DNA of 63,769 nt from Candidatus Omnitrophota bacterium (GTDB lineage Bacteria > Omnitrophota > Gorgyraeia > Zapsychrales > Zapsychraceae), in assembly GCA_030637405.1 (NCBI GenBank), contig DAOWGP010000040.1, positions 1-63,769 on the forward strand, given 5' to 3'. Positions 1 to 63,769 of the stretch are shown piece after piece; position 1 is the stretch's first letter, and each line of letters opens with the position of its first letter. The notes beneath the pieces are model-generated. The model did not search any database, had not been told where the DNA came from, and saw only the letters and a program-made list of their open reading frames with translations. Both the position numbers and the translations under genes were made by a program.

Positions 1-3
1 GTC

Positions 4-1224
4 TTGACCTTTCTAAGAAATTTTCCCAAGAAAACTCATCATGCCCTCCCCCCTCAAATCCAGTCACTTTATATCCATTTCTATTGGAAACTCTTATATA
101 TTCTTGATACCTATATTAAAACAATTCTAAGAACATACCTTCCGGTGTTTGTATTTGAAGGAACTGAAAAAGACGAAAAACAAGATTTGATCTTTGCCTA
201 TGCCGGGACCTGTTTGAACACGCAGGGCTACTGGGCACAGCGGCTATTCCCTTCCGGATTTCGCAAGCAATTCCTCGGCCGATATTGGTTCCGGAAAATT
301 CCTCAAATCTTGAAAGAAAGAAGTCCCGGCTGCGACCTATTACTAACCGAAACAAATGATCTGACATCAAAGATACTGTCACAAAAGCCGGGTTTTAAAA
401 CTGCGCGCTGGGTGCGCATGGAAATTGATATTTCTAAACCATTAAAAAAGATCTGGAAAAGAGGGAAAAACGATGTCCCAAGACGCATCCGAAAACACAA
501 ACTGGAATGCGAAATGACGCGTGATCTTACCAGCCTGGAGGATTTTTATTTCAATATGCATTTACCTTATATTAAAGCCCGCTTCGAGGCAACCGTTGAT
601 CTGCCCAGCTATTCTGAAACTAAAAAAATGCTTTCGATAGGCGAACTATTTCTCATTAAAAAACAGGATCGAACACTGGCCGGAACACTGCTTGAATACC
701 ATAAAAATAAACCAAAAATGCGCATATTGGGCGTCAGAGACGGAAACTGGGAGTACGTTCGTTACGGAGTTGTCGGAGCGACATATTATTTCTCAATTAT
801 TGAAATGCAAAAAAGAGGATTCAAAAAACTCCATATCGGCGGTACACGCCCAATTCTCAACGATGGCCTAACAAAATATAAAATCTCCATTAGCGCAGAA
901 ATCATTCCTGAGAAACCCACTTTCAAGCATTCTTTATGGATGACCCTCTTAAAAGACTCTCCTTCTTTGAGGGACTTTTTGACTAAAAACCCTTTTGTCT
1001 ATTTTTCTAAAGAAAATAAGCCTTGCCGGGCTTTTTTTATGAAAAAAAACCAAGATATGACACGAAATGAATTCCAAAAAAAATATAGATTAACCAATTG
1101 TGGGGGCCTGGAAAAAACAAAAATTTTTCTCTTCGACACAGACACGACACTTTCTGAGTGTTTATGTAGCATCCCCGATGCTCATGCCCACATAGAACCG
1201 GCGCATCTGCGCTTTATTAAATAA
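4..1224 (+). CDS. GNAT/FemAB-like (CelD-type) acyltransferase; 5' end may be truncated by the window edge
   Basis: 406-aa ORF and the only long plus-strand ORF. The frame is open back to position 1, and the track start is TTG. The C-terminal half (ELFLIKKQDRTLAGTLLEY...GVVGATYYFSIIEMQKRGFKKLHIGG) resembles the FemAB/CelD-type GNAT fold from memory. Confidence 0.45.
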   Translation: MTFLRNFPKKTHHALPPQIQSLYIHFYWKLLYILDTYIKTILRTYLPVFVFEGTEKDEKQDLIFAYAGTCLNTQGYWAQRLFPSGFRKQFLGRYWFRKIPQILKERSPGCDLLLTETNDLTSKILSQKPGFKTARWVRMEIDISKPLKKIWKRGKNDVPRRIRKHKLECEMTRDLTSLEDFYFNMHLPYIKARFEATVDLPSYSETKKMLSIGELFLIKKQDRTLAGTLLEYHKNKPKMRILGVRDGNWEYVRYGVVGATYYFSIIEMQKRGFKKLHIGGTRPILNDGLTKYKISISAEIIPEKPTFKHSLWMTLLKDSPSLRDFLTKNPFVYFSKENKPCRAFFMKKNQDMTRNEFQKKYRLTNCGGLEKTKIFLFDTDTTLSECLCSIPDAHAHIEPAHLRFIK

Positions 1225-1269
1225 AAAGTATTGAAAGAATGAGAAGCCGGACTGCTTGTATAGAAGAAA

Positions 1270-2292
1270 TTAAAGCGCTGAGGAAAGTAATTTAGAAAGG
1301 TACTGAAGATTATTAAGGTTTCCTTCAATCTTTCCTTCTTCTCTTTTGGTGTGAAGACTCAAGACCCCGAAAACGCGGTCCTTATCTTGCAAAGGCATGA
1401 CCAGAGCTTCTTTGATTTCCGGCCGTTTTAAGAACTGTTTAATGCGGTTATCCCCTTCTGTTCCATGGATAACAAAAGCGGCATTTTCCTGGGCGGCAAC
1501 ACCAGCTACCCCCTCACCCATTTTGACCTTTACCCCATGAACTTTTTGCGGATCAAGCCCGCGCGAAGCCTTGATCGTTAATTCCTCTTCGTCAGGATCC
1601 TTGACCATGATCGACCCGCATTCGGCATTGGTCATTTTTAACGCGACATCCAAAAGCGTTGCTAAAAGCCCATCAAGGTAAACTGCGGAATAAATCTCTT
1701 GAGCCGTTTCACTAAACTCTTCTGATAAAACCCCCATATCCGATTTCATCTTGTTAAGCTCCCGCTTCCTTAAGCTCAACTCAACATTATCACGGATAAT
1801 CTCAGAAAGCAGGTCCAGGATCGAATTGACCATGATGTTGGAAACAACGCGGATCCCGCCAAGTTCATTAAAAAGCTCCCTCTTGTCGCATCCATATCCT
1901 TCTGCAATTTCTTCATATTCAGAGGCCGAAAGACGCTTGTTCAAGATAACCGGTCCCATGACCATGTAGGCAATGATTTGATCATCTTCGATCTTAATGG
2001 GAATCGCAAAACTGTTAAGGCCATAACGATTGTATGATTCAAAGAATGCCCCGTATTGATCAAACTGCTTATCCACATTGATTGAATCATCCGCGAGATC
2101 AAACTTCAGGGACTGGTCAGTCAAAAGACGCCCGCCATAGCGCCCCCTCTCGGGAGGCAGAATGGTGCGGCCTTCGGCATCGATCACAAAAATATTGACG
2201 CGCAGGACATCGATAAAATGGGAAAGCATATCCCACCATTTCTCCTTATCGATCACTTCGCGCGCTAATTTTTTTAATTCTTCCGGTTTCAT
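1270..2292 (-). CDS. PocR-like sensory domain + GAF domain protein without a recognisable output domain
   Basis: 340 aa. The N-terminal part (VNIFVIDAEGRTILPPERG...) is PocR-like. The C-terminal part is GAF-like (AECGSIMVKD...MGEGVAGVAAQENAAFVIHG). Its start overlaps the stop of the upstream response regulator (2289-2292). Confidence 0.5.
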   Translation of the reverse strand: MKPEELKKLAREVIDKEKWWDMLSHFIDVLRVNIFVIDAEGRTILPPERGRYGGRLLTDQSLKFDLADDSINVDKQFDQYGAFFESYNRYGLNSFAIPIKIEDDQIIAYMVMGPVILNKRLSASEYEEIAEGYGCDKRELFNELGGIRVVSNIMVNSILDLLSEIIRDNVELSLRKRELNKMKSDMGVLSEEFSETAQEIYSAVYLDGLLATLLDVALKMTNAECGSIMVKDPDEEELTIKASRGLDPQKVHGVKVKMGEGVAGVAAQENAAFVIHGTEGDNRIKQFLKRPEIKEALVMPLQDKDRVFGVLSLHTKREEGKIEGNLNNLQYLSKLLSSAL

Positions 2293-3695
2293 TCGTCCCT
2301 CTTATTATCCCCGAAAATATCATACTTCTTCATTTTATTATAAAGCGTTGTCCGGTTGACCCCTAAAACCTCCGCGGCCCTGTTCCGGTTCCAATTGCAG
2401 TCATCAAGAACAGAAATAATGTACTCGCGCTCGGGTTCCTCGACCGCTTTTCTTAGCGTTTTACCGTTATTGTTGTTCAACACCGGATCAGAAATAAATT
2501 TAGAAATATTAGGGATATCCTCCTTGTTAACGATCTCAGTTTTGGCCATAATAACGGCCCCCTCGATCGCATTCTCGAGCTCCCTGACATTTCCTTGCCA
2601 GAAATAATTCTGAAATATATCGACAACCTCGTCTGAAAGCTCGCCAACCTTCTTGCTATTGATCCGGCTGTATTTCTCAAGAAAGTGTCCGGCGATTTGC
2701 TCAATATCCTCCTTGCGTTCCCGCAACGGCGGAGCCTGTATCGCGATAACATTAACCCGGTAATAAAGATCTTCACGGAATTTTCCGGTCGCCACTAAAT
2801 CCGTTAAAGTCTGATTGGTCGCCACAATGATCCGCGCATGCGTCTTTCGCGTCACATTATCCCCCACGCGCTCAAAAACACCATCTTGCAAAACACGAAG
2901 CAGCTTCACCTGAAGGCTTAATGAAAAGGCATCGATTTCATCTAAAAAGACCGTTCCGCCATCGGCATATTCAAAGCGCCCCTCCTTATCCTTGATTGCC
3001 CCGGTAAAAGCCCCTTTGACATGCCCGAAGAGTTCACTTTCCAACAATGTTTCAGAAAGAGCCCCGCAACTGACCTCAACAAACGGCTTCCCCTGACGGG
3101 TCTTATCATTTTCATGAATGGCCCTGGCAATCAGCCCTTTACCCGTACCGCTCTCCCCTGCAATGAGAATGGTCGCATTCGTACTCGCCACAGAATCAAT
3201 CATATGATAAACACTCTGCATTTTCTCACTGGAACCGATCATCGCCCCGTATGCACTTCGACGTTCCCGCGCTAAGAGTTCACGCAAAGTTTCATTTTCC
3301 CTAACGACCCGCTTATTTTCGATCGTCTTTTGTATAATGATCTTGATCTCATTGTCATTAATGGGCTTGGTAACATAATCATAAGCGCCCTTTTTCATGG
3401 CTTCAACCGCCGTCTCGATCGATCCGTATCCGGTGATCATAATAACCTCGGTTTTCGGGTATTCTTTCTTTACGGCCTCTAGAAGATCCATCCCGCTCAT
3501 CTTGGGCAATTTGAAGTCCGTGACAACGATATCAAACTCGTTTTTCGACATAAGCTGCAGGGCTTCCTTCCCTCCCTGGGCCATTTGAACACGGTAACCC
3601 TCAATACGCAGGATCTCATAGAGCGACTCGCGGATCAGAGGTTCATCATCGACGACAAGAATCCTAAAATTTTTATTTCTTTCTTTCAACGACAT
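2289..3695 (-). CDS. Sigma54-dependent response regulator (REC + AAA+ enhancer-binding + Fis-type HTH; NtrC/AtoC/PrsR-like)
   Basis: 468 aa. It has an N-terminal receiver (ILVVDDEPLIRESL...VVTDFKLP), Walker A GESGTGKG and the sigma54-contact loop GAFTGA. The C-terminal HTH reads AAEVLGVNRTTLYNKMKKY. Confidence 0.9.
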   Translation of the reverse strand: MSLKERNKNFRILVVDDEPLIRESLYEILRIEGYRVQMAQGGKEALQLMSKNEFDIVVTDFKLPKMSGMDLLEAVKKEYPKTEVIMITGYGSIETAVEAMKKGAYDYVTKPINDNEIKIIIQKTIENKRVVRENETLRELLARERRSAYGAMIGSSEKMQSVYHMIDSVASTNATILIAGESGTGKGLIARAIHENDKTRQGKPFVEVSCGALSETLLESELFGHVKGAFTGAIKDKEGRFEYADGGTVFLDEIDAFSLSLQVKLLRVLQDGVFERVGDNVTRKTHARIIVATNQTLTDLVATGKFREDLYYRVNVIAIQAPPLRERKEDIEQIAGHFLEKYSRINSKKVGELSDEVVDIFQNYFWQGNVRELENAIEGAVIMAKTEIVNKEDIPNISKFISDPVLNNNNGKTLRKAVEEPEREYIISVLDDCNWNRNRAAEVLGVNRTTLYNKMKKYDIFGDNKRDE

Positions 3696-4984
3696 TATTC
3701 CTTAACCGGTAAATTGATCGTGAAAACGGTTCCATTGCCGGGCTTGCTTTCAACATGGATCTTTCCATCATAGCTTTTAATGATCTCAGCGACAATGGTT
3801 AACCCCAAGCCGCATCCTTTATCCATGTCCTTTGTCGTGAAGAACGGCTCAAAGATCTGCTCCGCCTCTTCTTTTGATATTCCGCGGCCCGTATCACTGA
3901 CAATGATCGTTAAAATATTGTCCGTATACTTTGCCTGGACCGTGATCTTTCCGCCCTCATCTACGGCGTCGGCGGCATTGCGCAGGAGATTGGTCAAAAT
4001 TCCTTCGATCCCCAGGTCTAATATCGACGGAACGCGATCCTGAATCTTTTTCTCAACCTCAATATTTTTATGCGCGATCTCCGCTTTTAAACTTGCTAAA
4101 GCATAATCCAACGCTTCCTTAAAATCAGCCCGCTCTGTGGAAAGCGACTGATTGCGCGTGCACGCCAAAAGGTTCTTGACGATATTGGCCATGCGGTCGA
4201 GCCCGTGCTTTACCTCCAACAGATATCCCCTGACCACATCATCGTGGACATGCTCGAGGCTTAAATTCGTATAGCGCATAACCCCGTCTAAGGGATTGTT
4301 AAATTCATGGGCAATGCCGCCGGCTAATTTACCGAGCGTCGCGAGTTTTTCCTGGATATAGATCTGCTTCTTAAGATACACAGCCTCTTGATCGCTTTGC
4401 CCGAGTTTATCTTTTAAGCTCTGGGCCTCCTTAATGCTTTTCTGAAACTTCTGATAAAGCTGAATGCGCCTATAATTAAGAGCGATCTGACTTGATAAGA
4501 AATCCAGCAGCTGCATTTCATTAGCGTTAAAGTGCAATCCGGACTCTTTATCCGTTATATTGATCACTCCGACAAAATCATCCTTGATCATTAACGGGGC
4601 ACAAATGAACGAAGACGTCCGATATCCTTTTCGCGCCTTGAAATTCGCGAACCGTCCATCTTTGGCGATATCCTCGACAACAATGGGGCGCTTTTCTTCG
4701 GCAACCTTGCCGACAATACCACCTCCCATGCGCTTGACCATCTCCTTTTCTTCGCTACGCTGCATTCCGACTGCAATAGCCAGAACAAGATCGCGGCTAC
4801 CCTCCTTTAAAATAAAAATGGAACCGCGGTTCGCGCCGAACAAAGCCATGATCTTATGCAACGTGATCTCAAAGAGCTTTTCATTACTGTTGACAAAATC
4901 GACAACAGCACAAACATCGTTAATCTTATGAAAAAGATCGGTCTGCGGAATTTCTTCAAAAATAGATTTTTGCGGAATACTCAT
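3695..4984 (-). CDS. Cytoplasmic GAF-domain sensor histidine kinase
   Basis: 429 aa. GAF domain at the N-terminus, H-box GGIAHEFNNPL, and N/G boxes LLRNAADA, DTGRGI and GLGLTIV. No hydrophobic transmembrane segment is visible. It overlaps the regulator start by 1 nt (TAATG). Confidence 0.85.
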   Translation of the reverse strand: MSIPQKSIFEEIPQTDLFHKINDVCAVVDFVNSNEKLFEITLHKIMALFGANRGSIFILKEGSRDLVLAIAVGMQRSEEKEMVKRMGGGIVGKVAEEKRPIVVEDIAKDGRFANFKARKGYRTSSFICAPLMIKDDFVGVINITDKESGLHFNANEMQLLDFLSSQIALNYRRIQLYQKFQKSIKEAQSLKDKLGQSDQEAVYLKKQIYIQEKLATLGKLAGGIAHEFNNPLDGVMRYTNLSLEHVHDDVVRGYLLEVKHGLDRMANIVKNLLACTRNQSLSTERADFKEALDYALASLKAEIAHKNIEVEKKIQDRVPSILDLGIEGILTNLLRNAADAVDEGGKITVQAKYTDNILTIIVSDTGRGISKEEAEQIFEPFFTTKDMDKGCGLGLTIVAEIIKSYDGKIHVESKPGNGTVFTINLPVKE

Positions 4985-4985
4985 C

Positions 4986-5885
4986 TTATTTTAAGTCTGA
5001 AGCCTCAACGCCCTTTCCTCTGAGCTGATGAAAGGCGTCAATAACCTTTTCTAAATAACCATTCAAACGATGCCCGGGATTCCGGTCAATGATCCCCTGG
5101 TATAGCTTGATCGCGATATCGTAATCCTGAAGCTGATAGGCAGAAACAATGTTGATTGTCTTAATGGTCATATCCGCGTTTTCAATCGTCAAATATCCCG
5201 AATCCACGTACTTCTCGATAACAACGCCTAATGTCTCGACCGCCTCAGCCCATCGGTTTTGTTCAAGATAACAATTCGAAAGATAGCGCGTGGCGTTTAA
5301 ACCAACCCGCGTATTATCATGGTCAGAGGCCATTTTTTTATAATAACGCACAGCAACTTCATAAGCCTCCATAGTCCTTTGAAAATCATTCTCGTTCCTG
5401 TAATAATTCGCGATATAAATCGGCACGCGCATCGCCGTATCCGTTTTAGAATACTCGCGGATGATCACATTATAAACTTTGTTGGCCTCGACCCAATTCC
5501 GCTCAAATTCATGAGTCTGACCTATTTTAAACATCGCCTCAGCCGAAAGCTCTTGGTTCTCAGGATGCAGCTTGATAATGTCATTAAAGATCTTGCGCGC
5601 TTGCGCGTAATCCTTTTTAAGCGCGTACACCTCCCCAAGACGAATATGAAGTCCCGGCGTAAGGCGGGAATCAGGATGTTGGCTAATAATCTTTTCATAC
5701 TCCGCGATAACATCCTCAAAAGTTCTATCCGGAATAACAACTGGATCTTTGGCAATATCGATATGCTTTTGATAAAGCTTCCAAGCCTTTCTTTCAACAG
5801 TATAATCCCCCTTGTGGCCCAATACAAACAATACAGCAAACAGCCCAACCAGAATCGAGAGATAAATAACAAGGGCTTTCTTCAT
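4986..5885 (-). CDS. TPR-repeat protein with N-terminal membrane anchor/signal
   Basis: 299 aa. Hydrophobic N-terminus (ALVIYLSILVGLFAVLFVL) followed by repeated TPR-like 34-aa units (A..Y...G..Y..A). ATGA overlap with the upstream gene. Confidence 0.6.
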   Translation of the reverse strand: MKKALVIYLSILVGLFAVLFVLGHKGDYTVERKAWKLYQKHIDIAKDPVVIPDRTFEDVIAEYEKIISQHPDSRLTPGLHIRLGEVYALKKDYAQARKIFNDIIKLHPENQELSAEAMFKIGQTHEFERNWVEANKVYNVIIREYSKTDTAMRVPIYIANYYRNENDFQRTMEAYEVAVRYYKKMASDHDNTRVGLNATRYLSNCYLEQNRWAEAVETLGVVIEKYVDSGYLTIENADMTIKTINIVSAYQLQDYDIAIKLYQGIIDRNPGHRLNGYLEKVIDAFHQLRGKGVEASDLK

Positions 5886-6754
5886 GAGTGCTCTTTCTTT
5901 AATAGGTAATACATGGTAATAGCCGTATAAACCGTTGCGTCAATGAACACGGTGACCAAAATACTGACGATAATGACCAGCACGCGCGCTTCGGGAAATG
6001 TGGTCTGCGCGATACCGCCAATATTACCGCGCAATAACAAGACCGGCAAATAAAACACTGTCGGCAAAAACACAAGAACAGCGACAAACCAGAACGATCC
6101 CCAAAGATGCTTGAAATTTAATCCGATCGCCGGAAATATTTTTTTCTTCTCAATGGCAATAAGCGGAAAGACAAACGCGAAAACCGTGGTTACAAAAACC
6201 CCGATCAAAAGATTGAAATGCGGGGCCCCTTTAATAACAACCGTTTTTATAATAAAGAAAATACCTTCTGTTGAACTGATCGCTAAAGCACGAACGATCA
6301 TCAAACCATAAACCTTATGGAGACCGTAAAACATGCAAAATGATATCAGGGCCCCGACAAAGATATGCACATACTGCGAAAAAACATCCCGGCAAGCGGA
6401 TAAAAATCTGACTTTCCGGCCATCATTGATCGCGGCAATAATCGCTATGGCTACCGCAATAAAAAAGCTGCTAACAAAAATATACAAGGGGATCTGGGCA
6501 TATTGGAATAATTTGGGAAGAATAATGAAATTACTCGGATAGTGTATAAATTCTTCACCCCATAGCGTCCGGATAATGGGATTGAAAAAATCTGATAGCG
6601 GGAATCTTGGAACAAAATACAGTATTTCCAAGACAAAAACCTGGACAAAAGCTATGGTTACGAAAGGGACTAGTATGATCGGATGGGTTGTGAATGTATT
6701 GATCGCGCCTCGTAAGAGACCAACAAGCTCCTTAGGAACTTTTTTCCGTGGCAT
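5882..6754 (-). CDS. Polytopic inner-membrane protein, unknown function
   Basis: 290 aa with at least 6 hydrophobic helices. It is the first gene after the sigma70-like promoter at 6812-6840. Confidence 0.5.
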   Translation of the reverse strand: MPRKKVPKELVGLLRGAINTFTTHPIILVPFVTIAFVQVFVLEILYFVPRFPLSDFFNPIIRTLWGEEFIHYPSNFIILPKLFQYAQIPLYIFVSSFFIAVAIAIIAAINDGRKVRFLSACRDVFSQYVHIFVGALISFCMFYGLHKVYGLMIVRALAISSTEGIFFIIKTVVIKGAPHFNLLIGVFVTTVFAFVFPLIAIEKKKIFPAIGLNFKHLWGSFWFVAVLVFLPTVFYLPVLLLRGNIGGIAQTTFPEARVLVIIVSILVTVFIDATVYTAITMYYLLKKEHS

Positions 6755-6811
6755 TTGACATTCCTGACTATTTTTTCTGTAAATCTTTATATATGAATGA
6801 ATTAGAGTAAA

Positions 6812-6840
6812 ATTCTATCACAAACTCGTAAATGTGTCAA
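6812..6840 (-). promoter_or_regulatory. Sigma70-type promoter candidate for the membrane protein / TPR / kinase / regulator operon
   Basis: The minus strand reads TTGACA (6840-6835), a 17-nt spacer, then TAGAAT (6817-6812). This lies about 55 nt upstream of the ATG at 6754. Confidence 0.45.
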
Positions 6841-6900
6841 ATCGTATCAGCAACCTTCCTTATACATATTATATAGAATATTAATATTAATAGAGAGAGC

Positions 6901-6937
6901 AAAAAAATAAGGCAGATTATACAGTTCATAATCTACC
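6901..6937 (-). terminator. Rho-independent terminator after the PEP-CTERM gene pair
   Basis: Minus strand GGTAGATTAT-gaactgt-ATAATCTGCC forms a 10-bp stem with one G-U pair. It is followed by TTATTTTTTT. Confidence 0.6.
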
Positions 6938-7023
6938 CTATTATATACACTCTCCCCATAGTATATGTGGTTTTTATATATCCAATAGTTTCTTATTTTG
7001 AATTTTGTAATACGAAACTGCCG

Positions 7024-7302
7024 TTACTTTTTTCGACTTGAAAAATACGTCATCGCGGCTAAACCGCCGCCGATAAGCAACATACTGGCCGGTTCCGGAT
7101 TAACTAACGTCGCAACTTCAGCTCCACCTAATGTAGCATCCGCTGCAGCTCCCCCTAAGAGAGCGATCCCGCCTCCAATACCAGTACTGCCGAAAAGGAA
7201 GCTCGCTAATGAGCTGACGCCGCCTGAACCACATCCATAGACAAAAGGAAGGGCTCCAGCTAGAACAACGAGTTTTAGGAATTTAGAAAAACCTTTTCCC
7301 AT
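7024..7302 (-). CDS. Small Gly-rich PEP-CTERM protein (92 aa) with lipobox-like N-terminal signal
   Basis: The N-terminus is KFLKLVVLAGALPFVYGC. The C-terminus, NPEPASMLLIGGGLAAMTYFSSRKK, has the PEP motif, a hydrophobic helix and a basic tail. RBS GAGAGGAG lies upstream. Confidence 0.85.
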   Translation of the reverse strand: MGKGFSKFLKLVVLAGALPFVYGCGSGGVSSLASFLFGSTGIGGGIALLGGAAADATLGGAEVATLVNPEPASMLLIGGGLAAMTYFSSRKK

Positions 7303-7306
7303 TTTA

Positions 7307-7618
7307 CTACTCCTCTCTTTCTTGATTCTTTACTTGCTTATTATAACGATTTGCTTTCGACTTAAAATACGTCATTACCGCCAAACCACTTCCCAACAGT
7401 AACATGCTGGCAGGCTCAGGCTGACTCAATGTCGCAAGTTCAGTTCCAACACCTAGGCCAGTATCTTTTACAGTGGTTAAAAGGCCGATACCAGTACTTC
7501 CACCGAAAAGGAACCCGAGCAACGCGCCAGTACCAGCGCTTGATCCGCATCCATAGATGAAAGGAAGCGCTCCAGCTAGCGTAATGAGCTTAAGGAATTT
7601 TGAATATTTTTTTTCCAT
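7307..7618 (-). CDS. Small Gly-rich PEP-CTERM protein (103 aa), paralog of 7024-7302
   Basis: The start is moved to the ATG at 7618 (MEKKYSKFLKLITLAGALPFIYGC), which is preceded by AAAGGAGG. The C-terminal part is QPEPASMLLLGSGLAVMTYFKSK plus a 17-aa charged tail. The track ORF start at 7672 would overlap the upstream gene. Confidence 0.85.
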   Translation of the reverse strand: MEKKYSKFLKLITLAGALPFIYGCGSSAGTGALLGFLFGGSTGIGLLTTVKDTGLGVGTELATLSQPEPASMLLLGSGLAVMTYFKSKANRYNKQVKNQEREE

Positions 7619-7640
7619 TTTAATCTGCCTCCTTTCTTGT

Positions 7641-8489
7641 TTATCGCGCGCCTTCACCTGTTGCAACAACACGGAAGGTGCGCATCATGATATCAAAATC
7701 AGCCCAGAAACACATCTTCTTAACATAAAGAAGATCATATCTAAGTTTCTTTTTGACATCTTCAACTGTTTCATCATAACAATGCCAAACCTGAGCTAAT
7801 CCGGTAATCCCCGGCTTAACAGCAAGCCGTTGTTCATAACCAGAAATTTCTTCTTTAAATCTTTCAACAAAGATCGGCCTTTCCGGCCTCGGCCCGATAA
7901 GACTCATCTCCCCCTTGAGAATGTTGATAAACTGAGGAATCTCATCGATATGGGCTTTGCGCAGGAAACCACCAACAAGTGTCAAACGGCTATCATTCTC
8001 TGCCGCCCAAACAGGGCCTGTTTCCTTCTCCGCATCAATTGCCATGGTACGGAATTTATACATTTTAAAAAGTCTTCCCTTCTTCCCGACACGCACTTGA
8101 GAATAGAAAATAGGTCCTTTAGAGGTCAACCTCACCAGCAGTGCCGTAATAAGAAATAATGGTGAGAGAACAATAATCCCGACAATAGACGTAATCATAT
8201 CAAAAATGCGCTTTGCGAAGGCATACGTGCGCCGCATAAAGCTTATGATCATACCTAAGAGACCGCTCGCGAATAAAGCCATTGTTGTAGGCTCAGGAGC
8301 GCGCGCTCTTGGGGCTCTTTGTGCATCGTAAGAAGCCTCTGAATCTTCGGTATCTACACAAAGACGCGAACATTCAACGGATGTAATTGATGAAAATGCC
8401 GCCCAGGCGGTATCCACAAATAACGCGAATACTGTGACGACCGCAACAACGGCTAAAAGGCTCTTTATTCTTTTTCGGATTTTCTTCAT
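7641..8489 (-). CDS. Polyprenyl-phosphate sugar-phosphate transferase (bacterial sugar transferase domain) with N-terminal signal peptide and an embedded PEP-CTERM-like module
   Basis: 282 aa. Residues 1-30 are signal-peptide-like (…FVDTAWA/AF). Residues 65-87, APEPTTMALFASGLLGMIISFMRR, form the PEP-CTERM-like module. The sugar transferase core follows: KRIFDMITSIVGIIVLSPLFLITALLVRLTSKGPIFYSQVRVG ... IGPRPERP ... KPGITGLAQV. Confidence 0.85.
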   Translation of the reverse strand: MKKIRKRIKSLLAVVAVVTVFALFVDTAWAAFSSITSVECSRLCVDTEDSEASYDAQRAPRARAPEPTTMALFASGLLGMIISFMRRTYAFAKRIFDMITSIVGIIVLSPLFLITALLVRLTSKGPIFYSQVRVGKKGRLFKMYKFRTMAIDAEKETGPVWAAENDSRLTLVGGFLRKAHIDEIPQFINILKGEMSLIGPRPERPIFVERFKEEISGYEQRLAVKPGITGLAQVWHCYDETVEDVKKKLRYDLLYVKKMCFWADFDIMMRTFRVVATGEGAR

Positions 8490-8542
8490 AATATTTTCCG
8501 CTTTTGAAAGCGCTTTCTTTTTTTGATTCTTACCCGAAACAG

Positions 8543-8558
8543 AGCAAATACCATGCCA
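8543..8558 (-). promoter_or_regulatory. Sigma54 (-24/-12) promoter candidate
   Basis: Minus strand TGGCATGGTATTTGCT fits TGGCAC-N5-TTGCW, with GG and GC at canonical spacing. It lies about 54 nt upstream of the ATG at 8489. A sigma54 enhancer-binding regulator is encoded at 2289-3695. Confidence 0.65.
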
Positions 8559-8787
8559 ACAATAACCCTTTAGTAAAGAATTTTTGTGTGTTATAAATTA
8601 TTGGTAGTGAATATTTTGTGACACGAAAAAATCGAATAGTTAGACATTCCAGGATAGGTATGGACAGACTATACTAAATACCACATTATTCATGTTGACA
8701 TTTTTGAACACATGTTTAAAGGAGTCTACATTATATAGTAGTATTAATTTTTAATACTATACTATGTGGTAGCTAATAAGACTATGT

Positions 8788-9426
8788 TCAGGGGAGATAT
8801 TGATGCAGGTGGGGAACAATCAACCGGCCAAACTTCTTTATACGCTCGCTGGCCTCAGATTCATTCTCATGTTTGACTGTGGAAGAAATCCTTATAAGAG
8901 CGCTGCTGGCAGGACTCCCAAGAAAAGACTTCATGGCAATAAGCCCTTGTTGAATCCAGTAATTTGATGTGAAGGAATCGCCGACTTTGAACCAATAGAC
9001 AAAGATCTGCTCGGTCCTCCCCCTCTCTACCGTCAACCGGTTGACTTCGATTCTTTCATCTTCCGATACCGAAACAAAAGAATCATGAACATTGTTTAGG
9101 ATCGTGGCCCCTCCCCCGGTATAGCATATCTCCGGCGGGTGGGATACTTTCCGGTTGTTCTGGGAGTACACAACAAACAAGTAAACTTCTTCACCTTGTG
9201 TATTCGAATAACGCCGGACAAAAACATTATCCGTTTCAAGAAGGGCTTTATCATCCTTTGAAATCGGTATTTCTTCTGCCGCCCAACCCCCGATCTCCTT
9301 TGGGAAAAAATGAATATTGACACTATCTTCCTGACGGTAAACCTTGAAATAAACCCGCCATGACACAGTGCCGGCAAACACAAAAAGCACAAGAATGAAC
9401 CAATAGCTAAGATCCTTTAACTTCAT
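8788..9426 (-). CDS. EpsI-family exosortase-associated protein
   Basis: 212 aa with one N-terminal TM segment. Motifs include FPKEIGGW...E and VSHPPEICYTGGG, the latter analogous to the EpsI H.P..C..G.G motif. ATGA overlap with the exosortase gene. Confidence 0.7.
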   Translation of the reverse strand: MKLKDLSYWFILVLFVFAGTVSWRVYFKVYRQEDSVNIHFFPKEIGGWAAEEIPISKDDKALLETDNVFVRRYSNTQGEEVYLFVVYSQNNRKVSHPPEICYTGGGATILNNVHDSFVSVSEDERIEVNRLTVERGRTEQIFVYWFKVGDSFTSNYWIQQGLIAMKSFLGSPASSALIRISSTVKHENESEASERIKKFGRLIVPHLHQYLP

Positions 9427-10241
9427 TCCAAGATCCTCCCGGCAACGAACAGTAAAATAAAGGCAAGGGCAAAAACAAGAAAGCCTGAGGCGTCATGAAT
9501 AAACCCGACGGCATATTTAGGCCCCCAAATTTCAGCGATCGAAGAAAGGAAAATGATCCGCGCGACATTAGTTACGATAGCAATGGGAATAGTAATAATA
9601 AAAAGAAGATATTTTCTGACTATGGACGATTTCATCCAGTACGCAAAAATGCTTCCCAAAGCCATCAAAGAGATCAGTGACCTTAATCCACTGCAGACAT
9701 CATCAACGACGATTTGAGCATTGCGCATATGGATCAAGCTGCCTTCGCGCAAAGCCGGGATGCCGGCATTATTTAAAATATCCGTAGCAATTTTTGCCGC
9801 AAAAATCTTCATTTTGAAACTGATATTGGTAATGATCACTAACGGGACGGGAATCATAAAGACTAAAAACAGGACAGGAAAAAGGATTTTCTTGAAAACA
9901 GCAAAACCGTAAAAGAACAAGATCAACCCGACTAACACGATCAACATGGAAAATCCGGAAATAAAATAGACCCGCATCAGCGACGCGAAGATATGCATAA
10001 GCATGCCGGTGATGATCAGGAACATCCCCCATCCTGAACTGATCTTTTTGATCGAAGCGAGATCTTCCCTCTTCTGCCAGACCAGGAACACAACCACAAA
10101 GGGTATAAGAATGCCGTGGCTGTAATAGGAATCCCGCGCGAACCACCTATCCCACATCCAGATAAAAGTCGGAACATAGGTCAAAAGGAAGAGAATGGTT
10201 ATGGAGAACTGCTTAACGTAAGATTTGATAGAAATTTGCAT
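9423..10241 (-). CDS. Exosortase (EpsH/Xrt family), short 272-aa form
   Basis: Polytopic. It carries WDRWFARDSYYSHGILIPFVV, the catalytic-type motif VCSGLRSLISL, and the downstream VTNVARIIFL. Confidence 0.85.
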   Translation of the reverse strand: MQISIKSYVKQFSITILFLLTYVPTFIWMWDRWFARDSYYSHGILIPFVVVFLVWQKREDLASIKKISSGWGMFLIITGMLMHIFASLMRVYFISGFSMLIVLVGLILFFYGFAVFKKILFPVLFLVFMIPVPLVIITNISFKMKIFAAKIATDILNNAGIPALREGSLIHMRNAQIVVDDVCSGLRSLISLMALGSIFAYWMKSSIVRKYLLFIITIPIAIVTNVARIIFLSSIAEIWGPKYAVGFIHDASGFLVFALAFILLFVAGRILE

Positions 10242-10741
10242 TGAAATAGATTGTTTGAAATTAATGGAAATTATTTGTTCCGTTCGTTAGTGTTATTGTT
10301 TTTTGAATTATAGATCGCTTTGATAAAATTTGTTAATTTTAAGGATAAGTTCTCGGAAATTGCTTTCATAGAATCATATTTGTTTTAGAAGCTTTTTTCC
10401 GTTCATAGAGCAATTCCAACCAATGCGCGAAAGATTCACTTAAAGAAGCCCGAGAGGTATAATACTTGATCTTGTCTAAATAATGATACCTGCGATACCC
10501 CTCGGCTATATTGGATCCTACTGAATCTGTCGACTCAATAAATTGATCTCCCATAATCTTTTTATCTTGCCAGCTAAGCTCCTCGTATATTCCCCAAGCT
10601 ATTGATGACATTTTTCTTGCCAGCCCATAGACCTCTAGATCTTTTAATGGAATGTACTTATTCACCCGAAACACCTATTCGTCCGTCACAACCAATTTCA
10701 ATAAATTTCAATCAATTTCTACCAATTTCTATAAATTCCAA
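10241..10741. repeat. Four-helix-bundle gene cassette A bracketed by inverted arrays of GAAATT-type periodic repeats
   Basis: Left arm 10254-10272 is TTTGAAATTAATGGAAATT. The reverse complement of right arm 10694-10712 is ATTGAAATTTATTGAAATT, a 16/19 match. The right arm is a 5-unit AATTTC-N4-5 array (10691-10741). Confidence 0.6.
10366..10674 (-). CDS. Four-helix-bundle protein (23S rRNA intervening-sequence protein / Avd family)
   Basis: 102 aa. The signature (DQFIESTDSVGSNIAEGYRRY...Y..SRASLSE...WL) is typical of the TIGR02436/PF05635-type family as I recall it. Confidence 0.75.
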   Translation of the reverse strand: MFRVNKYIPLKDLEVYGLARKMSSIAWGIYEELSWQDKKIMGDQFIESTDSVGSNIAEGYRRYHYLDKIKYYTSRASLSESFAHWLELLYERKKASKTNMIL

Positions 10742-10784
10742 TCCCACACCCTCATCCTCGACTCACAACCCATACCCACCCAAA

Positions 10785-11933
10785 TCAATCCCTCGCCTTT
10801 TCCCACGTAATGTCCTGCCGCGCCGCAAAAAATCTTAAAAAACCGATCAGCGCGGAGAAATTCAATAAACAAAAAACATACGGGATATAACATACCTTTG
10901 AAACGGTCTTCAGAATACCATATTTTTGATGTCTTGCCAAGCCGCCAATCACCGCCATAATGTAGAACAGTTTCTGCAGGTCAAAAAGCATTTGATACAA
11001 TAGCTCCCCGGTCAGGCTCCAATTGATAAAAAAGAGCGCGACCATAAACAACGGGATCAATACACGCAAAAGCTTATGCGAGAATAACTGAAAAGCGATA
11101 GGGCTTTTCGCGGGATTGAACATCTCCCGAAAGACCCAAAAGATCTGATAATTCCCGAAAAGTGTCCGCGTCTTGCGCCGATGTTCCTCCCTCGAGCTGT
11201 CGGCAACCTCATCGTAGGCAATAGCTGAAGAGTCGAAAACCGCGCGATACCCACTTTGAATAATTTTAAATGGCACAAACATGTCATCAAGAACGATATC
11301 TTCCGGTATTTCCGTAAATAATTCCCTGCGGATCGCGTAGATCGCTCCGGTGGCCCCCAGCATCGAATGGACATGGCTCTCCGCGCGGCGAATGAACTTT
11401 TCATAATTCCAATAAAGGTTAATTCCCCGAGCAGTCGCTCCGTCTTTCTTGGAAAACATCAATTCGCCACTGACACACCCAACCTGAGAATCATTGAAAT
11501 TGCTGACCAGAACTTTAACCGCGTCCCTTTCAAAAATCTGCCGGGCATCGGTAAAGACAATGATCTCATTCTTGGCTTTCTTGACCAGATCATTGAGCGT
11601 TGCCATCTTTCCCCGTCGCTGAGCATCCTCGATCAAATGAACGCGGGGATCGATAAACTGCCGTATCATGTCATTGGTTTGGTCGCTCGAGCCGTCGGAC
11701 CCGATGAGGATCTCGATCTTTTCAGCCGGGTAATCTAAGGACAAGAGGTTCTTGATCTTGCTTTTAATGACATCTTCTTCGTTCCAAATGGAAAGGATGA
11801 CCGATACCGCCGGTTCACATTCCCCTTTTTCTATCGGGCGGCGCGGAATGTAACTGAGGCAGGCCACAACGACGGGATAACCGAAGTAACAGTAACAGAT
11901 AAGGAAAATGAGAGTCCAAAAAACAAAAGTCAT
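10785..11933 (-). CDS. Membrane-integrated family 2 glycosyltransferase (synthase-like topology)
   Basis: 382 aa. N-terminal TM, VSVILSIWNEE...GSDGSSDQT and TDARQ motifs, then C-terminal TM helices after EEHRRKTRTLFGNYQ. Confidence 0.75.
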   Translation of the reverse strand: MTFVFWTLIFLICYCYFGYPVVVACLSYIPRRPIEKGECEPAVSVILSIWNEEDVIKSKIKNLLSLDYPAEKIEILIGSDGSSDQTNDMIRQFIDPRVHLIEDAQRRGKMATLNDLVKKAKNEIIVFTDARQIFERDAVKVLVSNFNDSQVGCVSGELMFSKKDGATARGINLYWNYEKFIRRAESHVHSMLGATGAIYAIRRELFTEIPEDIVLDDMFVPFKIIQSGYRAVFDSSAIAYDEVADSSREEHRRKTRTLFGNYQIFWVFREMFNPAKSPIAFQLFSHKLLRVLIPLFMVALFFINWSLTGELLYQMLFDLQKLFYIMAVIGGLARHQKYGILKTVSKVCYIPYVFCLLNFSALIGFLRFFAARQDITWEKARD

Positions 11934-11970
11934 ATGTAATCTTATACTGGTTATGATACAAGATATAGTA

Positions 11971-12235
11971 GATTGAAATTGTTTGAAATTAGTGGAAATT
12001 CTTTGAAATTAATTGTGAGCATTTGAAAAAATTATCGTGACAGTGGTTTTTAAAACCATGCCATCCTCAAATAACATTTTTTCAGAGATCTCAACTAATC
12101 CCAAAAAATTTCTACCACTTTCTACTCATTTCAACAAATTTCAACCAATTACTACCAATCCCCATTCTCCCCCAAACATCTCGTCCCACAACTTACAACC
12201 CAACCAAATTTCTATCAATTTCCATCAATTTCAAC
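11971..12235. repeat. Gene-less element with the same GAAATT-type inverted repeat arrays (MITE-like derivative of cassette A)
   Basis: Left arm 11983-12010 is TTGAAATTAGTGGAAATTCTTTGAAATT. The reverse complement of 12207-12234 is TTGAAATTGATGGAAATTGATAGAAATT, a 23/28 match. There is an extra internal array at 12107-12150. No credible ORF lies between the arms. Confidence 0.55.
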
Positions 12236-12269
12236 TTCTTATATCGTGTGTCTTGCATCTTGTGTCTTT

Positions 12270-13046
12270 TTATATTTTCAACAATGTCTTGCGTATCCAA
12301 TCATACACCCCTTCGCCGAAAAATCTTTTAATAGCACTTTTGCTTTTACCAATCAGACGTTCATGAGCCGGAGTGTCGCCGGTAACAGCCTGTTTAAAAC
12401 GTTTAATCGGCCAGCTGGCTTTTACAGCCACGCGGCTTAAGCACTCTAAATTCAAAGCCCTCGGCCGGTCCGAAATGAACACGTATTTATAGCCGCAATC
12501 GTAAGCCATGCGAATCACTTTATTGTTGCAAAAACCCCTGGGCATTGAAAAAGCATCGACATTGATATTGAGATTACGCTCGAGATATCTTTTTGAAGCG
12601 CGCAATTCCTCTTCGACCTGCGAATCCAGAAGATTCGTGAGGATCTCGTGGCTGAATCCGTGAGAACCGATAACCATTCCTGCCTCATGCAGTGCCCGCA
12701 GCTCATCCCATCCCATATAACCGGGTTCACCGATGCGCTTAGCAATAATAAAGAAATGAGCGGGAAACCCGCATTTCTTCAAGACCGGAAGAGCCTGATC
12801 ATAATTATTCATCTCACCATCGTCAAAAGTCAATATGACCTGGCATGCGCCCGGAGCCGGCGCCGCCTCATTAAGAATATCAATTTTATATTGCTCTGCT
12901 TCCAGCCATTCCATTTGCTTCTGAAAGTTCACCGTCGCGACATCATAGAGATCCGCCCCCGCCTCCCTCTCTTTGGGAAGGGCCGTCCACTCAGAAACAA
13001 TACCGTGATACATAAGGACTAATGGTTGTAAAGATAGTTTGGACAT
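12270..13046 (-). CDS. Polysaccharide deacetylase (CE4 / NodB-type)
   Basis: 258 aa with the motifs ILTFDDGEMNNY and GSHGFSHE. Confidence 0.8.
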   Translation of the reverse strand: MSKLSLQPLVLMYHGIVSEWTALPKEREAGADLYDVATVNFQKQMEWLEAEQYKIDILNEAAPAPGACQVILTFDDGEMNNYDQALPVLKKCGFPAHFFIIAKRIGEPGYMGWDELRALHEAGMVIGSHGFSHEILTNLLDSQVEEELRASKRYLERNLNINVDAFSMPRGFCNNKVIRMAYDCGYKYVFISDRPRALNLECLSRVAVKASWPIKRFKQAVTGDTPAHERLIGKSKSAIKRFFGEGVYDWIRKTLLKI

Positions 13047-13052
13047 GGCTCC

Positions 13053-13550
13053 ATAAATGTCAAATGAAAAATGACAAATGCCAAATTAATGATAAATGAC
13101 AAATGTCAAATATTCAGGAATTTGCTTGTGATTTCTTAATGATACTGCTCAAAATCAGCAATATTTCATTACATTCCTTGATCGACCAGTCTAACTCGTT
13201 TTTAATCGATGTATTGTGGATCGGAACAATAGCTTTTAATAATTTTACCCAATGTCTGGATTCCCTTGCCTCCCGTCTCGATATCCCGACCTTATTAATA
13301 AAATCTTTCTTCGTTAATGCCCCATCTGCCTCTTCAAGATTAGCTCCTATTGATCCACTTGATCGGATCAATTGCCGGCCATATTCACTAACTGATATTC
13401 TTTCAGGCAGCTTTTCTATAAGCTTAACAGTTCTAACAGAAAACTCAAACACCCTGTCATATATATCAAATTTCTTTTTTCACTCATCGCTCAACCATTT
13501 ATTTATCATTTTTCATTTGGAATTCATTTGACATTTGTCATTTGTCATTA
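13053..13550. repeat. Four-helix-bundle gene cassette C bracketed by inverted arrays of CAAATG/TGTCATTTG periodic repeats
   Basis: Left array 13053-13112, right array 13501-13550. 13055-13068 (AAATGTCAAATGAA) is perfectly complementary to 13523-13536 (TTCATTTGACATTT). Confidence 0.6.
13114..13452 (-). CDS. Four-helix-bundle protein (23S-IVS/Avd family), N-terminally truncated relative to its paralog by a homopolymer frameshift
   Basis: 112 aa with a GTG start. Highly similar (the large majority of aligned residues identical by eye) to 15463-15837 (…LIRSSGSIGANLEEADGALTKKDFINKVGISRREARESRHW…). The upstream ATG at 13487 falls out of frame at the A6 run at 13475-13480; the paralog has A7. Confidence 0.7.
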   Translation of the reverse strand: MFEFSVRTVKLIEKLPERISVSEYGRQLIRSSGSIGANLEEADGALTKKDFINKVGISRREARESRHWVKLLKAIVPIHNTSIKNELDWSIKECNEILLILSSIIKKSQANS

Positions 13551-13566
13551 GCTTTCCTTCTTTGGT

Positions 13567-14196
13567 CTACTTCTCCACAACCGCCTTTTTCAGGCCCTTC
13601 ACTGTTGCCTTAAGCATATACAAGCCCTGTAGTTTCTTCCGCGCGGCATCATCGCCCGGGTCATTCTGAACTCTTTTCTCATATTCGCGGATACGCCCTT
13701 CGATGCGCTCAAGCTGCTGCCGGAACTGCTCCGGCGTCTTTTTGATCCCCTTAAAAGCATCGCCTTCAGACATGCGGTCTATGATATCTGCTTCCCGGAC
13801 TGTTTTTCTCATCGATGAATTCCAGCGGCGCTGGTTCTGGAGCAAGGCGCCCCGCTCTTGCGTTTTAATATTGTATTCCTCCGGGTCACTGAAGATTATC
13901 TCCGGTAGGACCTTCTCCTTGATCTGCTCAACGATCACAGGTTTCACCGGCAACCGCGCTGATAACGGCTTCCTTTTCTCCGGTATTTGGATCTTAAGCT
14001 GCCGATCAACCGAAATATTGATCGCCCGGAATGTGATAAAAAATACAAACACCGAGGCGATAATGGCATACAACGCATATCGATAATAATTATACTCCCT
14101 CACGTGCCTGGGAACTGACGCGCTTGCGCGCTTGCGCCGTTTTTTCGCCCTTGCGATCCTGGGCTCTTTTGCTCTTGTGCTCCTACGCTGTATCAT
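13567..14196 (-). CDS. Hypothetical bitopic protein (basic N-terminus, one TM, about 140-aa extracytoplasmic part)
   Basis: The start is moved to the ATG at 14196 (MIQRRSTRAKEPR…). It sits 1 nt after the upstream stop and is preceded by GGAGGG. TM segment: YALYAIIASVFVFFITF. Confidence 0.5.
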   Translation of the reverse strand: MIQRRSTRAKEPRIARAKKRRKRASASVPRHVREYNYYRYALYAIIASVFVFFITFRAINISVDRQLKIQIPEKRKPLSARLPVKPVIVEQIKEKVLPEIIFSDPEEYNIKTQERGALLQNQRRWNSSMRKTVREADIIDRMSEGDAFKGIKKTPEQFRQQLERIEGRIREYEKRVQNDPGDDAARKKLQGLYMLKATVKGLKKAVVEK

Positions 14197-14197
14197 G

Positions 14198-15325
14198 CTA
14201 TATTTCCCTCCACGAACTCGGATTCTTCGTGTAGCCGGAAACTCCGCCTCCCACCAAACCCTCAAATCCCGGAGGAACGACCCCTCTTTTTCTCATGTCC
14301 GCGTAATTAAAAGTTTTTGTCGACCAGACTTCACGGATAATGATCCCTTCATTGGCAACCACGCTGCCATTGGTCACCGACGTGTCGTGCATCTCATCAA
14401 AATAGGCGCTCCCATGAGTATAAATCATGCCATTGTGAATGCTGGGCAAGGCCGCGGTCTCAAAGTAATCCGACCAGGCAATAATATTCAACTGTGAATC
14501 TTTTTGCGCCAGGCCCGCCTGATTGTGCGTGACCGTGCCCGTCGCAATAACGGTCAGGCTTTGTCCTTTTTCAAGCGCCCCGGTAAACTGAATGATCGCA
14601 TTCCCCTCGCCTTCCCGCCGGCCTTCAATGTAAATGATCTTCTTGCCTTCAAGCGATTCATCCGGCGTGATCGTATAAGTGTCATTGCCCTGGATATAAA
14701 CCACTTCATCTTCCGGATAGCTGGCAATAAGATTACGGTAAAAAGCAATAAAGTCGGAGAACTCATCAGGAGTCCCATTACCGTCAGCATCGGGATAAGT
14801 TATCGAGACAAGCGCATCATTCACACCCTCCTGGACATCCTCAAAAAAGGTAAGCGGATACGTGGCCGTATTGATCACGTTCCCTCCGAGGCGTAATTTA
14901 TCATTGATCATCAGCGACGACTTACGCCCCTCGATGAACACGCTTCCCTTCGTTGACATAGTGCTCTCAAAGATCGTCGATAGAGCGGGATATTTGATCT
15001 GTATGCTCCGCCGGCTCCCCCCGGTGGTACCGGTCGACGTCACAAGCCGGTATTTCCGGTTGGAATCATCCTTGAGAATCTCGATCATCCCGTTTTCTTC
15101 ATTAATCATTTTTGATCCTGTTTCGTTAAGGATTTCCGGGTCCGCAAGGAATTGATTGATTCCTGCTTCGGCAAGCCAGAAAGCCGCCGTTGTATCCTGA
15201 TGCCGGCGCGCGTCATTGAGTTCGGTAAAATTGAAAAGCGCCACGCTTGACGACAATGTTACCAGAACGAACAAAGCCATGTAAACGGCAATTAAAACGG
15301 CCCCTTTATTGTTTGATAGGTTCAT
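14198..15325 (-). CDS. GspK/PilX-like minor pseudopilin (no Glu5-type prepilin motif)
   Basis: 375 aa. The N-terminus, NNKGAVLIAVYMALFVLVTLSS…AAFWLAEAGINQ, resembles the PilX_N/GspK N-terminal region. Confidence 0.55.
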   Translation of the reverse strand: MNLSNNKGAVLIAVYMALFVLVTLSSSVALFNFTELNDARRHQDTTAAFWLAEAGINQFLADPEILNETGSKMINEENGMIEILKDDSNRKYRLVTSTGTTGGSRRSIQIKYPALSTIFESTMSTKGSVFIEGRKSSLMINDKLRLGGNVINTATYPLTFFEDVQEGVNDALVSITYPDADGNGTPDEFSDFIAFYRNLIASYPEDEVVYIQGNDTYTITPDESLEGKKIIYIEGRREGEGNAIIQFTGALEKGQSLTVIATGTVTHNQAGLAQKDSQLNIIAWSDYFETAALPSIHNGMIYTHGSAYFDEMHDTSVTNGSVVANEGIIIREVWSTKTFNYADMRKRGVVPPGFEGLVGGGVSGYTKNPSSWREI

Positions 15326-15347
15326 AACGTGTCTTTAGCTAGTTAAC

Positions 15348-15909
15348 AAAAATGCCAAATGAAAAATATCAAATGATACATCGCGCTTCGCGCAAGTACT
15401 CCTCGCAATAATCCCGAGCAAAGCGAGGGGAAAATAAATGTCAAATTCCAAAATCTAAATAATTAAGAACCCTTCTGGGTTTTCTTAATGATACTGCTCA
15501 AAATCAATAATATTTCATGGCACTCATTAATCAACCAATCTAATTCCTTTTTATCGGATATATTCTGAATCGGAACAACAGCTTTCAATAACTTTAACCA
15601 ATGCCGAGATTCCCTTGCCTCTCTCCTGGATATTCCAACCTTATTAATAAAATCCTTCTTCGTTAATGCCCCATCTGCTGCCTCAAGATTAGATCCCATT
15701 GAACCACTTGACCTAATTAATTGCCGACTATATTCTCTGGCTGATATACTTTTAGGCAATTTCTCTAGAAATTTAACTGTTCTTGCGGAAAACTTAAATA
15801 TCCGATCATATATATCAAACTTCTTTTTTTCGATCATTTTTCAACTATCCAATTTGTCATTTATCATTTGGTTTTCATTTGACATTTGTCATTTGCTCAT
15901 TTGTCATTA
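15348..15909. repeat. Four-helix-bundle gene cassette D bracketed by inverted CAAATG-type periodic repeat arrays (with a nested small palindrome)
   Basis: Left array 15348-15379 plus 15431-15458; right array 15851-15909. 15354-15378 matches the reverse complement of 15861-15883 in two blocks (12 and 9 nt). There is a nested CCTCGC…GCGAGG hairpin at about 15400-15430. Confidence 0.55.
15463..15837 (-). CDS. Four-helix-bundle protein (23S-IVS/Avd family)
   Basis: 124 aa. Full-length paralog of 13114-13452. Confidence 0.8.
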   Translation of the reverse strand: MIEKKKFDIYDRIFKFSARTVKFLEKLPKSISAREYSRQLIRSSGSMGSNLEAADGALTKKDFINKVGISRREARESRHWLKLLKAVVPIQNISDKKELDWLINECHEILLILSSIIKKTQKGS

Positions 15910-15921
15910 TTAACAATGTTT

Positions 15922-16419
15922 TTAGCGGAAGAACGGCGTTTTTGAACGTAAAGCAACCCTTTCCTTTAATGCCGCTTTTGCCATCTGCCCATCCGACATC
16001 CGCTTGCTTGCTGTAATATCGATAATCACGACATCTTTCAAATATTGAAAAGAAAGATCGGAAATGTATTGTGCCATGATCCGTTTTTTAAAACGGTTCC
16101 GCCGGATGATCCTGCCGGCATCGCGCCCTTTATTCCTCCAAATATACGAAACAGGGCCGGTCAACGGGATATAAAAATGGACGGCGCTCCCGTCGGGGCC
16201 CTCAATGACCCGCACATTTTCGGCCGCCCGCAGTTCATTGACCATCCCTAAAAGAGCCCTACGCGCTTCCCGTCTTGCCGCGACCGAATCGTTATAATGA
16301 ACCCAGGCCTTGTTCCCGACGATATAGGTTGAATAGATCCCCGCGAAGACAACCGTAGAAATGAGAGCCGTAACCAGCGCCTCGACAAGAGTAAATGCTT
16401 TTTTATTATGTGTCCTCAT
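15922..16419 (-). CDS. GspJ/PilW-like minor pseudopilin with prepilin-type N-terminal methylation motif
   Basis: The start is moved to the ATG at 16419 (ATGA overlap with the upstream stop). The N-terminus reads MRTHNKKAFTLVEALVTALISTVVFAG, followed by ARREARRALLGMVNELRAA. Confidence 0.65.
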   Translation of the reverse strand: MRTHNKKAFTLVEALVTALISTVVFAGIYSTYIVGNKAWVHYNDSVAARREARRALLGMVNELRAAENVRVIEGPDGSAVHFYIPLTGPVSYIWRNKGRDAGRIIRRNRFKKRIMAQYISDLSFQYLKDVVIIDITASKRMSDGQMAKAALKERVALRSKTPFFR

Positions 16420-16802
16420 TTTGCGACCTTTGTTATGAACGTGACGCCATGGCTTCTCAATTTCCGCGTCCAATTCACCGTTACCTGCATATCGAGTAAA
16501 TTGCTGCTTGGTTCCGAAAAGATAATATCGATGGTTTCACCGGGAAGCGTGTTCAATCCTTGGTCCACGGCCCACTCTTCCCAATTCATGACCAGAATAC
16601 TGCCGATCGAGTCGCTTCTTTGAGCTTCTTCCAGAACGTACTCGGCATGCGATGTCGCGACGGTCATATCCCATGCCAGCTGCGATGAGATCATCGAAGT
16701 CACATACAATAAAAGCACCCCGCCGATCGCGACAGCCAAAATAAACACGGCAATAAGCAGCTCAACAAAAGTAAATCCTTTATTATTGCGTTTAAGAGAC
16801 AT
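16416..16802 (-). CDS. GspI/PilV-like minor pseudopilin with prepilin-type N-terminal cleavage/methylation motif
   Basis: 128 aa. The N-terminus reads KRNNKGFTFVELLIAVFILAVAIGGVLL. Confidence 0.75.
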   Translation of the reverse strand: MSLKRNNKGFTFVELLIAVFILAVAIGGVLLLYVTSMISSQLAWDMTVATSHAEYVLEEAQRSDSIGSILVMNWEEWAVDQGLNTLPGETIDIIFSEPSSNLLDMQVTVNWTRKLRSHGVTFITKVAK

Positions 16803-16876
16803 AAAACTTCCTGATTGGGTTATAAAAACTCGTTTTTATTATATAGGCGAGACCCATGAAAGAAAAGCCATAAATT

Positions 16877-17060
16877 GTCATTCTGATGCCCGAAGGGCCG
16901 AAGAATCTCAACAGTGGCCCCCCCGGCAGGGGAGCTCTGGCCTTCGGAAGCCTTGAGATCCTTCGTACTTGTTTTCCAAAATCATTTAGATGAAACCAGC
17001 ACGTAATGTTTCCCTCTAAATTAAGTATTAAGGAAAAACATGCGCTTCGCTCAGGACGAC
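16877..17060. repeat. MITE/REP-like palindromic element (GTCATTCTG family)
   Basis: It starts GTCATTCTGATGCCCGAAGGGCCGAAGAATCTC and ends GCGCTTCGCTCAGGACGAC, an imperfect terminal inverted repeat. Its internal segment CTTCGTACTTGTTTTCC…TAGATGAAAC is shared with 59684-59840. Confidence 0.6.
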
Positions 17061-17065
17061 ATTAC

Positions 17066-17110
17066 AAAAAAATGAGCAGCAGCCTATCACTTTGAACAAG
17101 GCTGCTGCTC
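17066..17110 (-). terminator. Rho-independent terminator after the 1042-aa gene
   Basis: Minus strand GAGCAGCAGCC-15 nt-GGCTGCTGCTC forms a perfect 11-bp stem. It is followed by ATTTTTTT. Confidence 0.75.
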
Positions 17111-17142
17111 TTCCGCGCTTCATAATCCCAAAAGCCGGCCTT

Positions 17143-20100
17143 TTATTTTTCTCCTAAACCTGCAAACCAATTGCGTATATCCTGCCAGAGTTTTTTAACC
17201 CCGTCCTGAAAGGCTTCCAAGATATCCTTTTCCTCTTCTTCGATGACCTCTTCAGTAGCAAGAAGCCCTTCAACATCCTCGGGCTCTGTCTGTGCGTCCA
17301 GAAGCTTCTTCCTGAGATCCGCGTATGTTTCAACTTCCAGATCCGTCATCTCTCCTTCTATGAGTTCCTCAATTTTCACTTCGTCTTCTTTTGTCAATAC
17401 CTGAAGGACTTCTCCTCCATCAGATACCGATAATGTCGTATCTATCAATCCTTCACTACCAGTGGTTGTTCTGCTAGTGGTGGCTGTTCTGGTACTGGTC
17501 GTCGTTCTGGTGCTGGCTGTACTCGTTACACTAGTAGAATCATTTGATTTGGTTTTGGTCTTGCCGGAATTGCTTCGGCTGGAACCCGAGCTTCCACCGC
17601 CGCCGGAACTGGAGCTGCTTTTATTCGATTTTTCTTTCGTATGGCTGGATCCCGTAGCCGCTGTTTCTTCGACACTTGCAGGCTCTACGATCGCCGTATT
17701 TAAAACAGTTGGCTCTACGGTTGTTCCGGATGATTGTTTTGTTGACGTTTCTTCCTCCTGCGGTTCAGGGGTCACATGACATGCATTGTTATACCAATAG
17801 TGACCGTTCTTCTCGCAGTCTGGTTTGTTTTTACAAAGCGAAATACTATCGGCGCATGTCAATTCCGGTTCCGGTTCTACCTGAGGTTCTATGACCGGTT
17901 CGGGACCGGCATTACAGGTATTGTCATACCAGAAATATCTATTATTTTCACAGTCCGGTTTATTCTTGCAATACAGAATATTTTCCGCGCATGTCGGTTC
18001 CGGTTCAGGGGCAAGATGGCACGTATCATCATACCAGTAGCGCCCAGCGATGATACAGTCCGTCGAGGTTAAACAATACTGGATCCCGTCGGCACATGTC
18101 GGCTCCGGTTCCGGTACCGGTTCCGGCTCGATACAATTCGGCCACTCCGCGCTGGGTTTCGCGCAGGGATTTCCGCAGGAATCTGTACCACCTGTAAGCG
18201 GCGTCTGTCCGCATTCGATCAACGGAAGATCGCACCATGTCGGAACGCAGGCCTCAGACTCCGGTTCAGGATCCGGTACTACGGGCTCCTGAACAAGGTT
18301 GCATGTGTTGTTGTACCAATAATAACCATTCTCAGCGCAATCGCCCGAGGTTAAACAATATAAGATATCATCAGCACAGGTCGATGACGGTTCACGTTGT
18401 GCGTGGCAGGCATTGTCGTACCAGAAAAAAGCCCGTCCTAGACATTCAACTTCAGTTAAACAGTACTGAATACCGTCAATACACGTCGGTTCAGACTCGG
18501 GGTCCACATTGCATATCCCGTCATACCAGAAATACTCATTCTCGGTACAATCCGTTTCTGTCTCGCAATATTGAATATCTGCCGCGCACGTCGGATCCTC
18601 TCCAACCGTATCATATTCAATGGCTCCTATGTCCCAGACTTCCCCGCGGTTTTTCTTCTTATAATCTAGGCTTGATTTACCAACTAACGTAAGGCCTTTC
18701 CTTACTGCGGGGCTAGTTGATTTTAAACTAGCGTTAAATTCATTTCCCGTGAAATATTTAATAGCCCCATCCAAAAGTTCAGGATCCTCGCATATGGAAT
18801 GTTCCTTGCCATTACAATCTGTCGCGAAATTTTTAGTATTCCAAATAACGGAATAATCATCCTCCATATCAATATCTCCGCAAGGACCATCGCCATTTCC
18901 TGTTATCCCTCCGGGCCAATAAAGCGCTGATTTGTCATAACCGTCATTAAACTCCGTTCCGCCTAAATAGATATTGTTTCTTGAAATAATTCTCTCAGAT
19001 CCATCGCATGTACTTCCGCCCGAAGTTGTCATCGTATCGCCATTGCTCGTTATCGTCGAATTATAGATCTCGATTTGATATCCCGTACGGAGCCTCATCG
19101 CAAGAGCGCTCCCGGCAGCCCGGCAATTATTAAAAGTCGATGTTTTCCATGTAATAGGATTATCAGCGAAATACGCACAATTCCCGATTAAAAGAGAATT
19201 TTCAATGAGGGCGTCTGATGCTATTTTGACCTGATTACCGGCATTTCCTTCAAATAGCGAACGTTTGATCGTGATCGATCCGTTTCCACTGTGATATAAC
19301 AGGTCAAGACCGTCAGATACGTTATGACTGATATCACACTCGTTAAAGATCCAGTCTCCATTCGTTTTCTCTGTTCCCAATCCATCACCGTAACCGCCTT
19401 GGTCCTGACTATAACAGTTATAAGGCTGCTTTCCAGGATAGGTTTCCCCGCATCCGTTAAATTGAATATCCGTTCGATTGAAGAGTATTGTTCCGGAATT
19501 AGACGATGTTGTTGATCCAAGATCACCGTCCCATCCAACAAAAGAATTGGCAACAATTTTTGAATCCTCGATGGTCCAGTCTTTGATCCGGGCCGCCCAC
19601 ACCCCTTTAAAAGCCATACCATGAATATTAACGTTTTTAATTAAAACACTCTCGCTATCTTTCCCCGTTAATCCTATAACTCCCCATTCTCCAAAAGGAG
19701 GATAATCTCTATTACATGGATTTGGTCCATGCTCTTGACAATCCGAATGATCCGTCACTTCCAAACATTGAACTTCCACATTATCGCTGCCATTCAAATT
19801 CAATATCCTGGTGACCCTTTCTGTACCCCATAATTGAGGCGGGTTAGCACATCCGGTATCCCAACCCTTCCCCAATATACGGGTAGGATGTGCCGGGTCC
19901 GGTCCGGAAGGAATAGAACGCATATAACACTCGTAGGCTGCCGCGGGATAACACTTGCTGGTATTAGACGCGCCATCACCGATCATATATTCCGCATTGT
20001 CTGAACCGTCAATAATGAGAGTATCGCCGCCAACCATTACGGTAGAATGGCCGATCGGCGAAATAGCCCAAAATGGATGCGAGAAAGCACAATTCTGACC

Positions 20101-20271
20101 TAAGCCCGAACCAGAATAAGCCGCATCAGCAAGCCCCGTGCACTCGCTGCTGCTGCCGCCGTCCTTTCGAACATAGTAAATCGCGCTCCAAGAGGGAAAA
20201 ACAATGAGAAAACAAAAACCCAAAGCAAGAATATTAGTAAAAACGCCGCGTTTCAAAATATGTCTGTCCAC
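17143..20271 (-). CDS. Secreted 1042-aa right-handed beta-helix protein with six 4-Cys repeat modules, a Ser/Thr-rich spacer and an acidic C-terminal tail
   Basis: GTG start preceded by AAGGGGG. Signal peptide …VFPSWSA/IYYV. The beta-helix part shows characteristic features (IYYVRKDGGSSSECTG…, repeated N/D-x-G turns). Repeats of C-x6-C-x5-C-x11-C occupy aa 561-831, separated by PEPEP linkers. Aa 842-940 are S/T/G-rich. Confidence 0.8.
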   Translation of the reverse strand: MDRHILKRGVFTNILALGFCFLIVFPSWSAIYYVRKDGGSSSECTGLADAAYSGSGLGQNCAFSHPFWAISPIGHSTVMVGGDTLIIDGSDNAEYMIGDGASNTSKCYPAAAYECYMRSIPSGPDPAHPTRILGKGWDTGCANPPQLWGTERVTRILNLNGSDNVEVQCLEVTDHSDCQEHGPNPCNRDYPPFGEWGVIGLTGKDSESVLIKNVNIHGMAFKGVWAARIKDWTIEDSKIVANSFVGWDGDLGSTTSSNSGTILFNRTDIQFNGCGETYPGKQPYNCYSQDQGGYGDGLGTEKTNGDWIFNECDISHNVSDGLDLLYHSGNGSITIKRSLFEGNAGNQVKIASDALIENSLLIGNCAYFADNPITWKTSTFNNCRAAGSALAMRLRTGYQIEIYNSTITSNGDTMTTSGGSTCDGSERIISRNNIYLGGTEFNDGYDKSALYWPGGITGNGDGPCGDIDMEDDYSVIWNTKNFATDCNGKEHSICEDPELLDGAIKYFTGNEFNASLKSTSPAVRKGLTLVGKSSLDYKKKNRGEVWDIGAIEYDTVGEDPTCAADIQYCETETDCTENEYFWYDGICNVDPESEPTCIDGIQYCLTEVECLGRAFFWYDNACHAQREPSSTCADDILYCLTSGDCAENGYYWYNNTCNLVQEPVVPDPEPESEACVPTWCDLPLIECGQTPLTGGTDSCGNPCAKPSAEWPNCIEPEPVPEPEPTCADGIQYCLTSTDCIIAGRYWYDDTCHLAPEPEPTCAENILYCKNKPDCENNRYFWYDNTCNAGPEPVIEPQVEPEPELTCADSISLCKNKPDCEKNGHYWYNNACHVTPEPQEEETSTKQSSGTTVEPTVLNTAIVEPASVEETAATGSSHTKEKSNKSSSSSGGGGSSGSSRSNSGKTKTKSNDSTSVTSTASTRTTTSTRTATTSRTTTGSEGLIDTTLSVSDGGEVLQVLTKEDEVKIEELIEGEMTDLEVETYADLRKKLLDAQTEPEDVEGLLATEEVIEEEEKDILEAFQDGVKKLWQDIRNWFAGLGEK

Positions 20272-20363
20272 TTTATTTGCCCCCTTATTAAATTGTTTGA
20301 ACCGCCGAACTGTCTCTCATTGTACACAGATCCAACATTATAATCAAATGCCGTGACAAGTTC

Positions 20364-20394
20364 AAAAAAAAACCCACTCTTTGACACAAAGAAT
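20364..20394 (-). terminator. Candidate intrinsic terminator / expression platform in the leader of the 1042-aa gene
   Basis: Minus strand ATTCTTTG-TGT-CAAAGAGT forms an 8-bp stem with one G-U pair, followed by GGG and T9. Its 3' arm GAGTGG is also complementary to the 5' arm (CCACTC) of the upstream GAAA hairpin. Confidence 0.4.
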
Positions 20395-20420
20395 AGGCTC
20401 GCACATTCCACGGGAATCCC

Positions 20421-20557
20421 GCTGTTTGGCAACTGGCTGCCCTATACCTTTCGACCGAGGGCCCTATAGCTTTGTCGGTATAAATTCTATACACCGTACT
20501 TGAATCAAAAGATTCAAGTAGTCCCACCCTTTCGAGTGGTTTACCTTGATCAACAGC
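20421..20557 (-). promoter_or_regulatory. Candidate c-di-GMP-I (GEMM-I)-like riboswitch aptamer with an atypical two-hairpin insertion
   Basis: Minus-strand RNA: GCUGUU…AAGGUAAACCACUCGAAAGGGUGGGAC-[UACUUGAAUCUUUUGAUUCAAGUA][CGGUGUAUAGAAUUUAUACCG]-ACAAAGCUAUAGGGCC…UAUAGGGCAGCC…AACAGC. The GAAA-capped hairpin and its flanks resemble the GEMM-I core (GGCAAACC-stem-GAAA-stem-GGGACGCAAAGCC) as I recall it. It is closed by a 6-bp GCUGUU/AACAGC helix. Confidence 0.4.
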
Positions 20558-20578
20558 ACATCGTATACATCCTTAGGA

Positions 20579-20607
20579 AGTATGCCACACGGCTATCTGT
20601 ACGTCAA
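20579..20607 (-). promoter_or_regulatory. Sigma70-type promoter candidate for the riboswitch-led transcript
   Basis: The minus strand reads TTGACG (20607-20602), a 17-nt spacer, then CATACT (20584-20579). This is just upstream of the candidate aptamer. Confidence 0.4.
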
Positions 20608-20772
20608 GGTAATTGGCAAAGAAATTCACTTCTTTCTAAAAACTTTTTTCAGCTTCCTTAGATAACATACACACTGGCTGATAAAAGGCACATACAAAGC
20701 AAATAATAAGCATATAGCCGGACGCGCAAAGAATACCCATAAAAGTTTTTCTTAAAATATTCCTTAGCTTCC

Positions 20773-21642
20773 TTAAATACACCCGCTTAAAAAAGCCCTT
20801 CGGCCCATTAACCAATACCCTTTAACGATTTCGTTCAAAATAAATCGCTTTTGTTCACCGTTCAAAGAATCAGCTTTCACATCAAGAAAGTCCTGAAATA
20901 TTCTAATAGAAGTTGAGTCGATCATATCCCCTTGATTCGATAAATTATCTTTATGCCATCGGCGGTTAACCAAAACTTCGTCTATGTATCCGACCTTTAA
21001 ATTATCAATCGTATTGATCGTTCGGGCATAAACTTCCCGCACGGGATAACGGGAATCCATAAAACCTTTCTCTAAAGCAAAATGCCGTGTCATCAGCATG
21101 GTCGATGGATGTATAAAACCGTCATGCAAAAAAGCATCAAAAAGAGATGTTGTATAGATCCTTCGGCGGCCGTCTTTTTGACATGGCAGTTCTTGAAAAC
21201 GTTTCATGGGCCGGGTAAAAGATCCCACAATCACTCCCCGCTCATCAAATTCGCTAAAATCAGATATAATAAAATCCAACTCGGGATACTTCTCAAGAAA
21301 ACTAACCTGTTCCTGTATTTTATTCGGTTCAAAAATATCATCGGCGTCTAACAAGCAAATATAGTGGCCTGTCGAACTCATGATCCCGGCATTTCGGGCG
21401 GCAATAATGCCTTTCTTAGTTTTATTGATATAATTGATCCGGTCTAAATAAGGCTTTAAAACTTCATACGTATTATCGCTCGACATCCCATCGACAACAA
21501 CGATCTCGATATTTTTATACGTTTGAGAAAGAACGCTCTTGATCGCGTCTTCAATATAACAACCGAAATTGTAAGTCGGGATTATAACGCTGACTTTGAG
21601 TTCTTTTTCATCTTCCATCCTAAAAGCCTCTTTTTTGTGCAA
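20773..21642 (-). CDS. Family 2 glycosyltransferase
   Basis: 289 aa with VSVIIPTYNFGCYIEDAIKSVLSQTY…VVVDGMSSDNT and LLDADD. An alternative start at 21618 (MEDEKELKV) lies just after the upstream stop. Confidence 0.8.
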   Translation of the reverse strand: MHKKEAFRMEDEKELKVSVIIPTYNFGCYIEDAIKSVLSQTYKNIEIVVVDGMSSDNTYEVLKPYLDRINYINKTKKGIIAARNAGIMSSTGHYICLLDADDIFEPNKIQEQVSFLEKYPELDFIISDFSEFDERGVIVGSFTRPMKRFQELPCQKDGRRRIYTTSLFDAFLHDGFIHPSTMLMTRHFALEKGFMDSRYPVREVYARTINTIDNLKVGYIDEVLVNRRWHKDNLSNQGDMIDSTSIRIFQDFLDVKADSLNGEQKRFILNEIVKGYWLMGRRAFLSGCI

Positions 21643-22618
21643 GCATATTAACCCTTTGAAATATCTTATCTTCTTTCATTCGTTGAAATAATTGTAAAGT
21701 AAACATATTTGCTCCTTCGTGGTTCACATGCATATCATCAGGGAAAAGCTGATCATCAGACTCAAATATGTTGTACATATTATAAAAATACATGCCATGC
21801 TTTTTGGCTATCGCGTCCACCTTATCCCAATGATGCTTAAGAAAGAAAAACCTTTTTTCCTTAACGGAAGAACTCCCCTTCACCGGGCTTTGTACAATCA
21901 CCCCGATCTTCCCCTTTTCTCTTAGATCTGCCAATAATTGATCGAGAGCTTCATAACTGCCAGGTTGAAAACGGGTCTCCGTTAATTCATCCTGCCAATA
22001 ATGTTTCCGTACGTTTTCTTCCGGAACATCCAATAAAACACCTCCGCCCTCATCATACTTAAGCGAACCTAAAAAGTCATTCGTTCTCCGGCGCTTAGCA
22101 GTAGACCAAATTCTCCTGGAAAAACCCGATGCGTGATATTTTAAATAATACAAGAGGGTGGGTCTTCCTTGAATATAACGTCTGATATCCGTTCCGTTAA
22201 TCGGATCGTCATCCGACTTATTAAAATCAAAAAACGAAATACCGATAATCAAAATTTTAGAGTCGTGGATTTGATCAAAAATTTTCCAATGACGCAATGT
22301 CGACTCCATCGTTAAACCCCAAGAAGAGAAATTAAGATATCTTTTTCCCACAACCGGATCATCAAAGAATACCTGACTTGAAATATTATTCAATGCCGAC
22401 GATGAACCAATCGTGACAACATCAGCATTGATCGGATAATGCATGCGTAAAAACCGTATTTTTTCGTCCATCGACACTCTTCCCGTAAATATCGGCGCGG
22501 GCAGGGTGTCTGTCTTTATTAAATAAAAGACCCCGGCAATGACTGTCACGAGAAATAAAAGAAATGCCGCCAAAAACGCTTTTGGAATCTTTTTAGAATT
22601 GGAAATAGATGAATTCAT
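21620..22618 (-). CDS. DltD/AlgX-like SGNH-fold acyl-transfer protein (membrane anchored)
   Basis: 332 aa. N-terminal TM, VVTIGSSSALNNI (nucleophile-type block) and the C-terminal FPDDMHVNHEG (DxxH-type block). It lies directly downstream of the MBOAT gene. Confidence 0.5.
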   Translation of the reverse strand: MNSSISNSKKIPKAFLAAFLLFLVTVIAGVFYLIKTDTLPAPIFTGRVSMDEKIRFLRMHYPINADVVTIGSSSALNNISSQVFFDDPVVGKRYLNFSSWGLTMESTLRHWKIFDQIHDSKILIIGISFFDFNKSDDDPINGTDIRRYIQGRPTLLYYLKYHASGFSRRIWSTAKRRRTNDFLGSLKYDEGGGVLLDVPEENVRKHYWQDELTETRFQPGSYEALDQLLADLREKGKIGVIVQSPVKGSSSVKEKRFFFLKHHWDKVDAIAKKHGMYFYNMYNIFESDDQLFPDDMHVNHEGANMFTLQLFQRMKEDKIFQRVNMLAQKRGF

Positions 22619-24026
22619 CAGCGCCGAAATCCCCGTAAAATGTTAGTAGTATTAAACATGCGTAATAAAAACAAACTCTCAGCGGTATTTGCGATTTAAG
22701 GACAACCAATAAATCCTTTTTCATATATTGGAAAACTTGGACCAAGATCAGGATGCATGTGTAACCTGCTATCTGTCCTATCATGCGCGTTGCCCCGTCA
22801 AACCAACTCAAATGAAAAACCATGGCCCGGGTCATATCAAAAATTTGCCTGCCCCATTGCGCCCGGAATATCAGCATACCAAACGTAATAAGCTGAAACA
22901 TAAAGAGCATTCTCAATCCGGCCCATAATCTTTGCCCGATAATACTCTTGGGTTTGATCCAATCTCTGCAGTTATCCCTTATAACCTTACAGGCCACCAA
23001 AAGAACCCCGTGATACAGGCCCCAAATAATAAAGATCCAGCTAGCCCCATGCCATAGCCCCATAATTGCCATCGTAATAAGGATCGTAATGGAAATCCTG
23101 AGATTAGCATTGACCTTCCGTATAGAAAAGAAAATCGGCATATAAACATAATCACGCACCCAAGTGCTCAGGCTGATATGCCACCGGTTCCAGAAATCTT
23201 GAATATTCGTCACAAAATAGGGCAAGTCAAAATTGAGCATGAGATCAAATCCCATCATCTTAGCCAATCCTCTAGCCATACAAGTATAACCTTCAAAGTC
23301 GCAGAAGATCTGGAATGTAAAGGCATAAGCGGCCAACAAAACTTCCAGGCCGTTATACGGCGGACTAGCCGCAAAAACAGGCGCAACAATGTTGGCTAAG
23401 TTATCGGCGATAAAAACCTTAAGAAACAGTCCCCAGAAAAAAAGATGGCTGCCCTCGAAAAAACGGTCGAACGTTATTGCGCGCTTAGTAAGCACCTGCG
23501 GCAGGAGGTTTTTTGCCCGCTCAATGGGGCCGGCGACCAATTGCGGGAAAAATGATACAAACAGGGCGAAACTAACAAAATCACGGGTAGGCTTCATTCC
23601 TTTTCTGTAAATATCGATCGTATAACTCAGTGACTGAAGCGTAAAAAAGGAAATCCCCAAGGGAAGAATAATGTAAAATGTAGTGAAATGAAATGATAAA
23701 CCGATATATTGGAACAAGCCGTTAAGATTTTCTATAAAAAATTTGAAATATTTAAAGAATCCCAAAACAAATAAATTTCCCGCGATACTGATAAACACGA
23801 TCCTTTTTCTTACTTTCACATCCTCGGACTGATAGATTTTTAACCCGCAAAAATAATTCAGAACAGTTGAAAAAAGGATCAAAGAGGAAAACCGCCAATC
23901 CCAAAACGCGTAGAATATATAACTGGCCGCGAGAAGCATTCTGTTTTGCCACTTTAGCTGCAGGGCAAAATAAAGCCCATAGACAATGACAAAGAATACT
24001 AGAAAGTGAAGTGAATTAAATACCAT
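22593..24026 (-). CDS. MBOAT-family membrane-bound O-acyltransferase (DltB/AlgI-like)
   Basis: 477 aa, polytopic. It carries FWNRWHISLSTWVRDYVYMPI with the conserved His region. Confidence 0.85.
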   Translation of the reverse strand: MVFNSLHFLVFFVIVYGLYFALQLKWQNRMLLAASYIFYAFWDWRFSSLILFSTVLNYFCGLKIYQSEDVKVRKRIVFISIAGNLFVLGFFKYFKFFIENLNGLFQYIGLSFHFTTFYIILPLGISFFTLQSLSYTIDIYRKGMKPTRDFVSFALFVSFFPQLVAGPIERAKNLLPQVLTKRAITFDRFFEGSHLFFWGLFLKVFIADNLANIVAPVFAASPPYNGLEVLLAAYAFTFQIFCDFEGYTCMARGLAKMMGFDLMLNFDLPYFVTNIQDFWNRWHISLSTWVRDYVYMPIFFSIRKVNANLRISITILITMAIMGLWHGASWIFIIWGLYHGVLLVACKVIRDNCRDWIKPKSIIGQRLWAGLRMLFMFQLITFGMLIFRAQWGRQIFDMTRAMVFHLSWFDGATRMIGQIAGYTCILILVQVFQYMKKDLLVVLKSQIPLRVCFYYACLILLTFYGDFGADEFIYFQF

Positions 24027-24071
24027 TATTTCATACCGGTTATCATTTAATGAGTTTCTAAGACGTATCGG

Positions 24072-24326
24072 CTACAAGGCGATGGCTTTACCGCAGTGGA
24101 ACACAAGACCCTCCAGCGTTGTAAATTCCGACGGGTCAAGTTCCGCGAAATTAATGTGGATATTAAACTCTTGTTCGATCGACATCAAAAGTTCAAGAAA
24201 GCCAAACGAGTCAATGACACCGGATTCAATGAAGTTCTCCTCCATATTGATATTCTCAATGTCTCCCACTCTTTTGCGAAGTTCAGAGAGAATAAAATCC
24301 TTTACCTTTTGTTTAATATCTTCCAC
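24072..24326 (-). CDS. Small acyl/aminoacyl carrier protein (DltC-like)
   Basis: 84 aa with a GTG start overlapping the upstream stop by 1 nt. The phosphopantetheine-type motif is GVIDSFGFLELL. Confidence 0.65.
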   Translation of the reverse strand: MEDIKQKVKDFILSELRKRVGDIENINMEENFIESGVIDSFGFLELLMSIEQEFNIHINFAELDPSEFTTLEGLVFHCGKAIAL

Positions 24327-25936
24327 TACGCGCTCATCCCCTTATCCAACATTTCCTTTAATTGTAATCTATCCATCTTTCCGTTGCTGTTTAACGGTAT
24401 ATCCTTAATAAAATAAAGTTTCCTGGGAACCATATATTCCGGCAGCTCGCTTCTGCAATACTCGAAGATCTGGGCTTCTTCGGCATTATTTTGCCCTCCG
24501 ATAAACCCGACAACACCGGCAGCCATGCCGTCTTTTATCGGCCAAGCGACCGACAGGGCCATTTCGGTACCCGAAGCTTTGCGCAGCGCATGGTCGACTT
24601 CCTGCAACTCAACACGATGCCCGAGGATCTGAACCTGATTGTCGATCCGCCCTAAATAATATAAACATCCATCCTCATCTTGTTTAACCAAATCTCCTGT
24701 CCGATACCACGTATTTTCCCCCACGGAAGGGATCTTGATATATTGTGACCGCGTCTTTTCGGGATTATTGAGATATCCTTTTGTGACTTGCGAACCGCTA
24801 AGGCACAATTCCCCCGGCTGGCCGGTAGCGGCCACATTGTGCTGTTTATCAATAAGGCGGCATTTTTGGCCATCAAATATCGTTCCGATCGGGACAATTC
24901 CATTCGTACATTTTTCAGGCGTAGAGTTACTATCCCACGTATGGTAGGAAATCGCTATCGTGGCCTCTGTCGGGCCGTACAAATTCTCAACAACCGAGTT
25001 CGGTGCCGCTTCCTGCCATTGCGCGGCAAGGACAGAAGAAAAAGGTTCCCCGCAAAATAAACTGCAGCGTAAAGTCGGATAAACACCCGGATTCAGCATT
25101 CTGAATTTTGACATAAACATTGCGACCGATGGAACGGAGAACCACATTGTCAGTTTCTTTTCGTTAATAAATTTCGCCGGCGCCATGACAGATTTCTGGG
25201 GAATGCTGCAAAGACAGGCCTCGCGCTGCCAGCAGACGAACATATCGTGGACGCTTAAGTCAAAAGTCATATCAAATGTTTGCGAAAAGCGGTCATGTTC
25301 ATTAACATCATACCGGTCACAAATATATTCCACATAGGAAATCACATTGTTATGGCTTACCGGTACCCCTTTAGGAATCCCTGTACTGCCGGAAGTAAAA
25401 AGTAAATACGCCGTCCCTTCACCGTCAACCTCAGGCTCCTTAACGGGATCCTGATGATCGGGCATATCACTTGAAAAGATATAGCGATGTACCGGATAAT
25501 TCTTCACCAAATCCTCCTGCGCTTCGGTATCCGGTAGAATAATCGTTAAAGACTGCTTGATCAATGGCAAAAGGTTCTTTAATTCTTTAAGACATTCATT
25601 TCCGACAATAAGAACATTCACCTTTGATAATGAAATCATCCGGAATGTACGTTCTGTCGGAAATTCCGGATTTAGGGGTACGTACCCTTTTCCAGAAATA
25701 AGAACACCTAAAACACCCGCATAAGCCGAAAAACTTCTATACCCTAAAACACCAGCAAGACTATTGGCCGTAAGCTCATAGGCCTTTATCGACGCTGCTA
25801 TGTCCTGCGCTCTTTTCCCTAGCTGTTGATATGTGTAGGTTTGATCATCGACCTCAAGGGCGGGGCGATCAGGAAATTCTCCTACCGCCTTTAGAAATCC
25901 GGAAACAATACTTTTTGTGCTTTTTGTGATGGTCAT
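24326..25936 (-). CDS. Adenylate-forming amino-acid/acid-carrier protein ligase (DltA / NRPS A-domain-like)
   Basis: Motifs: LLFTSGSTGIPKGV, YGPTE, YRTGDL, GRIDNQVQILGHRVEL, NSNGKMDR. The start is moved to the ATG at 25936 (MTITKST), preceded by AAAGGAAA. The track start at 26005 adds 23 aa of doubtful sequence. Confidence 0.8.
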   Translation of the reverse strand: MTITKSTKSIVSGFLKAVGEFPDRPALEVDDQTYTYQQLGKRAQDIAASIKAYELTANSLAGVLGYRSFSAYAGVLGVLISGKGYVPLNPEFPTERTFRMISLSKVNVLIVGNECLKELKNLLPLIKQSLTIILPDTEAQEDLVKNYPVHRYIFSSDMPDHQDPVKEPEVDGEGTAYLLFTSGSTGIPKGVPVSHNNVISYVEYICDRYDVNEHDRFSQTFDMTFDLSVHDMFVCWQREACLCSIPQKSVMAPAKFINEKKLTMWFSVPSVAMFMSKFRMLNPGVYPTLRCSLFCGEPFSSVLAAQWQEAAPNSVVENLYGPTEATIAISYHTWDSNSTPEKCTNGIVPIGTIFDGQKCRLIDKQHNVAATGQPGELCLSGSQVTKGYLNNPEKTRSQYIKIPSVGENTWYRTGDLVKQDEDGCLYYLGRIDNQVQILGHRVELQEVDHALRKASGTEMALSVAWPIKDGMAAGVVGFIGGQNNAEEAQIFEYCRSELPEYMVPRKLYFIKDIPLNSNGKMDRLQLKEMLDKGMSA

Positions 25937-26216
25937 AATTTCCTTTTCAATGAAATGCAAACCTTCTGTAACATAACTATATAGAGTGATAGAAGCAAGA
26001 AGCATACCAATTCCGGGATTTCCTCAAGCATATACCAATAATCATATAAGTATATTTATACCAATATGTTACGTATTAAAAGGCCAATTTAACTTATAAA
26101 ATCAGGCCATAGATAGATAATCCCAGACAAACCACCCCAACTTACCGTTTAATTTTTACAACATATGTGTAAAATAGAAAGGTATATATCACAGTAATTT
26201 ATGAAATATTCCAGGA

Positions 26217-27896
26217 TCAGTTTGACTGACTTGGTTCTGTAAAACGAATTTCCAATAAATTAACAGAATGCGCCGGAATATCATAGGTGAACTTTTTCTT
26301 AACGCCTGATAGATCATACTTTTTTATATCAACAGTTCCAGGCGACCCGTCATTTTGCGCTTCAAGATCAGGGCCATTTAGGATCCAGACATACCCGGTA
26401 TCCTGCGGATTTACGCCTTCCAGTGATATATTGACCTTAAAATTCTGACTGGCATGTTTATTGGTTAAAACAATAGCAATCTTCCTTTCCTGAGAGAACG
26501 TACTGGCATAAGCCTCAACATACGGAACTTCCCCGGTGTAAGAATCCGCTCTCCAATCCCGCTTTTTGTCATAGTTTGGTGAGCCTTTCATTTTACTTTC
26601 GATCAGGATATCGCCAAAATGCCGGGCAAAAAGTTTCAAGGCCAAGGCTTTCGGGCGAATGGTCTTTCCGTCCCAGCGGCTCCCCCCCCAACCAGCCTCC
26701 TTATCCCAGCCGCGGATCAAACCAAACATGACTTCCTGAAAACAGAACTGATGCGCCATCAAAATACCATGCCGGGCATAATGTCCCAGCGTATCGGCAT
26801 AAAATATTCCGTTGGCCAGCGACCACATCATCCCCTTATATTCAAATTCCAGATCTGAAGGTACCGCGTCCCAAGATCCATCCCATTCCAGAAAAGCGAT
26901 CTTGATCTTTCCTTTTCTATGCGGGGCATATTCATCGATCATCCGCGTGACCCTGTCAACGATTTCTCCAACAGCCATTGAGTTGGCCATGATCTCCTTC
27001 GGCAGGGGATGGAACCTCCCTTTATATTTATGATACTGGTCGACGTGATTGGGATACCAATGGAAAGACAAAAAATCAAAATAATCCGCGGCCTCCTTCA
27101 TAATAGCTTCATCAAATACGGAATATCTCGGCCCTCCCCAATTAGCTCCAATTTTAATAGTTGGATCAGCTTGTTTCATTGCCTGTGAATAAGCTTTGAT
27201 GATTTTGGCATATTCTTGACCAGGCATGTACGCCGTATCCCAATCCCCGTAGACTTCATTGCCCAACTCCCAGTAATCAACCCGCATCCCTTCACTGCTC
27301 TGGTTCATGAATCTTACCCAATCAGCAGCTTCTTGAGGTGTTCCGGATTCGATATTGACCATGATGATAATATTGACGCCGACAATTTTAGAAAACTTTA
27401 TGACATTTTTAATTTCTGACAGAGGCGCGTTATCAAAACGGTCCGAAAAGTCAAACGTCCCTAATTTCCAGCGATAGCCGGACGATCCCCCGCCGGGAAA
27501 ACGAAAACTTGTGATCCCGGTATCTTCCGCGAATTTCGCGACATCCATTTCAAATTCTGTTTTTGTATCTAAATTAGCTCCGTAGATCATCGGATTGATC
27601 TCTCTGATCTTCCGCTTTGGATGAACAGCTAAACTTAAAATTCCCGTAAATTTCTCGTCTTCTTTATCATCCCGCCCCTTTCTGAAAGAAAGCTTATCTA
27701 TCGCTTTCCACTTGATTTGAGAGACCATGTTGCGCGCGTAACGGATATATTCTTCCTTCGGCCTTTTCAAATTAATACGGTCCCGCAAGACATAGGCAGC
27801 GACACCGGCCCCTAACATCAGACCAATACCGCATAAAATGACGCTAATGATGACAAATTTAATAAATTTCTTCTTTTTAGGCTTTGTATTTTTCAT
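26217..27896 (-). CDS. Membrane-anchored clan GH-A glycoside hydrolase (GH51/GH79-like)
   Basis: 559 aa. N-terminal TM, then FRFPGGGSSGYRWKLG and YWELGNEVYGDW (GNE acid/base-type motif). Confidence 0.55.
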   Translation of the reverse strand: MKNTKPKKKKFIKFVIISVILCGIGLMLGAGVAAYVLRDRINLKRPKEEYIRYARNMVSQIKWKAIDKLSFRKGRDDKEDEKFTGILSLAVHPKRKIREINPMIYGANLDTKTEFEMDVAKFAEDTGITSFRFPGGGSSGYRWKLGTFDFSDRFDNAPLSEIKNVIKFSKIVGVNIIIMVNIESGTPQEAADWVRFMNQSSEGMRVDYWELGNEVYGDWDTAYMPGQEYAKIIKAYSQAMKQADPTIKIGANWGGPRYSVFDEAIMKEAADYFDFLSFHWYPNHVDQYHKYKGRFHPLPKEIMANSMAVGEIVDRVTRMIDEYAPHRKGKIKIAFLEWDGSWDAVPSDLEFEYKGMMWSLANGIFYADTLGHYARHGILMAHQFCFQEVMFGLIRGWDKEAGWGGSRWDGKTIRPKALALKLFARHFGDILIESKMKGSPNYDKKRDWRADSYTGEVPYVEAYASTFSQERKIAIVLTNKHASQNFKVNISLEGVNPQDTGYVWILNGPDLEAQNDGSPGTVDIKKYDLSGVKKKFTYDIPAHSVNLLEIRFTEPSQSN

Positions 27897-29076
27897 AAAC
27901 TTTTAATAATGTCCTTCCGATAATGTTCCAATCATAACGTTCCTCAACCAATTGACATCCGGCTAAACCAACCCGGTGAAGGGTCGACGGATCGTCGAGC
28001 AATGTTAAGACCTTTCGGGCGAAATCTTCAGGTTTATCAGCTATGATAATATCATGGCCATCCCGGCAGGCAATACCCTCGGCTCCGATAGATGTTGAGA
28101 CAACAACCCTTTGCATGGCCATGGCTTCCAGTATTTTTAATCTCGTCCCGCCGCCGATCCTCAGCGGCACAACAAAGATCCTAGATCTCTCGACATAAGC
28201 GCGCACATCATCGACCCTTCCGGTTAAGATAATACGATCATCAGATCCCGCGTATTCACTAAGACGGGCTGACGGGCTCTTTCCGATGACATAGAATTTG
28301 ACCTTCGGATTTTCCTTCCAGACCAACGGCAAAATATCTTTGCAGAAATAAAGCGCCGCATCATCATTAGGCAGCCAATCCATCGATCCGGTAAACACCA
28401 CCGCCTCTTCTTCTGACCCCTGACTCCTGACCCCTGATCCCTGAAAATACCCCGTATCCACTCCATTTGAAATCACATGCCCAAGAGCGCTATCAGCCCC
28501 TAAATCAACCAGAAGGTTTTTGTCCTCATCCGAAACCGCTAAATAGGCGGAAAATTTCTTCACGTGATCAGCTTCGAACTTTTTCATCTTGCGCGCCTGC
28601 CCTTTAAAAATAAATCTTTTAAGCGCTGATTTTTCCACATCCGCGCAGCGTTCAAGAATCTTGTATTCCACATTATGCTCGTCAAGGACGCACGGCAAGC
28701 CGTCAAAACAGCCGCGGTAATGCGCCATATGCAAATGGTCGATATGCGCGGCATCAAACTGGTTCGTCTGATGTAATTCCGATAATATGCCCTCCATCAC
28801 GTCCGAATAGTATTTTGACACGGATACCGGTTCGGAACCCGTCAGCACGCGTATTATTTTATCCGCGAATGACAGTTCTTTGATCGGAACCAAAATCACC
28901 TCGATGCCGTCACTTTTCAGTGCCGAAGAGAATTCTTGGTCTTTTTCATCAAATGAAAAGCAGACGAAATGGATCCTTGCGCAAGAAGCTAGTTGCTTGA
29001 GAATATTCAGCGTCCTAATCTTACCGCCGGTATCCGCGGGAATTGGAAGCCTCGGCGCGATAAATAAAATATGCAT
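27877..29076 (-). CDS. GT4-family (GT-B) glycosyltransferase
   Basis: 399 aa. MHILFIAPRLPIPADTGGKIRTLN…; the C-terminal GGGTRLKILEAMAMQRVVVST is an E-x7-E-type region. Confidence 0.8.
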   Translation of the reverse strand: MHILFIAPRLPIPADTGGKIRTLNILKQLASCARIHFVCFSFDEKDQEFSSALKSDGIEVILVPIKELSFADKIIRVLTGSEPVSVSKYYSDVMEGILSELHQTNQFDAAHIDHLHMAHYRGCFDGLPCVLDEHNVEYKILERCADVEKSALKRFIFKGQARKMKKFEADHVKKFSAYLAVSDEDKNLLVDLGADSALGHVISNGVDTGYFQGSGVRSQGSEEEAVVFTGSMDWLPNDDAALYFCKDILPLVWKENPKVKFYVIGKSPSARLSEYAGSDDRIILTGRVDDVRAYVERSRIFVVPLRIGGGTRLKILEAMAMQRVVVSTSIGAEGIACRDGHDIIIADKPEDFARKVLTLLDDPSTLHRVGLAGCQLVEERYDWNIIGRTLLKVYEKYKA

Positions 29077-29092
29077 TTCTTTTCTATCCCCT

Positions 29093-31447
29093 CTATAATA
29101 AATTTAAGATCTCGCTATAGACCTTCTTGTATTCCCGGCACATTCTCTCAAGCGAATAGTTAGACTTTACAAAACCACGTACTGATCCTGATATTTCCCG
29201 CGCCTTTTCTTTATTCGCGATTAATTCGTTCATCTTACCTCTCAAGGCATCGGCATCCCGCGAATTAACAAGAAGGCCGTTTTTTCCATCATTGATAATT
29301 TCCGGTATGCCGCCAACGCGCGTGGCAATAACGGGCAGTTCCATGGCCATAGCTTCCAGTAGCGTCAAGGGCGCGCCTTCGGTCAACGAAGATAAAACGA
29401 ATATATCCATCGATGAGTACGCGCTGACAGTATCCCGCATTAAGCCGGTAAACAGGACCCTGTCTTCCAGATGCCTCGCCGCCGCGAATTGTTTTAACTC
29501 CGCCTTTTTAGGCCCGTCGCCAACAATAAGAATTTTAATGCGCTCATCTTTCCTCATTATCGGATAGGCGGCCTCCAGGATCATGATCTGATTTTTTTCA
29601 TAGCTTAATCGCCCGACAGTTCCGATAACAATATCTTCATTCCCAATGTGATATAGCCTGCGCGTCTCATGCCCCCTGGATTCGTCTCTTTTCAATTGGC
29701 CGATATCGACCCCGTTGGAGATAACACGCTTTTTCTCTTTTGGAAAATCTTTGAGCATGCTGTTTGTCACAACAACGATCCTTTTGAAAAAAGATTTCAA
29801 GACCCATCGGTCCAGCTTTTCATAAAGAGAAACCGAGCGCGTCATGTCGGTAAATCCGTGCGCTGTGGCCATGACCGGAACCCCCGTCAGCCGGGAAACC
29901 AGAAACCCGATCACGTCCGACTTGTAGTTATGCGTGTGCAAAAGATCAATACCGTTCTCTATGATATATTTCTTCAGCCGGAATACAGCCCCTAAATCAA
30001 AGCGGCCATGACACTTGAAAAAGCATGATTCAATTCCTAATTCTCTGGATTTTTCGATAATCTCAGGTTCAGGGCGCCTCGGATCATGTAAAGCTCCCAC
30101 AATAGAATGATATGTTTTATCTCGTATATTTTTCCCTAAAGACAATACGATGTTTTCCGCCCCGAACAAACCACTGCTACTGATCAAATGCAGGACATTG
30201 ATACCTTTTTTCTTAAACGTTATCTTCTTATCACGCCTAAAATAACTAAAAATTTTTCCGGTCATTTTGGTGAAAACGACTCTTACGAGTTTTGCGTAGA
30301 CAATAAACCACGGCCCCCAATCATCAAAAGCAAAATACGTATGCGCTATTTTTTTTGCTTTTAATCCCTTGAGCCACTCTAAAAAGGTTATTTCTCCCTG
30401 TTTTCTTAAACGAAACAAACATCCCAGATCTAACTCAATATTCCATAACTTAACGTTCTTCACATAATCATTTTCTCTTACCGTATGCTCGCCGAAAACA
30501 AGATTTCTATAGATCAAATACGGAAAATCCACGCCGGAAGCTACCGCGAGTTCACCAAAAAAAGATGTCCTTAAATTCGCCTCCAAAAATATGGGCTGCT
30601 GATTCCGCCCATCGATCTTAAACTCAAGAGCGATCATTCCCTTGTAAGGCATTGCGCCTAACACTTTTTTTCCCATCTCGACAATCAAAGGATTTTCAAC
30701 ACTTTCACACAGGCAGGCAATACCGAAGTGCGGTGGATACTGGCGGATCTTGCGGCAGCAAAATGACGCGAGGATCTCTGATTTCTTATTACAGAAAGCC
30801 AGAAACTGATAGATATTATTATCGGACCCCGGAATGATCTGCTGGATGACGACATTAAGCCGGTGCGCCTTTACCTGATCATAGACATCCGCCAATTCCT
30901 TACCGGAGTTAACAACGAAAGCCTTCTTTTCATCAAAATACTGCCTCCAAATATGTGAATCCTGCGGCTTAATAATGCACGGATATTCAATGGTGCCTAA
31001 CACCTTTTCCAACAGCTCATCATGTTCCAAAAAGAATGTTTTAGGATGAGGAATATTGTGCGTTTCGCAGAATTCGGAAGTTTTACGCTTGTCGAGAAAA
31101 CTTTCGATAATTTCCGGGGATGAAAAAAGAAAATCAAAGCGCTGGACCAGCTCATTCCGGTTCGCCGATACAAAAGAAACATATTCGTCGGCCGTCGCCA
31201 ATAAGACAGGCCTGCGGGAAAACCGCTTGCCTATCGATAAAAGAGCGCCAAGCAATTCCTCGCCCGATCCGGTCCCGGGAGCAAGAATAAATTCCCGGAC
31301 ATACCGTGAAAACCGCGCGGGCCCGCAAGATGAACTATCGACACCGATCACGGGGATCCCTTTGCGGCCTAGCGATCTTGCGACCGACAGACCGTTAGCA
31401 CTTAGCCCGAGGACGATCGCCGGATTTTTCTCGGATTCTTTGATCAT
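29093..31447 (-). CDS. Fusion protein: N-terminal ATP-grasp carboxylate-amine ligase-like domain + C-terminal GT4 glycosyltransferase
   Basis: 784 aa. Aa 1 to about 400 are ATP-grasp-like (YPCIIKPQDS…VVIQQIIPG…IALEFKIDGRNQQPIFLEANLR). Aa from about 415 to the end are GT4 (NVLHLISSSGLFGAENIV…EGAPLTLLEAMAMELPVIATRVGGIPEII). Confidence 0.7.
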   Translation of the reverse strand: MIKESEKNPAIVLGLSANGLSVARSLGRKGIPVIGVDSSSCGPARFSRYVREFILAPGTGSGEELLGALLSIGKRFSRRPVLLATADEYVSFVSANRNELVQRFDFLFSSPEIIESFLDKRKTSEFCETHNIPHPKTFFLEHDELLEKVLGTIEYPCIIKPQDSHIWRQYFDEKKAFVVNSGKELADVYDQVKAHRLNVVIQQIIPGSDNNIYQFLAFCNKKSEILASFCCRKIRQYPPHFGIACLCESVENPLIVEMGKKVLGAMPYKGMIALEFKIDGRNQQPIFLEANLRTSFFGELAVASGVDFPYLIYRNLVFGEHTVRENDYVKNVKLWNIELDLGCLFRLRKQGEITFLEWLKGLKAKKIAHTYFAFDDWGPWFIVYAKLVRVVFTKMTGKIFSYFRRDKKITFKKKGINVLHLISSSGLFGAENIVLSLGKNIRDKTYHSIVGALHDPRRPEPEIIEKSRELGIESCFFKCHGRFDLGAVFRLKKYIIENGIDLLHTHNYKSDVIGFLVSRLTGVPVMATAHGFTDMTRSVSLYEKLDRWVLKSFFKRIVVVTNSMLKDFPKEKKRVISNGVDIGQLKRDESRGHETRRLYHIGNEDIVIGTVGRLSYEKNQIMILEAAYPIMRKDERIKILIVGDGPKKAELKQFAAARHLEDRVLFTGLMRDTVSAYSSMDIFVLSSLTEGAPLTLLEAMAMELPVIATRVGGIPEIINDGKNGLLVNSRDADALRGKMNELIANKEKAREISGSVRGFVKSNYSLERMCREYKKVYSEILNLL

Positions 31448-31450
31448 TGT

Positions 31451-32593
31451 TTAACTCTTCTCTTTGCATAAGCCGCTAAACAGCCGCTCATATTTCTGGA
31501 CCATCTCTTCAATACTGAAGCGCTCGATAACATTTTCCCTCGCTTTAGAACCAAAGCGCTCGCATTCTCGCGGGTTTTTTAAAAAATACAATAGTTTATC
31601 GGCTAAATCCTCCGGATCCGAAGGATTGACCAGCAATCCGGTTATACCGTCGGAAATGACTTCCGGATTGCCCCCGACATGAGTTGCCACAATGGGTTTC
31701 CCGGCGGACATATATTCGAGAAGCGTATTCGACAGCCCTTCGCTTAATGAAGGCAATACGCAAATATCAACGCTCTTGAGAATTTCGGGAACATCTCTTC
31801 TTAGACCTAAGAATTGAATATTGTTTTCCAACCCCAATTTGTTCGCTTGATCTTTCAACATCTCTTTTAATTGCCTCTCTTTCATTCCCATTCCGCCGAT
31901 CATCAGAAGACAAACTTCCGGGAATTTCCCAACAATGCGCTTGATGGCTTCAATAAGATACTTATGCCCTTTAATAGAACGCAAATTCCCGACACATGCG
32001 ATCACCTTTGAACTTCTTGATATCCCCAACTCATCTCTCATGGCGCTTGGGCTGCTTTGGCTATTAAAGCGCTTGAGATTAATTCCGTTATGAATGACCA
32101 CGATTTTCTCGGAGCCGACCCTTTCTGACTTTAAAACAGCTTCCCGGACGTCGTTTGAGACAACAACGATTTTGGAAACCAATTTATCCAAAATCTTGTA
32201 CGAAAACACATGCGCCCAGTTTTTCCAAAAACCGGCATCCCGCCTATTGGATACAATCACCGGAACTCTTGCGTATTTTCCAAAAACGGAACCCCAAATA
32301 TCAGAACCGAAATGATAGGTCATAAGAACGTCAATTTTCTCATCTTTCAGAAATCTCGCGAACTTTAATCCTTGTCTTAATCCCCGGAAATCGTAAATAC
32401 GTTTAATATGCAGATGAATAATCTTGATCCCGAAAGTTTCCAATTGCTTGAAAAAGCGCCGATAGCCCGAAAAACAGGCGATATAGATTTTATATTCATT
32501 TTTATCTATATTTTTTAGAAGCTCAACAATCTGCCTCTCCGCCCCACCATTTATCGAGTAAAACACATCGACTAATATTAAAACTTTTCTCAT
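31451..32593 (-). CDS. GT4-family glycosyltransferase
   Basis: 380 aa with EGLSNTLLEYMSAGKPIVATHVGGNPEVI. Confidence 0.8.
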   Translation of the reverse strand: MRKVLILVDVFYSINGGAERQIVELLKNIDKNEYKIYIACFSGYRRFFKQLETFGIKIIHLHIKRIYDFRGLRQGLKFARFLKDEKIDVLMTYHFGSDIWGSVFGKYARVPVIVSNRRDAGFWKNWAHVFSYKILDKLVSKIVVVSNDVREAVLKSERVGSEKIVVIHNGINLKRFNSQSSPSAMRDELGISRSSKVIACVGNLRSIKGHKYLIEAIKRIVGKFPEVCLLMIGGMGMKERQLKEMLKDQANKLGLENNIQFLGLRRDVPEILKSVDICVLPSLSEGLSNTLLEYMSAGKPIVATHVGGNPEVISDGITGLLVNPSDPEDLADKLLYFLKNPRECERFGSKARENVIERFSIEEMVQKYERLFSGLCKEKS

Positions 32594-33609
32594 GACCCTG
32601 ACTTTACTCTAGATTTTTTGTTCAGCCTTAAAATCGATAGAAATTGATTTCTTGTTTGACTTAATTGAAGAACAACGCTCGGAGATATTATATAGGTTAA
32701 ATATAACAACGTCATCGACCTCAGATGAAATCCCTGTCCAAGAAGCCGTTCCCATACTTCTCTTGCTTTTTCAAAATCCCCTTTAACAAAATCATATTTA
32801 CCAAGTAAAAATTGCGCTTTAATCAATTCCTTCTTAAGATATTTTCTGCATTGCGCGTCCATCCAAGAATACCCAAGTGCTTTCTGATAAATCTCGATCG
32901 TACTCAGAAAGACTTTTTCCATATTAAGAGTTGTGTTGGTCCCGTGAATACGGCGGTGTGCCAGCACCTCATCAATATACCCTAAACCCAATAAATGGAT
33001 AGATTGAGTCCCGAACTCATGAAACTCCCTAACATAAGCGCTTGTTTCGAATATTTTTAATTCCTTACAAGTTTTTACTCGGACCATAAAGGTGCACTGG
33101 ATAATAAAATCCCCTCTCAGATAATCATAAGTAACATCTTCCGTGAAAATCTTGCAATTTGAACCGGCTTTTAATGCTGTTTTATGCGACATGCCACGGA
33201 TCACCTTATTTTGATCAAAGAAATTCCTTCCTATCGGTCCATCACTATTAAAATTCTGGAAATTTGAGAATATTAAATCAACTTCAGGATATTCATCCAG
33301 AAATTTAACCTGCTTCTCCAGTTTATCCAGCACCCATAAGTCGTCATTATCGATCAAGGCAATATATTCTCCCTGGGATTCCTGCAAACCTAATAATCTT
33401 GCGGAATTAGCCCCACCATTTTCCTTACGCAGATATTTGACCTTATCCGCGAAAGGCAATAACATCTCTTTCACATCAACACTTGAACCATCATCCACAA
33501 TAATAACCTCACAATCTTTGAACGACTGAGCGAATACACTCTCTAAGCATTCATGCAGATGCTCTTTCACAGGATTATAAGCCGGAATTAGAACGCTAAC
33601 TTTTGACAT
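32590..33609 (-). CDS. Family 2 glycosyltransferase
   Basis: 339 aa with VSVLIPAYNPVKEHLHECLESVFAQSF…IIVDDGSS and IDNDD. Confidence 0.8.
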   Translation of the reverse strand: MSKVSVLIPAYNPVKEHLHECLESVFAQSFKDCEVIIVDDGSSVDVKEMLLPFADKVKYLRKENGGANSARLLGLQESQGEYIALIDNDDLWVLDKLEKQVKFLDEYPEVDLIFSNFQNFNSDGPIGRNFFDQNKVIRGMSHKTALKAGSNCKIFTEDVTYDYLRGDFIIQCTFMVRVKTCKELKIFETSAYVREFHEFGTQSIHLLGLGYIDEVLAHRRIHGTNTTLNMEKVFLSTIEIYQKALGYSWMDAQCRKYLKKELIKAQFLLGKYDFVKGDFEKAREVWERLLGQGFHLRSMTLLYLTYIISPSVVLQLSQTRNQFLSILRLNKKSRVKSGS

Positions 33610-33625
33610 ATCATTAACTCTATTT

Positions 33626-35029
33626 CTAAGCTAGATTTTTGAATTTGTCCTTATAAACTTTCGACAGAACAAATCTGTACTTCCCTGAAGCTTCCCGCTC
33701 GATCTTATCAACAAACACGACCTTAACCCTGGCTTCATTATTTAAAAGATCGCGGTATTTTTCCTCCAAACTAACCGTATCGTCTTGCGTATAGGCGATC
33801 CCTTTAACGATTTTTAATACGACTTCATCTATATTGTCCTGATAGATCTGGAACGCCTTAATTTTCTCGCTTTCATTTTCTAAAAAAGCGTGCGAAGGTG
33901 AAATGCCCCGCATCCCGCTTCGGGTCACAATTAAGTCTTTATTCCCTCCCCCGACGACCTTTATAAGCGGCATTCGAGAACCGCACGCGCATTGTTTATC
34001 GAGAAAACAGCCGTAATCACCCGTCGCGTAGCGCATAAGAGGCATGGAATAATTATGAAGGCCCGTAACAACAAACTCTCCGACTTCTTGCGGCCGGCAC
34101 GGTCTCCCGTCTTTAATGATCTCTAATATCCCGGAATCAAAGAACGCGTGCATATTTCCCTTCGGGCATTGCGCGGCATAGAATAAACGTTCCTCCATCC
34201 CGAAAAAGTCATAAACGTTCGCCTGGAAAACCTCTTTCATAACCTCCCGATGTTGAGGATAGAGTTTTTCCGCGCCTGATATGACCGATTTGAAACTCAT
34301 TTTAATATTGTTTCTGCGCGCGAAATCCGACAAATAAAACATATACGATGGATATGTAATGAGAACAGAAACATCGTGCTGTTCAATAATGTCAAAGGCC
34401 TTAGAAAGGCCGTGGTCATCGTTCAATAAATGTGTGTTGATCTCAAGCATCTTTGTTAACGGATCATAAAAATACCGCTTTTGAGTTTCGACTGCTCGCG
34501 AGCGGTATCCTATAGGCTGGCGAACGATCACAAAGGGATCATTATAATAATAGCCGGCCCAATTAAACCGCCTCCACCCTAAAGCATCGACAAATGAGAT
34601 GATGTTGTTATCCACATAAAATTTAAAAGGCCTTCCTGTTGACCCGCTTGTATGTTGTTCAACCGGATGATATCTTTTAAAATCATCAGCTTTGAATAAT
34701 TCGATATGATCCTTAACAAAATTCTTATCGATCATCGGAAGCTTAGCCAGGTCTTCAGCGTCTTGGATGTCATTGACAGTAAGATTTCTTTTCTGAAATT
34801 CACCGCGATAATAAGGCACCTTCTCATAGACATGGCGTATTAATTTGCTCAGCTTCGCCTTCTGATACGCGTTCATTCTTTCCAATGAGTAACGCTCATG
34901 CCTTCGGACGATCCCTCTATAGACAAAGAACTTTATCCCGTGCCTTTTTAACAGGTAAATCTGATGGGAAAAGGGCAATCGCGCAAGAACTCTGACGATG
35001 ATCCGCTTTATTTTTTTAACAATCGGCAT
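33626..35029 (-). CDS. PaaK / coenzyme F390 synthetase / CapK-like adenylate-forming enzyme (paralog 1)
   Basis: 467 aa with HTSGSTGRPFKFY and a C-terminal lysine region GKYRFV. Confidence 0.7.
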   Translation of the reverse strand: MPIVKKIKRIIVRVLARLPFSHQIYLLKRHGIKFFVYRGIVRRHERYSLERMNAYQKAKLSKLIRHVYEKVPYYRGEFQKRNLTVNDIQDAEDLAKLPMIDKNFVKDHIELFKADDFKRYHPVEQHTSGSTGRPFKFYVDNNIISFVDALGWRRFNWAGYYYNDPFVIVRQPIGYRSRAVETQKRYFYDPLTKMLEINTHLLNDDHGLSKAFDIIEQHDVSVLITYPSYMFYLSDFARRNNIKMSFKSVISGAEKLYPQHREVMKEVFQANVYDFFGMEERLFYAAQCPKGNMHAFFDSGILEIIKDGRPCRPQEVGEFVVTGLHNYSMPLMRYATGDYGCFLDKQCACGSRMPLIKVVGGGNKDLIVTRSGMRGISPSHAFLENESEKIKAFQIYQDNIDEVVLKIVKGIAYTQDDTVSLEEKYRDLLNNEARVKVVFVDKIEREASGKYRFVLSKVYKDKFKNLA

Positions 35030-35048
35030 ACTGCCCCTTTCATTTCAC

Positions 35049-36452
35049 TTAAATTTCTAAAGGCACTTCTGAATCGACATATTTGTACTTGCCGGACTTC
35101 GTGCGCGCAATGCTGTCGACATATTCAATGGAAATATTAATGGAGTTCCTGAAATAGTTCCCGACGCGTTTTTTGATCTGAGATTCATCTAAATTGACCG
35201 CCTTGTCCTTCTTGACCAAACGGATAATAAGATTTTTCATGTCTTTCTGGTAAAATTGAACGTGATTGATCCCTTCATTCACCCCTTCGATAATCAGCGG
35301 CACTCCGGACATCACATTGAAATAACCCTTTTCCGTCACGATCAGGTCCTTCGCCCGCGAGCCCGTAACCTCAAGAATAGGCGATTGACGCCCGCACGCG
35401 CACGTCTCTTTTTTAATGCGTCCGTAATCACCCATCGCATAGCGGATCAACGGCATTGAATGGTTTAAAAGGGTTGTCCCTACTATTTCCCCAACCTCCC
35501 CGGGCGCGCACGGCTTACCATCTTTAATAATTTCGGTGATCCCCATTTCCTCATTAAGGTGAAGGCTATGATGGTCGCATTCCGAGGCAAAAGTAATATA
35601 TTCATACATCGCGTATAATTCGAAACAAGGGCAGCCAAACGCGCTCTTAACAAGGTCCCGGTGCTCAGGATAGACTTTCTCCGCGCGTAAAATAACCGAT
35701 TCGGGACGGATCTCATACGACTTGTTCTTTAATAAGTACTGCGCGAATATGGAAATGATCGAAGGATAAGCGTGTATATGATCGGGCTTGAAATCTTCTA
35801 ACAGGCGGCAAAGTTCCGGCAGTGTTTCCTTATTCATAAGCCCTGTATTAAGTTTTAATATTTTTCCCGTCGAGTCCAGTTGATAAAGATTTTTTAAGTC
35901 AATTTCTCCGGTTTCATAATCAAACGGCGGGCCCATATAGACCGACTTATCGTGAAACCGGCATCCCGCCCAGTTATAGTGCCGCCAAATCACCGCGTGG
36001 ACAAACGAAACAACGGCCTGGTCTACTAATATTTTGAATGGTGTTCCTGTTGACCCGCTGGTTTTATTTGTTTTTGGATTAAACTGTTCATAGCCGGATG
36101 CTCTGAAATCCTCCGGCTGATCCCGGACTTTATATTTATCGACGATCGGGATCTTTCTAAGATCTTCAACGGTTCTTATCTCACCAGGATCAATGCCCTC
36201 GCGATCAAACAGGTCCTTATAATAGGGGACATTTTTATAGCTATATCTGATCATTTCAGAGAGCTTTTCCTGTTGATAACTAGCTATTTTCTCAGCGGAA
36301 AACCATTGGCTTTTATTTAGAAAATCGTAATTCTCAATAAATTTTTCCTTCATAAGATAGTTTATATAGTATTTATGATAGGCCGGAAAAGCGCCTAAGA
36401 GACGCTGCAGAGCACGCTTAATGAAAAAAGATAGTTTTTTAAGAAACAACAT
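35049..36452 (-). CDS. PaaK / F390 synthetase / CapK-like adenylate-forming enzyme (paralog 2)
   Basis: 467 aa with KTSGSTGTPFKIL and SGKYKYV. Same architecture as 33626-35029. Confidence 0.7.
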   Translation of the reverse strand: MLFLKKLSFFIKRALQRLLGAFPAYHKYYINYLMKEKFIENYDFLNKSQWFSAEKIASYQQEKLSEMIRYSYKNVPYYKDLFDREGIDPGEIRTVEDLRKIPIVDKYKVRDQPEDFRASGYEQFNPKTNKTSGSTGTPFKILVDQAVVSFVHAVIWRHYNWAGCRFHDKSVYMGPPFDYETGEIDLKNLYQLDSTGKILKLNTGLMNKETLPELCRLLEDFKPDHIHAYPSIISIFAQYLLKNKSYEIRPESVILRAEKVYPEHRDLVKSAFGCPCFELYAMYEYITFASECDHHSLHLNEEMGITEIIKDGKPCAPGEVGEIVGTTLLNHSMPLIRYAMGDYGRIKKETCACGRQSPILEVTGSRAKDLIVTEKGYFNVMSGVPLIIEGVNEGINHVQFYQKDMKNLIIRLVKKDKAVNLDESQIKKRVGNYFRNSINISIEYVDSIARTKSGKYKYVDSEVPLEI

Positions 36453-37503
36453 TCAATAGCTCCTGGCCTTTAAGATAACGCTCCATATTCATGATAAAAA
36501 GTTCGAAAAGTTCTCTTTGCGACGATTCCGACGCGTGCGCGCTATAATGCGTTAAAATAACATTATCAAACTTGTAAAAAGGATGATTAGGAAGCTGCAT
36601 TTTATTGTGGAAGACATCAAAAATCGCCCCCCCTATGGCCTTTTCCTCAAGAGCCTTAATGAGAGCTTTCTCATTAATGACCGTACTCCGGCCCAAATTA
36701 ATAATAAACGCGCTCCTCTTCATGAAGGAAAGTTCTTTAAAACTGATCAACCCCTCTGTTTCAGGTGTTAAGGGAAGGCAAATAATAAAAAAATCCGACC
36801 TCTCGATAACTTCCCTTAACCGGTCCAGCGCCATGATCTCTAAAAAATTATCATTCGCGCTTGACTTAAGATCGCATCCGATCACTTTAACGCCCAAAGC
36901 ACTGCATTTCGCCGCAACGGCATTTCCAATACTTCCTGCCCCTAAAATGCCAACCGTTTTCCCTTTTAGGTCGACGGACTCTATTTCCCCCCATTTTTTC
37001 CGGCGTTTAAGGTCAATGTGGCGGTAAATACGTTTTGAAATACTAAACAAGCACGCCAAAGCAAACTCCGCGATTCTTTCTGAATGCACGCCCCGGGAAT
37101 TTGTCACGGTTATCTTATTTTTTTCAGTAAAATCAGGATCCAGATAATCGATACCTGTTTTTATCGAATGTATCCACTTGAGATTAGGCAAGTACGGGAT
37201 GACTTGTTTAAAGGCATCCTTATCAACAACCCAAGAAACCAGGAAAACATCAATATCTTCCAATGGGCTCACCAGAAGTTTTCCATCCGCGTAAAAGAAG
37301 TATTTTCTTTGAGGCCCGCATACACGTTCGATCCGTTCATAGAGCCCGTAGGAAAGAACACGGCTTGCAATATTTCTGAGAATTTTGCGTGTAATGTTTT
37401 CTTTAATAACAACCCTTAGAATAACAAGCTCGACGTCATAAGACATGGCTTTGAGCTTCTCAATATCTTTGGGGGGCGTGTGGTCTGGGATAAGTATTTT
37501 CAT
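36439..37503 (-). CDS. D-isomer-specific 2-hydroxyacid dehydrogenase family, NAD-binding
   Basis: GKTVGILGAGSIGNAVAAKC (GxGxxG). The start is moved to the ATG at 37503 (MKILIPDH). The first 10 codons of the track ORF (MGINPWGSST) lie inside a repeat element. Confidence 0.7.
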   Translation of the reverse strand: MKILIPDHTPPKDIEKLKAMSYDVELVILRVVIKENITRKILRNIASRVLSYGLYERIERVCGPQRKYFFYADGKLLVSPLEDIDVFLVSWVVDKDAFKQVIPYLPNLKWIHSIKTGIDYLDPDFTEKNKITVTNSRGVHSERIAEFALACLFSISKRIYRHIDLKRRKKWGEIESVDLKGKTVGILGAGSIGNAVAAKCSALGVKVIGCDLKSSANDNFLEIMALDRLREVIERSDFFIICLPLTPETEGLISFKELSFMKRSAFIINLGRSTVINEKALIKALEEKAIGGAIFDVFHNKMQLPNHPFYKFDNVILTHYSAHASESSQRELFELFIMNMERYLKGQELLNVVS

Positions 37504-37505
37504 AG

Positions 37506-37721
37506 TACTGGAACCCCATGGGTTTATACCCATGGCTCCTTTTTATTCTGTTATTCGATCCGCGATCGACGAACCATCATTCATCCATGACTTTACAATC
37601 ATGGAATTCTGCCGCTCGAATAGCGGAGATCCTTCGACGCGCTCGCTTTCGCTCGCTTGCTCAGGATAGTTCGGCGTTCTGTTCCAATGGTGAGCAAGCG
37701 AAGCGCGCCGAACCATTAAAA
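37506..37721. repeat. Mosaic hairpin-rich intergenic element, copy 1 (216 nt)
   Basis: Near-identical to 50069-50338 apart from a 56-nt insertion in copy 2. It contains CCATGGGTATAAACCCATGG, CCATGATTGTAAAGTCATGG, a GAGATCCTTCGACGCG…CTCAGGAT REP-like core and a GGTTCGGCG…CGCCGAAC stem. Confidence 0.75.
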
Positions 37722-38933
37722 GTGCCTGTTTGTAATATATTTAACGGCGAATTTTCTCAATAGAGCGTCAGCTTTGACTTTGGCCAGGAATTTATAGAAC
37801 ATCCATAACATCCTCGGCAAAGAAGTCTTCTCAATAAAGGACATATCGCGCTCTTTTTCAACTAACCGCGTATTACGCGAGCAGCGTTCTCGAGCGACAT
37901 CCGGTATTGACCTGCCTCGGTCCTTCGCTTCCGCGATGAGCCTTCCTACATTTGCCGAAAAACCATTTAAAATAATATCCTTAACTGTTTCGTTGTCAAA
38001 TCTCTGTTCGCTGAAATAATAGCTGAGTATGCCTCCGGCATTCGAAACAAACCCGGGAACAAAAATAATCTCCCGCTTGTAAAGCATCTGCTCAACTTCC
38101 TGCGTTGCGGCAATGTTTGCGATCGGGACAATAACCTTGAACTTTAGATCGCCGGCATTCTCCGGATTAATGCTGTCCGGCCGCGCTCCGGGAATAAAAA
38201 CATCCGCTTCTCTGCTAAAAAGCTCCTCTTTCGGGATCTCTGTATCCTTGTCATACTGCTTAACAGCGCGGTCACCATATTCCGCTTTCAGATTGCTCAT
38301 CTTTATAACATCAAGGCCTCGCGCGTCAAAAACAGCGCCATCAACCGTAGATAGTCCCAGGATCTTCCCTCCATCAGCAAAAACCAGCTTCGCGAGATGC
38401 TCTCCGACCTTCCCGAACCCTTCAATAATAAACGACGTTTCTTTGATATTCCTATTTCGCGCGCTAAGGATCTCCCGGAGCGTTAAATAAACCGTAAAGG
38501 CGGTAAAATACGCTGAGTCGATCTCATCCTTACGCTTGACAAAATGGATTCCTGCCCCGAACAATATCTCCTGAAGATCCGCGGCATTAGTTCCCAGGTC
38601 TTGTCCGGGAAAATATTTTCCGCCCCCTATTAGATCATTGATCTCCTCTCCAAACGCTTTGCGCAGGACCTTTTTCTGCTCATCGGTTTCCAATCCGGAA
38701 GTCGTAATACCCGCTTTTGCGCCGTCTTTTTTTATCTTGAAGAAAGCATATTTCATGGTCATTTCATACGCTAAGTTAGCGATTTCATCTAAAGTAACAT
38801 TCGGGGCCATGCGGATGCCGCCGGTTGCGATACCGTTGGCTTGCCGATGCACCACAATATAGCCTTTAAGCCCGGCAGATTCGTTAATGACTTCGCGATA
38901 AAAATCAGGTTTTAATTTAGTTACGGATTCCAT
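37716..38933 (-). CDS. Glu/Leu/Phe/Val-type amino-acid dehydrogenase family
   Basis: GIATGGIRM and DGAKAGI blocks, plus the dinucleotide fold IIEGFGKVGEHLA. The start is moved to the ATG at 38933 (MESVTKL), preceded by AAAGGAAAA. It overlaps the upstream gene by 17 nt. Confidence 0.65.
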   Translation of the reverse strand: MESVTKLKPDFYREVINESAGLKGYIVVHRQANGIATGGIRMAPNVTLDEIANLAYEMTMKYAFFKIKKDGAKAGITTSGLETDEQKKVLRKAFGEEINDLIGGGKYFPGQDLGTNAADLQEILFGAGIHFVKRKDEIDSAYFTAFTVYLTLREILSARNRNIKETSFIIEGFGKVGEHLAKLVFADGGKILGLSTVDGAVFDARGLDVIKMSNLKAEYGDRAVKQYDKDTEIPKEELFSREADVFIPGARPDSINPENAGDLKFKVIVPIANIAATQEVEQMLYKREIIFVPGFVSNAGGILSYYFSEQRFDNETVKDIILNGFSANVGRLIAEAKDRGRSIPDVARERCSRNTRLVEKERDMSFIEKTSLPRMLWMFYKFLAKVKADALLRKFAVKYITNRHF

Positions 38934-40305
38934 AACTGTTTTCCTTTTTGATTTCCTGTATATAGATCGATGTTTTTCCGTTCTTTGTTTGATGAATATG
39001 TTCCGTAAAAATAATCTCAATATCCATATTGCCGCCGAATTTTTCCTCCAGTTTCTTTTGTATCTTTTCTAAATCGGTTTCCTGGAATTCACTTTTTTTG
39101 ATAATACGAAGTTCCATAACCCCGCGTTTCTTTTGCGCGAACTGGAATTGGACAATATGGTTCGTAACATTTGGAATGTCAATATTCGCAACCGGGATAT
39201 GCGCCCCGTCTTTCCCGATCGCGAAACTTTTTTCCCGTCCGCCCTGCAGGCAGAACAAAGGAAAGCCGCGTTTGCAGGAACAGCGCTCATTGAGAAGATA
39301 ACCGACGTCCCCGGTATCATAGCGGATCAGGGGCATGGCATAGTTCGTTAAGCTTGTCGCGATGATCCTTTTAAATCCGCTTTTTTGATCATCCTCAAAC
39401 TCCGTAATACCGTAATCTGAGCAAAGATGCAATCCTTTATGCTGTTCACACTCGACACCTAAAATGACGCGCTCTTCCAATCCGTACCAATCAAAGCATT
39501 TACACCCCCAAAACTCTTCAATACCGGCGCGCTGCCAATCATGGAGACATTCCGAATGGCAGAAAACGCCCTTGAGGTTTACCGGCCGCGATATTCCTTT
39601 TGCCTTCAGAAATTTGACCATCAGCTCAATGCTGCTGGGGTATCCCACTAAATAGTTCACACTATATCTCTTTAAACCTTCGACGTACTCCTTGACATTA
39701 CTCTCACTTAAAGCGTACGCCGAAAGCAATAAAAGGTTCCTGACGGGATTGTAAGAATAAACTTTTCCCGGTGGAAGAGTCCAGGCGGAAAGCTTGGCCG
39801 CGCGACCTCCGAGCTTTTGGCCGGCCCAGCCAAAATACCGCCAAATATAAGGGTCAAAATTCAAATAATCGCGTTCTTTATTATAATATAATGTCAACGG
39901 CTTACCGGTGGTCCCGCTCGTATAGAGTTTCACGACCTCATTATCCCTAAAATTCCTTGCCCTTAAACGCTCAAGATTATTCCGTATCATGTCCTTTGTT
40001 AAGACCGGGATCTTGACCAGGTCCTTGACAGATCCAATGTCATCCGGGAGCAAATTGGCCGACTTAAACAGGTCATGATAATAAGGAACATGATCATAGG
40101 CGTGCCGGACCAAGAGCCTCAGCTGCTCACTCTGATAGTTTTCCAATTCTTGGGCGGACCACCATTGCGACTCCTCGAGAAAACGGCATTGGCGGAAGAA
40201 TTCCTCACCGAGCCTTAACCTCAAAGGCACCCGGCTGTAAACCCATTTAAGAGTATCTTTAACGCCGCCTGGAATTTTTTTATAGGCATCAAATGCCGTT
40301 AACAT
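38917..40305 (-). CDS. PaaK / F390 synthetase / CapK-like adenylate-forming enzyme (paralog 3)
   Basis: YTSGTTGKPLTLY and NGKTSIY. The start is moved to the ATG at 40305 (MLTAFDAYKK), just after the upstream stop. Confidence 0.7.
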   Translation of the reverse strand: MLTAFDAYKKIPGGVKDTLKWVYSRVPLRLRLGEEFFRQCRFLEESQWWSAQELENYQSEQLRLLVRHAYDHVPYYHDLFKSANLLPDDIGSVKDLVKIPVLTKDMIRNNLERLRARNFRDNEVVKLYTSGTTGKPLTLYYNKERDYLNFDPYIWRYFGWAGQKLGGRAAKLSAWTLPPGKVYSYNPVRNLLLLSAYALSESNVKEYVEGLKRYSVNYLVGYPSSIELMVKFLKAKGISRPVNLKGVFCHSECLHDWQRAGIEEFWGCKCFDWYGLEERVILGVECEQHKGLHLCSDYGITEFEDDQKSGFKRIIATSLTNYAMPLIRYDTGDVGYLLNERCSCKRGFPLFCLQGGREKSFAIGKDGAHIPVANIDIPNVTNHIVQFQFAQKKRGVMELRIIKKSEFQETDLEKIQKKLEEKFGGNMDIEIIFTEHIHQTKNGKTSIYIQEIKKENSYGIRN

Positions 40306-40309
40306 AAAT

Positions 40310-41620
40310 TTACCTTCGCCTTCCCGCGACAGCCTTATTATCTTTTGGATCAATATCGATAATGATCAATCTGGAAACCAAAGCGGCAAAAACCCATAAG
40401 TTAGAACTGACCTCAATATAGCTCCACCGGTCGCCGAAGAAATTATTGACCATTAAAACAATAACACACATCATAAATCCTAATCCTAACCCTCTTGATT
40501 CACCGTCCTCCCCGCCTGAAAAAAGTTTAACGCCCTGCACAAAAAATATAAATAACAGAAACAGGAAAATGAAGATGCCCACAAGGCCTTGTTCAGCCAA
40601 GGTTCTCAAATAGGTATTATGTGTATCCATATGCTTGAAGCTTGAGTACCGGAAAGTGCGGTACCCAACGCCAATGACCGGGCTTTCAGAAAATAAATCA
40701 AGGGCATGCTGCCACAATACCAACCGCGCTTCGGATGAGCGGTCTAACTCACCGTATTCATTGGCCGTCTCCGTGATGCGGTCTTGTACTTTATCCGGCA
40801 AAGCGACCTGCCAGAAAAAGACAACAAGGATCAGCGGGATGAGAAGGACTCTTTTTTTGATCGCGAAAAGAAAAAACAATCCGATCGCGAAGGCGCCGTA
40901 AGACGCCCGGGAAAATAAAAACATCACGATGAATGAATTCCAGAACATCAAACCATATAACATCATTTTCATTTTCCCACGCTTCATCATAAAGCAAAGG
41001 CTTAAAAGAAGGACCGTATACTGAGCGTAAAAGGCGGCCACTTCATTAGGGCCTAAATAGGAAAAAGTGCCATGAATTTTTTTCCGGGAAACAATACTTG
41101 AATACCAGGCGATTTGCTGAGTTAAATAATAATTCATTAAAACCATACTGACGCACATAACAACGACCGTTATCCAGACATGTTTTTTAGTCCTGATATT
41201 GCTTAACGTTATGAAATAAAGCGCGGGAAGCGCGCATAGATTTTTCCAAGCTTGGACGCGCGGGTCCATAAGATCAAATAACTTAAAAGAGTTCAGATGA
41301 AAGGACCCCTGGAGAAGAGATAAAAAAGTATACCCTATGAAAATGACGACGATCGTATTGATCGGCGACTTGTTGGAAATTGTTTGTTTATCTGTAAAGT
41401 TCTTAACGACCGTTCCCACCAGCAGGATCAAGATAAAAATATCCACAAGATCTTTTCCAAGCGGGTACATGTGCAGTTTTTCAATAATATTACGCAACGG
41501 CAAAAGGGCGATCACAAACCATAAAAGCCATTCCGTCTTCCCTGTCAAGGCCCTTAATATAAGAAATATACCTCCTACATACAGAACCACCGGAGCTAAA
41601 TTCTTTACGAAACCGATCAT
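40310..41620 (-). CDS. O-antigen ligase / Wzy-like polymerase family membrane protein
   Basis: 436 aa with at least 10 TM helices. The periplasmic loop carries GVGYRTFRYSSFKHMDTHNTYLRTLAEQGLVG (Wzy_C-type H-N-x-Y-L block). Confidence 0.65.
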   Translation of the reverse strand: MIGFVKNLAPVVLYVGGIFLILRALTGKTEWLLWFVIALLPLRNIIEKLHMYPLGKDLVDIFILILLVGTVVKNFTDKQTISNKSPINTIVVIFIGYTFLSLLQGSFHLNSFKLFDLMDPRVQAWKNLCALPALYFITLSNIRTKKHVWITVVVMCVSMVLMNYYLTQQIAWYSSIVSRKKIHGTFSYLGPNEVAAFYAQYTVLLLSLCFMMKRGKMKMMLYGLMFWNSFIVMFLFSRASYGAFAIGLFFLFAIKKRVLLIPLILVVFFWQVALPDKVQDRITETANEYGELDRSSEARLVLWQHALDLFSESPVIGVGYRTFRYSSFKHMDTHNTYLRTLAEQGLVGIFIFLFLLFIFFVQGVKLFSGGEDGESRGLGLGFMMCVIVLMVNNFFGDRWSYIEVSSNLWVFAALVSRLIIIDIDPKDNKAVAGRRR

Positions 41621-42180
41621 ACCCCTTGTCCTTTCTCTTTACACTGTATAATCCTGGCAGGAACACCAACGGCTGTAGCGCCATCAGGAACATCTTTAAT
41701 AACAACGGCATTCGCGCCGATCTTGACATTATTACCGATTTTAACAGCTCCCAGAATCTTACATCCCGTTCCGATATAAACATTATTCCCGATAACAGGA
41801 ACGCCTCCCTTACCGACTCCCCTCTCACCTATGATCGTGCAGGGACCGATACTTAAATTTTTCCCCGCCTTTACGCCGGGATGCACGCGGATGACTCCTG
41901 TATGCCCAATATAGAGCCCCGGGCCAATATCCGCCGTGGGGATAATAGCCGCGCCAAGAAAGATCTCTGAAAATTTTTGTAACACGATGGCGATCAGCCG
42001 CAGGAAGATCCTGAGAATAGGCGCGTCAATAACAAATAACATCCTGCTCACGCGGTAGAAAATCGTCGCCCAGAAACCCTGCTCGAGAAATATGTAAAAT
42101 AATTCTTTGAGCGATCGGTATTTCCATCGTTTTAAGTCGCGATATAAATATTTACACTGGCAAGCCGCTTTTGTGATCAT
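41617..42180 (-). CDS. Hexapeptide-repeat (LbH) O-acetyltransferase, serine acetyltransferase-like
   Basis: 187 aa with the repeats IGNNVYIGTGCKILGAVKIGNNVKIGANAVV. Confidence 0.75.
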   Translation of the reverse strand: MITKAACQCKYLYRDLKRWKYRSLKELFYIFLEQGFWATIFYRVSRMLFVIDAPILRIFLRLIAIVLQKFSEIFLGAAIIPTADIGPGLYIGHTGVIRVHPGVKAGKNLSIGPCTIIGERGVGKGGVPVIGNNVYIGTGCKILGAVKIGNNVKIGANAVVIKDVPDGATAVGVPARIIQCKEKGQGV

Positions 42181-42974
42181 TTTTCATTCCTTTTCCTAAC
42201 CAAAATACAATTGATCCGGTTGATAAATAACTCCCTGAACAATGGGAGATGACCTAAAAAATCCATGTCCTTGACGCAATCATATTTCCTATAGCGCGTT
42301 TCCATTCCGCATTCTTTGATAATATGTTCAAATTTGCGCGCGCTCATTTTATTAAGCCCTGATTCAACGTCTTCATAGCGCGTGGCCCCGTCATCCCGGA
42401 AATTCCCGCGGACATTCATGACGGCCCGTTGTGAGAAAATGATATTGGCCCAGGGAATCGTAAGGAAGTAATTCATATGGCTTCCGTGAGGAGCGAACCA
42501 CGGCGGACCGAATGTTACAAAGAGCTCGCCCTCAGGCGTTAGCGCCGACTTCATTGTCGCGAGGATGCCGGCCGGATCAAAAAAATGCTCCATGCTGTTT
42601 TGCGAAATAACAATATCAAATTGACCGACCTCATCGGACCCGATGTTATTGCGAAATTCAACCGATTTCTCTAAGTCTAATCCGCGGATCAATTCTCTCG
42701 CCTTTAATAATGACTTGTCATTAATATCGACGCCTACGACCCGCTTCGCCCCGGACATGGCTAATGCCGCGGATTGGCCTCCGCCTCCGCACCCGAAATC
42801 TATGATCGTCTTGCCGCTGATATGATCGAGGAAATCAGGAAAAACCTCAGTCAATATCGCGAGGCCCTCGCGCGGATCCCAATCTTCTTGATCCACCGGC
42901 TGGCGGATTACCTCCGGCTCCTTTGTTAACGAATTAAGAATTTTCTCTTCCAATTTAGCGAACATCCCGGCCAT
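42177..42974 (-). CDS. Class I SAM-dependent methyltransferase
   Basis: 265 aa with IIDFGCGGGGQS (motif I) and DIVISQNSMEH. Confidence 0.75.
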   Translation of the reverse strand: MAGMFAKLEEKILNSLTKEPEVIRQPVDQEDWDPREGLAILTEVFPDFLDHISGKTIIDFGCGGGGQSAALAMSGAKRVVGVDINDKSLLKARELIRGLDLEKSVEFRNNIGSDEVGQFDIVISQNSMEHFFDPAGILATMKSALTPEGELFVTFGPPWFAPHGSHMNYFLTIPWANIIFSQRAVMNVRGNFRDDGATRYEDVESGLNKMSARKFEHIIKECGMETRYRKYDCVKDMDFLGHLPLFRELFINRINCILVRKRNEK

Positions 42975-43004
42975 CTCCTTATCTTCGCCCCCGTAATAAT
43001 TTGA

Positions 43005-44546
43005 TCATGCCAATAGCGCCTTTGGGATAAACTTGGCGATTTTTGTCCCCTTGAGAACACCCCTGATCATTTGATTTTCGCTATGCTTAAATCCCAGAAT
43101 ATAGACCAGTATCATAAAAATACAACTTTGCAGACACGCGAGCAGGAAAATATTTAAATAATTAGGCCGGATAAAGCTTTGATAGCACAAATAGGGTATT
43201 CCGACGAATAGAGCGCAGCGCGCAACCACGCCGATCAAACATTCCATATAATATTTTCTTAAACTGATATTGAGAACCGAACATATATGTTGCGGCAAAA
43301 ACAAAAACAGTTTAATAAGCAGAGGTATCGTTGTTCCAAAAGCAACACCCATTAAACCGAATCTTTTAACCAGGAGAATGCTAAGGATAACATTAGAAAA
43401 CGCCTCGCCTAAATTAACGACAGCAGAAACTTGGTGCTTAGAAATGCCGTGAAGAACTTCAAAAACCGACCGCTGCATTTGACCGCCCAATATGCCGATA
43501 ATTAATACCACTAAAATATTATAGGCATAGATATAGTCTTCCCCCATCCATCGCTCAATAAAGAATCTTCCAAAGATCACAAGGACGCTCGCGACCAAAA
43601 TGGATAAATAGCCGTTTACTTTTGTGATAAATACAAACTTCTCACGGATCGCGTCATAATTTCCGCTGCCTTCATACCGGCTGAATAACGGCATCATCAT
43701 CCCTAAAGCATTGGACATAAAATTCATAAAATAACGGATCAGCCGCGACGCGATAGAATATAAAGTGACATGGCTCAACCCCATGAAGGCGACGATAACA
43801 AGATTATCAATATTAAAACGCATCTGCTGCGATACCTGATTCATAAAAACAAAGCTGCTGTATTTAATAAGCCCCTTAATCTTGGAAATTTGAATTAAGC
43901 TCTTTGAAAACCTTAATTGGGGATATATCTTTCTGACTAATATATAAAGGGTGACCCGGAAAACCACATCGGTACCTAGGGTTATCCATGCCAGAGCGAT
44001 GATCCCGTAACCCATTTTCAGGAAACAATAAATCAGAGAGGCCCTTAAAATAACTAATCCGAAATTTGCGATATTAACCATATCAAAGCGCAAAAACGAT
44101 CTTAAGATCCCCGAGAATACGCGCATGGGAAAATTAAAGGCGAAACTCAAACCCAAAATGATAAAGACTTGCCGGAAAATGATAACATCGCTAATATTGT
44201 TTATGAAATATGGCATCGCGTAAGCGACAATTGCGGAAATAAGCAAAATCGTCAGGCCCCCAAGGGAATAGAGGAATAAACCCGTGTTGACAACAATATT
44301 GATCTCATAATTATCTTTTTTCCCGACGGCTCTTGAAATTCCGCGTTCAACAGCCGTGCTGATCCCGAAATCAACAAGCCAGTAATAACCCAGCACGGAT
44401 CCAACCACCACCCACAGCCCATACATTCTGTCTCCCAGGAAATGTATGATAAAAGGCATCAAAAGAAACGCTATGACGATATTTGTAATAAAAAGGCTTA
44501 TCCGTAAAGCGGAACTTTTTGCTAATAATTTAGATTTTGATGACAT
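43005..44546 (-). CDS. Wzx-like polysaccharide flippase (MOP superfamily)
   Basis: 513 aa with about 12-14 TM helices. The composition and length are typical of the family. Confidence 0.65.
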   Translation of the reverse strand: MSSKSKLLAKSSALRISLFITNIVIAFLLMPFIIHFLGDRMYGLWVVVGSVLGYYWLVDFGISTAVERGISRAVGKKDNYEINIVVNTGLFLYSLGGLTILLISAIVAYAMPYFINNISDVIIFRQVFIILGLSFAFNFPMRVFSGILRSFLRFDMVNIANFGLVILRASLIYCFLKMGYGIIALAWITLGTDVVFRVTLYILVRKIYPQLRFSKSLIQISKIKGLIKYSSFVFMNQVSQQMRFNIDNLVIVAFMGLSHVTLYSIASRLIRYFMNFMSNALGMMMPLFSRYEGSGNYDAIREKFVFITKVNGYLSILVASVLVIFGRFFIERWMGEDYIYAYNILVVLIIGILGGQMQRSVFEVLHGISKHQVSAVVNLGEAFSNVILSILLVKRFGLMGVAFGTTIPLLIKLFLFLPQHICSVLNISLRKYYMECLIGVVARCALFVGIPYLCYQSFIRPNYLNIFLLACLQSCIFMILVYILGFKHSENQMIRGVLKGTKIAKFIPKALLA

Positions 44547-44562
44547 ATTGAACCTTCCGAAA

Positions 44563-46569
44563 CTATTTCCTATAAAATGCTCTCAGCAGATATACCCGAA
44601 ATAAACTCATCGGCCAGCAAGGACAAACCCTCTTAAGGAACCAACGGTCCTCAGCTTCCCGGTTAGCTCCATACTCCGTTGAACTGATGCTTGCAAAACC
44701 GGTGTCCCGGCAAAATTGGCCTAACTCGGCAATGAAATCTTCAGCGCGGCCGTTGGGAAACGCGAAATGTTTTATCGCGTGGCCAAGATGTTTCTCAATT
44801 TGACGCTTTGATTCCAGAATTTCTTGTTTGGCTTCTTCAACAGGCATGCGCGAGAGTATGGGATGACTCACGGAATGAGCCCCGAAAGTGATTCCCGCGT
44901 TCTCCATCTCCCGCACTTCTTCCCAATCGAGCATTATACGGTCTTTAGACGGCTGATAGTTTAATTTCTCCTCTATTTTAGAAAGAGCATCCTTCCTCTC
45001 CCCAACGGGCAATCCTTTAAGCCACCCCGCGAGCGTATTATAGGAAGCATATTTCTGGGCCTTACTTGAAAGGTCGTAAATGCCCGCCCCGTCATGATTT
45101 CCCTGGAGTTTTAAATCGCGCTCTTTCGTCTTTGATATAGCTTCCAATAACCTGTCCACCCATATCTTCTCTTCTGTTGAGATAAAACCGGCGGCCAAGA
45201 ATATCGTAGCCGGGATCTGTTTTTCTTTTAAGACCGGGAACATTGTCGTATAGTTATCCCTATAACCGTCATCAATAGTAACGGCGATAACCGGCCTGTC
45301 AAAATCCTTGCCCGTTTTAAGATGGTCCACCAAGGCATCCAGGGAAATAACATCGAAATACTTCAAAATAAAATCGAGAGTCTTCCGGAATTTATCCAAT
45401 GAGAGGTTTACGGCTGCTCCGGGATCGATTATCCCGCTATCCTCCGAAGAAAAACTATGATAATTCATGATCACAGCCGGAAAGCTTTTCTTTTTCAAGA
45501 AGACATACTTAATAAATAAATACAGTCCTCCCGTATAATAAAGAGACCAGCAAAATAAAAGTTTCGTGAGACGTCTTACTTTTTGTAAAATATTCACATC
45601 CGTTGACGGCTGACGCGCCTGCTTATAATTTCTCCTAAATTGTGAAATGATCCCGGCATGGAGAAACAAAGAGTTCCATAGCTCTATAAACTTTCTCTTG
45701 TTGAAAATATTGAAAAGCAGCTTGAATGCGGATTGCGTGACTTCCCGGATGGCATAGCGCGGAATCCCGAAATAGTAAACCAATTTGTCCGCCGCTAAAA
45801 CCTGATCATCGATCAAGACAAGATACCGCCCGAATGACATTTTGTATTTAGCGATATACCGGAGATTCATTCTTTTTTCATCAACCGGATGCCAGACAAG
45901 GGCCCTGCCGCAGTAAAAGATCTTTTTATGTGACCGCGCTAACCTGAAATAGAACTCAGTATCATCCCCTACAGTTCCCTTACCGGCCCCAATATCGATC
46001 CGGAAAAATCCGCGCTCATTGTATAACTCCTTTCTAAAAGCCATATTAGCGCCAACGAAAGGCTTCATCTGCGGCGTCTGATAAACTTTTGTTTCTTCAC
46101 CGTAATCATGCTTTACGATCGGCCCCGAAAGAAGGTCCGCGTGGTCCTTGATCCATTGGGGTGTCTTCTCTGGGTATACCGGCAATATCCGACCCCCGAC
46201 GGCATCACAATCATTTTCCTTAAAACAAGTCCATAATTGAAGAAGCCAATCCTCGCTCAAGACAACATCGTCATCCGTAAAAACAATGATATCTCCCAAA
46301 GCCTCGCCAATACCCCTGTTGCGCGCGAATGATAAGCCTTGCATTTTTTCAAAAACATATTTTACCCTGTTATCAGGTCCCCGCATGAGACCCTGGACAA
46401 ACTCTTTCGTCTGATCTGTCGAATTATTGTCGATAAGAAGCACCTCATAATCAAAATCATCCCGGCGCTTCTGCTTGATCACGCTTTCAAGAGTTTCTTT
46501 TAAACTCTCACAGCGGTTATACGTGCAGACCACTACGCTTATAAAATTTTTCGGGTTTCTTGTTTCCAT
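44563..46569 (-). CDS. Fusion protein: N-terminal GT2 glycosyltransferase + TM linker + C-terminal CE4 polysaccharide deacetylase
   Basis: 668 aa. ISVVVCTYNRCESLKETLESV…LIDNNSTDQT…FTDDDV; TM segment (LFCWSLYYTGGLYLFIKYVFL); then VIAVTIDDGYRDNYT and GAHSVSHPIL. Confidence 0.75.
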   Translation of the reverse strand: METRNPKNFISVVVCTYNRCESLKETLESVIKQKRRDDFDYEVLLIDNNSTDQTKEFVQGLMRGPDNRVKYVFEKMQGLSFARNRGIGEALGDIIVFTDDDVVLSEDWLLQLWTCFKENDCDAVGGRILPVYPEKTPQWIKDHADLLSGPIVKHDYGEETKVYQTPQMKPFVGANMAFRKELYNERGFFRIDIGAGKGTVGDDTEFYFRLARSHKKIFYCGRALVWHPVDEKRMNLRYIAKYKMSFGRYLVLIDDQVLAADKLVYYFGIPRYAIREVTQSAFKLLFNIFNKRKFIELWNSLFLHAGIISQFRRNYKQARQPSTDVNILQKVRRLTKLLFCWSLYYTGGLYLFIKYVFLKKKSFPAVIMNYHSFSSEDSGIIDPGAAVNLSLDKFRKTLDFILKYFDVISLDALVDHLKTGKDFDRPVIAVTIDDGYRDNYTTMFPVLKEKQIPATIFLAAGFISTEEKIWVDRLLEAISKTKERDLKLQGNHDGAGIYDLSSKAQKYASYNTLAGWLKGLPVGERKDALSKIEEKLNYQPSKDRIMLDWEEVREMENAGITFGAHSVSHPILSRMPVEEAKQEILESKRQIEKHLGHAIKHFAFPNGRAEDFIAELGQFCRDTGFASISSTEYGANREAEDRWFLKRVCPCWPMSLFRVYLLRAFYRK

Positions 46570-47759
46570 TATTTCCTTGGATCACCTAATCCCAATAACT
46601 CAACAGCATTGTTCCTGTAAGGGATCACCGTGTGCTTTTCCAGAACGAATTTCCGCGCGTTACTTGCCATCTCATTTCTTTGCTTATCAGAAAGGGCAAC
46701 AGCTTTTGTAAGCCCGTTTAAAACTCCTGCCCGGTTTTTTTCCACCAAATAGCCGTTGACACCGTCTTGTATAATCTCGCTGGGACCCGGCGTCTTTGTC
46801 GCGACACACACTAATTCACTGGCCATCGCTTCTAACGCGGCCGTGGCGATCCCTTCAATATCTGATGACAAAACGTATAGATCGCTCATTCTCAGGTAAT
46901 CCGCGACGTTCTCCTTAAACCCCAGGAATTTTATCCGGTCAAAAGAAACTTTTTCACTCGCTAATTTTTCCAAGTCAGGCCGCAGCGGTCCATCGCCGAC
47001 AAGCAATAACCAGCAACGGCTGTTTTCCATCCATAATTGATCGAAGGCATTAATAAGACGGTCAACGCATTTTTCTCCTGATAGCCGCGCCGTGCTGATA
47101 ATAACAGTATCTTTTTCCGGGATATTATATTTTTGGCGCGTTTTATGACGGATCTCATCACCGCGCGAAAACGTCTCAACATCAATAGCGGTAGCCACAG
47201 TTAAAACCCTTCCTTTAGGATAATGATACCAATTCACCATCCGGTCTCTGACCTCCTCACCCACAGCCAGGGTTAACTTAGAGATCCATCCCCTCAACGC
47301 CAAAAAAAACATTTCCTTATACCACCATAAAGCAAGTCCTGAAAAACATTTAAAATAACGTTTGCTGGTTTTTAAGGAAGGTTCCCGGGCCCCCAACACC
47401 TCCAGCGAAAAAACATGGCCTTTCGTAATAAAAAATCCCGCGAGAAACTCCGGCAGCCTGAAGTCCAGGAATGATCCCTGCACAAAAACGACCCTATCAG
47501 GTTTCAGGACTTTCAATAATTTGAACATATGCCTAAAGTTCTTTATAAAGCTATTTTCTGACGAAAGCGGAAAACTTGCCACCTCAACGGGTATACCCCT
47601 CTTAGAGAATTCCCGCGTGAAAATATCATGCGTTGCCATCAAGGTAATCCGATTCCGGCTGTAATCCGCATCCTTGAAATAACGGCAGACCCTGTTCTCG
47701 CATCCGCCCCAATGAGCGCTTTTATGAAATTTCCGTATAAACACATAATGTTTCATCAT
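46569..47759 (-). CDS. GT4-family glycosyltransferase
   Basis: 396 aa with STARLSGEKCVDRLI and EGIATAALEAMASELVCVATKTPGPSEII. Confidence 0.75.
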   Translation of the reverse strand: MMKHYVFIRKFHKSAHWGGCENRVCRYFKDADYSRNRITLMATHDIFTREFSKRGIPVEVASFPLSSENSFIKNFRHMFKLLKVLKPDRVVFVQGSFLDFRLPEFLAGFFITKGHVFSLEVLGAREPSLKTSKRYFKCFSGLALWWYKEMFFLALRGWISKLTLAVGEEVRDRMVNWYHYPKGRVLTVATAIDVETFSRGDEIRHKTRQKYNIPEKDTVIISTARLSGEKCVDRLINAFDQLWMENSRCWLLLVGDGPLRPDLEKLASEKVSFDRIKFLGFKENVADYLRMSDLYVLSSDIEGIATAALEAMASELVCVATKTPGPSEIIQDGVNGYLVEKNRAGVLNGLTKAVALSDKQRNEMASNARKFVLEKHTVIPYRNNAVELLGLGDPRK

Positions 47760-47787
47760 AAAACCTTACAAGCCTTCTTTAAGAAGC

Positions 47788-48732
47788 CTAAAAACACTTC
47801 GCCAATTGAATATAGTCCCTACAAACGCTCTCAATGGATGTACGCTTTCGCACTTTGCGTATCATATCCAGCGCGCTTTCCCAGATTTTACTCCCGTATG
47901 TCTCCTTTGAATAGGCCACGGCCTCTTTGACGCTCTTTAAATCGCCGCTCGTATAATACGGATAAGACGCGTCGAGCAATTCAAGATTCGAATAATCGCG
48001 GCTCAAAATAATATTTGAGTCTGTCGCGCTGGCAAATGATAATTTGACCGCCGGTTTATATTTAAAGCTTTCGGAATGATCTTCCCGGACAGAAAAATGA
48101 CAATTGTAATCCCGGATCTCCTGGAGTAAATCGATAAAGAGTTGCTCGCTATTGCACCTTAGGCAATGCAGGTTCTTGATCTCTCTGATATGTTCCGGCG
48201 CGATGTTTTCCGGCGTCGTATCACCGAAATATAACAATTTGTATCGCGAAGCGTGATTCACCCGGCACCGCTTATCCCAATGATGAGGAACCACTCCATA
48301 CCGGCAATCCTTCCTGAAGTAGTCTGCCGTCTCGCCGATGCACTGATCATTCATGAAAATAACACCGTCGAACATCCGCGCTTCCGGATCACTCCGTAAT
48401 TCCACAAGGCTGTCTAACGGATCCCAGATCAGAATATTTCCATTCTTTTTCAGGATCGAGAAAATATCGGCGCTATTCTGGGATGCCGCTTTAACAATGA
48501 TAAAAATACTATCCTTGACCTGCTCAAGCTTTTTAGGCCTGTAGTCCAGTTCAAACACGCGGGAATAGATCCCGAGTTTATTAAGCTGCCCGCTTATTTG
48601 ACAACCCCGGGTGATCGCCGATCCGATATGAAAATTAGGGACAAGAAAATGGATCCTTTTCCCTTTCTCACCGGCATTCCGGTTAATTAACAAATTCCAA
48701 TATTGCTTGGTAGTCATTCTGTATTTGTTCAT
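47788..48732 (-). CDS. Hypothetical protein (possibly a divergent glycosyltransferase-like enzyme)
   Basis: 314-aa soluble ORF in operon context. I recognise no motif. Confidence 0.3.
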   Translation of the reverse strand: MNKYRMTTKQYWNLLINRNAGEKGKRIHFLVPNFHIGSAITRGCQISGQLNKLGIYSRVFELDYRPKKLEQVKDSIFIIVKAASQNSADIFSILKKNGNILIWDPLDSLVELRSDPEARMFDGVIFMNDQCIGETADYFRKDCRYGVVPHHWDKRCRVNHASRYKLLYFGDTTPENIAPEHIREIKNLHCLRCNSEQLFIDLLQEIRDYNCHFSVREDHSESFKYKPAVKLSFASATDSNIILSRDYSNLELLDASYPYYTSGDLKSVKEAVAYSKETYGSKIWESALDMIRKVRKRTSIESVCRDYIQLAKCF

Positions 48733-48758
48733 AAATACTCATCTCGCGATTTCTTAAT

Positions 48759-50039
48759 TTACTCTTTTCTAAGGGCCTTTTCGCTTCTTCCGATCCAGCC
48801 GTTAAGCATTTCACGGTATGACTTCGCTTCATAGATATCATATGATTTCCGGAAGTAATTCAGCGCTTTAGCATAATCTTCCATTTCGAAATATGTTTTT
48901 CCGGCAGAAGTTAATATTTCCGCCTTCTCCCAATCTTCTTGAGCCTCGGGATACCGGGCATTATCTTTTTCAATGGCTTTCATAAATTCAATCCGGGCGC
49001 GGTCCTCCCGCTTAAGCAGTTTAAGAATTCTTCCGGCTCTAAGGTTCGGTTTTGGTTTATCCGGATTTTCTTGAGCTCGCTTATATTCCCGCGCGAGCGC
49101 CCGCCGGAAAATTCCGGAGGCTTCCTCTTCTTTCCCCTGCGAGCTTAATACCATGCCGTATTCATAAAGAGTTTCTTCCGTCATCCATTGAGGATTCCCT
49201 ATTAAGAACCGGAACACCGTCTCAGACTGCGCGTACGCCCCTGCCTTGGGATAAAACTTTCCCGCGAAAAGGTTCAAAGTTTTTTTCAAATAGCCTTCGT
49301 TCGCCCGGCACGAAACAAGAACGCCTGTCATGCTTACGGTAAGCATCATCAGCGCGACCCCTAAAACAGGGGCCGGCACAAAAGACAACGGCCGTTTTCC
49401 AGGTGTCGTCATCAAAATATCTTTCGCGAACAACAGAAAAGCAAATCCTAAAAACAATTCGCCGATTTCATCGGATCTGATCGTCACAGGATCAAAAAGA
49501 AAGACAAGTACCAGAATAAAAAAGGGCCATTGCTGTACCGGAACCAGGGGAATACCCAGTTTACTAATCCATCGATCCATCATTTTGGATTTCGACCGCA
49601 GGAATGGGAGCGCGACCATCCAGCCCAAAATAACAATAGCGGCTATTAACTCTAAAGGCAGGGGCCTAAACAAATTGTGAACATTGATCTCTTCCTGAAA
49701 ATTATACTGGGCTATGATATGAGGGGTTTCTACTCCTACAATCCTTTGCCCCCAACTGATTTCCTCCATCCCCAAAAAGAAAAGTCCCAGTGTAAATAAA
49801 AAATACCCGGATTTTCTAAGACTTTTATCGCGGAACATCGCCCAGATTATGAGAAAGGCCGCGAGCAAACAGCAGACAGCGGTTCCATACTCCCCCCAAT
49901 AATCTTCAGTAACTAAATAGGTGTATAGAACAGGCCTCCGGTAACACAAGAATTCGATGATGCCCCAAAGCGCGACGGCAATAAGTGTATTGAGAATGGT
50001 TTTCTTGTAATTTATATCCGTATTAATATTGTTCATCAT
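48759..50039 (-). CDS. Polytopic membrane protein with C-terminal TPR-like domain
   Basis: The start is moved to the ATG at 50039 (MMNNINTD). The first 9 codons of the track ORF (MGVNPWGSS) are encoded inside the repeat element; codons 10-19 lie between the element and the revised start. About 7 TM helices, then TPR-like repeats (…AGKTYFEMEDYAKALNYFRKSYDIY). Confidence 0.55.
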   Translation of the reverse strand: MMNNINTDINYKKTILNTLIAVALWGIIEFLCYRRPVLYTYLVTEDYWGEYGTAVCCLLAAFLIIWAMFRDKSLRKSGYFLFTLGLFFLGMEEISWGQRIVGVETPHIIAQYNFQEEINVHNLFRPLPLELIAAIVILGWMVALPFLRSKSKMMDRWISKLGIPLVPVQQWPFFILVLVFLFDPVTIRSDEIGELFLGFAFLLFAKDILMTTPGKRPLSFVPAPVLGVALMMLTVSMTGVLVSCRANEGYLKKTLNLFAGKFYPKAGAYAQSETVFRFLIGNPQWMTEETLYEYGMVLSSQGKEEEASGIFRRALAREYKRAQENPDKPKPNLRAGRILKLLKREDRARIEFMKAIEKDNARYPEAQEDWEKAEILTSAGKTYFEMEDYAKALNYFRKSYDIYEAKSYREMLNGWIGRSEKALRKE

Positions 50040-50068
50040 GCCTGTCCTAATGAAGTAATGTCCGTCGA

Positions 50069-50338
50069 TACTGGAACCCCATGGGTTTACACCCATGGTC
50101 CCTTTATTATTCTGTTATTCGATCCGCGATTGACGGACCATCATTCATCCATGACTTTACCGTCATGGAATTCTGCTACTCAAATAGCGGAGATCCTTCG
50201 ACGCGCCCGCTTTCGCTCGCTCAGGATGGTTCGGCGCTCCGTTCCAGTGGTGAGTCCTTCGGCAAGCTCAGGATACCTCTCGACCAAATTATCCCGAGCG
50301 AAGTCGAGGGACAAGCGAAGCGCGCCAAACCATTAAAA
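50069..50338. repeat. Mosaic hairpin-rich intergenic element, copy 2 (270 nt, with a nested 56-nt REP-like insertion)
   Basis: Collinear with 37506-37721. The insertion TCCTTCGGCAAGCTCAGGATACCTCTCGACCAAATTATCCCGAGCGAAGTCGAGGGA lies inside the loop of the conserved GGTT(T/C)GGCG…CGCCGAAC stem. Confidence 0.75.
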
Positions 50339-50370
50339 CAATTTTCAGGCCAAATTTAATCCGCTTATCA

Positions 50371-50877
50371 TCAGGCCCGGAACACCCAAAGCTTGTACCC
50401 GATGAAATTTAAAAGAGTTATCGACCCGTTAACACCTATCCACGTGACGCGGTAGGGCCATGATAATAAGTCCACAAAGACAAAGATCCCTGCCGTGCTT
50501 AATACGACGCAAAGAACGTTAAAAACAATAAACCGCCGGAACTGCCGGGGGTCTTTGTGAACAATTTTAAATGTCCATTTTTTATTTAAAAGATAACTAT
50601 TGAGTATCCCCGCGAGATAACCCAAGGTATTGGCAACGGCTCCGTCAAGAGATGTGATCCCGAATTGATCGAGGAGATTGACAACTGATAGCCCCCAACC
50701 CGGCTCACCTCCGCCTGTGAGAACAGATAACTTCGCGTAATTAAAGATTAAATAGTAGACGCTGAAGCTTACGATAAAATTAGAAACGCCGACAATGCCG
50801 AACTTTATAAATTGCCTCAATTCTTCAGAGCGCAAATAATCCCGCGTGTCAAAATCACTGTCTTTGCTCAAGAGCAT
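50371..50877 (-). CDS. GtrA-family membrane protein
   Basis: 168 aa with 4 TM helices and RQFIKFGIVGVSNFIVSFSVYYL. Confidence 0.7.
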   Translation of the reverse strand: MLLSKDSDFDTRDYLRSEELRQFIKFGIVGVSNFIVSFSVYYLIFNYAKLSVLTGGGEPGWGLSVVNLLDQFGITSLDGAVANTLGYLAGILNSYLLNKKWTFKIVHKDPRQFRRFIVFNVLCVVLSTAGIFVFVDLLSWPYRVTWIGVNGSITLLNFIGYKLWVFRA

Positions 50878-51863
50878 TATAATCGGCCCTTTTCAAAGAT
50901 GTTAAACCCGGCGTGCTCCTGCACGAGATACCGCGGACGGCCCCTGACCTCAATGAGAATACGTCCGATATATTCCCCGATGATCCCCATCAATATAAAA
51001 AGGATCCCGAACATCAAAGATACAATCCCAATAGCTGATGCCCAACCCGGAACAGCCCTGTCCGTGAATAATTTGACATATATGGCGTCACCAAGCTGAT
51101 AGAACGCGACGAAACTTGTAAAAATTCCCAGGATAATTGAGATCCGCAATGGCACAATGGAGAATGATGTAATGCCCGTCCAGGCAAACTTGATCATTCT
51201 GCTCAATGTATATTTACTCACCCCCTTGAACCGGTCCTGGCATTGATACTCAATAGTCGCGCTCGTATAACCAAGCGTTTGAACGATCCCTCTTAAAAAA
51301 AGTCCTTCCTCGCGGAATAAAAGAATATGGTCAACGACCTTACGGTCTAATAAGCGGAAGTCCGCCATACCGCTTTCAATGGGAATCCCGCTAAGAAATG
51401 AAAATACTTTATAATATAATTTGGATGTCACCTTTTTATAAAGAGGAAGCTTCCGCGGTTCAATACGGGCACTATTGACAATTTTGTTTCCACTCTCCCA
51501 CGTTTCAATCATGCGTGGAATAACATCGGGCGGATGCTGCAGATCAGCGTCCATCGTGACCACTGCGTCCCCTTTCGTCTGTACTAATCCGGCAAAAAGA
51601 GCGTATTGATGCCCGAAATTCCTGGAAAAACGGATTCCCCTAATACATTTATTGGCTTCACACAACTTCCTGATCTTAACCCACGAGCCGTCCTTGCTTC
51701 CGTCATCGACAAACAGAATTTCCCAAGTCAGCCCGGTAGCATTCAGGGTTTTTTGCAACTCTTCAAAAAGTTTATCCAAATTCTCCTCTTCATTGAAAAC
51801 CGGCACAACAATGGAAAGGCGGCAACTTTGCTGATCGCTTATTTGATCATTGGATTTGCTCAT
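50877..51863 (-). CDS. Polyprenyl-phosphate glycosyltransferase (GT2; GtrB/ArnC/DPM1-like)
   Basis: 328 aa with LSIVVPVFNEEENL…ILFVDDGSKDGS and MDADLQHPP, plus two C-terminal TM helices. Confidence 0.8.
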   Translation of the reverse strand: MSKSNDQISDQQSCRLSIVVPVFNEEENLDKLFEELQKTLNATGLTWEILFVDDGSKDGSWVKIRKLCEANKCIRGIRFSRNFGHQYALFAGLVQTKGDAVVTMDADLQHPPDVIPRMIETWESGNKIVNSARIEPRKLPLYKKVTSKLYYKVFSFLSGIPIESGMADFRLLDRKVVDHILLFREEGLFLRGIVQTLGYTSATIEYQCQDRFKGVSKYTLSRMIKFAWTGITSFSIVPLRISIILGIFTSFVAFYQLGDAIYVKLFTDRAVPGWASAIGIVSLMFGILFILMGIIGEYIGRILIEVRGRPRYLVQEHAGFNIFEKGRL

Positions 51864-53517
51864 TTCTATTTCCCCTCAATTTTGTTTTATCGAAATAAAA
51901 AAGCTCGATCGGTTTGTTGAAATCATCTATTTCCCGATACAGTAATGTCAATCCCTCCTTTTGTTCTCTCGATATCCATTCCTGATAGAACGGATATTTC
52001 TTTAACAATCTGTGCTCAAAAAACATAAAATCGATCTCATTTAAACCGCAATACCTTATAAATTTCTCATAAGTTGTGTAGGGAATCGGGAAACCTTCCA
52101 TCTTCGCGTAAAAAGCCAGGTTCCCTTTTCTTGAGACGATTTTCGGGGCTTCCATGGATGCCTCGCGCGCATATTGATTGAGATGACCGGCCAACCGTTT
52201 CACTGTCGCGGGATTATAGTCAAAATTATATTTCGGCTGGTCAAGATAAATCGTTTTTAGAGGCATGCAGAAGGCCCCGATAACGGCGCAAAGAGATACA
52301 GCCGGAACAAGGACCTGCCCGTAATGACGGGGGGCCTTATCTTCCGTAATGACATTTGTAAGATAGGCAATGCCCACGCCTTCGATAAGCATGATCAGCG
52401 GGGCAATGACCGCGATATGGCGTATCGTCACATTATGGATAAGCGGAGCGACTAGCGCGGACGCGATAAATGCCAGGAAAATGAAACACTCAGACCGGCA
52501 GCCTCCCTGAAAAAGCGCCAGCAGCCCCAAGGCAAAAAAGATTATGCCCAACGGGCCGATCAAAATACCGAGATTCTTTTGATAGAGCGTGTCAAATTCA
52601 TGAAGAGAATTCTTCACGAAACTTTTTATTTCCGTTTTCGCGGAAAGCTCATCGATCGCTTCCGGATGGCTTTGAACATAGCCGAGATTGATCCTCTTTG
52701 AGCTATAATCCAGTCCCAAGATCTTTTCATGGTAGGATTTCTGATCATTGTTTTTTAGGATCAGTGTCCAAACCTGCCTCCCGTTAATGGCAAACCTTCC
52801 GATTCTTTGACTGACACGCCAAATTTGCGGGCCGGCCATAATAGAAAAGAAAAGCACGTAAAGCAGGACCGAGCCTATTAACTTCTTAACGCCGTAATCT
52901 TTTCGGTTGAATAATAAATAACAGGTTACTTGGATAAAGGGAATAATAGCTATATACAGGAGCCCCTCGGTCCGGCTTAAGAAACTCAATCCGAATACAA
53001 TGCCAAGCAATGCCGATTGCCACAGCTTGGGATTCCGGTATTGAACAAGAAACAGCCACAAGCCCAAATAACATATAGCAATATAAGATGACTCCGTCAG
53101 GATGCTGTACGATAGAGGGATCAATGTCGGGTTGAAGCTCAATATGAGAAGCCCGAACAAGACCGCGTATTTCTTGGCGAACCGGTTCCCGATCAGGAAT
53201 ACAAAGAAAAACAAAAGGGCGCTGAAGACCATCGAAGAAAGCCGCGCCCCGAATTCAACGGACCAGCCCGGGAGGCTGCACAAAGCACTGAAGAACGGGT
53301 ACAACGGTGTGGCATCCGCGCGCAACGCGATGATCTTGCTTAAATTAAAAGTCATGAAGGTCTTAATGTCGTACATCAGGTAAATACTGTCGGGATCTTC
53401 CAGAAGAACCGTGACACTCCAGGCAAGGCCTCTTAGCCCGATGTAGATAAAAAAGACCAGCCAGCACCAAAGGTGCAACGTCTTGTTTTCTTTATTTTCA
53501 ATATTTAAATTATCCAT
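51847..53517 (-). CDS. GT-C fold glycosyltransferase (ArnT/PMT, GT39/GT83-like)
   Basis: 556 aa with at least 10 TM helices. The first periplasmic loop has an acidic LEDPDSIYL motif, and there is a C-terminal soluble domain. Confidence 0.55.
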   Translation of the reverse strand: MDNLNIENKENKTLHLWCWLVFFIYIGLRGLAWSVTVLLEDPDSIYLMYDIKTFMTFNLSKIIALRADATPLYPFFSALCSLPGWSVEFGARLSSMVFSALLFFFVFLIGNRFAKKYAVLFGLLILSFNPTLIPLSYSILTESSYIAICYLGLWLFLVQYRNPKLWQSALLGIVFGLSFLSRTEGLLYIAIIPFIQVTCYLLFNRKDYGVKKLIGSVLLYVLFFSIMAGPQIWRVSQRIGRFAINGRQVWTLILKNNDQKSYHEKILGLDYSSKRINLGYVQSHPEAIDELSAKTEIKSFVKNSLHEFDTLYQKNLGILIGPLGIIFFALGLLALFQGGCRSECFIFLAFIASALVAPLIHNVTIRHIAVIAPLIMLIEGVGIAYLTNVITEDKAPRHYGQVLVPAVSLCAVIGAFCMPLKTIYLDQPKYNFDYNPATVKRLAGHLNQYAREASMEAPKIVSRKGNLAFYAKMEGFPIPYTTYEKFIRYCGLNEIDFMFFEHRLLKKYPFYQEWISREQKEGLTLLYREIDDFNKPIELFYFDKTKLRGNRNEQIQ

Positions 53518-53537
53518 GGCTCGCCGTCATTCGTTTC

Positions 53538-55082
53538 TTATTTATTGATTAGCTCAGATTTATACTGGATCATCTTATCTTTTTTCATCACGCGCGTCTT
53601 TTCTAATTGGATCAGGTACAGCATTTTCGGAGGACAGACCCACCAGTTATTTCCTTTGACTAAATATTGGAGCAGTCTCGGCATCATGTACCCGATCCGT
53701 GTATATTTCCCCGCCGACTTCATTTCCTTGATGATATGGACTAAAAGTTTTCCGACAAATTCATTACGATAGCCCCTCGGATCCTGTCCCGGGATACTCT
53801 TATCTTCAAACCGGATATCATTGAATTTAGGATAAGCGCGAAGGATCGCTCTTGTATGAAACATGCGGTCGAGGAAATATTTAGGATCTAACGCGGAAAG
53901 AAAATCATACAGGTCATGATCTAAATAAGGGCTATAAACAGTTTTGATATTCCCTAAAATGGCATTCGGTGATAATGTGATCTCACGCCTGGTCCTGTTC
54001 CAGAGAACAAACTGCATCAGCGGATTGGGCGTGTGCATATGTCTCTTTAATTCGCTTGTTATATACTCTATGACCTCTTCCCGGCCCATGAGTTTCTGAT
54101 ATTCGTCACGGAACAAAGATTTGAAAACATCCTCAGAAAAGCAATCATTATTCCAACCTTTAATAATTTCATCGGATAATTCACGCAGTTTCCCGGCCTT
54201 CAACAGATTCACTTTATGTTCATTAACAAAAAATCCGGCCGAGACAACCGCGCCGGCAAGTCCGTCGTAAAGCACATTTGTCTTTCCCCGGTAATAATCA
54301 GCACAGCCGAAGCTTTCCTGCAATTCATCGCTGCAAAAATTGGTCACCACATTTCTTTTCATCTCGGTATTAAAAAAAGCGTCTTTTTGGTCCAAGATGA
54401 AGTGTTCAATATTGAGCCTTTTAGTGATTATTTTCGCGATATCGATATCTTCATGATTTTGAGGGGGGAAAAGCCGTGATGTCATGCAGCTTTTCGGCGT
54501 GTAGCCTAATTCGTTTAAAACAAATAAGATCTGCCGCGAATCTCTCCCGCCGCTGATCGGAACAGCGAAGTTCTCATCCGTAGGCAATCGCCGTTTGATC
54601 GATTGACGAAACAAAGCTATGTGCCGGTCGAGCGCGTCATCATAGGGTATTTCCTTGTGCGAGCCGCCGCAATCGAATTTGCCGGATACTTCCAGTTTCC
54701 CGTTCGTCCATTGGAAAACAGCGTTGGGCGGTACGGCGCGGATTGCCTTAAACGGCGTATCATCGCCGATAAAAAATCCGATCCTCAAGAATACGGATAA
54801 TGCCCGGTAATCCAGGTCGTTAGGCGCGCCTTCGGCCAAGACCCGCGTGATCGAGGGCGAAACGCATATCTCGCCGTTCTTGGTATAGTAGTAGAGCGGG
54901 TACATGCCATAGCGGTCATTTTCCACAGAAAGCGTATTGCCGTCCCATGACCACTCGACAAAGATACCGTCGGATTTACGCCCCGGCGTATGATCGACCC
55001 TATGCCCCAGGAAATTATGATGCCTGCCGCGCGTTTCAACCTTGCCCTTCTGATATCGCGCGTAAAAATAAAATTCATCCAT
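53538..55082 (-). CDS. Asparagine synthase (AsnB)-related PP-loop ATP pyrophosphatase; no N-terminal catalytic Cys seen
   Basis: FAVPISGGRDSRQILF (SGGxDS PP-loop). The start is moved to the ATG at 55082 (MDEFYFYARY), giving an ATGGATGA overlap with the upstream stop. Confidence 0.55.
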   Translation of the reverse strand: MDEFYFYARYQKGKVETRGRHHNFLGHRVDHTPGRKSDGIFVEWSWDGNTLSVENDRYGMYPLYYYTKNGEICVSPSITRVLAEGAPNDLDYRALSVFLRIGFFIGDDTPFKAIRAVPPNAVFQWTNGKLEVSGKFDCGGSHKEIPYDDALDRHIALFRQSIKRRLPTDENFAVPISGGRDSRQILFVLNELGYTPKSCMTSRLFPPQNHEDIDIAKIITKRLNIEHFILDQKDAFFNTEMKRNVVTNFCSDELQESFGCADYYRGKTNVLYDGLAGAVVSAGFFVNEHKVNLLKAGKLRELSDEIIKGWNNDCFSEDVFKSLFRDEYQKLMGREEVIEYITSELKRHMHTPNPLMQFVLWNRTRREITLSPNAILGNIKTVYSPYLDHDLYDFLSALDPKYFLDRMFHTRAILRAYPKFNDIRFEDKSIPGQDPRGYRNEFVGKLLVHIIKEMKSAGKYTRIGYMMPRLLQYLVKGNNWWVCPPKMLYLIQLEKTRVMKKDKMIQYKSELINK

Positions 55083-56511
55083 TTGCCGATATCTCCTTAC
55101 GCTTTCTAAACATATTCTCAATAGATCTCATAATTGCCCCTTGAACAACTTTCCATATTTTTAACGGCAATTTCGGCGCGATTCCAAAAAACATCGGAAG
55201 CGATCGGCACCTTTTGATTTCCCTCACGCATCCTTTAGCGTCAATTTTCAGATAATCTTTGGCGAGCAAAGAAAGAAATTCCTTATCATTAAAATGACCG
55301 GCCGCGTCAATTAATTCCGGGAAGATTTCCGGAACCCGGAAGTGGTCCGGATAAAGATCACGAATCTCCTTATACAATCGACTGGAATCCTTTGTTTCTC
55401 CGCTATGAATATGATATTTCATGAATGAAATGGCGCCTCGAAAATATAAATGGTATTGACACACAAGATGGCCTAAAAAGCGCGCCCGGGCCGCGTTTTT
55501 AGAGGTCCGATTATCACCTCGCTTACGATACTCTACCGTAACCTTTTTGATATGTTTAAATTCAAATTTCAGGGCATACTTTAACCAAAAATCCCAATCC
55601 TGGGAAATCAGCAGATCTCCGTTAAATAAACCTTCTTCAAATAAAATTTCCCGTTGAAACATAGCGGAACATGTTGTCACGTATACGTATTTTAAAAGGA
55701 TATTCTTGTTAAAATCCTGATCGCTGATCCCTCTTACTTTTTCCTCTTTAAATACCCCGTCGCGTGTCACGCCATTAACTTTCTTAGTACTCGAATAGAC
55801 AACCTTGTATTGCCCTTCATCCATGACTTTGACAAGCTCTCTCAAATGGTTGGGGTAATAAATGTCATCATCATCTAAAAAGGAAATATACTTTCCTTCC
55901 GAGTTTAAGATCGCCTCGTTCCTGGATTTTGCGGGTCCGGAATTTTCTTCTAACCGGTAATACTTGATCTTTGCGGACTCAAAAGCGGCCACGATACTCT
56001 TTAAATCATCGGAACCGCCGTCATTAATAATAATTAGCTCAAAGTCTTGAAATGTCTGGCCCAAAACACTTCTGATGCTGTCCTTTAATTCGTCGATCCT
56101 TCGCCCCCGCGTGCAGGTAATGACTGAAACGGTATATTTATTTTCCTGTAACTTCTTGGGAAATTCAGTCTGTGAAATTTTTTGGACCGATTGAGAAAGC
56201 TCATATATTTCCGGCTGACGGCAATTGAACCTTAACGACTCAACTAAACACATGTAAGCCAATGACGGCTTATTGTCATTAAGATATAATCCGGCTAACA
56301 TATTTAAATAGCGCCATGGGTCGCTCTCGTACTGATGTTTTAATTGGTAATATTTTACCTGTTCATCATGACTATGCCCGCTTATGCGGTCATAGGCCGC
56401 GAAGTACTCTATAACAGCTTCCCTGTCGCGTGGATTTCTATAGGCGAAATCCGCTATTCGCGCGAAATCCTTGGTATGTCCGCGATTTTCGTTCATAGTA
56501 AATTTGCCCAC
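55075..56511 (-). CDS. Family 2 glycosyltransferase with N-terminal helical (TPR-like) extension
   Basis: 478 aa with VSVITCTRGRRIDELKDSIRSVLGQTFQDFELIIINDGGSDD and FLDDDD. Confidence 0.75.
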   Translation of the reverse strand: MGKFTMNENRGHTKDFARIADFAYRNPRDREAVIEYFAAYDRISGHSHDEQVKYYQLKHQYESDPWRYLNMLAGLYLNDNKPSLAYMCLVESLRFNCRQPEIYELSQSVQKISQTEFPKKLQENKYTVSVITCTRGRRIDELKDSIRSVLGQTFQDFELIIINDGGSDDLKSIVAAFESAKIKYYRLEENSGPAKSRNEAILNSEGKYISFLDDDDIYYPNHLRELVKVMDEGQYKVVYSSTKKVNGVTRDGVFKEEKVRGISDQDFNKNILLKYVYVTTCSAMFQREILFEEGLFNGDLLISQDWDFWLKYALKFEFKHIKKVTVEYRKRGDNRTSKNAARARFLGHLVCQYHLYFRGAISFMKYHIHSGETKDSSRLYKEIRDLYPDHFRVPEIFPELIDAAGHFNDKEFLSLLAKDYLKIDAKGCVREIKRCRSLPMFFGIAPKLPLKIWKVVQGAIMRSIENMFRKRKEISANG

Positions 56512-57611
56512 TTAGCCCAAGTTTCCGTCATAGCCATTCCTCGCTCGAAATCAAACGCGGGTTGATAATCAAGCAGTCTTTTAGCCTTGTCTATTTTTAC
56601 AATGGCCTTTGCCTGAAGAATTTTAAAAATGACTTCATTCGGCATTCTTGTCGGCTTGCGCGGATCTTCCTTTTTGATCTCAACTTGACCAACGGAAGTT
56701 TTAAACAACAAATACCCTTTGACCATCAACGGATATTCCCGCAAAACCTGCCGGATCGGAAACAAGAGTTTTCCAACACCGCTTTCAAGAAATTTCTGCC
56801 AGCGAATATGCGCTTTTAATGTCTTCGGATCTTTGTACACAAGAGAATTCACCCCTAACATCTTTTCATAGGCCCCGTAAAAGTCTTTCCAGCGCGCGGG
56901 CTCTTCCCCCGAGATCAGAAACGTTTCTCCAACCGCCTTCTCCTTAACCGAAGCTAAAACAAGGGCCTCGACAACATCATCAACATAGACGGCGTTACAC
57001 AAGCCTTCCCCGTCATCCAATGCCAAATACATCTTTTTAAGCCTCATCAAGGGATTGACCGTCCAAATGGTCGACCACGGGCCGTAAATAGTCGTCGGCT
57101 GGACAGTGACAACCGGAACGCCCTTTTCGCTAAAAGACCGGACGATCTCCTCGCACCGCAGTTTTGTGTCTGGATAAACATTACCCGTATACCGGCGCGC
57201 GGAGTCCTCTGTTATATATCCCTTCTCCCGGTCCGGATAAACAGCTTGTGAACTGACAAAGATCGTTCTTTTGACTTTTTCCCTTTCCGCGGCGCGTAGT
57301 ATATTCTTAAGCCCTTCAATATTGCTTTGTTTTGTCTCTTTTTCATTGTGTTTATCACTGTAGCTCCAAGCGCAATGGATAACGATGTCACAATCCTTCA
57401 CGGCGGAATCAACGTTATCCGGATCCGTCACATCTCCCTTGATTATTTCGATCCCAAACCGCGCGATCCTGGCCGCTTTGTTAAAATTCCGAATTATTAC
57501 CCTGACCCGCGCGTTATGATCGATGATCAGCTTCTCCACTAATCTGGAACCCAAAAATCCCGTTGCCCCTGTGACAAGAACGCGTTGATTGGATAAATCG
57601 ATATTACGCAT
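56493..57611 (-). CDS. NAD-dependent sugar-nucleotide epimerase/dehydratase (extended SDR)
   Basis: 372 aa with VLVTGATGFLGSRLV and YPDTK (YxxxK). Confidence 0.8.
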   Translation of the reverse strand: MRNIDLSNQRVLVTGATGFLGSRLVEKLIIDHNARVRVIIRNFNKAARIARFGIEIIKGDVTDPDNVDSAVKDCDIVIHCAWSYSDKHNEKETKQSNIEGLKNILRAAEREKVKRTIFVSSQAVYPDREKGYITEDSARRYTGNVYPDTKLRCEEIVRSFSEKGVPVVTVQPTTIYGPWSTIWTVNPLMRLKKMYLALDDGEGLCNAVYVDDVVEALVLASVKEKAVGETFLISGEEPARWKDFYGAYEKMLGVNSLVYKDPKTLKAHIRWQKFLESGVGKLLFPIRQVLREYPLMVKGYLLFKTSVGQVEIKKEDPRKPTRMPNEVIFKILQAKAIVKIDKAKRLLDYQPAFDFERGMAMTETWAKWANLL

Positions 57612-58626
57612 GACCTATCTCCTTCACGTGAGGGCCTAACCAGGGCAGGTCCAAGAACTTCCGGTTGCGATAGCACGTCTCAATGAATTCAATCGACCTT
57701 CGCCCCTCATGCCCGTCGACGAGCGGTTTTCTCTTTTCTGTAATAGCCGCGGCGAATTCCTCTAATTGCTGCCGCATGATCTCGATGTATTCCTTTTGCG
57801 GATTCCGCGGCATCGCCATGGCGCCTTCTAACTGTGCCTCATCCCCGTTGAATTTCAATATGACCGGCGGATTCGCCCAGTTCGCTCCTACCTCTATGGT
57901 GGCCTTTTCACCGGTAATTTGATAAGTTTGACGGAGTGCGCGTGTGCGGCTGATCTCCACGATCCCTGAGCAGCCATTTTTCATTGTGATACGCAATTCA
58001 CAATTTGCCTCAACACCCCCCATGGCATCGTCATAATATTCAACCCTTTTATAATCCCCCAGCCACCAAAGCAATAGGTCTAACGTATGCGGTCCTGTAC
58101 TCGCGAGAACACCGCCGACTTCCTTACGATACAAAAAATCGGACGCGGCGGGCCAGCTGAAGATCGTACCGTCGCGGAAATCGAACGACTTGATATCTCC
58201 TAAAAGCCCCTCGTCAATAGCCCTTTTAACGAACTGGTGAGCATGAAAAAATCTTTTACTGAGGCCAACGGTCAAAATACAGTTATTCTGCCGCGCTAAT
58301 TCGATCATCTCATCACAGTCTGCCGCGGTCATCGCCATGGGTTTTTCGACAAGGACATGAATGCCATTGGAAAGCATTTCCTTTGATATCGACGCGTGTA
58401 AATGATTGGGTACAGCTATAACCGCGGCATTAACATGACCGATCATTTCACGATAATCATCAGTTATCTTCGCGATGTCGCGTCCCTCCCCTAAAGACCT
58501 GGCGCCGGCGATATTTTTATCGGCTAAGGCGTTTATTTTGAACAAAGAGGATTTTTTAAGTATAGGAAAATACTGCTGTTTTGTTATCGCTCCGCATCCG
58601 ATGATCCCAAGTCTGATCTGTTCCAT
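57604..58626 (-). CDS. Gfo/Idh/MocA-family oxidoreductase
   Basis: 340 aa with IRLGIIGCGAITKQQYFP and HVLVEKPMA. Confidence 0.8.
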   Translation of the reverse strand: MEQIRLGIIGCGAITKQQYFPILKKSSLFKINALADKNIAGARSLGEGRDIAKITDDYREMIGHVNAAVIAVPNHLHASISKEMLSNGIHVLVEKPMAMTAADCDEMIELARQNNCILTVGLSKRFFHAHQFVKRAIDEGLLGDIKSFDFRDGTIFSWPAASDFLYRKEVGGVLASTGPHTLDLLLWWLGDYKRVEYYDDAMGGVEANCELRITMKNGCSGIVEISRTRALRQTYQITGEKATIEVGANWANPPVILKFNGDEAQLEGAMAMPRNPQKEYIEIMRQQLEEFAAAITEKRKPLVDGHEGRRSIEFIETCYRNRKFLDLPWLGPHVKEIGHA

Positions 58627-58640
58627 TATCTTTTCCTTGC

Positions 58641-59678
58641 TTATCCAGTATGCTTTAGCCCCTGAATAACCCGCCTTAAGCCTAAATGCTTAAGCAGTAT
58701 TTTCTTCACACGCGCTTTTAAAATAATCCACCGGTAATACATCAGGTCAACCGGGTAATATCCCGGCAATTCGATCTTTGTTCCAAGAATCGGATTTACT
58801 TCCTCTGCCAGGTTGAATACCTTTGTCCTGAGCCTAAATAGCTTCGCTGCCTGCGGCACAAAACCGGCTAACTGTTGAGGCACTATAAAAGTAACTTCTT
58901 TTAAACCTGCCAGGCCTTCGAACATTTTCTCCAAACGGTTGATATCACCATCACCCAACATCCATGAATGATAGGTGACCTGCAATACCGCCGTTGTTTT
59001 CAGTCTTTGTATGTCGGAAATCAACCCGGGCAGCTGAAACATTTCCTGGTCGCGCAAACAATAGTCCATTAAATTTAATTTTTCTGAAACAGCGGAATGC
59101 CGTGAACATAAAACATGTTCGAAGCCTTCCTCACCTAATATCTCAAGGCTTGTCTCGTTGATCCGGTCCCACGGAAAAACAAAGGTCCTTACCGGCGCTC
59201 CCAATATTTCCGTCAAAAGCCTTTTGCCTTCAACAATCTTCTCCCATTGCTGTTTTTCCCGCAGGCCGTTAAATTCACTATACCCCTCCGGACTGGCAGG
59301 GTTATAACCGGTCCATTCCCGGTCAATACCCTCAACTTTACTAATATCCATCTGTTGGCTGGGATGCCGGTCATTGGTCTGGTGGGTAAATCCATGCTGC
59401 GCTATTTCAAGGAGCCCCTTCGTATGATATTCCTTCAATAAGGCCACGATCTGTGGATTCTCATTTAACGGATGAAATTTATTGAGCCGGCAATTATGCG
59501 GGTCCTCGCTCATATTCGGAACAACGCTGATCACCTGGGGGATCTCGCGCTTTTCAAAAACTTCAAGAACCCTTCTTTCTTTGGCAGGATCGCTCAACGC
59601 GCAGAGGTCGTCATTCCGGATTATAATAAACACATTTTTCCTCGACACAATTAACCTCTCTTCATCATTACTGTCCAA
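58641..59678 (-). CDS. Polysaccharide deacetylase-like protein (DUF2334/CE4-superfamily-like)
   Basis: 345 aa with IIIRNDDLCA, AQHGFTHQ and SEFNG, consistent with the DUF2334-type pattern as I recall it. Confidence 0.45.
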   Translation of the reverse strand: MDSNDEERLIVSRKNVFIIIRNDDLCALSDPAKERRVLEVFEKREIPQVISVVPNMSEDPHNCRLNKFHPLNENPQIVALLKEYHTKGLLEIAQHGFTHQTNDRHPSQQMDISKVEGIDREWTGYNPASPEGYSEFNGLREKQQWEKIVEGKRLLTEILGAPVRTFVFPWDRINETSLEILGEEGFEHVLCSRHSAVSEKLNLMDYCLRDQEMFQLPGLISDIQRLKTTAVLQVTYHSWMLGDGDINRLEKMFEGLAGLKEVTFIVPQQLAGFVPQAAKLFRLRTKVFNLAEEVNPILGTKIELPGYYPVDLMYYRWIILKARVKKILLKHLGLRRVIQGLKHTG

Positions 59679-59683
59679 ATTAC

Positions 59684-59840
59684 GTCATTCTGCCCGCGAG
59701 CAAAGAAGGAGAAAAATCTCAGACCATCGAGATTCTTCAGCCCTTCGGGCTTCATACTTGTTTTCCTTAAATTCGATAGATGAAACAAGTATAGTACTTG
59801 CTTCATCTAAATATTTAAAGGAAAGCAAGTACAGAATGAC
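59684..59840. repeat. MITE/REP-like palindromic element (GTCATTCTG family), 157 bp
   Basis: Perfect 9-nt terminal inverted repeat GTCATTCTG…CAGAATGAC. There is an internal long imperfect hairpin (ACTTGTTTTCCTTAAAT…ATTTAAAGGAAAGCAAGT). It shares a core with 16877-17060. Confidence 0.65.
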
Positions 59841-59924
59841 AGAGTGAAATTTATATTTCGAAATCGTCCTATCATCGATAAACACCTTATAATTTGGACA
59901 CGCGTGTTTCCTCATCTATACAAA

Positions 59925-61250
59925 TTACTTTTTGAGTGCCGTTAAGTTTTCTTCATTGATCTTATCCGCCGCGCGCTTGCCGCTCATAATGCTGTGGTCC
60001 ATATTAAAATATTCCCATTCACCAAATCGCCCGCAGGGATAAATCCCGACACCGCGCAAGTAATCATGAATTGTATTCACGTTCTTTCGATGGTTTAAAT
60101 CGTAAATCACATAGGCGTATTTCAACGAAAGGATATCGCTCACCAGGATTTTGTCCTCTTTCTTAAGAATCCCGGCCCTTGTCAGGTCATCGATCGTCTT
60201 CTGAATAATATTTTTCTTGCCCTTAACTTCAAGGGGGCGGTATTTGGAATAGGCGATCTCGCAACAGACCGAACTCGTCCCCGGCGGCGCTGTTTTCTCC
60301 GAACAATTCATCGGAAAGCTGATCCGGTGAAAAATAAAATCCTTTTCATGGAAATACAGCCAGTGATGGGGACTGATATCGGGACGGTCAACGCCGATAT
60401 TCACGCAAATGATCGAATTATGCTCAAGGTCACCCGCGGCTTTCTTAACATCTGCCGGAACGTCATCGATCAGGTCAACGACAACCGGAAGCGGCAGCGT
60501 TGATATGAGGCGGTCATATTTGACGCGGGTTTTACGGTTAAATTCTACTTCGTTTTCTTTTGGGAATATTTTTGAGGCTTTCATATCCAGATGGATATTC
60601 TTAACGCCCTTTCCTAAAGATGTCGGGAGCGATTCAATCCCGCCGTGGACCGGATACCAGAAATCATTATTAAATCCTGTCAGCGCCGTCGCGTCCGTTA
60701 AGGCCCCTTCTAAAATCGTGTTAAAGTCGGGCTCCGGGATCCTGCGGTCGATCCAATCATAATTCATTCTCCGCGTGCTGATCGTCCATATCTTCTCGGA
60801 ATAGGGGATCATTAAATGCTCGGCGATTCCCTTGCCGAAACGCTGGTAGATCCACTCTTCATAATGCTTCGGGGTTGGCTTATCGCGCGTCCGCAGAACC
60901 TCGACCACGCCTTTTAAGCAATCCATAATAACGGATGCCGGCAGGCCATAGAGATGCGCCTGAAACGGGAACTGTGTATAAAGATCATATTTCCCGTGAT
61001 AAATAAAGGCCTCGCGCTTCTTGATCTTAAGATTTCCGCTAAGCAGTTTATGGATCAGTTCCGAGGCGTACGGATCGACCGTGTAAAGAATATGCGGCGC
61101 GTAATCGAAAATAAAGCTGTCCACTTCCTCAGAACGGCACAGCCCGCCGATCTCCGGCTGCTTTTCATAAATGGCATAACTGTCATTTAAATGATACCCG
61201 GCGCTTAATCCCGCTAATCCGGCGCCTAAAATTATGTTTTTGTGATCCAT
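59925..61250 (-). CDS. FAD/NAD(P)-binding oxidoreductase, UDP-galactopyranose mutase-like
   Basis: 441 aa with IILGAGLAGLSAGYHL (GxGxxG) and the C-terminal GRFGEWEYFNMDHSIMSG, which resembles the Glf C-terminal block. Confidence 0.5.
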   Translation of the reverse strand: MDHKNIILGAGLAGLSAGYHLNDSYAIYEKQPEIGGLCRSEEVDSFIFDYAPHILYTVDPYASELIHKLLSGNLKIKKREAFIYHGKYDLYTQFPFQAHLYGLPASVIMDCLKGVVEVLRTRDKPTPKHYEEWIYQRFGKGIAEHLMIPYSEKIWTISTRRMNYDWIDRRIPEPDFNTILEGALTDATALTGFNNDFWYPVHGGIESLPTSLGKGVKNIHLDMKASKIFPKENEVEFNRKTRVKYDRLISTLPLPVVVDLIDDVPADVKKAAGDLEHNSIICVNIGVDRPDISPHHWLYFHEKDFIFHRISFPMNCSEKTAPPGTSSVCCEIAYSKYRPLEVKGKKNIIQKTIDDLTRAGILKKEDKILVSDILSLKYAYVIYDLNHRKNVNTIHDYLRGVGIYPCGRFGEWEYFNMDHSIMSGKRAADKINEENLTALKK

Positions 61251-61272
61251 AATAAATTACTTCCTTTAATTT

Positions 61273-61398
61273 AATGACAAACGCCCAATGTCAAATGCCG
61301 AATAAATACCAAAATCCAAATTCCAAATGGCTTAACCCGACATTGGACATTGGTTATTTGAAATTAATTTGTCATTTGATGTTTTTCATTTGTCATTT
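61273..61398. repeat. Gene-less element with CAAATG-type inverted repeat arrays plus a TTGAAATTAAT motif
   Basis: Left: AATGACAAACGCCCAATGTCAAATGCC…CCAAATGG. Right: TTTGTCATTTGATGTTTTTCATTTGTCATTT. The centre contains ATTTGAAATTAATT, also found at 12003-12014. Confidence 0.5.
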
Positions 61399-61424
61399 AT
61401 CTCGAATTAATAATTGCTTATAGC

Positions 61425-62282
61425 TCAACTTTCTATTTTCTTTATAAACCGCTCCGTCGCGTCCTGCCATGTCGGTATAGAAACATTGAGCGCGTCGCGG
61501 ATCCTCTTATTGGCCATCGGCGTCGCGGCCGGCCGCGTGGCTTTCACCGGAAATTCAGCCAGAAAGGCGGGTTGAACTTCGGTGGCAATCCCCTTCTTGT
61601 CAAAAAAATACTTCGCCCATTCATAGCGCGAACACTTTCCGCTGTTGGTCAAATGATACGTCCCCCGCAGGCCTTTTTCTAAAGCCAGTAAAACCATTTT
61701 AACCACATCTTCGGTGAACGTCGGCACAGAGACCTCATCGGAAACAACCTTCAGGGTCTCCTTGCCCTCGGCCCATTGCAGAAGTTTATAAAGGAAATTC
61801 TGACGGCCCGCGCCGAAAACCCAGCTTAAGCGGAAAATGAGAAAATGATCCAAGCGCTCGCGCAGCGCCTCTTCACCTTTTAATTTGCTTTCCCCGTAAA
61901 TATTAATAGGATTCGGCTTGTCCTCTTCCGTATAAAGATCTTTTTTCTTGCCGTCAAACACATAATCCGTGCTGAAATGCGCGGGAAATACATTGGCGTC
62001 TTTACAAACCAAGGCCAAAATGGATACCGCTCGCGCGTTGACCTTAAAGGCCATCTCCGGTTCGTCTTCGGCTTTATCGACAAAATTATAAGCCGCGCAA
62101 TTGAGAAGAATATCCGGCTGATAATCCTTGACCATGTCCCGGACTTGGTCCGCGTTCGTAATATCAAATTGATCTTCCGGCGGCGCCAGAAAATCCGATC
62201 CCTGTCTTGTCAAAGAAGAAGCGAATTCTTTTGCTAACTGCCCGCTTGCTCCTGTAATAAGAAATTTTTTATCGTTTATCAT
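61425..62282 (-). CDS. rmlD: dTDP-4-dehydrorhamnose reductase
   Basis: FLITGASGQLAKEF and YGESK (YxxxK). The start is moved to the ATG at 62282 (MINDKKFLITG), which overlaps rmlC by 14 nt. Confidence 0.85.
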   Translation of the reverse strand: MINDKKFLITGASGQLAKEFASSLTRQGSDFLAPPEDQFDITNADQVRDMVKDYQPDILLNCAAYNFVDKAEDEPEMAFKVNARAVSILALVCKDANVFPAHFSTDYVFDGKKKDLYTEEDKPNPINIYGESKLKGEEALRERLDHFLIFRLSWVFGAGRQNFLYKLLQWAEGKETLKVVSDEVSVPTFTEDVVKMVLLALEKGLRGTYHLTNSGKCSRYEWAKYFFDKKGIATEVQPAFLAEFPVKATRPAATPMANKRIRDALNVSIPTWQDATERFIKKIES

Positions 62283-62832
62283 AACTAAAATTATTATCAA
62301 TCTTATCCAATCGCGGCGAAGCCGCGTCTTTCTGAGATAGGATCGGATCTTCCACCGGCCACTTGACGCCAACTACCGGATCATTCCATGATAATCCGCG
62401 CTCATGTTCAGGAGAATAAACCTCGGTGCAATAATAAATAATCTGGGCCGTTTCCGAGAGAGTGACAAACCCATGGGCAAAACCTTCCGGAATATAAAGC
62501 ATGTCCTTTTTTTCCGCGTTGAGTATTCTTGAAACCCACTTCCCGTAGGTCGGCGACCCCTTCCTGAGATCAACCGTAACATCAAAAATTTCCCCCTCAA
62601 TCACAGTAATAAGTTTTCCCTGCGCTTTGGGTTCTATTTGATAGTGCAGCCCGCGTAGCGTACCTTTGGAACTTCTTGAATGATTAACCTGCGCGAAAGA
62701 TCTTGTTATACCTTCTTTCTCGAATTCAGGATATTTATAAACTTCAGAAAAGAAACCTCTTTGGTCAGGATAAATATCCGGCACAATATAAATGATCTCC
62801 GGAATATCTAATTTTTTGAATTGAAAGGCCAT
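62269..62832 (-). CDS. rmlC: dTDP-4-dehydrorhamnose 3,5-epimerase
   Basis: 187 aa with DQRGFFSEVYK, NHSRSSKGTLRGLHYQ and VDLRKGSPTYGKW. Confidence 0.9.
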   Translation of the reverse strand: MAFQFKKLDIPEIIYIVPDIYPDQRGFFSEVYKYPEFEKEGITRSFAQVNHSRSSKGTLRGLHYQIEPKAQGKLITVIEGEIFDVTVDLRKGSPTYGKWVSRILNAEKKDMLYIPEGFAHGFVTLSETAQIIYYCTEVYSPEHERGLSWNDPVVGVKWPVEDPILSQKDAASPRLDKIDNNFSYDKR

Positions 62833-62833
62833 T

Positions 62834-63706
62834 TTAATTCCCCTGAGCGGTTCTTTTTAAATACTCGCCGTAGTTTGTGTTGATTTCACCTGCCAGTTTG
62901 AGCAATTGTTTCTCATCAATAAATTTCATGCGGTAAGCCACTTCTTCAACACAGCCGATCTTCAAACCCTGCCGGTCTTCGATGGTCTTTATAAAAACAG
63001 ACGCGTCGATCAGGGAATCATAAGTGCCGGTATCCAGCCACGCGTATCCGCGGTTTAACCGGACAACCTTTAACGATTTACGCCTAAAATACTCATTATT
63101 GACATCGGTGATCTCCAACTCTCCCCGTTTCGAAGGCGCGATGGACTTTGCGATCGCGACAACGTCATTGTCATAAAAATAAAGCCCCGTAACCGCGTAA
63201 TTGGTTTTCGGAGCCTTTGGCTTTTCCTCAATGGAAATCACATTATCTTGTTTGTCGAATTCGACAACACCATATCTTTGAGCTTCTTTAACGTAGTAAG
63301 CGAAAATCGTCCCGCCGCTGTTTTTTGCCGCCTCCTGAAGAATCTCATGAAATCCATCCCCATAGAAAATATTATCCCCCAAAATAAGGGCAACGTGATC
63401 GTCCCGGATGAATGCCTCACCGATAATAAAAGCATCCGCTATTCCCTTGGGTTCATTCTGCAAAGCATAACTGATATTGATCCCTAACTGGCTTCCATCA
63501 CCCAACAAATCCTTAAATAAAGGCAGCGCCTGCGGCGTGGAAATGATCAAAATGTCGCGGATACCCGCGATCATCAGAATCGAAAGGGGATAATAGATCA
63601 TCGGCTTATCATAAACGGGCAAAAGCTGCTTGCTGACCGTTTTTGTGATCGGATACAATCGTGTCGCCTTACCGCCGGCTAAAATGATTCCTTTTGTTTT
63701 AGACAT
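62834..63706 (-). CDS. rmlA: Glucose-1-phosphate thymidylyltransferase
   Basis: 290 aa with [25 protein letters not shown] and GDNIFYG. RBS GAAGGAG lies upstream. Confidence 0.9.
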
Positions 63707-63769
63707 TTGAAATTCTCCTTCATAGCCATCTACATATCGTGATTCTCTATTAATATTAATACTATTTAA

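Follow-up and report, generated by a model that had tools for sequence, protein, structure and literature searches.

The window, a 63,769-nt stretch (63.8 kb) of a Candidatus Omnitrophota contig analysed here as a whole, carries promoter, aptamer, terminator with a U9 tract and gene in this order on one strand, an arrangement typical of a cis-regulatory 5' leader. All sequence elements that the first-pass annotation had listed for this leader were recovered on the minus strand in a sequence check, and the main features of the locus are the following.

20579..20607, minus strand: sigma-70-type promoter from the promoter scan, with TTGACG at 20607..20602, a 17-nt spacer and CATACT at 20584..20579.
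20421..20557, minus strand: GEMM-I aptamer of 137 nt including a 45-nt expansion, defined by Rfam and clade models and by covariation.
20405..20420, minus strand: linker hairpin GGGAUUCC-CGU-GGAAU in the gap between aptamer and terminator, predicted in folds.
20364..20400, minus strand: intrinsic terminator from the terminator scan, with stem CCUAUUCUUUG / CAAAGAGUGGG (20400..20370), loop UGU and U9 at 20372..20364.
20397..20383, minus strand: conserved switching sequence CCUAUUCUUUGUGUC, corresponding to the terminator 5' arm and loop.
17143..20271, minus strand: regulated gene from the ORF list, encoding a 1042-aa protein.
16416-16802 and 15922-16473: two downstream genes with prepilin-type N-terminal methylation motifs (Pfam N_methyl hits).

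The 1042-aa gene starts with GTG at 20271, preceded by the Shine-Dalgarno sequence AAGGGGG (20286..20280), and its product has a signal-peptide-like hydrophobic N-terminus. Homologues are named as right-handed beta-helix repeat proteins and contain PF13229, and searches for the function of the 1042-aa protein itself in Pfam, NCBIfam and PDB sequences gave nothing. The same gene order is found in the loci L095 and L098. The leader had been described as about 500 nt long, a value that holds for the intergenic region; the part transcribed, between promoter and GTG codon, is about 300 nt long. The -10 hexamer is preceded by TG, and in relatives a TTGACA-17/18-(C/T)A(C/T)ACT promoter is placed likewise, some 25-30 nt ahead of the aptamer. 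A linker hairpin similar to that of the window is present in L097, the closest relative, and folding of the 221-nt leader gave z = -4.0. The promoter scan also revealed a promoter-like site, TTGAAC-17-TATAAT (20365..20337), downstream of the terminator, which could bypass the switch described below.

The minus-strand segment 20557..20421 is confirmed as a GEMM-I (c-di-GMP-I) aptamer, beside whose ligand pocket 45 nt forming two hairpins are inserted. In the local Rfam scan the only match above noise in this region was to RF03167 of the c-di-GMP-I clan (24.8 bits, E = 0.0014, full model length, cut-off 59), and RF01051 gave a weaker match, which was removed as overlapping inside clan CL00126. 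Scans of the whole window with Rfam returned no hit at the gathering cut-off and none at E <= 0.05. The score stays below threshold because an insert of 64 nt stands where the model has 19. With a clade model (R1) built from the relatives, the window element reached 59.7 bits with an E value of about 1e-13. Relatives were found by searching genome contigs with an alignment as query, while the search with a single protein had found nothing. In other Omnitrophota, 19 normal-length aptamers precede homologous beta-helix genes, with GEMM-I hits located 100-350 nt upstream of the homologous gene. Every one of these normal-length aptamers that was scanned with Rfam passes the cut-off (59.5-72 bits), and hits above the cut-off were obtained for L001, L003-L006, L008, L009, L011-L013, L081, L082, L084, L086 and L094-L099, with RF03167 as the top model, also above cut-off, for L004, L009, L011, L012, L013, L097 and the second aptamer of L094. 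After removal of the insert, the window aptamer is 86-89% identical to those of L097, L099 and L001, which score 63-66 bits. Thus, the earlier proposal of a GEMM-I-like aptamer with two extra helices in the leader of a beta-helix/pseudopilin module is borne out by the clan match, the relatives and the clade model, and the homologous leaders keep both the GAAA hairpin and the ACAAAGC junction. A pattern scan of metagenomes yielded relatives of canonical length only, plus one chance hit (L080). Two of the relatives, L082 and L019, have A at position 20.

The individual parts of the aptamer core could be assigned as follows.

20557..20552 with 20426..20421, minus strand: P1, GCUGUU paired with AACAGC, covarying.
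P2 region, minus strand: AAGGUAAACC, then the hairpin CCACUC-GAAA-GGGUGG (20539..20524), then GAC (20523..20521).
20545, minus strand: G20 equivalent, from the feature table.
20544..20543, minus strand: G21 and U22, contributing the 5' nucleotides of both P2-foot base pairs, followed by AAA.
20539..20524, minus strand: P2 hairpin with a GNRA tetraloop (GAAA), whose pairs covary among relatives.
20521..20523, minus strand: conserved GAC aligned to the Rfam consensus, with the C at 20521 corresponding to Vc2 C44.
From 20475, minus strand: ACAAAGCUAUAGGG, directly after the insertion.
Within 20463..20475, minus strand: A45-C46 closing the P2 base, A47 (20473) and J2/3, from the feature table.
Within 20463..20475, minus strand: P3 5' strand ACAAAGCUAUAGG; the whole of 20463..20475 is complementary to the terminator 5' arm and doubles as the predicted antiterminator strand.
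20471..20431, minus strand: P3 helix with an AG bulge containing the G83 equivalent (20437), its pairs conserved or compensated.
Within 20428..20471, after P3, minus strand: GCC with the C92 equivalent at 20428, from sequence and feature table.

The window sequence accommodates the three-helix structure of the class: P1, a GNRA-capped P2 whose internal loop is AAA/GAC, and P3 carrying an AG bulge. Since RNAalifold gave a partly non-canonical fold on the clade alignment, the canonical GEMM-I structure was imposed and tested by pair counts. Among 23 clade aptamers, including that of the window, 99.5% of cells are paired and nine pairs are compensatory, and none of 500 shuffles equalled these values; P1 covaries. 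Minimum-energy folding misses the canonical P3 and the P2-base pairing (-42.2 vs -48.2 kcal/mol), and this applies likewise to the version from which the insert was removed. Crystal structures of Vc2 show that G20, A47 and C92 contact the ligand, and their equivalents in the window are G at 20545, A at 20473 and C at 20428. The equivalents of C44 (20521) and G83 (20437) are also both present. As all five positions are canonical, c-di-GMP is, judging from these nucleotides, the expected ligand, and the earlier suggestion of an altered ligand specificity did not hold up against the canonical G20, A47 and C92. The GAAA loop, which in this class docks into a tetraloop receptor of P3, is retained; the distal part of P3 (CCCUCGGUCGAAAGGUAUAGGG) does not show the canonical CCUAAG...UAUGG receptor that occurs in the RF01051 consensus, L006 and L013.

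The expansion of this aptamer is composed of the following parts.

20476..20520, minus strand: lineage-specific expansion of 45 nt with two abutting closed hairpins, delimited by the indel and the fold.
20520..20497, minus strand: H1, UACUUGAAUC-UUUU-GAUUCAAGUA, a perfect 10-bp stem with a UUUU loop.
20496..20476, minus strand: H2, CGGUGUA-UAGAAUU-UAUACCG, a 7-bp stem with one G-U pair and a 7-nt loop.

In the multiple alignment with L097 and L099 the expansion appears as one clean 45-nt indel between the invariant GGGAC and ACAAAGC, so that a single phosphodiester bond marks the insertion point, with the C44 equivalent on one side and, on the other, the first nucleotide of the 3' strand of the P2 base. 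Linker nucleotides are absent between H1 and H2 and at both edges of the insert, and the conserved AAA/GAC internal loop is converted by the insertion into a four-way junction. The extra helices had been recognised correctly, and their placement at the ligand-binding junction requires correction to the 3' side of the P2 internal loop, 1 bp from the junction. The 45 nt fold with -19.2 kcal/mol as compared to -4.9 +/- 2.3 kcal/mol for shuffled sequences (z = -6.3, 0/200 as good). The same insert is present in three further independent assemblies (L087, L088 and L089), and an assembly artefact is ruled out by the identity of the insert in all four; however, these assemblies differ by only about 0.2% and are therefore uninformative on selection. 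Short-word BLAST and searches allowing three mismatches revealed no second copy, either in the 63.8 kb of the window or among about 100 loci, and no Rfam motif matches the insert. Plasmid BLAST gave no match. A pattern scan of viral contigs for inserts at the C44 site produced one chance hit inside a coding sequence. An origin by local duplication of J1/2 was also considered, and the similarity of UUGAUCAAGGUA to the H1 3' arm proved to be at chance level, with 75 of 300 shuffles scoring equally. The insertion may be recent, because the closest relative, L097, is without it. H1 and H2 probably form a stacked, self-contained side arm that leaves the c-di-GMP pocket functional.

Expansions with two domains are not restricted to this lineage, since three other lineages contain them at the C44 site or in the P3 bulge. 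L007 has a 162-nt insert with two closed domains at the same bond as in the window, with all core elements and the terminator kept, and its extra nucleotides amount to about 350 in an aptamer of 450 nt. Two-helix expansions in the P3 bulge are found in L003/L005, L019 and L007, the insert of L019 at this site being different from that of L003/L005. L003 and L005 have in common a 52-nt two-helix insert without a single substitution (0/52), and the remaining leader differs at 28 of 229 positions, which gives a probability of about 0.001 for no change by chance. This expansion is, on such substitution counts, as conserved as the core and apparently under purifying constraint. Across lineages the inserts range in size from 45 to 187 nt and have no common sequence, and the two-helix solution is inferred to have arisen independently at the C44 site (in L007) and in the P3 bulge.

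Downstream of the aptamer, CCUAUUCUUUGUG is kept across otherwise divergent leaders, and duplex prediction identified CCUAUUCUUUGUGUC as a near-perfect complement of the aptamer core GAC-ACAAAG-CU-AUAGG. In most relatives the best duplex between aptamer and terminator arm maps to GACACAAAGCUAUAGG, and L006 covaries, with GCAAAAC opposite GUUUUGC. Minimum-energy folds of transcripts that end after the terminator 5' arm contain the antiterminator in the window, L097, L001, L004, L095 and L082, and full-length folds show the terminator instead in the window, L001, L004, L095 and L082, with L097 as the exception. A different switch had been proposed, in which the terminator 3' arm GAGUGG pairs with CCACUC of P2. 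Such pairing is possible in the window only and relatives lack the corresponding covariation, as seen in L008, where P2 CCACGU stands alongside the terminator arm GGAAUAGG; it is ruled out as a conserved switch, the conserved pairing being that of the terminator 5' arm with the aptamer core. From this complementarity and the folds a transcriptional OFF switch is predicted. In the absence of ligand, the terminator 5' arm would pair with the aptamer core as an antiterminator, a helix from which the two hairpins of the window would branch off as well, and the operon would be read through. Upon binding of c-di-GMP, the core would be locked in the aptamer, allowing the terminator hairpin with its U9 tract to form and transcription to stop before the operon.

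Taken together, we consider it probable, with moderate confidence, that this locus of Candidatus Omnitrophota contains a true c-di-GMP-I (GEMM-I) homologue that tolerates its expansion and exerts OFF transcriptional control of the beta-helix/pilin-like operon. The main competing explanation is that a recent neutral or harmful insert blocks the C44-G83 pair or P2-P3 docking, leaving a ligand-blind attenuator with a fixed balance between terminator and antiterminator, for which the promoter-like TTGAAC-17-TATAAT site after the terminator may supply expression. In Vc2 the inter-helix tertiary pair C44-G83 is needed for ligand binding, and its disruption, as in G83C, abolishes binding (PMC11705072). 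As the insert starts immediately 3' of the C44 equivalent of this required pair, a disabled aptamer is a serious possibility, to which the score under all Rfam cut-offs, the lack of the insert in L097, the perfect stem and 31% GC content, both fitting a young sequence, and the near-identity of the insert-bearing genomes, too alike to reveal selection, also lend themselves. However, the conserved core nucleotides, the helices, the promoter and the switching sequence are all intact, and two exactly closed helices with zero linker nucleotides cause the least disturbance to the host helix. In L007, an independent lineage, core and terminator are moreover kept alongside an insert that has this topology and sits at the identical bond, and the comparable expansion of L003/L005 is conserved like the core. 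On balance, loss of ligand response is judged unlikely, though it is the alternative to be taken most seriously.

Instead of being a passive side arm, the hairpins may have acquired a function of their own, by binding a protein or a second RNA, by forming a folding-kinetics or pause module or by altering the affinity or specificity for the ligand, such that c-di-GMP is integrated with a second input or a different cyclic dinucleotide is sensed. This fits the recurrence of expansions at two fixed sites in four lineages, one of them under purifying constraint, the perfect 24-nt palindrome formed by H1, of the kind recognised by dimeric proteins, and the position of the insert, which adjoins the pocket and sits inside the switching helix. 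The dissimilarity of the inserts (45 to 187 nt) in sequence and size between lineages argues, however, against a common specific partner, the contact set G20, A47 and C92 is the canonical one for c-di-GMP, and the insert matches no Rfam motif, making an added function of this kind improbable. In a broader form, the Omnitrophota GEMM-I aptamers would represent an undescribed subclass with functional coaxial helix pairs grafted at the C44-3' and P3-bulge sites, which is regarded as a doubtful proposition, somewhat less so than a specific added function of the window hairpins. If it were true, the grafts might act on folding kinetics, on affinity or through recruitment of a second factor, and the RNA of the window would represent a working c-di-GMP pocket with a four-way junction instead of a tolerated accident. 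Finally, the insert might be what is left of a small REP- or MITE-like element, mobile or repetitive and palindromic, whose arrival in the leader was accidental and unrelated to riboswitch function, as its palindromic structure and its AT-richness relative to the surroundings (GC 31% vs 44% in the window) would allow, and other leaders of the clade carry repeated hairpin modules downstream of their terminators. Such an origin is nevertheless very improbable, as further copies are absent from the window and about 100 loci, the junctions show neither target-site duplication nor terminal inverted repeats, the G-U pair of H2 forms only in the sense-strand RNA, and the insert resembles the remaining leader no more than expected by chance.

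A single 45-nt insertion suffices to hide an intact-looking c-di-GMP riboswitch from routine Rfam annotation, by which L007 and L019 with their larger expansions are likewise missed. Because expanded aptamers are invisible to such annotation, c-di-GMP regulons are probably under-counted in Omnitrophota and in comparable uncultured phyla. If ligand binding is retained, the insertion marks a permissive site in GEMM-I and provides a natural two-helix graft that spares the host helix, useful for riboswitch engineering and for studying the evolution of aptamer growth. Physiologically, repression by c-di-GMP is predicted for a conserved Omnitrophota operon encoding a secreted beta-helix protein and pilin-like proteins, in a phylum whose signalling is little known so far. 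Limited searches of the literature on insertions in GEMM-I and on riboswitches of Omnitrophota gave no relevant result.

Compared with known systems, the window element is rated, on its sequence features, as a new structural variant within a known riboswitch class. It has in common with RF01051, the class of Vibrio cholerae Vc2, the three helices P1, GNRA-capped P2 and P3, the core GG(C/U)AAAC...GAAA...GGGAC-(G/A)CAAAGC...AGCC...GCC, the equivalents of G20, A47, C92, C44 and G83, the location in a 5' leader with an intrinsic terminator as expression platform and the linkage to genes for surface, secreted or pilus-like proteins. It differs from this class in having a four-way junction, created by the 45-nt module between C44 and nucleotide 45, in place of the 3x3 internal loop, in a distal P3 without an obvious canonical 11-nt tetraloop receptor, and in a U-A instead of a C-G base pair in the P2 foot, a compensated change. 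RF03167 (c-di-GMP-I-GGC) gives the window its highest score because the P1 and short P3 of this model match the clade shape. However, its consensus (GACGCGAAgC) has G at position 47, whereas A occupies it in the window and in every clade member (ACAAAGC or GCAAAGC), and the clade RNAs are therefore canonical in their ligand contacts. Membership in the GGC variant, whose name presumably refers to positions 20, 47 and 92, is ruled out by G, A and C at these positions, along with the score, 24.8 bits where 59 is the cut-off. The c-AMP-GMP riboswitches (GEMM-Ib) have the same fold and belong to the same Rfam clan, but their signature is A at position 20, and G20 at 20545 rules out this assignment. 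Lineage-specific helix expansions are established in other RNAs, such as the P3 extensions of TPP riboswitches and the peripheral extensions of cobalamin riboswitches and RNase P. As in those RNAs, the expansions described here are self-contained helices placed on loops or bulges, variable in sequence and length between lineages, with the core unchanged; they are distinguished by their GEMM-I host, by occurring as abutting helix pairs, and by the use of one site only 1 bp from the ligand pocket and adjoining a nucleotide of an essential tertiary contact.

The intergenic leader was found to carry, on the minus strand, every element that the first-pass annotation had listed, and these are arranged as follows:

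20773 to 20271, minus strand: intergenic region, flanked by a family-2 glycosyltransferase gene (stop 20773) and the 1042-aa gene (GTG 20271)
20607..20579, minus strand: promoter TTGACG-17-CATACT
20557..20552 with 20426..20421, minus strand: enclosing helix GCUGUU/AACAGC
Minus strand, first inside the enclosing helix: AAGGUAAACC, hairpin CCACUC-GAAA-GGGUGG, GAC
20520..20497, minus strand: hairpin H1, within the enclosing helix
20496..20476, minus strand: hairpin H2, within the enclosing helix
Minus strand, 3' of H2, still within the enclosing helix: ACAAAGCUAUAGGG...GGGCAGCCAGUUGCC
Minus strand, between aptamer and terminator: small linker hairpin
20400..20364, minus strand: terminator stem, then U9

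Compared with shuffles, the leader fold has z = -4.0, and the 45-nt H1-H2 segment reaches -19.2 kcal/mol with z = -6.3. A second sigma-70-like promoter match, TTGAAC-17-TATAAT (10/12; 20337-20365, minus strand), begins where the U-tract of the terminator ends, ahead of the start codon, and could allow transcription that bypasses the riboswitch; the relatives L097 and L099 do not conserve it. A mechanically called 79-aa GTG ORF (20288-20527, minus strand) overlaps aptamer, terminator and leader and almost certainly does not represent a real gene.

On Rfam's formal criterion the element is not a member, as the whole window gave no match at gathering thresholds or at E <= 0.05, and the search of 20200-20800 yielded one meaningful match, to RF03167 (c-di-GMP-I-GGC, clan CL00126), with 24.8 bits (E = 0.0014) and a cut-off of 59 bits. 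This match spans the full model length with 64 nt in place of the model's 19, and the shortfall is visibly due to the insert; RF03167 owes its top score solely to its inclusion of P1 and a short P3. The proposed check of the leader with Rfam covariance models gave only this sub-threshold match in the window, and matches above the cut-off in relatives. Homologous loci were obtained from species-representative genomes, a metagenome pattern scan and exact protein look-up, and 20 fetched loci contain 21 aptamers above the Rfam cut-off for c-di-GMP-I or c-di-GMP-I-GGC (43-72 bits), all of them on the coding strand and upstream of the homologous beta-helix gene by 100-350 nt. The lowest scores (43-45 bits) are partial matches in L003 and L005, whose aptamers have a P3 expansion. 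Minus its 45 nt, the window aptamer shares 86-89% identity with L097, L099 and L001, whose own scores are 63-66 bits. The clade model, built from 12 canonical-length Omnitrophota relatives with the canonical GEMM-I structure imposed, matches the window element over its full length with 59.7 bits (E about 1e-13). In a set of 23 aptamers of the clade, 99.5% of the canonical pairing is formed, and nine pairs show compensatory change; 0/500 shuffles reach these values, slid registers are only 25-47% paired, and P1 covaries (CUAUUG/CAAUAG in L098, UUCUG/CAGAA in L012). Homology to GEMM-I is near certain, and the earlier interpretation as a GEMM-I-type aptamer with two extra helices is borne out by the relatives' scores, the clade model and the covariation analysis that it had called for in homologous leaders. 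A weak clade-model match at 36267-36358 (minus strand; 13.5 bits, E about 0.2, 29% GC) lacks P2 and the core motifs and is probably due to chance.

A position-by-position parse in Vc2 numbering revealed that the window retains G20, G21-C46, U22-A45 (a compensated change from C-G), AAA, the GAAA loop, GAC (C44), A47, the AG bulge (G83) and C92. Position 47 is G in the RF03167 consensus and A in the window and the whole clade, so that their ligand-contact set is canonical and they are not GGC variants, and A47 rules out c-di-GMP-I-GGC membership of the window. G20 likewise excludes A20, the substitution that marks the specificity of GEMM-Ib riboswitches, which sense cGAMP. From these nucleotides the expected ligand is c-di-GMP, and the altered specificity suggested in the annotation found no support, with G20, A47 and C92 all canonical. 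Among the relatives, position 20 is A rather than G in L082:2175-2277 (minus strand; AAAAGUAAAC) and L019:2184-2349 (ACUAGUAAAC), and the G83 bulge of L019 is UG instead of AG. In L094, two tandem GEMM-I aptamers (1097-1188, 1279-1373) precede the homologous beta-helix gene, both without the usual C at the C92 equivalent (GUUGC-G-GCAG and GUUGC-A-CAG), which could reflect altered ligand recognition or a shifted register.

The insert is real and occurs, identical, in three other assemblies representing separate samples and a separate NCBI genome. It is one clean indel that separates the C44 equivalent (20521) from nucleotide 45 (20475), flanked by invariant GGGAC and ACAAAGC in a three-way alignment with L097 and L099. 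In Vc2, a flipped-out C44 pairs with G83 of the neighbouring helix, and disruption of this pair abolishes ligand binding (PMC11705072), which makes the insertion site a sensitive place. The main rival explanation, an aptamer disabled by recent insertion, is rather unlikely without being negligible; the insert-bearing genomes differ from the window by only ~0.2% and therefore say nothing on selection. Neither the window nor any fetched locus holds further copies, no target-site duplication is visible at the insert, its similarity to the remaining leader is at chance level, and a G-U pair within H2 functions only in the sense-strand RNA.

Expanded aptamers that Rfam missed or under-scored were also uncovered in other lineages by the clade model. 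In L003 (499-550) and L005 (2236-2287), from different species, the P3 bulge holds one and the same two-helix insert of 52 nt, which splits CUAU/AGGG after its second U, and L019 has an unrelated 58-nt insert at the same site. L007 carries 162 nt at the window's exact site (GAC/.../GC) and 187 nt at the P3 site, and its ~450-nt aptamer (1913-2362; -216 kcal/mol, z = -8.6) retains every core element and nucleotide and the conserved terminator, with no Rfam match at gathering thresholds. The inserts of the window, L003/L005, L019 and the C44 site of L007 each have a minimum-energy fold of two closed helical domains, abutting each other and the host strand with 0 or 1 linker nucleotide. Since the core of L007 is similar to that of L006 and the window's core to that of L097, both insert-free, the two C44-site inserts look independent. 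L003 and L005 differ at 28/229 leader positions outside the aptamer, 0/94 core and 0/52 insert positions, and as an unchanged insert has a chance of about 0.001, the comparison implies that at least this expansion is under purifying constraint, like the core. A helix pair inserted at one bond would create a four-way junction, in which the two new helices may stack together and leave the host helix uninterrupted; such an arrangement would account for the occurrence of inserts as pairs.

Leaders with otherwise unalignable linkers all conserve the terminator 5' arm, CCUAUUCUUUGUG(UC), which is a near-perfect complement of the aptamer core GAC-ACAAAG-CU-AUAGG, the segment to which the best predicted duplex maps in most relatives; in L006 the core GCAAAAC is matched by GUUUUGC in the terminator region. 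The GAGUGG/CCACUC pairing proposed in the annotation exists in the window but is not conserved. The antiterminator made by the 5' arm and the aptamer core is the minimum-energy fold of transcripts ending just past the 5' arm in the window, L097, L001, L004, L095 and L082, and is replaced by the terminator in full-length folds, except in L097, where it persists. In the window the antiterminator helix, like P2, has H1 and H2 branching from it, and hence the module is compatible with both states. Ligand binding would lock the aptamer core and let the terminator form, giving an OFF switch; continued function and this direction are reasonably probable. Downstream of the terminators and before the gene, the L081, L084, L001/L083 and L086 leaders contain repeated hairpin modules, such as AAUGUUUCGUUUUGUAAUGUCAAAUAAUUCAAAACGAAACAG, which occurs twice in L081 and L084, as well as a TTATTGTCGGC...GCCGACAATA hairpin.

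The 1042-aa protein has no match in Pfam, NCBIfam or PDB and has many Candidatus Omnitrophota homologues annotated as right-handed beta-helix repeat proteins. The downstream operon is conserved in the order beta-helix protein, two prepilin-type N-terminal methylation-motif proteins and ~375-aa protein. In the window, an extra gene of the 23S rRNA intervening-sequence protein (IVP) family (PF05635; 15463-15837, minus strand), absent from the equivalent operons of L095 and L098, separates the pilin-like genes from the 375-aa gene.

The original observation is thus confirmed, the element being a GEMM-I riboswitch whose two-helix expansion adjoining the pocket is unusual. It is a member of an Omnitrophota clade that shows recurrent expansions of this kind at two fixed sites, and represents a structurally new variant of the already known GEMM-I class.
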